Shown piece by piece: positions 1 to 32,000 of a stretch of DNA of 32,000 nucleotides. This DNA comes from Sinorhizobium meliloti. GTDB taxonomy: Bacteria > Pseudomonadota > Alphaproteobacteria > Rhizobiales > Rhizobiaceae. The stretch is from NCBI RefSeq assembly GCF_017876815.1, contig NZ_JAGIOS010000001.1:1230001-1262000 (forward strand), given 5' to 3'. Position 1 is the stretch's first letter; every line of letters starts with the position of its first letter. Position numbers and translations under genes: made by a program. The notes beneath the pieces are model-generated. The model saw only the letters and a program-made list of their open reading frames with translations. It was not told the DNA's origin and did no database searches.

Positions 1-2423
1 CCAGCCAAGAGCCATTATCCGCCGGTCCGCTGTCTGCAGATGAACTTCAGCGGATGGACGCCTACTGGCGGGCGTCGAACTATCTCTCCGTCGGCCAGAT
101 CTACCTCCTCGACAACCCGCTTCTCAGCGAGCCGCTGAAGCGGGAGCACATCAAACCGCGGCTTCTCGGCCATTGGGGTACGTCGCCCGGCCTGAACATG
201 CTCTATGTGCACCTGAACCGGGTGATCAAGCGCGACGATCTGGAGATGATGTATGTCATCGGCCCCGGGCATGGCGGGCCCTCGCTTGTCGCCCACGCCT
301 ATCTGGAGGGCACCTATAGCGAGGTCTATCCGGACATCAGCCAGGACGCCGAAGGCCTGCGGAAGCTGTTCAAGCAGTTCAGCTTCCCCGGCGGCATCCC
401 GAGCCATGTCGCGCCGGAAACGCCGGGCAGCATTCACGAGGGCGGCGAGCTCGGCTATGCGTTGAGCCATGCCTACGGTGCCGCCTTCGACAATCCGGAG
501 CTGATCGTCGCCTGCGTGGTGGGCGACGGGGAAGCCGAAACGGGCCCGCTCGCGACCGGCTGGCACGGCAACAAGTTCCTGAACCCGGCGCGCGACGGCT
601 GCGTCCTGCCTATCCTGCACCTCAATGGATACAAGATCGCCAATCCCTGCTTTCTCGCACGTATTCCCAGAGAGGAGCTGCAGAAGTTTTTCGAGGGCAT
701 GGGCTATGCGCCGCTTTTCGTCGAGGGTCATGATCCCGCAGACGTGCATCAGCAGCTGGCGGCCGCGCTCGATACCGCGCTCGCGGATATCAGGCGCATT
801 CAGACCGACGCCCGGGTCAACGGCAATCTGAAACGCCCTGCATGGCCTATGATCGTCTTCCGCACACCCAAGGGCTGGACCTGCCCGGCCGAGATCGACG
901 GCAAGAAATGCGAGGATTACTGGCGATCGCATCAGGTCCCGATGGGAGACATGGACAAGCCGGAGCATATCCGCATCCTCGAAGGCTGGATGAAGAGCTA
1001 TCGGCCGGAGGAGCTCTTCGACGGTGACGGGCGGCTGACGGCGGAACTGGCGGCGCTTGCCCCAACAGGACGGCGCCGGATGAGCGACAATCCGCATGCC
1101 AATGGCGGGCTGTTGCTGCGCGACCTGAAGATGCCCGACTTCCGCGATTATGCGGTTGCGGTTCAGAGCCCCGGAGCGGCCACGGCCGAGTCGGCCCGCG
1201 TGATGGGCAGCTATCTGCGCGACGTGATGAAGCTCAACCTGAAGTCCGGGAACTTCCGCCTGTTCAGTCCGGACGAAAACAACTCGAACCGCTGGCAGGA
1301 CGTGCTCGAGGTCACGGATCGCTGTTTCATGGCGGACATCTATCCGGAAGACGACCACTTGTCGCCCGACGGACGGCTGATGGAGGTCCTGAGCGAGCAT
1401 CAAAGCCAGGGCTGGCTCGAAGGTTATCTCCTGACCGGACGCCACGGCTTCTTTTCCTGCTACGAAGCCTTCATTCACATCATCGATTCGATGTTCAACC
1501 AGCACGCCAAATGGCTGAAGGTCTGCAACGAGATCCCGTGGCGGCGCCCGATCGCTTCCCTGAACTATTTCCTGAGCTCGCATGTCTGGCGCCAGGACCA
1601 TAACGGCTTCAGCCATCAGGACCCCGGCTTCATCGATCACGTGGTCAACAAGAAGGCGGACATCATCCGCGTCTATCTGCCGCCGGACGCCAATACGCTG
1701 CTGTCGGTGACGGACCATTGCCTGAGGAGCCGCAACTACATCAACGTCGTCGTTGCCGGCAAGCAGCCTTCTCCGCAATGGCTGACCATGGACCAGGCGG
1801 TGAAGCATTGCACCGAGGGCCTCGGCATCTGGGAATGGGCAAGCAACGACAAAGGCTGCGAGCCGGATGTGGTCATGGCATGTTGCGGCGATGTTCCGAC
1901 GCTGGAGACGCTCGCCGCGGTGCAATTGCTGCGCGAACACCTGCCGGAATTGAAGGTGCGGGTGATCAACGTCGTCAATCTGATGAAGCTGCAGCCATCG
2001 GGAGAGCACCCGCACGGCCTGCCGGACCGCGACTTCGACGCCCTGTTCACCAAGGACAAGCCGATCATCTTCGCCTTTCATGGCTATCCCTGGCTGATCC
2101 ACCGCCTCACCTATCGCCGAACGAACCATGCCAATCTGCATGTCCGCGGCTACAAGGAAGAGGGGACGACGACGACACCCTTCGACATGGTGGTGCTCAA
2201 CCATCTGGACCGGTTCCATCTGGTCGAGGACGTCATCGACCGGCTGCCGCAACTCGGCGCCCGCGCGGCCTATTTCAAGCAGGCGATTCACGAGCGGCTG
2301 ATCGACCACAGGCACCATATCGAGAAATACGGCGAGGACATGCCGGTGATCAGCGGCTGGAAATGGGGCGCCGGCAGCGCCGGCAAGGCACAGGGAACAT
2401 CGACCAAAGGCGACAATGTCTGA
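1..2423 (+). CDS. xfp: Xylulose-5-phosphate/fructose-6-phosphate phosphoketolase, 5'-partial (true start lies upstream of the window)
   Basis: The frame of ORF 54..2423 stays open to the window edge (..PLSADELQR before [18 protein letters not shown]). Phosphoketolase/ThDP hallmarks are present: [25 protein letters not shown]. Size is about 790 aa. Stop TGA at 2421-2423. Confidence 0.93.
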
Positions 2424-2454
2424 GAGGACGCACTTCCGCGACCGGACATACCAT

Positions 2455-2487
2455 CACAAAAGGCCCGCCGAAGCGGGCCTTTTTCTG
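2455..2487. terminator. Rho-independent terminator, probably bidirectional, between convergent xfp and the APC permease gene
   Basis: Perfect 8-bp stem AGGCCCGC (2461-2468) / GCGGGCCT (2473-2480) with tetraloop CGAA. An A-run lies 5' (2457-2460) and TTTTCT lies 3' (2481-2486). Confidence 0.78.
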
Positions 2488-2534
2488 TGTATCGATCGCA
2501 GGGTCTGATGCAGAACGTGCCACTGCCCCCGAGT

Positions 2535-4319
2535 TCAGGCCGGCAGCTGGAAGAACCAGTTGGCAAACAGCACGATGGCGAGGCCTCCGCCGAGCGCCAG
2601 ATAGGGTAACATGCCCGCCTTCCTGACGCCGAGGTTCTGCCCGGAGAGGCCGAGATCCTCCATGGCTTCGAGCGGGAACCTGCCGCGATCCTGAAAGTAG
2701 TGGCGATAGGCGAAGACCGGCAGGATGAGCGCGGCGAAGATGAAGCCGACCCACAACGCATTGGAGTAGCCCCAGACCTTGGCGCCGGCGCCCAGGAAGA
2801 GCGCGTTCACGAAGGCCAGCACGGTGTTCAGGCCGATCAGCCAGGTCGGCGCCTTCCAGGGCCGCTCGATATGGCCGGAGTCGATACGGTGGATCCAGCC
2901 GGAGTTGAGGTTCAGGAAGTTGAAGATGATGTAGCCGACATTGGAGACGGCGAGCACGAAGAAGTAGCCGCCGACGTCCGAGGCGATGGCAAGCAGGAAC
3001 AGATTGAAAGCGAAGTCGGTCCACATGGCCCGGGTCGGCGCGCCGTTCTCGTTCACATGGTTGAGATATTTCGGCAGCCAGCCGTCCTTCGAGCCCTGGT
3101 AAAGCGTGCGCGAGGAACCGGCCATCGCCGTCATGATGGCGAGGAAGAGCGCGAGAATCATCAGAACGACGAGAAGCTGGGTGACGATACGGCCGGCGCC
3201 GATCAGGCCCCCGAGCGCCTCGGCCACACCCGTGCCGTCGATGATGCCGGGCGCCAGCATGCCGGCATGACCAAGCACCCCCTGGAAGGCGAAGGGTACG
3301 AGGAAGAAGAACAGGCAGCAGACGAGGCCGGAATAGAAGATCGCCTTGAAGGTGTCGGTCCGCGGGTTCTTCAGTTCGCGCGTATAGCAGACCGCCGTCT
3401 CGAACCCGTAAGTCGACCAGGCGGCGATATAGAGGCCGCCGAGAAAGAGCGTCCAGCCGCCATTGCTCCAGGTGCCGTCCTCGCCGGAATAGGCGGCCGT
3501 CGGTGGCACGAGGCCGGTGACGTTGGAGGCAACGATATGGCCGCTGACGATCGGATAGATGCCGATGATCAGCAAGGGAATGAGGACGAGCATAGCGAGC
3601 CACTTCTGAACGCTGGCGGTCCCGGCGATGCCGCGATGCTGGATCGCGAAGATGATCAGCATCAGGATGCCGCCGATCAGGAATGTGGCGTTGATATTGG
3701 CCGTGGCGAGGAAGGGTATGCTGAAGCTGACCAACGACCAGTTGCGGATCATGGGCGTCAGCGCCGCTACGCCGTCGGCTGCGAGAACCGCCTTGACGGC
3801 ATCCTCCGGCGGGGTGCCGGCATGGGCCGCGATATACTCGGCGACACGGGGGCTATCGGCGGTGACGGAGGCGGCATGGGCGCCGATCCAGTCGAGCACC
3901 GCCTGCGAGTCCGCCGCCGGAATCGGGAAGAGGGCATTGAGGATATAGCCCGCGGCGATCACGCAGCCGAGCGAGAGCACCGGCGACCAGGCGAACCAGT
4001 TGCACCAGACGGAAAGCGGCGCGATGAATTTCGAATAGCGCAGCCATGCGGTCGCTCCATAGATCGAGGCGCCGCCGGACTTGTTGGCGAACATCCCGGC
4101 GATTTCCGCATAGGTGAAGGATTGCAGGAAGCCCATGACCATCGAAATGATCCAGACCGCGAAGGCCAGCTTGCCGGTCGTGCCGGCAATGCCGCCGATG
4201 GAGAAGAGCACGAGCGGCGGCACGCCAGCTGCCACCCAGAAAGCGCCCTTCCAGTCGAGCGCGCGTATAAGCTTCCCCTCGGTGCCGGCAGCAATGCCGG
4301 CGTTCACCACATCTGTCAT
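2535..4319 (-). CDS. APC-superfamily permease (594 aa), probable TMAO/methylated-amine permease (TmoP-like by context)
   Basis: The ORF is hydrophobic along most of its length with many predicted TM helices. The N-terminal region is APC-like (WKGAFWVAAGVPPLV, SFTYAEIAGMF, GGASIYGATAW). SD AAGGGGAA lies 7 nt before ATG 4319. The gene is divergent from tdm. From memory, an APC-superfamily permease (Msil_3606) is required for TMAO growth in Methylocella silvestris. Confidence 0.85.
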   Translation of the reverse strand: MTDVVNAGIAAGTEGKLIRALDWKGAFWVAAGVPPLVLFSIGGIAGTTGKLAFAVWIISMVMGFLQSFTYAEIAGMFANKSGGASIYGATAWLRYSKFIAPLSVWCNWFAWSPVLSLGCVIAAGYILNALFPIPAADSQAVLDWIGAHAASVTADSPRVAEYIAAHAGTPPEDAVKAVLAADGVAALTPMIRNWSLVSFSIPFLATANINATFLIGGILMLIIFAIQHRGIAGTASVQKWLAMLVLIPLLIIGIYPIVSGHIVASNVTGLVPPTAAYSGEDGTWSNGGWTLFLGGLYIAAWSTYGFETAVCYTRELKNPRTDTFKAIFYSGLVCCLFFFLVPFAFQGVLGHAGMLAPGIIDGTGVAEALGGLIGAGRIVTQLLVVLMILALFLAIMTAMAGSSRTLYQGSKDGWLPKYLNHVNENGAPTRAMWTDFAFNLFLLAIASDVGGYFFVLAVSNVGYIIFNFLNLNSGWIHRIDSGHIERPWKAPTWLIGLNTVLAFVNALFLGAGAKVWGYSNALWVGFIFAALILPVFAYRHYFQDRGRFPLEAMEDLGLSGQNLGVRKAGMLPYLALGGGLAIVLFANWFFQLPA

Positions 4320-4415
4320 CGCTGAATTCCCCTTTTATTTGTTCCGGACGTGTTCTTCGATACGTCTCCCTGAACGTGCCTCCCACGGCAGCCGGCCCGA
4401 TGTCTTGGTGCCCCA

Positions 4416-4486
4416 TTTATGCATTGAATTCAGATCCGGCCGTTTATGCATAGTGAAGAAAGTTTCTTCATAGTCAATATATCTCC
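4416..4486. promoter_or_regulatory. Divergent control region between the permease gene and tdm, with a direct repeat, two palindromes and an AT-rich box
   Basis: TTTATGCAT occurs twice (4416-4424 and 4443-4451). TGAATTCA is at 4425-4432. A perfect 17-bp palindrome TGAAGAAAGTTTCTTCA is at 4454-4470. AATATATCTCC is at 4476-4486. All lie in a 234-bp intergenic region. Confidence 0.45.
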
Positions 4487-4553
4487 TTTACTTCAGTTCG
4501 GTATTTTGCCAGCATGATCCGGGCAGGGGCCAACATTCGGCCGCGAGGGTGCT

Positions 4554-6923
4554 ATGGAAAATCGCCATCCTGGGATGCTTGGGGGGAGGCCCGTTTCGGC
4601 GAGCATTATCCGCTATCCGGGCGTTCCGGCGCTGCCGAAGGACACTGAACGATACCGATGCAAGGGTGGCGGCTCGCTGGTCGTACGCGTCGAAGCGGGA
4701 GACCTGGTGACGGTCACCGATGCGGAGGGCGGCCAGGCATGCGAGCTTTCCTTCGTTGACGAAAGCGGCCGCTTCCAGGCGGCAGGCCTCGGCGCGGCGT
4801 TCACCAATGCCGCCGAGGGCCTCAAGACCATTCTCTCCCGCGAAGAAGCGGGCACGCTGCGCATTCGAAGCGCGCTTCGGCGCCGCGGTGCGGATCTGGC
4901 TACGGCCGGCGCGCTCCGCATCTTCGGGGAACGGTCCACGCCGGGCAGCAGGGTCGAATTCACGATCGCGCTGAAGGGGCTGCTGATCGTTGCCGCGCCT
5001 GCAGAGGCGATGTCGCCCGAGGCACAGGACACGGCAACGCCCATCGAGGTCAGGGTCCGCCGCAGCAGGGTGGTCCGCGACTATTCCTCCGCCTTGCCGG
5101 AGCCGCTTGCCGATCCGATCGAAGACATCCGCATCAAGGCTGCAACCGCTTCGGCGTATTTCGTGCGGGCCGGAGAATTCATACAGATCATCGACGTCTA
5201 TGGCCGCCAGTGCACGGACTTTCAGGCCTTTGCCGCCCGCAAGGTCGACAAGGGCCTCGACCTGGCTCTCGACTCAACCGTCACCCGTACCCTGCTCGGG
5301 CGCAGCTACCCGGCGCCGGGCCTGCCCTCCAAGGCTTTCGATCGCGATTTCGAGCCGCTGGTGGAGATCGTGCAGGACACGGTTGGCCGTCACGACGCTT
5401 TCGCCACCGCCTGCAATTCGCGCTATTACGATGACATGGGCTATCCCGGCCACGTCAACTGTACCGACAATTTCAACGCGGCGCTTGCGCCTTATGGCAT
5501 TCCCGGCCGCAAGGGCTGGGAGGCGCTCAACTATTTCTACAACACCGATATCGACCACAACAATCAGCTCTATCTCGATGAGCCCTGGTCGCGTCCGGGC
5601 GACTACGTGCTGATGCGGGCCCTGACCGACCTCGTCTGCGTCTCCTCCTCCTGCCCCGACGATATCGACGCGGCAAACGGCTGGGATCCGACCGACATCC
5701 ACGTCCGGACCTTTTCCGGAAAAGAGCAATTCTCACGAGCGGTAGCCTATCGCATGACACCCGATGCCGATCCCGAACTGACGCGTGAAACCGCCTTTCA
5801 CCCCCGTTTCTCGGCGCTGACGCGAGACTACGCTGAATATCGCGGCTATTGGCTGCCGAACCGGTTTTCGTCGGCGGGGCCGGTCGAGGAATACTGGGCC
5901 TGCCGGGAAAGGGCGGCAGTGATCGATCTCTCGCCTTTGCGCAAGTTCGAGGTCACCGGTCCGGATGCCGAGGAATTGCTGCAATATTGCCTGACGCGCG
6001 ACGTGCGCAAGCTTTCGACCGGGCAGGTCGTCTATTCCGCGATGTGCTACGAGCATGGCGGCATGATCGACGACGGCACCCTTTTCCGCCTCGGCGACAA
6101 GAACTTCCGCTGGATCGGCGGGGACGATTACAGCGGCATCTGGCTGCGCGAGCAGGCGGAGAAGAAAGGCTTCAGGGCCTGGGTACGTTCCTCGACCGAT
6201 CAGATGCACAATATTGCCGTTCAGGGCCCGAAGAGCCGCGACATCCTCAAGGAGATCGTCTGGACGGCACCGCGTCAGCCCACGATCGGCGAGCTCGAAT
6301 GGTTCCGTTTCGCGGTCGGTCGCATCGGAGGCTTCGAGGGGGCGCCCATCGTCGTCTCGCGCACCGGCTATACCGGCGAGCTCGGCTACGAGATATTCTG
6401 TCACCCAAAAGACGCCCTGACCGTTTTCGACGCGGTCTGGCGGGCCGGCGAGCCGCATGGGCTGAGGCCGATGGGGCTGGAAGCGCTCGACATGGTCCGC
6501 ATCGAGGCGGGCCTGATCTTCGCTCATTACGACTTCGACGATCAGACCGACCCGTTCGAGGCCGGTATCGGCTTCACGGTGCCACTGAAGTCCAAGCATG
6601 ACGATTTCATCGGCCGCGAAGCGCTGATCCGCCGCAAGGAAAACCCGCGCCACTTGATGGTCGGCCTCGACATACAGGCGAACGAGGCGGTCGGCCACGG
6701 CGACTGCGTGCATGTCGGACGCGCGCAGATCGGCGTCATCACCAGTGCCACCCGCTCACCGGTCCTCGGCAAGACGATCGCGCTTGCCCGGATCGACGTT
6801 ACGCATGCGACGGTCGGTACGCAGGTGGAGATCGGCAAGCTCGACGGCCAGCAGAAGCGCCTGCCCGCAATCGTCGTGCCGCTGTCGCACTACGATCCGC
6901 AGAAGAAGCGGCCGCGCTCCTGA
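4554..6923 (+). CDS. tdm: Trimethylamine N-oxide demethylase (DUF1989 domain fused to a GcvT-type tetrahydrofolate-binding aminomethyltransferase domain)
   Basis: 789 aa. The N-terminal ~410 aa are DUF1989-like (AGEFIQIIDVYGRQCTDFQAF). The C-terminal ~370 aa are GcvT-fold (AAVIDLSPLRKFEVTGPDAEELL, SRTGYTGELGYEIF). This fusion architecture is the signature of bacterial Tdm. SD GAGGG precedes the ATG. tmm and dmmDABC are adjacent. Confidence 0.88.
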   Translation: MENRHPGMLGGRPVSASIIRYPGVPALPKDTERYRCKGGGSLVVRVEAGDLVTVTDAEGGQACELSFVDESGRFQAAGLGAAFTNAAEGLKTILSREEAGTLRIRSALRRRGADLATAGALRIFGERSTPGSRVEFTIALKGLLIVAAPAEAMSPEAQDTATPIEVRVRRSRVVRDYSSALPEPLADPIEDIRIKAATASAYFVRAGEFIQIIDVYGRQCTDFQAFAARKVDKGLDLALDSTVTRTLLGRSYPAPGLPSKAFDRDFEPLVEIVQDTVGRHDAFATACNSRYYDDMGYPGHVNCTDNFNAALAPYGIPGRKGWEALNYFYNTDIDHNNQLYLDEPWSRPGDYVLMRALTDLVCVSSSCPDDIDAANGWDPTDIHVRTFSGKEQFSRAVAYRMTPDADPELTRETAFHPRFSALTRDYAEYRGYWLPNRFSSAGPVEEYWACRERAAVIDLSPLRKFEVTGPDAEELLQYCLTRDVRKLSTGQVVYSAMCYEHGGMIDDGTLFRLGDKNFRWIGGDDYSGIWLREQAEKKGFRAWVRSSTDQMHNIAVQGPKSRDILKEIVWTAPRQPTIGELEWFRFAVGRIGGFEGAPIVVSRTGYTGELGYEIFCHPKDALTVFDAVWRAGEPHGLRPMGLEALDMVRIEAGLIFAHYDFDDQTDPFEAGIGFTVPLKSKHDDFIGREALIRRKENPRHLMVGLDIQANEAVGHGDCVHVGRAQIGVITSATRSPVLGKTIALARIDVTHATVGTQVEIGKLDGQQKRLPAIVVPLSHYDPQKKRPRS

Positions 6924-7019
6924 ACCGATTTGGGAAATCCTCTCTACGCCTTGCCGGCCGCGCAAGTGGAATTTAGCCCCTCCCACAGGTGGGAAGGGCA
7001 TGCGCCGAGCCGAAGATCG

Positions 7020-8357
7020 TCAAGCGCGCAGATATTCCTCCAGGGAGTCGTCGAGCGCTTCCACCCAAGGCGTGTGATGCTTGGGCGACATATTGCCCGT
7101 CATCAGCGAACGATAGGCATTGTCGCGAAAACCCATGATGTTTTCCGCCTTGTGGTGCTCCCACTTCATGAAGGTCCGGTTGACCCCTTCGATATCGAAG
7201 CTCGGATAATCGGTTTCGGCCAGTAGCTCCTTCACATAGTCGCCCTGATACCAGATCATCTCCTCGGCATGCTCGAGCGTTTCCTCGCGGGCGCGCCACA
7301 TGTCGAAATTGGCCTTCAGTTCCTCTTCCGGCGGCAGCGCGATGCGGCCCATCATGACGTCGCGCGCCCACCAGGCCTGCACGTCGAACATGTTGAAGGT
7401 ATAGAACTGATCCTGCATACCGATGTAGAAAAGCTGCGGATTCTTGTCGAAGACCACGCCCTTGTAGAGATGGTCGGCCCAAAGGCGGTTGGCGGTCTTG
7501 AGCCTGAGTTCATCCGGCAGAAACGGAAAATGGTGCTGGTAGCCGGTGCACAGGATCAGCGCGTCCACTTCCTTCGTCGAGCCGTCCGCGAAATGAGCCG
7601 TCTTGTTTTCGAGCTTCGTCAGCAGCGGCCGTTCCTCGAAATTTTCCGGCCAGTTGAAGCCCATCGGCTTTGAGCGGTAGCTCGTCGTTACCGATTTCGC
7701 CCCATACTTCCAGCATTGCGAACCGATATCCTCGGCCGAGTAGCTCCGGCCGACGATGAGAACGTCCTTACCCTTGAATTCCAATGCATCGCGGAAATCG
7801 TGGGCGTGCAGAACGCGGCCGTTGAAGGTTTTCACGCCTTCGAAATAGGGGACGTGCGGTGTCGAGAAGTGGCCGCTCGCAACGACGACGTAGTCGAATT
7901 CCTCGTCATACATGCGGTCTTCGAGGCGGTTATGAGCGGTAACCGTGAATTTCTTCGTCTCTTCGTCGAAATGCACCATGCGCACCGGCGTATTGAAACG
8001 CACCCAGTCGCGTACATTCGCCTTCTCCACACGGCCCTTGATATAATCCCACAGCACCGCGCGCGGCGGGTAGGAGGCGATCGGCTTGCCGAAGTGCTCC
8101 TCGAAGGTGTAGTCCGCGAATTCCAGGCATTCCTTCGGACCGTTCGACCAGAGGTAGCGATACATGCTGCCATGCACCGGCTCTCCATATTCGTCCAGCC
8201 CGGTGCGCCAGGTATAGTTCCACAGCCCTCCCCAATCGGACTGCTTTTCATAGCAGACGATCTCCGGAATCTCGGCACCCTTCTGGGCGGCCGACTGGAA
8301 GGCCCGCAACTGGGCGAGGCCCGATGGACCGGCACCGATGACGGCAACTCTTGTCAT
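7020..8357 (-). CDS. tmm: Trimethylamine monooxygenase (bacterial flavin-containing monooxygenase)
   Basis: 445 aa. N-terminal FAD motif GAGPSGL. FMO-identifying motif [11 protein letters not shown] (FxGxxxHxxxF/Y). Second dinucleotide-binding region [19 protein letters not shown] precedes the ATG. It is the last gene of the dmm-tmm unit. Confidence 0.92.
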
Positions 8358-8424
8358 GACGCATTCCCCTTTTGCTTTTGTGAAGTTGCAATTGCATGCA
8401 GTCGTCTTGGCGCTGGAAACGGCG

Positions 8425-9465
8425 TCAATCCGGGAATGTGCCGGGACTGGTCGGCGCGCCGTCGTCGAATTTCGAAAGCCAGTCGATCGTCGTCTGGCGA
8501 TAGCGCGTCAGGCCCTTGTAATCGATGAGCTCGGGCGGCAGCGTGCTGAGCACGCGCGGAAAGCGGCGCGCCCATTTAGGCACCGTCACGAGCTCGTTCA
8601 TATTCATCAGATAGCAGCGGATGACGAAGAGGATGGCGTTCGAGCGCGGCAGGCGCCACAGGCTCTGCACCTCGACGCGCAGATGTACCTTCTCGCCGAC
8701 GTTTTCCGGTGTGACCGTCGCGCGGTCGGGTCCCCATTTATGGTAGTTTTCCGGGCTGGTATCGAGGCGCGGATTGATCGTCATCGTCCAGTTGAAACGG
8801 CGCGTAGGCTTGCCCTGCTGCAGGTTCAGGAGGAATTTCAGTGCGCGGTCGAAGACGCCCATCTGATGGGCGAGCGGCACCGGGCCGTGCCATTCCATGA
8901 AGTTCATGCCGATGTCGAAATCGAGCGACCAGTCGGCCTGGGTCGTGACCATGCCGGCATCCATCCAGAGATTGCCGTCGCGCTGGTCTACGATGCAGAA
9001 ATCCCCCTGCGCCTGGCGGGTGATGTATTCGAGCGGTTCATAGGGCAGCGTCGAGCGATCGCCGAAGGTGAAGGTGTCGTCGATGCCGAGCGGCCGGTTG
9101 ATCCAGCGCCATTGATCGCCGTTCCTGATGAGCGTGAAATGTTCGGAGAAGCCGGCGGCCTGCTCCTCCATCAGAAGTTCCAGCGTATCCCATTGGGCCG
9201 TCATCATATGGGGCAACGCCTGGTAGCGCAGCGGATCCTCTTTCAGAACCAGGGCCCGATCGTGCATCTCGGCGACGTAGTGCTCATCGACGTCGATCAG
9301 GCTTTCGAAGGCAGTGCCCTTCTGCCCCTTCACATGCGGTTCCATGTTGACCGCGTACATGTATTCGTCGCGGTCGAAGGGAAACGGAAAGCGCCGGATG
9401 TTTTCCGGACTGTTGCGATAGCTGAAGTCGTCCCGGAACGTTTCCTGCTTGAAGGCGATTGCCAT
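8425..9465 (-). CDS. dmmC: Dimethylamine monooxygenase subunit DmmC (DUF3445, alpha-type subunit of heme-dependent oxidative N-demethylase)
   Basis: 346 aa counted from ATG 9465, which is preceded by AGGAGGAG with a 7-nt spacer. The longer track ORF start at 9516 has no SD. Gene position is fourth in the D-A-B-C order. Family assignment is by recognition of DUF3445-type sequence. Confidence 0.82.
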
Positions 9466-9574
9466 GCCCGTTCTCCTCCTGATCGGCCCGATGGATCGTT
9501 TCGTCGAACAATCCAAGTCTTTGAACTACGCATTTCTGGGCGGAAAACTGTTGGACGGTTTTCCTGGAACGGCT

Positions 9575-10540
9575 CTAGAGGTCGAGATGCAAAGCCTTTC
9601 CCTCGAATCGGGAGACGCAGAGCATCACCTTTCGGCCGGAAGCCTTTTCTTCGTCGGTCAGATAGACGTCGTTGTGCAGCAGCCTCCCGTCGCAGAGGGC
9701 GACCATCGTTTCGCACTGCCCGCAGGCACCGCCGCGACAGAGAAAGGGCGCATCGATTCCGGCCGCCTCGATCGCCTCCAGCATGCTCTCGTGATGACCG
9801 ACATGGACGGTCTTGCCGGAGCGCGTCAGCTCGATCGAAAAGGGCTTGCCGGGCTGGGAGGACAGAAAGCGCTCGGAATGCAGGTTCTGCTCCGGCCAGC
9901 CAGCCTCCAGCCCGGTCTTGAGTACGCCGTCGATCATGCCCGCGGGACCGCAGACATAGAGATGCGTGCCGAGCGGCTGGCTGTCGAGCAAGCGGGCGAC
10001 CGGAATGCGACTGTCTTCGGCATCGCAATAGATCTTCACCCGATGCGATCCGTAGCGGGCGACGAGGTCCTCGCAATATGCGCCGCGGTCGCGCGTTCGA
10101 ATGGCATAATGCATTTCGAAACAGGCGCCTTCGCGGGCAAACTGCTCCATCATGGCGATGAAGGGCGTGATCCCGATGCCGCCGGCAATCAGCAGATGCT
10201 TTCGGCCGCGCCAATCCGGCTGAAACAGGTTGACGGGATGCGATACCCTCATTTCGTCGCCTTCGCGCACCTTCTCGTGCATGAAGGACGAGCCGCCGCG
10301 GGAATCCTCGACATGCAGCACGCTGATCTCGTAGGCCGAGCAATCATATGGCGCCGACATCAGCGAATAGGCATTGCGCCGCACGTGACCATTGTCGTTC
10401 ATCGAAACGATGACGTGGGCGCCACCGGAGAAATAGGGCATCGGCCGGCCGTCGAGGCGCTCGAAGCGAAATCGTTTGATGCGATGAGCGACCGGCGTCA
10501 CGCGGGTCACTCGGACGGGAATTTCAGTACCACCGCTCAC
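9575..10540 (-). CDS. dmmB: Dimethylamine monooxygenase reductase subunit DmmB (PDR/VanB-type FMN + NAD(P)H + 2Fe-2S oxidoreductase)
   Basis: 321 aa. Flavin motif RNAYSL, nucleotide-binding motif GGIGITP, and a C-terminal plant-type ferredoxin motif CRGGACGQC...C. The GTG start overlaps the dmmA stop (GTGA), and GGAGGAG lies 8 nt upstream. Confidence 0.88.
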   Translation of the reverse strand: MSGGTEIPVRVTRVTPVAHRIKRFRFERLDGRPMPYFSGGAHVIVSMNDNGHVRRNAYSLMSAPYDCSAYEISVLHVEDSRGGSSFMHEKVREGDEMRVSHPVNLFQPDWRGRKHLLIAGGIGITPFIAMMEQFAREGACFEMHYAIRTRDRGAYCEDLVARYGSHRVKIYCDAEDSRIPVARLLDSQPLGTHLYVCGPAGMIDGVLKTGLEAGWPEQNLHSERFLSSQPGKPFSIELTRSGKTVHVGHHESMLEAIEAAGIDAPFLCRGGACGQCETMVALCDGRLLHNDVYLTDEEKASGRKVMLCVSRFEGKALHLDL

Positions 10541-11142
10541 AGGAACAACTCCTCCGGATCAGGCGCGCTGCCGGGTTCCTCCGCATCGATATTGACGCCC
10601 TGGAAGGCGCCGAGGCGCCGCGAGTAATGGTCGCGTACGAGAAGCGGCAGACCGCAATGGCCGCAGGGAAAGGGGCTGTGGGTGACGTCCTCGGTGACGC
10701 CTTTGCAGTGGACACATTGCACGCGGCGCGCCAGCGAGCCGCGGTGTTCGGTGATGATCGAGGCATGGTCCATGCCGTGATCGAGCGCCACCATCATCGC
10801 CTGGCCGATGAAACCCTCCGTGCCGGCGATATAAAGCCGCGTCCCCATATGGGCGGTCGTCAGCTTCCCCCTGAGGCGGAAGAGCAACGTCGCGATCGTC
10901 GGGGCTGCGAAGAACAAATCGGCGCCAAGCGCGCGCAGCGCCTCGTCGTTTCCCTTGCCCTGCGAGCCGCGCGCGACATAGAGGATCTCGCTGCGGGAAA
11001 GCGCCGTCTCGTCGAGTGCCGGCTTCCGGTCGAGGAGGGCATGGGCGCCCTCCCCTTCCAGTGCGAAGATGTGCCGCCGGGCGCGCGGCTGGATGGAAAG
11101 TCCCGTATAGACCGGACGGCTCTTAATGCCTTCGACAAGCAT
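10537..11142 (-). CDS. dmmA: Dimethylamine monooxygenase subunit DmmA family protein
   Basis: 201 aa, sitting between the GcvT-like dmmD and the reductase dmmB as in dmmDABC. C-terminal Cys4 motif C143-x2-C146-x13-C160-x2-C163. SD GGAGG lies directly after the dmmD stop. Confidence 0.8.
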   Translation of the reverse strand: MLVEGIKSRPVYTGLSIQPRARRHIFALEGEGAHALLDRKPALDETALSRSEILYVARGSQGKGNDEALRALGADLFFAAPTIATLLFRLRGKLTTAHMGTRLYIAGTEGFIGQAMMVALDHGMDHASIITEHRGSLARRVQCVHCKGVTEDVTHSPFPCGHCGLPLLVRDHYSRRLGAFQGVNIDAEEPGSAPDPEELFL

Positions 11143-11152
11143 GGCCGCCTCC

Positions 11153-12286
11153 CTAGCCCACGGCCGTCCTCTTTTTCTTCTCCGGATCGTCGAAGGTCAG
11201 CGTGTGGGCGATCGCTCTGGCATTGAGGTTCTTGCCGTGCACCTCGAGCTTCGCGCCCTGGACGGCCTTGTCGACGTCCAAACGGGCAATCGCCATGGAT
11301 CTCTTCGTCAGCGTCGAATAGCTCGGGCAGGTGATCACCCCGACCTTCTTGCCCTCGGCATAGACTTCGTCGCCGAGATCCGCCGGACCGTCGGCATCGA
11401 TCAGCATGCCGAAGATCTTGAAGCGTTCCCTGCCTTTCAGGCGCGCATGCTCCTCGGCACCACGGAAGCCCGTCTTGCCGGGGCTGACGGTGAAATCGAG
11501 GCCGAGTTCCCAAAGGCTGTCGCCGGGCGGCTGGTCGGCGAAGGGATACATCTGCGAATTGTCGTAAGGATAAAAGAGCAGGTAGCTTTCGACCCGCAGC
11601 ATGTCGAGCACGCTGAAACAGCAGGGGATGATGCCCATCTCCTTGCCTTCCGCGACGATGCGATCCCAGATCATGACCGCATCCTGCCCGCGCACGAAGA
11701 TTTCATAACCACGCTCTCCGGTATAGCCGGTGCGCGAGATCATGACGGGCGCGCCGAAGAGCGTCGTCTGCATGTGGTGGAAATATTTAAGGTCGCGGAT
11801 GCCCGGCACATATTTTGCGAGATAGTCGACCGCAAGCGGGCCCTGCAGCGAGAGATCATGCAGGTCGTCGTCGAACAGGACTGCGCAGTTGCGGCCCGCA
11901 GCCTGCTTCACGATCTCCTCGTAGCCGGAGCCGGAGCCGTGAACCAGCATCCAGGAATTCGGACCGGTGCGGTACACGATGCAGTCGTCGGTGAAATGGC
12001 CGCGATCGTTCAGCATGCAGGCATAGACGGAGCGTCCGGGATAGATCTTCGTCATGTCGCGGGTGGTGATGTAGTCGAGCACGGCGATGGCATGCGGACC
12101 GACCAGGTGCACCTTCTTCAGGCCGGAAACGTCCATGATCCCGGCCTTCGTGCGGATCGCGACATGCTCTTCGGACATGTCCTTCTCGTAGGTCCAGGCG
12201 GTTCCCATGCCGCTCCAGTCCTCCAGTTTCGATCCGAGAGCGCGATGCCGATCCGCCAAGGCGGAGAAACGCCAAGATAAAGCCAT
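11153..12286 (-). CDS. dmmD: Dimethylamine monooxygenase THF-binding subunit DmmD (aminomethyltransferase/GcvT family)
   Basis: 377 aa. GcvT-fold motifs AGIMDVSGLKKVHLVGPHA and SRTGYTGERGYEIF. First gene of the dmmDABC-tmm unit. SD AAGAGGGAA precedes ATG 12286. Confidence 0.88.
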   Translation of the reverse strand: MALSWRFSALADRHRALGSKLEDWSGMGTAWTYEKDMSEEHVAIRTKAGIMDVSGLKKVHLVGPHAIAVLDYITTRDMTKIYPGRSVYACMLNDRGHFTDDCIVYRTGPNSWMLVHGSGSGYEEIVKQAAGRNCAVLFDDDLHDLSLQGPLAVDYLAKYVPGIRDLKYFHHMQTTLFGAPVMISRTGYTGERGYEIFVRGQDAVMIWDRIVAEGKEMGIIPCCFSVLDMLRVESYLLFYPYDNSQMYPFADQPPGDSLWELGLDFTVSPGKTGFRGAEEHARLKGRERFKIFGMLIDADGPADLGDEVYAEGKKVGVITCPSYSTLTKRSMAIARLDVDKAVQGAKLEVHGKNLNARAIAHTLTFDDPEKKKRTAVG

Positions 12287-12310
12287 TTCGTTCCCTCTTT
12301 TTTCCCATAC

Positions 12311-12344
12311 GGAATATTTATTTCCTGAATATATTCAGAATTCC
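12311..12344. promoter_or_regulatory. Candidate operator/promoter region upstream of dmmD
   Basis: Perfect 14-bp palindrome CTGAATATATTCAG (12325-12338), 39-52 nt upstream of the dmmD ATG. It is flanked by GGAAT (12311-12315) / ATTCC (12340-12344) and the AT-rich box AATATTTATTTCCT (12313-12326). Confidence 0.45.
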
Positions 12345-12483
12345 GCGGGGAAGCAAGCCGGCCCGATTATTTTTGTCGCGCCGCTGCGGCAGCGATTCGC
12401 ACGCGTTGGTGCGGCTTCCCGCTCTGGCGCGATGGGCGGTAATGGCGGCGTTGGAGTAAGGCGGGTCTCGGCCTCGATCGGCC

Positions 12484-13374
12484 TCAGCCCATCCGTTCAG
12501 AGGCGTAGGAACCCGGGCTCGGCGGGAAGACGACGACGCGGTTGCCGTTGATGAAGCAGCGGTGGTGGATATGGGCGTGCACGGCCCGGGCCAGCACCTG
12601 GCTTTCGACGTCGCGGCCGATCGAGACATAATCCTCGGCCGACTGCGCATGGGTGATGCGGGCGATATCCTGCTCGATGATCGGGCCCTCGTCGAGATCG
12701 GCGGTGACGTAATGCGCCGTCGCGCCGATCAGCTTCACGCCGCGCTCATAGGCCTGCTTATAGGGGTTCGCCCCCTTGAACGACGGCAGGAAGGAGTGGT
12801 GGATGTTGATGATCTTCCCCGACATCTTCTTGCAGAGCGCATCCGAAAGCACCTGCATGTAGCGGGCCAGCACGATCAGCTCGGCGCCGGTCTGCTCGAC
12901 GACGTCCATCAGCTGGGCTTCGGCCTTGGGCTTGTTCTCCTTCGTCACCTTGATGTGGTGGAAGGGGATGTCGTGGTTGACGACCACCTTCTGGTAGTCG
13001 AAGTGGTTGGAAACGACGCCGACGATGTCGATCGGCAAGGCGCCGATCTTCCAGCGGTAGAGAAGATCGTTCAGGCAATGGCCGAAGCGCGACACCATGA
13101 GCAGCACCTTCATGCGCTCGGACTGTTCGTGGAGAGCCGTCTCCATCTCGAACTTCGAGGCGATCGGCTTCAGCCCTTCCTCGAGAGCCGCAAGGCCAAC
13201 CCGCTCCTCCGAGATGAAGCTGGTGCGCATGAAGAACTTGCCGGTATCCAGATCGTCGAACTGCGAGCTGTCGGCGATATTGCAGCCCTGCTCGGCCAGA
13301 TATCCCGATAGCGCCGCAACTACGCCACGCGTTGACTTGCAGGACACGGTCAGAACGAAATTCTGCATGTTCAT
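12484..13374 (-). CDS. purU: Formyltetrahydrofolate deformylase
   Basis: 296 aa from ATG 13374 (MNMQNFVLTVSC), preceded by GAGGGA. ATG 13368 is an alternative start. N-terminal ACT-like domain plus a formyltransferase core with INIHHSFLPSFKGANPY. Confidence 0.92.
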   Translation of the reverse strand: MNMQNFVLTVSCKSTRGVVAALSGYLAEQGCNIADSSQFDDLDTGKFFMRTSFISEERVGLAALEEGLKPIASKFEMETALHEQSERMKVLLMVSRFGHCLNDLLYRWKIGALPIDIVGVVSNHFDYQKVVVNHDIPFHHIKVTKENKPKAEAQLMDVVEQTGAELIVLARYMQVLSDALCKKMSGKIINIHHSFLPSFKGANPYKQAYERGVKLIGATAHYVTADLDEGPIIEQDIARITHAQSAEDYVSIGRDVESQVLARAVHAHIHHRCFINGNRVVVFPPSPGSYASERMG

Positions 13375-13577
13375 TTCTCTTCCCTCGCCGTTCGCGCGCA
13401 CGGGTGTCGATCCCATCCCCGTTGTCGACGTCGCAAATTGCTACCAGAGCAGATCGACGAAATCAATCCACAGGAAAATATATTTCTCCTCAGGCAACTT
13501 TTTCGCTTTCAGCGCGTGCCGGAAAACGGAGCGTGGGTGAGAAGAGATGCGGCAGAAGCGACGCTCTGCCGTGCGCC

Positions 13578-14309
13578 TCAGTCCTCTCCGCGGCCGCGCG
13601 GATAGGAAATGATAGACAGATACCGGATCGGCAGCGTGGTCAGTTCTTCCGGCCCGTGCGGCGCGTCGGCGTCGAAGAACAGACTGTCCCCCGGAGTCAT
13701 GCGGTAAAGATTGTTGCCATGCCGGTAGACCACCTCGCCTTCCAGCATGTAGAGGAACTCCAGGCCATCGTGTTGAAATGTCGGAAAGACGTCCGAGTCT
13801 TCGGTCAACGTGATGAGATAAGGCTCGACGACGACGCCGGAGGTGTTCGATCCGATATGGCCGAGGAGGTTGTACTGGTGGCCGGCGCGGGTGCCGCGCC
13901 GCTCGACGTCGACGCCTTCCCCCGCTTTGACGAACACGGCGCTATGCTCCTCCTCGAAACGGCGGAAGAAGGCGGTGATCGGCACGCCGAGCGCCCGCGA
14001 CAGCGTCTGCAAAGTCGTGAGCGACGGCGATGTGTTGCCGTTCTCGATCTTCGACAGCATGCCGACCGAAATATCGGTCGCGGAGGCGACGTCGGCTACT
14101 GTGATGCCGAGCTTCTTGCGGAAGGCACGCACTTCATGGCCGATCGCGACTTCCAGCACCTTTTCACGGGTGTCGCGGATTGCATGCGGATCCTGGGTCA
14201 GCGTGACACGTGCCAACTCCGCCGCCGTCTTGCGCGCGCCGCCGGCGCTTGTCGCCGCCTTGCCGTTCTTCTTCGAGTTCCGGTGCTTTTCCGCGTTTTC
14301 CCTGCCCAT
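13578..14309 (-). CDS. XRE-family HTH transcriptional regulator with a C-terminal cupin domain (PuuR-like architecture)
   Basis: 243 aa. HTH region LGITVADVASATDISVGMLSKIENG. Cupin region GLEFLYMLEGEVVYRHG...PGDSLFFDADAPHG. A basic N-terminal extension of about 55 aa is present. Confidence 0.85.
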   Translation of the reverse strand: MGRENAEKHRNSKKNGKAATSAGGARKTAAELARVTLTQDPHAIRDTREKVLEVAIGHEVRAFRKKLGITVADVASATDISVGMLSKIENGNTSPSLTTLQTLSRALGVPITAFFRRFEEEHSAVFVKAGEGVDVERRGTRAGHQYNLLGHIGSNTSGVVVEPYLITLTEDSDVFPTFQHDGLEFLYMLEGEVVYRHGNNLYRMTPGDSLFFDADAPHGPEELTTLPIRYLSIISYPRGRGED

Positions 14310-14326
14310 GCCAATCTCGCTTTGTT

Positions 14327-14341
14327 TTTACTGATAGTAAA
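14327..14341. promoter_or_regulatory. Palindrome TTTACTgatAGTAAA just upstream of the XRE-cupin regulator gene (possible autoregulatory operator)
   Basis: Perfect 6-3-6 inverted repeat 18-32 nt upstream of ATG 14309, inside an AT-rich patch of an otherwise GC-rich region. Confidence 0.35.
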
Positions 14342-14476
14342 TATTTCTGCGTGGTTCACAACGCTATACCCGCGTGGGCGAGGAAGTATTCCGCCCTGAG
14401 TAGAAGATCAACTCCCACTGCAGCCTATGCCTGCTCCGGCGATATGGTGCGCGTGAAGAGGCGTGGACAGCGTCAC

Positions 14477-14522
14477 TTGACAGTGGTTTCGCTTTGCCTG
14501 ACATTCCTGTTAGGCAAATATT
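14477..14522 (+). promoter_or_regulatory. Candidate promoter/operator of the small-protein/permease operon
   Basis: TTGACA at 14477-14482. Alternative -35-like TTGCCT (14494-14499), then a 17-nt spacer, then -10-like AATATT (14517-22). Inverted repeat TTTGCCT (14493-14499) -N12- AGGCAAA (14512-14518) overlaps these elements. Confidence 0.3.
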
Positions 14523-14613
14523 TTTTCTAAGCAGAAAACGGCCGACTTCCCGCATCGAAATTACAAGGAACGAAAAACCACCCGGAGGAGGAAACATTGG
14601 AGGAGGAAAGCGA

Positions 14614-14931
14614 ATGGAAGCGACACTAAGCAAGCTTGGCGAAGATGCGAGCTTCAGCCAGCGTATCGATGCAATGCACAGACGTGACCGCGTCTGCCTT
14701 ACGGCCTTCGTCGTGGTCCTCTGGTGCACCCTGCTCTTCGCGCTGTTTACCGTTTGGCCCTACATCGCAACGCCCGCCATCGCCGTCATCCTGACGGTCG
14801 CCTGCGGCCTGGTGCTGCTCTTCAACACAGCCGCCATCGTTGCCATGCTGCGACATTACGAAGAAGACAAGCACTTCATCTACAGCCTCGATCTCAAGCA
14901 TCTCGATGAGATGCGCCCGCAAAGCCGCTAG
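14614..14931 (+). CDS. Small membrane protein (105 aa, two predicted TM helices, charged C-terminal tail), function unknown
   Basis: ATG 14614 lies 4 nt after GGAGGAGGAAA. There are two long hydrophobic stretches (VCLTAFVVVLWCTLLFALFTVWPYI and AIAVILTVACGLVLLFNTAAIVAML). The third codon position is GC-rich. The stop TAG overlaps the SD of the next gene. Confidence 0.75.
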   Translation: MEATLSKLGEDASFSQRIDAMHRRDRVCLTAFVVVLWCTLLFALFTVWPYIATPAIAVILTVACGLVLLFNTAAIVAMLRHYEEDKHFIYSLDLKHLDEMRPQSR

Positions 14932-14939
14932 GAGGTATC

Positions 14940-15323
14940 ATGGCATACGAACCTCCGAAACAGAGCTTTGCAGGCCAGATCTTCGACGTGATCACGTTGC
15001 TCGTGCTGACCATCGGAGCGCTCTACATACCGCTCTATCTCGGCCTTGCGGGCGCGGCCAAGGTGCCCGATCCAATCCCCGATCCGACCTGGGAAGCGCT
15101 CGGCCAGAACGCCACCGAGCAGCAGCAGTGGGCCGCGCTCGGCATCACCGATCCGGCGGCCGCCAACGACATCATCACCGCGCGCTTCGACTACAGCTTC
15201 AGCTGGGCCTCGCTCATCGTCATGGCCGTGCTCGTCATCGGCTATTTCGTGATGGTGGTTCGGCTTTCCGACAGGGAATACCGCGAAGTGATCGAAGAGC
15301 GCTTCGGCACGGAACGACACTAG
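14940..15323 (+). CDS. Small membrane protein (127 aa, two predicted TM helices flanking a ~50-aa Pro/Asp/Ala-rich loop), function unknown
   Basis: The junction reads TAGGAGGtatcATG. Hydrophobic segments are IFDVITLLVLTIGALYIPLYLGLAG and FSWASLIVMAVLVIGYFVMVV. The third codon position is GC-rich. It lies 8 nt after the previous stop. Confidence 0.78.
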   Translation: MAYEPPKQSFAGQIFDVITLLVLTIGALYIPLYLGLAGAAKVPDPIPDPTWEALGQNATEQQQWAALGITDPAAANDIITARFDYSFSWASLIVMAVLVIGYFVMVVRLSDREYREVIEERFGTERH

Positions 15324-15336
15324 GGAGGCGGCGGCC

Positions 15337-15498
15337 ATGTGGGACATACTCGAATACGCGGCCTGGGCGCTTTCGGCGCTGTTCGGCGTGCTGATGCTCG
15401 CCGACCTCGTCCGCATCGACACCACTTACGACAACGAACTGCTGATCTCTTCTCGCGAAGGCGAGATCGAGGCGACGGCAGAGCGCCACGAGATCTGA
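15337..15498 (+). CDS. Very small membrane protein (53 aa, one predicted TM helix, acidic C-terminal tail), not in the supplied ORF track
   Basis: My own translation: MWDILEYAAWALSALFGVLMLADLVRIDTTYDNELLISSREGEIEATAERHEI. GGAGG (15324-15328) lies 8 nt before ATG 15337. The third codon position is strongly GC-rich. Stop TGA 15496-15498 is immediately followed by GGGGAGGA, the SD of the permease gene. Confidence 0.65.
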   Translation: MWDILEYAAWALSALFGVLMLADLVRIDTTYDNELLISSREGEIEATAERHEI

Positions 15499-15512
15499 GG
15501 GGAGGACGGCAA

Positions 15513-16910
15513 ATGGACGATACTACATCCGCCGCACCCGAGCCGGACCGGCTGCGCCTGCTGAGGGTGCTGGGGCCTGCTCACGTCTGGGCACTCGGCG
15601 TCGGCATCGTGCTCGTCGGCGAATATATGGGCTGGAATTTCTCGGTGGGCAAAGGCGGCATGATCGCCGGCCTGATGGCCTGCTGGGTGGCCGGCCTGCT
15701 CTACACCTGCGTCGCCATGATCGACTCGGAAGTGACTTCGACGGTCGCCGCGGCCGGCGGCCAGTACGCTCAGGCCAAGCACATCGTCGGGCCGCTGATG
15801 GCCTTCAATGTCGGCCTCTTCCTTGTGATGGCCTATACCATGCTCGAAGCCGCCAACGCCATCACGGTCGGCTTCCTGCTCGATACCGTGGCCGGAATGC
15901 AGGGCCAGACCGGACTCAATCAGCAACCCTTCATCGTTCTCGCGATCATGTTCCTGGCGTGGCTCAACTATCGCGGCGTGCTCGCCACCCTGACCTTCAA
16001 CCTGGTGATCACCGCCATCGCCTTCCTTGCGATCGTGGCGTTGTTCGTATCGGTGCAGTTCGGTGCCTCGGCGGTGCCGCTCGATTTTTCGGCCATCACC
16101 TCCGATCCGCTACCCTATGGCTGGGTGGGCATCGTGGCATCGCTGCATTTCGGGCTCTGGTACTATCTCGGCATCGAGGGTACCTGCCAGGCGGCCGAGG
16201 AGGTGCGCTCTCCTGCCCGCTCGCTTCCCTACGGCACGATGGCCGGCATCATGACGCTGCTGATCGCGGCGACCATGACCTGGTATATCTGCTCCGGCCT
16301 GATGCCGTGGGAATATCTTGGCCAGGCCGGCACGCCTTTGTTCGACGCCGCCCGCGTCACCGGCAGCACCGGACTGATGGTCCTGCTCTTCGTCGGCACG
16401 GCATTCGCCACGCTCGCCTCCGCCAACGGCTGCATCAACGACGCTTCCCGCGCCTGGTTCTCGATGAGCCGTGACCGTTATCTGCCAAGCTGGTTCGGTG
16501 CCGTCCATCCGGTCTACCGCACGCCCTATCGCGCGATCGTATTCCTGGTCCCGATCGCGCTCATCTTCGCGCTCGGCGCCCCGCTCGACCAGGTCGTGAC
16601 CTTCTCGATCCTGTCGGGTCTGCTCGGCTACACCTTCATGACCTTCAACATGGTGATGTTCCGAAACAAGTGGCCGCTCGGCAGGATCAAGCGCGGCTAC
16701 GTGCACCCGTTTCATCCTTTACCGACGGTCGTGCTGCTCATTCTGTGCTCGACCGCCTATTTCGCCGTGTTCCTGGGCTACGGCACGCAGCTCAGCGCGA
16801 TGATGTGCTTCTACATCGTGGCTTCGCTGTGGTTTCACTTCCGGCGCTACAAGTTCGTACGCCGCGGCGATCAGTTCACGATGCCGTGGCCAAAGCCACA
16901 CGGCTATTGA
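15513..16910 (+). CDS. APC-superfamily permease, ethanolamine-permease (EAT)-like (465 aa); candidate methylamine/small-amine importer
   Basis: ATG 15513 is preceded by GGGGAGGA. The 58 upstream codons of the track ORF are Arg-rich and overlap the 53-aa gene in another frame. The N-terminus LLRVLGPAHVWALGVGIVLVGEYMGWNFSVGKGG...AAGGQYAQAK resembles ethanolamine permeases. About 12 hydrophobic helices. Confidence 0.85.
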   Translation: MDDTTSAAPEPDRLRLLRVLGPAHVWALGVGIVLVGEYMGWNFSVGKGGMIAGLMACWVAGLLYTCVAMIDSEVTSTVAAAGGQYAQAKHIVGPLMAFNVGLFLVMAYTMLEAANAITVGFLLDTVAGMQGQTGLNQQPFIVLAIMFLAWLNYRGVLATLTFNLVITAIAFLAIVALFVSVQFGASAVPLDFSAITSDPLPYGWVGIVASLHFGLWYYLGIEGTCQAAEEVRSPARSLPYGTMAGIMTLLIAATMTWYICSGLMPWEYLGQAGTPLFDAARVTGSTGLMVLLFVGTAFATLASANGCINDASRAWFSMSRDRYLPSWFGAVHPVYRTPYRAIVFLVPIALIFALGAPLDQVVTFSILSGLLGYTFMTFNMVMFRNKWPLGRIKRGYVHPFHPLPTVVLLILCSTAYFAVFLGYGTQLSAMMCFYIVASLWFHFRRYKFVRRGDQFTMPWPKPHGY

Positions 16911-16916
16911 TCGGTT

Positions 16917-16976
16917 GGAGCGCGCCGCCCGTTTCGGATCGCGCGCTCCGGCTGCTTCTGAAACTGTCCGGAGCGC
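16917..16976 (+). other. GC-rich alternative hairpins downstream of the permease gene (possible terminator/antiterminator or REP-like element)
   Basis: GGAGCGCGC (16917-16925) pairs with GCGCGCTCC (16941-16949). The overlapping GCGCTCCGG (16943-16951) pairs with CCGGAGCGC (16968-16976). The two 9-bp stems are mutually exclusive. Neither is followed by a clear U-tract. Confidence 0.4.
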
Positions 16977-17015
16977 TTCCCGCGCAGAAGCCGCCGACCA
17001 AGCCAGGGCGATCGT

Positions 17016-17759
17016 ATGATCACCACAATTGCCTTCTCTGCCTTCGCAATAGCTTCCGGCATATGGATGAGCGTTCGCGCGGTCCGCGACCGCCGGGCCG
17101 CCATCGCCGAGCGCCGCGGCCTTCTGGACGACGCGGCGCGGCACTTTCCCGGCGCCCGCATAACTCACGGCGCAGATCATTTTCCGATCCTCGCCGGCAG
17201 GCTGGACGACGGGCGGCAGGTAAGGGTCGAACTCGTCCCCGACACGCTGGTCTGCCGCCGATTGCCGCAACTGTGGCTGAAGCTCACTTTGCTTGAAACG
17301 AGCCCCTGTGCCAGGCTCAAGATCGGTGCGCTGGCGCGGCCGACCGGCGCCGAATTCTACTCGCTGGTGCACGAGATGCCGCATCTGTTGATCCCGCCGC
17401 CCAGCGGGGCCGCCCTCCTGATGCGCGGCGACGGCAACGCATCGCGCCGGCAGGTCGAACGCGCCGCGGCCATGTTCGCCAAGCTGTTTGCCGATCCCAC
17501 GCTCAAGGAGGCCGCGATCACTCCACGCGGCGTGCGGCTGGTCCGCCAGGCGGCGCAGGGGCAACGCGGCGCCCATCTGCTGTTGCGGCAGGCGCACTTT
17601 TCAATCACGGCCATTGCGCCCGAGGTGATACGCCGGACGATCGCCGAAGCAGAGGCCCTGAGCGGATGGCTGGCGGACGATGAGCCCGCTTATTCGCTGC
17701 CGCCGTCGGCGGGGGCATTTCCAGAAGTATTCAGCGGTTTTCGGACCGGGAGTGCGTAG
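17016..17759 (+). CDS. Hypothetical protein (247 aa) with an N-terminal TM anchor
   Basis: The third codon position is GC-rich across the whole frame, whereas the competing antisense ORF 16719..17597 is Arg/Ala-rich junk. N-terminal helix ITTIAFSAFAIASGIWMSV. No family recognised by eye. Confidence 0.65.
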   Translation: MITTIAFSAFAIASGIWMSVRAVRDRRAAIAERRGLLDDAARHFPGARITHGADHFPILAGRLDDGRQVRVELVPDTLVCRRLPQLWLKLTLLETSPCARLKIGALARPTGAEFYSLVHEMPHLLIPPPSGAALLMRGDGNASRRQVERAAAMFAKLFADPTLKEAAITPRGVRLVRQAAQGQRGAHLLLRQAHFSITAIAPEVIRRTIAEAEALSGWLADDEPAYSLPPSAGAFPEVFSGFRTGSA

Positions 17760-17783
17760 TTTCGAATTGCTGAGGAGGTCGCC

Positions 17784-18047
17784 GTGGCCAAGCCGATCAA
17801 TCCCTATCTGGTGCTGATGCTGGCTGCGGTGTTGCCTGGGGCCGGCCATGTCGCCTTGCGCGACGCGGCTCGGGGCTTGGCCTTTGCCTTTTTCGTCGTA
17901 TTCTTTTCGGTGATCACCTACATGACGGCGCCACCGGACCGTTCCTTCATCGGACGGCATGCGGGCGGCATTTTCGTCTGGGCCCTGTCGATCCCCGACG
18001 CCTACCGCCGTGCGCGCATCCGTACGGTCATGGCCCGGAAGAGCTGA
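17784..18047 (+). CDS. Small membrane protein (87 aa, two or three predicted TM helices), function unknown
   Basis: GTG start 5 nt after GAGGAGG. Hydrophobic segments YLVLMLAAVLPGAGHVAL, LAFAFFVVFFSVITYM and GGIFVWALSI. The N-terminal LPGxGH-type motif is common in small uncharacterised membrane proteins. Confidence 0.65.
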   Translation: MAKPINPYLVLMLAAVLPGAGHVALRDAARGLAFAFFVVFFSVITYMTAPPDRSFIGRHAGGIFVWALSIPDAYRRARIRTVMARKS

Positions 18048-18092
18048 AGGGACGTTAAGTTCCTCACGTGCCGCTCACGCCGCGATCGACGT

Positions 18093-18120
18093 CAAAAATC
18101 CCCGTGCCGAGGCACGGGGA
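18093..18120 (-). terminator. Rho-independent terminator of the glxA-mgsABC-gmaS unit
   Basis: Stem CCCCGTGC (18100-18107) / GCACGGGG (18112-18119) with loop CGAG. On the minus strand it is followed by ATTTTTGA. It lies 31 nt after the gmaS stop. Confidence 0.8.
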
Positions 18121-18150
18121 TGGCCGCAAGGCTCCTGTGGAGATTCTAGT

Positions 18151-19458
18151 CTACACGTCGAGCGTGGTTTGGTGTTCCCATTCGGTGAATTGCGAACAAT
18201 AGGTGTTCCACTCGCCTTGCTTGAGTTTCAGATAGGCCGCGGAGAACTCTCGTCCCAAGGCCTCCTGCAACTCCTCGTCCCGATTGTATTCCCGCAATGC
18301 GTCGAGCAGGTTCAGCGGAAGCTTCGGTGCATCGGTTACCTTGTGGCCGTCCTTGTACATGTCGATGTCGTAGTGACGGCCGGGATCGGCTTTGGAGCGA
18401 ACGCCCGAAAGGCCGGCCGCAATGATGATCGCCTGCAGGAGATAGGGATTGACGGCGCCGTCCGGCAGGCGCAGCTCGAAACGGCCGGGGCCGGGAACGC
18501 GCACCATGTGGGTGCGGTTGTTGCCGGTCCAGGTCACCGAATTCGGCGCCCAGGTCGCGCCGGAGATCGTGCGCGGCGCGTTGATGCGCTTGTAGGAGTT
18601 GACCGTCGGATTGGTGACCGCGGCGAGCGCGCTTGCATGTTTCATGATGCCGCCCAGGAAGTGGCGTCCCTCGGCTGAAAGGCCGAACTCCGCCTTGTTG
18701 TCGGCAAAGGCATTCACCTCGCCTGCCAGATCCCAGACCGAAATGTGGCAATGGCAACCGTTGCCCGTCAGACCCTTGAACGGCTTCGGCATGAAGGTCG
18801 CGCGCAGCCCGTGCTTCTCGGCGATCGACTTCACCATGAACTTGAAGAAGGAGTGCTTGTCGGCGGTCCGGAGCGCGTCGTCATACTCCCAGTTCATCTC
18901 GAACTGGCCGTTCGCATCCTCATGGTCGTTCTGGTAGGGCTTCCATCCGAGTTCGAGCATGTAGTCGCAGATCTCGGCGATCACGTCGTAGCGGCGCATG
19001 ATCGCCTGCTGGTCATAGCAAGGCTTTTCCGCCGTATCGAACGTGTCGGAAATCTTCGATCCATCCGGCGAGATCAGAAAGAACTCCGGTTCGACGCCGG
19101 TCTTGACGCGAAGCCCTTCCTGGGCCGCCTCGGCGACGAGCTTCTTCAGCACCACGCGCGGTGCCTGTTCCACGGGCGCGTCGTCCATGATGCAGTCTGC
19201 CGCCACCCAGGCGACGTCCTTCTTCCAGGGGAGCTGGATGACCGCGGACGCATCCGGGAGAGCGAAGAGATCGGGATGCGCAGGCGTGAGATCGAACCAG
19301 GTGGCAAAACCTGCGAAGCCTGCGCCGCCCTTCTGCATGTCGGCGATCGCTTCCGCGGGAACCAGTTTGGCACGCTGCCCGCCGAAGAGATCGGTGTAGC
19401 TGATCATGAAATATTTGACGCCCTTTTCGCGGGCGAATGTGGAGAGATCCAGTGTCAC
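18151..19458 (-). CDS. gmaS: Gamma-glutamylmethylamide synthetase (type III glutamine-synthetase-like ligase)
   Basis: 435 aa from GTG 19458 (VTLDLSTFAREKGVKYFMISYTD), preceded by AAGGGGAA. Glutamine-synthetase catalytic domain (EPEFFL, NGCHCHISVW, NSYKR). Immediately downstream of mgsABC. The longer track ORF (start 19509) would have to translate through a terminator-like hairpin. Confidence 0.88.
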   Translation of the reverse strand: MTLDLSTFAREKGVKYFMISYTDLFGGQRAKLVPAEAIADMQKGGAGFAGFATWFDLTPAHPDLFALPDASAVIQLPWKKDVAWVAADCIMDDAPVEQAPRVVLKKLVAEAAQEGLRVKTGVEPEFFLISPDGSKISDTFDTAEKPCYDQQAIMRRYDVIAEICDYMLELGWKPYQNDHEDANGQFEMNWEYDDALRTADKHSFFKFMVKSIAEKHGLRATFMPKPFKGLTGNGCHCHISVWDLAGEVNAFADNKAEFGLSAEGRHFLGGIMKHASALAAVTNPTVNSYKRINAPRTISGATWAPNSVTWTGNNRTHMVRVPGPGRFELRLPDGAVNPYLLQAIIIAAGLSGVRSKADPGRHYDIDMYKDGHKVTDAPKLPLNLLDALREYNRDEELQEALGREFSAAYLKLKQGEWNTYCSQFTEWEHQTTLDV

Positions 19459-19486
19459 TTCGTTCCCCTTTTGGATTCCGACACTC

Positions 19487-19526
19487 AATTTCAAAAGAAA
19501 GGGCCGCACCCTCTCAAGTGCGGCCC
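19487..19526 (-). terminator. Terminator-like hairpin plus U-tract between mgsC and gmaS (intra-operon attenuator or processing site)
   Basis: Perfect 9-bp stem GGGCCGCAC (19501-19509) / GTGCGGCCC (19518-19526) with an 8-nt loop. On the minus strand it is followed by TTTCTTTTGAAATT. It lies 13 nt after the mgsC stop and about 30 nt before the gmaS SD. Confidence 0.6.
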
Positions 19527-19539
19527 GTCATCCTTTCAT

Positions 19540-20868
19540 TCAAAAGGTACCTTTGCCAGGATACCAGCTCGTTCCCGCGAGCGGCACCTGCGCCATGGCT
19601 GCGGCTTCCATCGTCAGCGCGCACAGATCCTCCGGCTCGAGATTGTGGAGGTGGTTCTTGCCGCAGGCACGGGCGATGGTCTGTGCTTCGAGCGTCATCA
19701 CCTTCAGATAGTTGGCCAGCCGCCGGCCGGCGGCGACCGGGTCGAGGCGCTTCATCAGTTCGGGGTCCTGCGTCGTGATGCCGGCGGGGTCCTTGCCCTC
19801 GTGCCAGTCGTCATAGGCGCCGGCCGTCGTGCCGAGCTTCTGGTATTCTTCTTCCCAGTGCGGGTCGTTGTCGCCGATGGCGACCAAGGCTGCGGTACCG
19901 ATGGCCACTGCGTCGGCTCCAAGCGCCAGCGCCTTGGCGACGTCCGCGCCGGAGCGGATACCACCGGACACGACGAGCTGTACCTTGCGGTGCATGCCGA
20001 GATCCTGCAGCGCCTGGACGGCTGGCCGAATGCAGGCAAGCGTCGGCATGCCGACATTCTCGATGAAGACGTCCTGCGTCGCCGCGGTCCCGCCCTGCAT
20101 GCCGTCGAGCACGACGACATCCGCACCGGCCTTGACCGCGAGCGCCGTGTCGTAATAGGGCCGCGCGCCGCCGACCTTGACGTAGATCGGCTTCTCCCAG
20201 TCGGTGATCTCGCGCAGTTCGAGGATTTTGATCTCGAGGTCGTCCGGCCCGGTCCAATCCGGATGACGGCAGGCCGAACGTTGGTCGATGCCCTTCGGCA
20301 GGTTGCGCATGTTGGCGACCCTGTCGGAGATCTTCTGGCCGAGCAGCATGCCGCCGCCACCGGGCTTGGCTCCTTGCCCGACCACCACCTCGATCGCATC
20401 CGCGCGGCGCAGATCCTTCGGATTCATGCCGTAACGCGACGGCAGGTACTGATACACGAGCGTCTGAGAATGACCGCGCTCCTCATCCGTCATACCGCCG
20501 TCGCCGGTGGTGGTCGACGTTCCCGAAGCCGTCGCACCGCGTCCGAGTGCTTCCTTGGCGGGACCGGAGAGTGCTCCGAAGCTCATGCCGGCGATGGTGA
20601 TCGGAATCTTCAGATGGATCGGCTTCTTCGCGAAGCGCGTTCCCAGAACGACGGAGGTGTCGCATTTCTCGCGGTAGCCTTCGAGCGGATAGCGCGAGAT
20701 CGATGCGCCGAGAAAGAGAAGGTCGTCGAAATGCGGGACCTTGCGCTTGGTGCCGGCGCCTCTGATATCATAAATGCCGGTCGCAGCCGCACGGCGGATT
20801 TCCGCAAGCGTATAGTCGTCGAAGGTCGCGGACTTGCGCGGCGGGGTATAGGGGTTGTGATAGCTCAT
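19540..20868 (-). CDS. mgsC: N-methylglutamate synthase subunit C (FMN-binding glutamate-synthase domain protein)
   Basis: 442 aa. GltB FMN-domain motifs VVGQGAKPGGGGML and SGGIRSGADVAKALALGADAV. Part of the three-gene split-GltS set next to gmaS. Confidence 0.88.
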   Translation of the reverse strand: MSYHNPYTPPRKSATFDDYTLAEIRRAAATGIYDIRGAGTKRKVPHFDDLLFLGASISRYPLEGYREKCDTSVVLGTRFAKKPIHLKIPITIAGMSFGALSGPAKEALGRGATASGTSTTTGDGGMTDEERGHSQTLVYQYLPSRYGMNPKDLRRADAIEVVVGQGAKPGGGGMLLGQKISDRVANMRNLPKGIDQRSACRHPDWTGPDDLEIKILELREITDWEKPIYVKVGGARPYYDTALAVKAGADVVVLDGMQGGTAATQDVFIENVGMPTLACIRPAVQALQDLGMHRKVQLVVSGGIRSGADVAKALALGADAVAIGTAALVAIGDNDPHWEEEYQKLGTTAGAYDDWHEGKDPAGITTQDPELMKRLDPVAAGRRLANYLKVMTLEAQTIARACGKNHLHNLEPEDLCALTMEAAAMAQVPLAGTSWYPGKGTF

Positions 20869-20882
20869 ACTGGTCCCTGCCT

Positions 20883-21569
20883 TTAATACGCGTCTGCGTT
20901 GTCGATGTTGAAATTGTAGAGCTTGCGTGCCGAGCCGTAGCGCTTGAACTCTTCCGGCCGGACATCCTTGACATCGGCCTTCTCCAGGAGCTCGGCCAGC
21001 TTTTGCAGGTGCTCCGGACGCATCTCCTTCTCGATGCAGTCGGCGCCGAGACTCTTGACCGTGCCGCGTACGAAGAGCTTGGCCTCGTAGAGGCTGTCAC
21101 CCAAGGCATCGCCCGCATCGCCGAGCACGACGAGGTGGCCCGACTGGCCCATGAAAGCCGACATATGGCCGATATTTCCGTGGACGACGATATCGATGCC
21201 TTTCATCGAGATGCCGCAGCGCGACGCCGCATTGCCCTTTATGACGAGCAGGCCGCCGCGCCCGGTAGCGCCCGCATACTGGCTGGCATCGCCTTCGATC
21301 ACGACTTTGCCGGACATCATGTTTTCCGCGACGCCCGGTCCTGCCGAGCCGTGAACCGTGACCGTTCCGCCATCGTTCATGCCGGCGCAATAGTAGCCGA
21401 CGGAGCCGTTCACATCGACCACGACGGGACCGTCGATCCCGACGGCGACCGCATGGCTGCCACGAGGATTGGCGACTTCGTAGGACAGATCGTTCGAGCC
21501 CTGCTGAATATTATGCAAGGACCTATTGAATTCACGCAGCGGCGTGGTGGCGAGATCAATAACAGGCAT
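20883..21569 (-). CDS. mgsB: N-methylglutamate synthase subunit B (GXGXG-motif, GltB C-terminal-domain-like protein)
   Basis: 228 aa. Repeated beta-helix GXGXG-type segments are present (VHGSAGPGVAENM, VIKGNAASRCGISM, VVHGNIGHMSAFMG, VVLGDAGDALGDSL). Confidence 0.87.
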   Translation of the reverse strand: MPVIDLATTPLREFNRSLHNIQQGSNDLSYEVANPRGSHAVAVGIDGPVVVDVNGSVGYYCAGMNDGGTVTVHGSAGPGVAENMMSGKVVIEGDASQYAGATGRGGLLVIKGNAASRCGISMKGIDIVVHGNIGHMSAFMGQSGHLVVLGDAGDALGDSLYEAKLFVRGTVKSLGADCIEKEMRPEHLQKLAELLEKADVKDVRPEEFKRYGSARKLYNFNIDNADAY

Positions 21570-21606
21570 ACTTGAAAATTCCTTGGAAAGGGGCCGAAAT
21601 CACCCG

Positions 21607-22512
21607 TCAGGCGGCCTTCTGATGATCCCAGAAGTATACGGTCGCGGGCTCCGGCTCCCAGATGCGCGCGCTCTCGATATCCGGCAGGTTGACCAGCGCC
21701 CGGTATTCGGAACCGAATGCGACATAGCGATCCGTTTCGGCCATGACCGCCGGCTTGCACGCGATCGGGTCGCGCACGACGCCGAAGCCCGACTTGGTGC
21801 CGACGACGAAGGTAAAGAAGCCGTCGAGGTCGTCGAGCGCGCCGGTCAAGGCCTGTCCGAGATCCTTGCCCTTGGCCATTTCCGCCGTCAGGTACGCGGC
21901 AGCAACCTCGGTGTCGTTCTGCGTCTCGAAGGCAATGCCTTCACGGATCAGTTCCCGGCGCAGATTGTTGTGGTTCGACAACGATCCGTTATGCACGAGG
22001 CACTGATCCGACCCGGTGGAAAACGGGTGCGCGCCAAGTGTGGTCACGGCCGATTCCGTAGCCATGCGGGTATGGCCGATGCCATGCGAACCGCCCATCG
22101 AGCGTACATCGAACCGTGCGACGACATCCTTCGGCAGGCCGACTTCCTTGTAGATCTCGACGCTGTCGCCGGCACCCATGATGCGTACATCCGGACGGAT
22201 GGCGGCGAGAACGGCACGGACATCCGCGAGCCTGGCAGCTGCGATCGCAACGACCGCATGAGTGCTCTTGACGGCAACGCGTGCCGGCACGCCTGCTTCA
22301 GCGAGGTCCCGTTCAAGGTCTGCGAAGTCGATCTCGGGCTTCGCAGACTGGATCGTCACCTTCGCCTTCCCCTCGGTAGCCGAGCCGTAAATGGCCAGCC
22401 CGGCCGAGTCCGGACCACGGTCCGTCATGGTGATCAACATGTCCGAAAGAAGCTGGCCAAGCTGCGGCTCGAGCCTGCTGTCTTTCAGAAACAAACCAAC
22501 AATGCCGCACAT
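21607..22512 (-). CDS. mgsA: N-methylglutamate synthase subunit A (class II, Ntn-type glutamine amidotransferase domain protein)
   Basis: 301 aa from ATG 22512, giving an MCGIVGLF N-terminus with the catalytic Cys at position 2. GGAGGG lies 8 nt upstream. The 20-codon extension in the track ORF is rejected. Confidence 0.87.
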   Translation of the reverse strand: MCGIVGLFLKDSRLEPQLGQLLSDMLITMTDRGPDSAGLAIYGSATEGKAKVTIQSAKPEIDFADLERDLAEAGVPARVAVKSTHAVVAIAAARLADVRAVLAAIRPDVRIMGAGDSVEIYKEVGLPKDVVARFDVRSMGGSHGIGHTRMATESAVTTLGAHPFSTGSDQCLVHNGSLSNHNNLRRELIREGIAFETQNDTEVAAAYLTAEMAKGKDLGQALTGALDDLDGFFTFVVGTKSGFGVVRDPIACKPAVMAETDRYVAFGSEYRALVNLPDIESARIWEPEPATVYFWDHQKAA

Positions 22513-22619
22513 TCGCGTAGTCCCTCCATTCGTGCATGGAACGATGCTAGCACGCAGCCGCGGGACCATCAACTGGGGAGAATATTTTTTTCTTAGTAGG
22601 CAATTTCAGATGCCTCCGC

Positions 22620-23594
22620 TCATGAGCCGCTGCGGCGGCGCAGGCTTCCCGGTGTCTGCGAAAACAGGCGTTTGAACGCATTCGAAAAATGCGCGGGGCT
22701 CGAAAAGCCGGTGGCGTAGGCGATCTCCGGGATGGAGAGCGGACTCTGCTGCAGGAGCCGGCGGGCGTGGCGGAGCCGGATCTCCCGGTAGGTGTCGAGA
22801 AAGCCGGTCCCGCGATGCTCCCGGAAAAGCCGATCGAGATGCCGCGGGCTAACCCCGGCGAGGCGCGCCATGGCGGTCCGGTCGAGCGGCCGTTCGATCG
22901 CAGTTTCCATTTTCTCGAGAACCGCGAGCAGGGCGGGATGGTTGGTACCGAACCGCTCTGCGGCCGAACCGCGCTGCGGCGCTGCCGGCTCGGCGACGGC
23001 CGCGTGCAGATACCAGTCGCTGACCCGGCGAGCGAAGTCGGTCCCCAGGCGTTCGGCGATCATCGCATGCATCATGTCGAGCGGCGCCACCCCGCCGCCA
23101 CAGGTGGCAATTCCGCCATCGAGCACGAAGCGGGCGTGTCTCGGGTTGAGATGGGGAAATGCTTCCTTCAGCGCAGGCGCGTGTTCCCAATGAATGGTGA
23201 AGTCGCGGTTGTCGAGCAGGCCCGCTGCGGCAAGCACGAAAGCCCCGCTCGATATGCCGCCGATGCGAATGCCGAGGCGCGAGAGCCGCCGGAGCGTCGT
23301 GTGGGACGCAGACGTATCCGCCCAGTCGGTTGGCTCTCCGCCCGCGCAGACGAAGACGGTATGGCAGCTCTCTCCTTCACTCTCCAGATCCGCACAGCCG
23401 ACCGACAGCCCGGAAGATGAAGCGACGGTCCCTCCTCCCGGCGCAAGCGGGACGATCTGGTAGAGCGGCCGGCCGGCAAGGAGATTGGCCGCACGCAGGG
23501 GCTCCGTCGCCGATGCGTAGCTCATCAGCGCAAAATTGCGCACCAGCAAAAAGCCGATCCTCTGTACGTTCCTGCTGTCGGAAGATGCTGCCAT
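22620..23594 (-). CDS. GlxA-family transcriptional regulator (DJ-1/PfpI-like sensor domain + AraC-type HTH; GbdR/SouR/CdhR-like architecture)
   Basis: 324 aa. The N-terminal DJ-1/PfpI-like fold reads GGISSGAFVLAAAGLLDNRDFTIHW. The C-terminal AraC HTH reads IPEIAYATGFSSPAHFSNAFKRLF. Divergent from the soxB-type gene across a 94-bp spacer. Confidence 0.88.
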   Translation of the reverse strand: MAASSDSRNVQRIGFLLVRNFALMSYASATEPLRAANLLAGRPLYQIVPLAPGGGTVASSSGLSVGCADLESEGESCHTVFVCAGGEPTDWADTSASHTTLRRLSRLGIRIGGISSGAFVLAAAGLLDNRDFTIHWEHAPALKEAFPHLNPRHARFVLDGGIATCGGGVAPLDMMHAMIAERLGTDFARRVSDWYLHAAVAEPAAPQRGSAAERFGTNHPALLAVLEKMETAIERPLDRTAMARLAGVSPRHLDRLFREHRGTGFLDTYREIRLRHARRLLQQSPLSIPEIAYATGFSSPAHFSNAFKRLFSQTPGSLRRRSGS

Positions 23595-23688
23595 GACCGA
23601 TTCCTACATCGGGAGGTCCTAAAATTGCAACTCTCCGGAGGTTTCGGATGCTAACTTGCCCCCTCGGATCACTTATGGGGCGGCATCC

Positions 23689-24939
23689 ATGCGCTACTCT
23701 GCACTTTCCATCCTCCTGAACGGCCTGCGCGGCAACCGGAACTGGGCCCCGGCATGGCGCCAGCCCGATCCGAAGCCCCATTACGACGTGATCATCGTCG
23801 GCGGCGGTGGCCATGGCCTGGCGACGGCATACTATCTCGCAAAGGAATTCGGCATCACCAATGTCGCGGTGCTGGAAAAGAACTATATCGGCTCGGGCAA
23901 TGTCGGCCGCAACACGACGATTATCCGCTCGAACTACCTGCTCCCCGGCAACAACCCGTTCTACGAGCTCTCCATGAAGCTCTGGGAGGGGCTGGAGCAG
24001 GACTTCAACTTCAACGCCATGGTCTCGCAGCGCGGCGTTCTCAACCTCTTCCATTCCGACGCTCAGCGCGACGCCTACACGCGGCGCGGCAATGCGATGC
24101 GGCTGCACGGGGTGGACGCGGAACTCCTTTATCGGGCGGCCGTGCGCAAGATGCTGCCCTTCCTCGATTTCGACAATGCCCGCTTCCCCATTCAGGGCGG
24201 GCTCTTGCAGCGCCGCGGCGGCACCGTGCGGCACGATGCCGTCGCCTGGGGCTATGCACGCGGCGCAGACAGCCGCGGGGTCGACATCATCCAGAATTGC
24301 GAAGTGACCGGGATCAGGCGGGAAAACGGGCGCGTCATCGGCGTCGAGACCAGCCGCGGCTTCATCGGCTGTGCAAAGCTGGCGCTGGCGGCGGCCGGCA
24401 ATTCCTCGCAAGTCGCCGAAATGGCCGGACTGCGCCTGCCGATCGAGAGCCACGTGCTTCAGGCTTTCGTGTCGGAGGGCCTGAAGCCGTTCATCGACGG
24501 CGTGGTCACGTTCGGAGCCGGGCACTTCTACGTTTCGCAATCGGACAAGGGCGGCCTGGTCTTCGGTGGCGATATCGACGGCTACAACTCCTACGCCCAG
24601 CGCGGCAACCTCGCGACCGTGGAACACGTGGCGGAAGCCGGCAAGGCGATGATCCCGGCATTGTCGCGGGTGCGCGTGCTGCGTTCCTGGGGCGGTATCA
24701 TGGACATGAGCATGGACGGCTCGCCGATCATCGACCGCACGCCGATAGACAATCTCTATCTGAATGCCGGCTGGTGCTATGGAGGGTTCAAGGCCACCCC
24801 CGCCTCAGGATTCTGCTTCGCCCATCTTCTCGCCCGGGGCGCGCCGCAGAAGACCGCCGCAGCTTTTCGCCTCGACCGTTTCGAGCGCGGCTTCCTCATC
24901 GACGAAAAGGGACAGGGCGCTCAGCCCAACCTTCACTGA
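23689..24939 (+). CDS. soxB: Sarcosine oxidase beta-subunit family protein; by context N-methylglutamate dehydrogenase subunit (MgdA-type)
   Basis: 416 aa from ATG 23689 (MRYSALSILLNGL, a typical SoxB N-terminus). FAD motif DVIIVGGGGHGLATAYYLA. The TTG at 23656 used by the track lacks a suitably spaced SD. Confidence 0.88.
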   Translation: MRYSALSILLNGLRGNRNWAPAWRQPDPKPHYDVIIVGGGGHGLATAYYLAKEFGITNVAVLEKNYIGSGNVGRNTTIIRSNYLLPGNNPFYELSMKLWEGLEQDFNFNAMVSQRGVLNLFHSDAQRDAYTRRGNAMRLHGVDAELLYRAAVRKMLPFLDFDNARFPIQGGLLQRRGGTVRHDAVAWGYARGADSRGVDIIQNCEVTGIRRENGRVIGVETSRGFIGCAKLALAAAGNSSQVAEMAGLRLPIESHVLQAFVSEGLKPFIDGVVTFGAGHFYVSQSDKGGLVFGGDIDGYNSYAQRGNLATVEHVAEAGKAMIPALSRVRVLRSWGGIMDMSMDGSPIIDRTPIDNLYLNAGWCYGGFKATPASGFCFAHLLARGAPQKTAAAFRLDRFERGFLIDEKGQGAQPNLH

Positions 24940-24964
24940 TTTCGCGGACCAAGGAACATCCCAA

Positions 24965-25243
24965 ATGGCAAGCCTCGTGCCCTGCCCGAATTGCGGGCGA
25001 AGACCCAAGGAAGAATTCACGATCAAGGGCGCGGCCCTGTCGCGACCGGAGGCCGACGCGGATTCGATCGATTGGTTCGACTACGTCTACCTGCGCGAGA
25101 ACCCGCGCGGCGCCTACGAGGAATACTGGCACCACACGTCCGGGTGCCGCCGCTGGCTCGTCGTTGCCCGGGACACCGTGACGCATGAGATTGCAGCGTG
25201 CTGCGATGCGGCCGGCCGCGCTCGATCGGAGGCGCGCAAATGA
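24965..25243 (+). CDS. soxD: Sarcosine oxidase delta-subunit family protein (MgdB-type by context)
   Basis: 92 aa from ATG 24965. Zn-binding-type pattern CPNCG...HHTSGC. The stop overlaps the alpha-subunit start (ATGA at 25240-25243). Confidence 0.85.
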   Translation: MASLVPCPNCGRRPKEEFTIKGAALSRPEADADSIDWFDYVYLRENPRGAYEEYWHHTSGCRRWLVVARDTVTHEIAACCDAAGRARSEARK

Positions 25244-28203
25244 GCTCCTACCGTCTGCCGAAACGCGGTCTTGTCGACCGCAACGTCCCGCTCTCCTTTA
25301 CCTTCGACGGCCGCCCCATGCAGGGCCTGGAAGGCGACACGCTCGCCTCGGCACTGCTTGCGAACGGTCGGATGCTCGTCGGCCGCAGCTTCAAATATCA
25401 CCGGCCCCGCGGGATCCTGACGGCGGGGGCCGCCGAACCGAACGCGCTGGTCACCGTGGGCCGCGGCGGCCGCGCCGAGCCGAACACGCGCGCCACCATG
25501 CAGGAGCTCTACGAGGGTCTCGAGGCGCGGAGCCAGAACCGCTGGCCCTCGCTCGCCTTCGATATCGGTGCGCTGAACGGTCTGCTGTCACCTTTCCTCG
25601 GCGCCGGCTTCTACTACAAGACGTTCATGTGGCCGGCGCCGCTCTGGGAGAAGCTCTACGAACCGGTCATCCGCAGGGCCGCCGGACTCGGCAAGGCAAG
25701 CTACGAAGCGGATCCCGACGCCTATGAGAAGAGCTGGGCACATTGCGACCTGCTGGTCATCGGCGCCGGTCCGACGGGACTTGCCGCGGCACTCACCGCC
25801 GGCCGCGCCGGCGCACGGGTCATTCTCGTCGACGAGGGCTCGCTGCCTGGCGGCTCGCTCCTGTCCGATACGGCGACGATCGACGGCAAGGCGGCGGCTG
25901 ATTTCGCCCGCGACACGAGCGACGAACTGCGGTCGATGCCGAATGTCCAAGTCCTGGTACGGACGACCGCCTTCGGCCGGTATGACGGCAACGTCTTCGG
26001 CGCGGTCGAGCGCGTGCAGAAGCATGTGCGCGAGCCCGCCAGCCATCTGCCTGTCGAGAGGCTGTGGCGGATCGTTGCCGGAAAGGCCCTGCTTGCGACA
26101 GGCGCCGAAGAGCGCCCGCTCGTCTTCGGCGGCAACGATCGTCCGGGCGTGATGATGGCAGGCGCGATGCGCGCCTATCTCAACCGCTACGGCGTCGCCC
26201 CGGGCCGGACGCCCGCCATCTTCACCACCAATGACACCGGCTATACGCTCGCGCAGGAGCTCGAGGCCGCGGGCGTCGACGTCGTCGCCATCGTCGACAG
26301 CCGCCCGGCGGCCGGCGTCGACTATCGCGGCAAAGCACGCCTTGTCCGGGAAGCGGTGGTTTGCGGCACCAAGGGCGGCAAGGCGATCTCGGCGATCGAA
26401 GTCCATCACGGCGGTCGGACCGAAACGATCGCGGTCGATGCGCTCGCCATGGCGGGCGGCTTCGACCCGATCATCCATCTTGCCTGCCACCGGGGCGGCA
26501 AGCCCGTCTGGTCTGCGGAAAAGGCGGCATTTCTCGCGCCCGGGAGCTTGAAGGGGCTCGAGGTTGCCGGCGGTGCAGCAGCGACGACGGGCCTCGCTGC
26601 CTGCCTCGGCGAAGGCGCCGCCCGCGCTGAAGCCATCGTCAGGGAGCTCGGTCTGCCCTGCCCCCCGGTCGCCGTTGTGAAGGTCGAGAGCGAGGAAGGG
26701 ATACGTTCCCCTGCCCCGCTCTGGTCGATCCCCGGTATCAAGGACAAAGCCTTCGTCGATTTCCAGAACGACGTGCATCTCAAGGATATCGGCCTGGCCG
26801 TCCGCGAAGGCTACAGCCATGTCGAGCTTGCCAAGCGCTACACCACCAGCGGCATGGCGACGGACCAGGGCAAGCTTTCGAACGTCAATGCGATCGGGTT
26901 GATCGCCAAGGCACGCGGCGTCTCGCCCGCCGAGGTCGGGACGACGACCTTCCGCCCTTTCTACACGCCGGTATCCTTCGGTGCGCTGACCGGCGCGCAT
27001 ACGGGCCATCATTTCCAGCCGGTCCGCAAATCGCCGCTCCATGATTGGGCAAAGAAACACGGTGCCGTCTTCGTTGAGACGGGTCTCTGGTATCGATCCT
27101 CCTGGTTTCCGCGGAGCGGTGAACGGACATGGCGGGAGAGCGTCGAGCGAGAAGTGCTGAACGTGCGGAAGAATGCCGGACTCTGCGACGTCTCGATGCT
27201 CGGCAAGATCGAGATAACAGGAAGCGACGCCGCCGAATTCCTCAATCGCGTATACTGCAACGCCTTCCTCAAACTGCCCGTCGGAAAGGCGCGTTACGGG
27301 CTTATGCTGCGCGAGGACGGCTTCATCTACGACGACGGCACGACCAGCCGCCTCGAGGAGAACCGCTTTTTCATGACGACGACCACCGCCTATGCGGCCG
27401 GCGTCATGAACCACCTCGAATTCTGTGCGCAGGTGCTCTGGCCGCAACTGGACGTGCGTCTCGCCTCCATCACCGACCAGTGGGCGCAAATGGCGATTGC
27501 CGGTCCGAAGGCACGCATGATCCTGCAGAAGATCGTCGATGAGGATATATCCGACGCGGCGTTCCCGTTTCTTGCAGCGAAGGAGGTTTCGCTGTTCGGA
27601 GGCGCCCTTCACGGCTGCCTCTTTCGGATTTCCTTCTCCGGCGAACTCGCCTACGAACTTGCGGTTCCGGCCGGCTATGGCGAGAGCATCGCCGATGCCC
27701 TCCTGGAGGCGGGGAAGGATCACGGCATCATGCCTTACGGCGTCGAGACGCTCAGCGTTCTGCGCATCGAGAAGGGCCATGTGACGCACAACGAGATCAA
27801 CGGCACCATCGTGCCGGCCGATCTGGGCTTCGGGAAAATGGTTTCGGCCGGCAAACCGGATTTCGTCGGCAAGGCGATGCTTCAGCGGGAGGGGCTGACC
27901 GCGCCCGACCGGCCGCAGCTGGTGGGCGTCGTGCCGCTCGATCCGCAACAGTCGTTCCGCAGCGGCTCGCACATTCTCGCCAAGGGGGCGGCAGCCACGC
28001 TCGAAAACGACGAGGGCTATGTCACCTCGAGCGCCTATTCGCCGCATGTCGGATCCACCATCGCGCTGGCACTGGTCAGGAACGGCCGCAACCGTCACGG
28101 CGAAGAGGTGCTGGTCTGGAGTGGCCTTCACGGAGAATCCACGCCTGCGCGTCTCTGCAATCCGGTTTTCTTCGACCCTCAGAACGAGAGGCTCCATGTC
28201 TGA
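25240..28203 (+). CDS. soxA: Sarcosine oxidase alpha-subunit family protein (MgdC-type by context), with a C-terminal GcvT-like THF-binding region
   Basis: 987 aa from ATG 25240, with GGAGG 7 nt upstream. Dinucleotide-binding motif DLLVIGAGPTGLAAAL. C-terminal GcvT-like motifs AGLCDVSMLGKIEITG and SFSGELAYELAV. Confidence 0.9.
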   Translation: MSSYRLPKRGLVDRNVPLSFTFDGRPMQGLEGDTLASALLANGRMLVGRSFKYHRPRGILTAGAAEPNALVTVGRGGRAEPNTRATMQELYEGLEARSQNRWPSLAFDIGALNGLLSPFLGAGFYYKTFMWPAPLWEKLYEPVIRRAAGLGKASYEADPDAYEKSWAHCDLLVIGAGPTGLAAALTAGRAGARVILVDEGSLPGGSLLSDTATIDGKAAADFARDTSDELRSMPNVQVLVRTTAFGRYDGNVFGAVERVQKHVREPASHLPVERLWRIVAGKALLATGAEERPLVFGGNDRPGVMMAGAMRAYLNRYGVAPGRTPAIFTTNDTGYTLAQELEAAGVDVVAIVDSRPAAGVDYRGKARLVREAVVCGTKGGKAISAIEVHHGGRTETIAVDALAMAGGFDPIIHLACHRGGKPVWSAEKAAFLAPGSLKGLEVAGGAAATTGLAACLGEGAARAEAIVRELGLPCPPVAVVKVESEEGIRSPAPLWSIPGIKDKAFVDFQNDVHLKDIGLAVREGYSHVELAKRYTTSGMATDQGKLSNVNAIGLIAKARGVSPAEVGTTTFRPFYTPVSFGALTGAHTGHHFQPVRKSPLHDWAKKHGAVFVETGLWYRSSWFPRSGERTWRESVEREVLNVRKNAGLCDVSMLGKIEITGSDAAEFLNRVYCNAFLKLPVGKARYGLMLREDGFIYDDGTTSRLEENRFFMTTTTAYAAGVMNHLEFCAQVLWPQLDVRLASITDQWAQMAIAGPKARMILQKIVDEDISDAAFPFLAAKEVSLFGGALHGCLFRISFSGELAYELAVPAGYGESIADALLEAGKDHGIMPYGVETLSVLRIEKGHVTHNEINGTIVPADLGFGKMVSAGKPDFVGKAMLQREGLTAPDRPQLVGVVPLDPQQSFRSGSHILAKGAAATLENDEGYVTSSAYSPHVGSTIALALVRNGRNRHGEEVLVWSGLHGESTPARLCNPVFFDPQNERLHV

Positions 28204-28729
28204 ATTCCGTCCAACCCTTCGCCCGGCGCTCGGCAGCCGGCAGGCGGTCGCTTCCGCCGATTTCAGGCTCTCGCCACTGCCGGAAGGCACGATCATCCAT
28301 GTTCTCGCCCGGCCGGGTCAGGAGGACATCGTGCCCTTTCTCGGCAGGTTCACCGATGCGGCTCCGCACGCTTTGCGCCCGGTTTCGCCCGACCAGTGGT
28401 TCATCATCAGCGACGCACCTATCCCGCATCAGGAAATGAAGAGCCTCTTTGCCGCCCTCGAACCGCGCGCCACCGGTGTCGATCAGAGCCACGGCCGCGT
28501 GCGCATCCGGATCGAGGGAAAGATGGCGCATCGCGCGCTTTCGAAAGGCACAGCGCTCGACCTTGACCCGTCCGCATTCCCGATCGGTCAATCCGCGGTG
28601 ACACTGGTCGGCCATATCGCAGCCCATGTCACCCGCGTCGGAGCGGAAACCTTCGAGATCATCGTGCTGCGCGGCTTTGCCGAAAGTCTCTGGAACGATC
28701 TTGCCCGAATGGGCCTGGAATTCGGCTGA
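28196..28729 (+). CDS. soxG: Sarcosine oxidase gamma-subunit family protein (MgdD-type by context)
   Basis: 177 aa from ATG 28196, overlapping the soxA stop by 8 nt. Size and position are as in soxBDAG operons. Confidence 0.8.
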
Positions 28730-28751
28730 ACCCCACTGTCGGAGAGCGAAC

Positions 28752-29672
28752 ATGACGACGATCATCGACGGCAAGGCCGTAGCGGCTTCCATCAACGGCG
28801 CGATAAAAGACGCAAATGCCGAGCTGCAGGAGCAGACAGGCAGGAAAACCGGACTTTCCGTCATTATCGTCGGCGACGATCCCGCAAGTCATGCCTATGT
28901 CGGCGCAAAAAGCCGCATGGCCAAGGAGTGCGGCTTCTTTTCGGTCCAGCACACGCTGCCGAAGGAAACGACACAGCAGGAGCTTGCGGGCCTGGTGCAT
29001 CAACTGAACGCTGATGACGGCATCCATGGAATTCTCGTGCAGCTGCCTTTGCCGGAGCACCTGGACGCAGATGCCATCATTCAGTCGATCCGGCCCGAAA
29101 AGGACGTCGACGGCCTGCATGTTGCCAATGCCGGAAAGCTCGCAACCGGCGACCTGGAGAGCGGCCTGATCTCCTGCACCCCGGCAGGCGCGATGGTCTT
29201 TGTGCGCCGCGTGCACGGCCGCGACCTTTCCGGCCTGAATGCGCTGGTCATCGGTCGTTCCAATCTCTTCGGCAAACCGATGGCGCAGCTGCTGCTGAAT
29301 GCCAATGCGACGGTGACGATCGCCCATTCCCGCACCAGCGATCTGGCCTCGATCTGCCGCAACGCCGATATCGTGATCGCCGCCGTCGGCCGGCCCGAAA
29401 TGGTCAAGGCGAACTGGTTGAAGACGGGCGCCACCGTCATCGATGTCGGGATCAACCGTGTTCCCGCACCTGAGAAGGGGGAGAACAGGACGAGGCTGGT
29501 CGGCGACGTCGCTTTCGCGGAGTGCGCACCATTCGCATCGGCTATTACGCCGGTTCCGGGCGGCGTCGGACCGATGACCATCGCCATGTTGATGGCCAAC
29601 AGCGTGATTGCAGCTCACAGAGCATCCGGCCTGAAGGTGTCCGAACGGCTCTCGAAGCTGATATCCGGCTGA
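28752..29672 (+). CDS. folD: Bifunctional methylenetetrahydrofolate dehydrogenase (NADP+) / methenyltetrahydrofolate cyclohydrolase
   Basis: 306 aa. [13 protein letters not shown]-terminus, with [18 protein letters not shown] and [10 protein letters not shown] motifs. It lies 22 nt after soxG, with GGAGAG as SD. Confidence 0.93.
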
Positions 29673-29765
29673 GAGCCGTGGGGTCGCTGCAGGCGTCGTC
29701 GCAATTATCCAAATACGACTTCCCGATCATCGCTAAACGTCGCAACGACCTTGGGCCGGAATGCT

Positions 29766-30062
29766 TTACAGATAGATGCCCAGGCAGAGAATCGAAACGG
29801 CCAGCATCGGCAACCGCTGCCTCTTCACGCGAAACAGAGGGGCGATTGCAAGGGCCGCGAGGGAGGCGACCGCTGCAGCAAGAACGCTTCCGGCAGAGAG
29901 GTACAGACCCAACGCTCCGACGAAAACCGCGGCTCCGACAGTCGTCTCGGCGGCGGATTGCCAGTTATAGGGGTCAGCGCGAAAAGCCGCGAGAAACGCG
30001 GGACCGCTCAAGCCTAAAGCGAGCCAAATCAGCACGGAGGAGGAGAAGCCGAAGAAATCCAA
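29766..30062 (-). CDS. Possible small membrane protein (98 aa, about 3 predicted TM helices)
   Basis: Hydrophobic ORF with moderately GC-rich third codon positions, but a TTG start and no convincing SD. Overlapping plus-strand ORFs look non-coding. Confidence 0.4.
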   Translation of the reverse strand: MDFFGFSSSVLIWLALGLSGPAFLAAFRADPYNWQSAAETTVGAAVFVGALGLYLSAGSVLAAAVASLAALAIAPLFRVKRQRLPMLAVSILCLGIYL

Positions 30063-30343
30063 GTTGCACCCGTACCCGACTGTGGTCGTGTTACGGAAGC
30101 AGTTTTCATGCCAACTTCCAGCCCCGGCAGGAATGGACTACAGCAACGAACGATTAGCACGCGATGCCACGGCGATCGCTACGCCGAGGCACTTCTCCTC
30201 TGTCCGCGTCATCGCGCCCGCTCACACTGGCCGATTTCCGAAATGTCGCGGGAACCACACAGAAATCCGTCCGTGCTATTGCCTCGCCCTTTTTATAGGC
30301 ACATAAGCTTCGAAAAATAAGCAACTGCATCCGACGCCCGCAA

Positions 30344-31492
30344 ATGATTGTCCCCCCTCCGCCACACGATCGAAAGTCCGGCCGTTTGCCGAGATTCAAG
30401 CTGTTCTCGCCAATTCTGGCGGGTGCAACGCTCAAAGAGCGCTTGATCGGCTGTATCGGGGCGTTGATCGGGATTTGTGTCACCGGCCTGGTCTGCGGGT
30501 TCGTTTTCGGGGACGACCCCCAACTGCCGCTGATCGTCGCGCCCATCGGTGCCTCCGCGGTTTTGCTCTTCGCCGTGCCGGCCAGTCCGCTTGCGCAGCC
30601 TTGGTCGATCATCGGCGGGAACACGATTTCCGCCCTGATCGGCGTCTCCGTGACCTATATCGTGGCGGACCAGATGCTTGCCATCGGCCTCGCAGTCGCT
30701 CTGGCGATTCTTGCGATGTCGCTGACGCGATCGCTTCACCCGCCAGGAGGCGCCGCCGCGCTGACCGCCGTAATCGGTGGAGCCGCGGTCGCACGCTCGG
30801 GTTTCTGGTTCCCGTTCATACCCGTTGCGATCAACTCCTTGATCCTCGTCGGATTGGGCATGGTGTTTCATCGGCTGGCCCGCCGCCAATATCCTCATCG
30901 ACCCGGAGTTGCGCCGGTGAATACACATGCGACGGCGGATCCTCCACCTGCGCTTCGTGTCGGCTTCAATTCCGAGGACATAGACTCGGCAATAGCGCGG
31001 TTGAATGAAACACTCGATGTCAGCCGCGAAGACATCGATGCCCTCTTGAGGGAAGTCGAACTGCAGGCCCTCATCCGGCAGAGGGGAGAGTTGACCTGTG
31101 CCGACATCATGTCCCGCGACGTCGTAACCGTGCCCGGCGACACAACCCCTGACCATGCTCGATACCTGTTGTTGAAGCACGACATTCGTACACTTCCCGT
31201 GCTTGACGAAAACGAGAAGCTTCAGGGTACGGTGGGCCTGCGGGAGCTCGCCGGCAAAGAGCCCGGCAGCAAATTGCCGATAAGCGCGGCGGCTACCGCC
31301 AGGCCATCCGACCCGGCGATCGGCCTGCTTCCCCGCCTCACGGACGGGGCGACACACGCCGTCGTCATTCTTGACGACGACGGCAAGGTCGTGGGCATCA
31401 TATCCCAGACCGACCTGCTCGCGACTTTGGCCAAAAGTCTCTCGCATAATGGTCTGTCCGAAATAATGCAGGGCAACGGGCAGGGCATCTGA
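30344..31492 (+). CDS. HPP-family membrane protein fused to a CBS-domain pair
   Basis: 382 aa. N-terminal multi-TM HPP domain with the signature LHPPGGAAAL. The C-terminal ~130 aa carry two CBS-like repeats (IMSRDVVTVPGDT..., AVVILDDDGKVVGIISQTDLL). No clear SD. Confidence 0.8.
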   Translation: MIVPPPPHDRKSGRLPRFKLFSPILAGATLKERLIGCIGALIGICVTGLVCGFVFGDDPQLPLIVAPIGASAVLLFAVPASPLAQPWSIIGGNTISALIGVSVTYIVADQMLAIGLAVALAILAMSLTRSLHPPGGAAALTAVIGGAAVARSGFWFPFIPVAINSLILVGLGMVFHRLARRQYPHRPGVAPVNTHATADPPPALRVGFNSEDIDSAIARLNETLDVSREDIDALLREVELQALIRQRGELTCADIMSRDVVTVPGDTTPDHARYLLLKHDIRTLPVLDENEKLQGTVGLRELAGKEPGSKLPISAAATARPSDPAIGLLPRLTDGATHAVVILDDDGKVVGIISQTDLLATLAKSLSHNGLSEIMQGNGQGI

Positions 31493-31540
31493 AGCCCCGG
31501 CCAAAGAATATTATATGCAGAACCAGGTCATCCGGGCGCG

Positions 31541-31897
31541 CTAGATGCGTGGTTTCGGCGCGGGTTCCCGGTCCGAGTCACCCGAATTGGGTTCCCCCTT
31601 TGGCTCTATGAGAAGAACCTTGACCTCTGTCTCTGCTCGGGGACGGTGTACAACGCCTTTCGGAACCACAAACAGCTCGCCAGCTTTGACCACCTGAGAG
31701 GGTTTTCCTTCGATATCCATGATCATTTCGCCCTCGAGGACGTAGAAGAAATCGTCCGTGGTCTCATGCTTGTGAAATGGGTATTCCCCCTTAAATTTGA
31801 CGACCATGACATCGTTGTCGTTGTAATCGGACACGACGTGCGGGTCCCAATGGCTCGAAAACAGAGCCAGCTTCTCGGAAATATTGATTGATCTCAT
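31541..31897 (-). CDS. Small cupin-domain protein
   Basis: 118 aa from ATG 31897, with AAAGGA 8 nt upstream. Cupin motifs FHKHETTDDFFYVLEGEM and GELFVVPKGVVHRP. GC content is noticeably lower than in the cluster. Confidence 0.8.
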   Translation of the reverse strand: MRSINISEKLALFSSHWDPHVVSDYNDNDVMVVKFKGEYPFHKHETTDDFFYVLEGEMIMDIEGKPSQVVKAGELFVVPKGVVHRPRAETEVKVLLIEPKGEPNSGDSDREPAPKPRI

Positions 31898-32000
31898 CGC
31901 GATATCCTTTCGGCTGTTCGCCCGCAACTATCGGTGAAGGTGACTTGATGCAACGCGAGTTCTCCGCCCCCTTCAGACGCCGGCACTGGATGCGGCGGCC

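Follow-up and report, generated by a model that had tools for sequence, protein, structure and literature searches.

Among the described transporters, the closest counterparts of the permease considered here, O4, are the ethanolamine permease Eat (TIGR00908) and TmoP of Methylocella silvestris (NF053774). Eat shares with O4 the Pfam domains AA_permease and AA_permease_2, the G-E/D-Y/F-x-G-W signature and the IEG..AAEE motif, and its substrate is a small protonated amine, as is presumed for that of O4. For the eat genes examined, annotation shows no adjacent partners, while O4 is always accompanied by five. Furthermore, true eat genes adjoin eutBC (L091) or a primary-amine oxidase gene (L090), whereas the O4 gene never lies by eutBC. 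TmoP resembles O4 in being an APC permease encoded inside methylated-amine gene clusters, but belongs to a different subfamily, is longer (594 versus 465 aa) and lacks dedicated small partner genes. The classical route for methylammonium is through the AmtB/Mep/Rh channels, which have the proposed substrate in common with O4, but are unrelated to it in fold and family, being channels rather than APC carriers. In the soil, the rhizosphere and the sea, methylated amines rank among the major sources of carbon and nitrogen, and the proteins for their catabolism (Tmm, Tdm, Dmm, GmaS, Mgs and Mgd) and for the import of TMAO (TmoXWV and TmoP) are already known.

Partner-assisted carriers with a LeuT fold have so far come mainly from the eukaryotic SLC7/SLC3 transporters. 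A gene for a tiny membrane protein is coupled upstream of a permease gene in the case of YjcH/DUF485-ActP, the small subunits of SSS transporters, DctQ of TRAP and TctB of TTT systems. The genetic logic of these YjcH/DctQ/TctB-type partners is like that of the cassette described below, but they belong to SSS, TRAP and TTT rather than APC transporters, and O1-O3 match no Pfam family. The single-TM protein MgtS packs on TM5 of the APC transporter GkApcT (PMC5803215). Both the SLC7/SLC3 heteromers and GkApcT-MgtS combine an APC/SLC7-type transporter with a separate membrane partner, a likeness to the arrangement proposed for the cassette. The cassette differs from both in that its partners are not homologous to SLC3 or MgtS, are five in number and are genetically hard-wired. 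GkApcT and MgtS are proteins of two different species which met during heterologous expression. A literature search returned no paper that describes the cassette, and in the 2026 model of Aminobacter sp. NyZ550 the methylamine transporters are still drawn as an unidentified 'MA transporter' (PMC13199381).

Organisation and conservation of the cassette

The stretch of Sinorhizobium meliloti DNA analysed (32,000 nt; hereafter the window) carries six consecutive plus-strand genes, O1 (14614..14931; 105 aa), O2 (14940..15323; 127 aa), O3 (15337..15498; 53 aa), O4 (15513..16910; 465 aa), O5 (17016..17759; 247 aa, although 232 aa in most relatives) and O6 (17784..18047; 87 aa). The gaps between O1/O2, O2/O3 and O3/O4 measure 8, 13 and 14 nt, respectively, and the stop codons of O1, O2 and O3 are each fused with the Shine-Dalgarno sequence of the next gene; the three junctions, TAGGAGGtatcATG, TAGGGAGGcggcggccATG and TGAGGGGAGGAcggcaaATG, are all found in the window. 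When re-read from the sequence, the four packed ORFs reported in the first-pass annotation are real, with the sizes, gaps and stop/SD junctions given there. Its argument that these junctions point to translational coupling is strengthened by their conservation, with median gaps of 10, 11 and 11 nt across 87 loci. The unit it delimited was, however, too short, as with O5 and O6 downstream the conserved unit comprises six genes rather than four.

The order O1-O2-O3-permease-O5-O6 is kept at approximately 170 loci from the Hyphomicrobiales, Rhodobacterales, Paraburkholderia and metagenomes, including those of Paracoccus, Pseudohalocynthiibacter and Paraburkholderia. O1-O4 occur in unchanged order at all 87 of the genome and plasmid loci, a set in which the order of the whole unit, O1-O6, is likewise invariant. 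The metagenome set adds 80 divergent loci, in which O4 and O1 are 63-78% and 35-57% identical to their counterparts in the window. Where the contigs are long enough, O1 is present in 67 of 68, O3 in 73 of 74 and O4 in 60 of 61 cases, while O5 and O6 are present at 35/35 and 31/32 of the long metagenome loci. The identical order at 87/87 loci and at the divergent metagenome loci places the arrangement of the first four ORFs beyond chance. Within the plasmid collection, a permease of at least 68% identity is encoded in 22 records, and these are exactly the ones that also encode O2. Permease identities in this collection fall from 68% directly to 32%, and the matches at or below 32% are annotated eat genes, which sets O4 apart as a separate EAT-like subfamily. 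The suggested association of the small-protein trio with an EAT-like permease is therefore one-to-one within this collection, with a subfamily of its own. The six genes form a conserved operon, and the permease is never found without its five partner genes. All six are under purifying selection (dN/dS 0.08-0.30), the values for O4, O5 and O6 being 0.08, 0.30 and 0.17. Lack of conservation of the small ORFs had been named as an outcome that would speak against the module; they are conserved, with dN/dS values of 0.22, 0.10 and 0.18 for O1, O2 and O3.

When the 260 nt preceding O1 were aligned for 29 loci from three orders, a candidate promoter/operator block emerged on the plus strand (14474..14530). 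Its -35 element CTTGACA (14476-14482) is separated by 17 nt from a -10-like GACATT (14500-14505). Farther 3', the likely transcription start is surrounded by an imperfect palindrome of the form GGCAAAT..ATTTGCC. The element overlaps a terminator-like hairpin and has no second copy within the window. By its sequence, this block is predicted to be the conserved promoter and operator of the cassette.

The second regulatory candidate is a GC-rich stem-loop on the plus strand (16913..16953), directly 3' of the O4 stop codon in the gap between O4 and O5. Folding of this gap at 74 loci gave a median z of -3.3, with z below -2 in 76% of them, while that of the window itself reaches only z = -0.8. RNAalifold, applied to 32 loci, recovered ten pairs in the hairpin, seven of which show compensatory changes, and in some loci a U-tract follows on its 3' side. 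The hairpin is probably an intra-operon attenuator or an RNA stabiliser, parting O1-O4 from O5-O6.

The permease O4

O4 matches PF13520 (AA_permease_2; 88.1 bits, cutoff 27) and PF00324 (AA_permease; 87.3 bits, cutoff 24.6) over residues 29-431 and has at least 11 hydrophobic segments by hydropathy. Its best sequence match in the PDB is GkApcT (6f34/5oqt; E = 2e-15, residues 17-426), with further matches to CAT, LAT1, xCT, b0,+AT and AdiC. On the strength of these matches O4 is an APC-superfamily permease. The best curated model is TIGR00908, on which the score of 182.1 bits lies below the equivalog cutoff of 381.75, and O4 shares 26-31% identity with two annotated Eat proteins. The original description as an ethanolamine-permease-like APC transporter can be retained insofar as O4 is an APC protein of a distinct EAT-like subfamily; the subthreshold score, the low identity and the fact that eutBC is never adjacent rule out a true Eat. 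TmoP can likewise be rejected as the identity of O4, NF053774 being absent among the 16 families which O4 matches.

The TM1 motif of O4 is GVGIVLVGEYMGWNF and a second motif is IEGTCQAAEEVRSP. Compared with two Eat sequences, O4 carries the G-[DE]-[YF]-x-G-W signature (VGEYMGWNF against AGEYFGWSY and SGDFAGWNF) and shares the AAEE motif (QAAEEVRSP against MAAEEAKNP and LAAEEAKNP). As in the annotated Eat proteins, an acidic residue, Glu37 in O4, is located in the unwound part of TM1, and in the HMMER alignment V-G-E-Y of O4 is aligned with G-T-G of GkApcT. The C-terminal tail RRGDQFTMPWPKPxGY is conserved in O4, whereas the Eat proteins are without it.

The partner proteins

Hydropathy profiles show two, two and one hydrophobic segments in O1, O2 and O3, in agreement with their earlier description as proteins of one or two TM segments with charged C-terminal tails. 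They had also been said to fall into no named family, and this was upheld: none of the three conserved genes encodes a protein with a Pfam or NCBIfam match at E < 0.01. O1 comprises two TM segments and, on the cytoplasmic side, a conserved C-terminal motif, FNTAAIxAMLRHYxEDKxFIYGLDxKHLDE, after which comes a basic tail; 25 relatives of O1, compared with the same families, gave only scattered noise matches. O2 consists of two TM helices joined by a periplasmic loop of approximately 45 aa which forms two short helices, and is best conserved in its cytoplasmic N-terminal PPxQSxxGQxxD and C-terminal SxxEYRxVIxExFG motifs. Its AF2 model (pLDDT 79) has no structural neighbour in the PDB, and among 1.84 billion representatives the relatives of O2 form no more than 152 clusters when grouped at 50% identity. 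In O3, a single TM segment precedes an acidic tail, in which the motif SSREGExEA is invariant. No natural fusion of a small protein with the permease was found, the long matches being frameshifted read-throughs.

O5 has an N-terminal TM helix, an alpha/beta domain, which the positive-inside rule places in the cytoplasm, and a disordered C-terminal tail, and matches no Pfam or NCBIfam family. The top Foldseek matches of its AF2 model (pLDDT 83.5) are TtfA (6t84), the MmpL3 transport factor, and chains of ER multipass-translocon entries. The match to 6t84 is marginal (E = 5.7e-3, TM 0.37 by query and 0.48 by target, 9% identity), where a TM above 0.5 was taken as a confident superposition with a solved member. 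Both TtfA and the translocon chains share with O5 an N-terminal TM anchor and an alpha/beta domain, and both assist another membrane protein; with no sequence family link to O5, the resemblance serves as a lead only. The small membrane protein O6 is polytopic and contains the motifs NPYLVLxLAxxLPGAGHV and SFIGRHAGGLFVWALSIPDAYRRAR. In the window it scores 17.8 bits against DUF6677 (PF20382), under the threshold of 24.3 and over residues 10-40 only, while 20 of 25 relatives match this family at E < 0.01 (best 1.8e-5), suggesting that O6 is probably a distant relative of DUF6677. O6 is missing from the Manganibacter cassette.

Genomic context

Genes of the N-methylglutamate (NMG) or TMA pathway or of the serine cycle occur within 10 kb of the cassette at 54 of the 87 genome and plasmid loci, and mgs, gmaS, tmm or tmoP occur within 6 kb at 19 of the 32 metagenome loci of at least 7 kb. 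Across three orders the cassette is preferentially located next to gmaS/mgsABC, tmm/tdm/dmm/tmoP and serine-cycle genes, in several arrangements, which differ among Sinorhizobium, Mesorhizobium, Aureimonas, Paracoccus aminophilus and Paraburkholderia. In P. aminophilus JCM 7686 it adjoins mgsABC-gmaS, in Paraburkholderia a dmmD-like gene and tmoP, while in Aminobacter sp. NyZ550 it is located on the plasmid pMET1, together with serine-cycle genes for methylotrophy. Genes for EutB, EutC or an amine oxidase were found in none of 170 cassette loci (2.2 Mb in all). C1 genes are missing from the vicinity at 25 of the 87 loci in the genome and plasmid set and at 13 of the 32 long metagenome loci (approximately 30-40%); the Manganibacter and Pararhizobium cassettes have only unrelated genes around them. 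MMA, DMA and TMA are indistinguishable as substrates from context alone.

The linkage to gmaS/mgsABC that the first-pass annotation had raised thus holds as a strong enrichment in three bacterial orders, but the cassette is optional. Only 22 of 210 gmaS-bearing plasmid or chromid records contain it, the remaining 188 being without it on the same replicon, and pRL11 of R. johnstonii carries a full tmm-dmm-gmaS-mgs-mgd cluster from which it is absent. Methylamine catabolism therefore does not need the cassette.

In the window, gmaS (18151..19509, minus strand) is convergent with the cassette. It is annotated as glnT, a type III glutamate-ammonia ligase, in a near-identical record and scores 672 bits against TIGR03105 (cutoff 469.6); GmaS is the presumed consumer of imported methylamine. 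The pathway had been said to lack any obvious methylamine or dimethylamine importer. It does have an importer, as the window also encodes TmoP, an APC-type TMAO permease of 594 aa (2535..4319, minus strand; NF053774 TmaoPremMsil equivalog, 840 bits, cutoff 690), which by this match is a second importer, of an already known kind. The annotation of the near-identical record covering the region includes no amtB. Outside the cassette and divergent from it, a regulator with PuuR-like XRE-HTH and cupin architecture is encoded on the minus strand (13578..14309; Pfam HTH_3 and Cupin_2; 54 bits against the PuuR model, cutoff 211). This XRE/cupin regulator travels with methylamine clusters and not with the cassette. 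An Aminobacter strain with a double xre deletion showed no phenotype when grown on methylamines (PMC13199381).

Proposed function and alternative explanations

The cassette is best explained as an optional system of several components that takes up methylated amines, a proposal to which we would give about an even chance. The six-gene operon would be self-contained and horizontally portable, driven by its own conserved promoter, and its core would be O4, a putative secondary transporter of a sister subfamily to the ethanolamine permeases. In amino-acid-transporting APC proteins, the second glycine of the G-S/T-G motif occupies the TM1 site of Glu37 in O4. By analogy within the LeuT fold, the Glu37 carboxylate may stand in place of the carboxylate of the substrate, which would make the substrate a small protonated amine. 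Judged by the gene neighbourhoods, this amine would be methylated and most probably monomethylammonium, and would be passed on to GmaS and the N-methylglutamate pathway. O1, O2 and O3, which would share with O4 one tightly coupled segment of the transcript, may be obligate membrane subunits that pack on O4 and stabilise, assemble or gate it. O5, with its TM-anchored cytoplasmic domain, and O6 would be produced from the distal segment behind the hairpin, presumably at a lower level, and may be assembly or regulatory factors. The role of the cassette would be that of an add-on to methylamine catabolism, providing high-capacity or high-affinity uptake and not essential to the pathway.

The cassette is a concrete and genetically tractable candidate for methylamine entry in cells with the N-methylglutamate pathway, and it is present in organisms already under study, namely Aminobacter sp. 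NyZ550 and Paracoccus aminophilus JCM 7686. Whatever the substrate, an APC secondary transporter that is never without five dedicated partners would be unusual for bacteria, could reveal what small membrane proteins contribute to the assembly, stability or gating of LeuT-fold carriers, and would also define five new protein families. Tentatively, and with rather less than an even chance of being right, the cassette might be both the first bacterial APC transporter that is an obligate hetero-oligomer, in which the permease is joined by three co-translated small membrane subunits and two more factors, and the long-sought inducible methylamine/methylammonium transporter of methylotrophs with the N-methylglutamate pathway, possibly also their methylamine sensor, with the five partners as new families.

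Instead of being specific for methylamine, the same multi-component permease could scavenge small amines or ammonium in general, for instance ethylamine, ethanolamine, another primary amine or NH4+, and feed gamma-glutamyl-amine synthetases of several specificities, a reading which we regard as unlikely. The best family model for O4 is that of an ethanolamine permease, approximately one third of the loci have no C1 genes nearby and most gmaS clusters are without the cassette. At eight Pararhizobium/Rhizobium loci the upstream neighbour is, furthermore, a different GS-like gene (25% identical to GmaS; TIGR03105 213 bits, below cutoff). Broad specificity is, however, at odds with the absence of eutBC and amine oxidase genes from all of the approximately 170 loci and with adjacency to mgs/gmaS/tmm/tdm/tmoP, which recurs in three orders and several arrangements. 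The carriers also include the classical methylated-amine methylotrophs Aminobacter and P. aminophilus, and the Aminobacter cassette shares its plasmid with the serine-cycle genes for methylotrophy.

Alternatively, the cassette might act mainly as a sensor, or transceptor, in which the permease-like protein binds methylated amines while O5 and the cytoplasmic tails of O1-O3 relay induction of the catabolic genes. A sensor for methylamines also figures in the 2026 Aminobacter model, as an 'unidentified sensor system' (PMC13199381). Conservation in O1, O2 and O3 is highest within cytoplasmic motifs, the domain of O5 that faces the cytoplasm has no assigned function, and the pathway runs without the cassette in many genomes. 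The cassette cannot, however, be the general sensor, since many methylamine users are without it. A recognisable kinase, HTH, anti-sigma or other signalling domain occurs in none of the six proteins, and O4 retains the motifs of a transport family under very strong constraint over its whole length. A sensory role appears quite improbable. There is a similarly slim chance that the five partners serve a separate, co-transcribed membrane function without forming a complex with the permease, or that the system faces outward, exporting ammonium or methylammonium, or protecting against amine toxicity. No fusion proteins were found, O5 and O6 lie behind the hairpin and could be functionally apart, and release of ammonium is reported for methylamine-degrading Rhodobacteraceae (PMC7574528). 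Unrelated functions are nevertheless hard to reconcile with perfect co-occurrence, fixed order and coupled junctions of 8-14 nt, since these persist over deep divergence, with O1 down to 35% identity. Against export, the EAT/APC relatives characterised to date (TC 2.A.3) are importers or exchangers. Relatives of O2, moreover, occur in the cassette context only, which counts against a separate function of the partners.

Organisation and conservation of the O1-O6 cassette

The genes O1 (14614-14931; 105 aa), O2 (14940-15323; 127 aa), O3 (15337-15498; 53 aa) and O4 (15513-16910; 465 aa) are located on the plus strand of the window, separated by intergenic gaps of only 8, 13 and 14 nt, with the stop codons embedded in or abutting the GGAGG-type Shine-Dalgarno sequence of the next gene. 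In agreement with the first-pass annotation, hydropathy analysis identifies two, two and one hydrophobic segments in the small membrane proteins O1, O2 and O3, all three of which end in charged tails, and at least 11 such segments in the permease O4. That annotation described a four-gene unit; the four genes are real and coupled, but the conserved unit comprises six genes, with O5 (17016-17759, plus strand) and O6 (17784-18047, plus strand) located downstream. In the annotated plasmids pAA01 of Aminobacter aminovorans, p2 of Pararhizobium qamdonense and pAMI6 of Paracoccus aminophilus, three hypothetical genes are followed by an amino acid permease gene and, always after the permease, by two further hypothetical genes coding for proteins of ~232 (O5) and ~87 aa (O6). 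In the window, a GTG at 15339 lies in the same open frame as the permease ATG at 15513, 174 nt further upstream, and would yield a 523-aa form (15339-16910, plus strand) overlapping the whole of O3 in a different frame. The alignment of relatives favours the ATG at 15513; the longer form, by which gene callers could be misled, is probably artefactual.

Relatives of O2 are encoded in 319 of the 185,579 species scanned with one genome per species. When the best 80 of these loci are combined with seven plasmid loci (n = 87), the order O1-O2-O3-O4 is kept in all 87, and O5 and O6 are present where the sequence reaches far enough; Manganibacter, without O6, is one of the few exceptions. The median gaps from O1 to O6 in this set are 10, 11, 11, 59 and 8 nt, and the median pairwise dN/dS values of 0.22, 0.10, 0.18, 0.08, 0.30 and 0.17 for O1 to O6, respectively, indicate that all six genes are protein-coding and constrained. 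Another 80 metagenome loci, forming an independent set, were obtained with a search seeded with distant O2 relatives, and their proteins share 63-78% (O4), 38-65% (O2), 35-57% (O1) and 30-45% (O5) identity with those of the window. Where the metagenome sequence is long enough, O1 is found in 67/68, O3 in 73/74, O4 in 60/61, O5 in 35/35 and O6 in 31/32 loci. The small ORFs are thus conserved in related genomes, and all six genes occur in the same order in the betaproteobacterium Paraburkholderia caribensis. The closest public record to the S. meliloti window, at 98.8% identity, is CP090106.1 (L001), titled 'plasmid pSymB' although its 3.72 Mb would befit an S. meliloti chromosome. The same oddity is seen in several Sinorhizobium 'plasmid' records of 3.5 Mb, and the replicon labels of these records are probably wrong.

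The permease and its partner proteins

O4 belongs to the APC superfamily (Pfam). Among curated models, that of the ethanolamine permease fits it best, but the score of 182 bits is less than half of the 381.75-bit cutoff; its closest solved relative is GkApcT. An acidic residue in TM1 is common to O4 (VGEYMGWNF) and the ethanolamine permease Eat (AGEYFGWSY / SGDFAGWNF), as is an AAEE motif, whereas O4 differs from Eat in having its own conserved C-terminal tail. The V-G-E-Y of O4 aligns with a G-T-G stretch in the amino-acid transporter GkApcT. By analogy with other LeuT-fold carriers, we infer that the O4 carboxylate replaces that of an amino-acid substrate, and the substrate of O4 would therefore be an amine.

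No Pfam or NCBIfam family is matched by O1, O2, O3 or O5, in keeping with the earlier note, which recognised no named family for the three small proteins; weak matches to Rv2743c/PspM, ExoX and DUF4153 in these searches are noise. O6 is a sub-threshold relative of DUF6677, itself a family of unknown function. The O2 model combines two TM helices with two short helices in the periplasm, and the fold search retrieved no PDB neighbour for it; the parts best conserved across distant relatives are the cytoplasmic PPxQSxxGQxxD and SxxEYRxVIxExFG motifs. In the AF2 model of O5 (pLDDT 83.5), an alpha/beta domain comes after a long TM helix at the N terminus. The best fold matches, with marginal scores, are the mycobacterial TtfA, an accessory transport factor for the lipid transporter MmpL3, and chains from ER multipass-translocon entries, which may be CCDC47. 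All of them assist other membrane proteins and are anchored by a TM segment; the resemblance of O5 to them is weak and may serve as a lead rather than a classification. O4 represents a new subfamily within a known superfamily, and its five partners each belong to an uncharacterised family; for a bacterial APC transporter, such an architecture is unusual.

The co-occurrence of the small-protein trio with the permease is borne out in the plasmid collection, where tblastn with O2 retrieves 22 records and tblastn with the permease the same 22, at 68-100% identity. No permease match falls between 68% and 32% identity, and those at or below 32% are genes annotated eat. Of the two that were inspected, one has eutBC as its neighbour and the other a primary-amine oxidase gene, and no partner genes are annotated beside either. 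The O2 family is small, accounting for 152 clusters (50% identity) in a collection of 1.84 billion representatives, and contains no genuine fusion of small protein and permease. The long members P0313, P0323, P0265, P0263 and P0359, considered as fusions, are instead frameshifted neighbour-gene read-throughs. As they span O1-O2 or O2-O3-O4, they provide incidental confirmation of the synteny.

Putative regulatory features

A promoter-like block at 14474-14530, upstream of O1, consists of CTTGACA, a 17-nt spacing and GACATT, followed by an imperfect palindrome of the GGCAAAT..ATTTGCC type. The block is conserved in 29 loci from three orders (Hyphomicrobiales, Rhodobacterales and that of Paraburkholderia), with a GAYATT-like hexamer as the -10-like element. 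A consensus promoter scan upstream of O1 returned no sigma-70 site, and the 'terminator' it placed at 14493-14518 was discarded, as cross-locus comparison shows it to overlap the conserved -10 and operator block. The palindrome does not match the SecR motif (CCYACCCG). No second copy of the block or operator occurs in the window; such a copy would have been a link between the cassette and the methylamine regulon.

Directly 3' of the permease stop codon, in the O4-O5 gap, lies a GC-rich hairpin (16913-16953) whose structure is conserved across loci. Folding of this gap gives a GC-rich hairpin in most loci and a median z of -3.3 over 74 loci, but only -0.8 for the window's own gap. Its sequence varies by clade with the pairing kept, including compensatory changes at 7/10 pairs, and a U-tract trails it in some loci. 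Rfam has no match in the whole window, so that neither leader nor hairpin represents a known riboswitch or RNA family. The hairpin is probably an intra-operon attenuator or stabiliser producing a 4+2 split in expression. As it separates O4 from O5, O1-O4 form the proximal, tightly coupled segment of the operon, and expression of O5 and O6 is presumably lower.

Genomic context of the cassette

In the window, the cassette is preceded by tmoP, tdm, tmm, dmmDABC, purU and an XRE-cupin regulator gene, and beyond it are gmaS, mgsCBA, a GlxA-type regulator gene, mgdABCD and folD. The first-pass annotation had seen no obvious importer of methylamine or dimethylamine here and overlooked a known methylated-amine importer, the TMAO permease TmoP (2535-4319, minus strand; 594 aa). 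This second APC permease, encoded next to tdm, is a full-score match to NF053774 (840 bits against a cutoff of 690).

Genes of the N-methylglutamate or trimethylamine pathways occur within 10 kb of the cassette in 31 of the 87 loci, the serine-cycle genes ppc and glyA accompany it in 23 further loci, eight have a different glutamine synthetase (GS)-like gene directly upstream, and 25 have none of these genes. Of the 32 metagenome loci with a length of 7 kb or more, 19 carry mgs, gmaS, tmm, mgd or tmoP within 6 kb. In Sinorhizobium the cassette and gmaS are convergent; in P. aminophilus, where its six genes come after mgsA on pAMI6, the cassette is divergent from mgsABC-gmaS. It adjoins tmm and tdm in some Mesorhizobium, and in Paraburkholderia a dmmD-like gene and tmoP come after it. 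Because the arrangements differ among taxa, they argue for a functional rather than an inherited linkage with methylamine genes. Neither eutBC nor an amine oxidase gene occurs in any cassette locus, which speaks against ethanolamine as the substrate.

The cassette is clearly optional for methylamine gene clusters, as gmaS is found on 210 plasmid or chromid records and the cassette on only 22. Plasmid pRL11 of R. johnstonii 3841 (L093) carries tmm-dmmCBAD-purU-gmaS-mgsCBA-XRE-GlxA-mgd and lacks the cassette, tdm and tmoP. In the corresponding part of the window (12484-19509), the XRE gene is instead beside purU and the cassette lies between it and gmaS, as though a mobile module had been inserted or rearranged. 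The cassettes of Manganibacter and one Pararhizobium are surrounded by unrelated genes only.

Proposed function

The best-supported reading of these comparisons is that the cassette codes for a multi-component system that takes up small protonated amines and is both optional and portable. In this system, O4 would be the carrier, O1-O3 obligate co-translated membrane subunits, and O5 and O6 lower-abundance assembly or regulatory factors. The first-pass observation is confirmed and extended to six genes, and its interpretation is partly supported. A structural precedent exists in GkApcT-MgtS, where a single-TM protein packs on an APC carrier (PMC5803215). We infer both the direction of transport and the physical complex from comparative genomics only; partners functionally independent of the permease, or a system working outward, are alternatives.

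Comparative genomics points to methylated amines as most probably the substrate, with a broader amine or ammonium specificity as an alternative. In a group of Pararhizobium and Rhizobium, a GS-family gene lies just upstream of the cassette (L004 8305-9657, and L024, L027-L029, L031, L032 and L051). Its product is 25% identical to GmaS and below the cutoff on every GS model, and could be a gamma-glutamyl-amine ligase of different specificity. A sensing role is a further alternative: in the 2026 model for Aminobacter sp. NyZ550, methylamines enter 'via MA transporters' and are sensed by 'an unidentified sensor system' (PMC13199381). Plasmid pMET1 of this strain (L092) carries the cassette as N7E70_RS28895 to RS28870. 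The literature search retrieved no paper describing the cassette genes or an APC-type methylamine permease, and the P. aminophilus methylotrophy paper assigns mgsABC-gmaS to pAMI6p108-105 with the adjacent cassette unmentioned. As a putative uptake system, the cassette provides a candidate that can be tested directly for a question still open in methylamine metabolism.

Other genes near the cassette

The homogentisate/tyrosine catabolism genes hppD, hmgA, FAH and maiA are located a few kb downstream of the cassette (L002 15900-21300; L086 14700-20363) in 14 loci of Aminobacter and a related Mesorhizobium. They occupy such a position independently in Pseudohalocynthiibacter, a Rhodobacterales strain, and the proximity may reflect chance or a second functional link. 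On pMET1 of NyZ550, a response-regulator gene (L092 2572-3219) follows ppc-glyA, 6 kb upstream of the cassette, and by position alone is a candidate for the plasmid-borne SecR2 (PMC13199381). If so, the cassette would lie beside a SecR-controlled serine-cycle operon on this plasmid.
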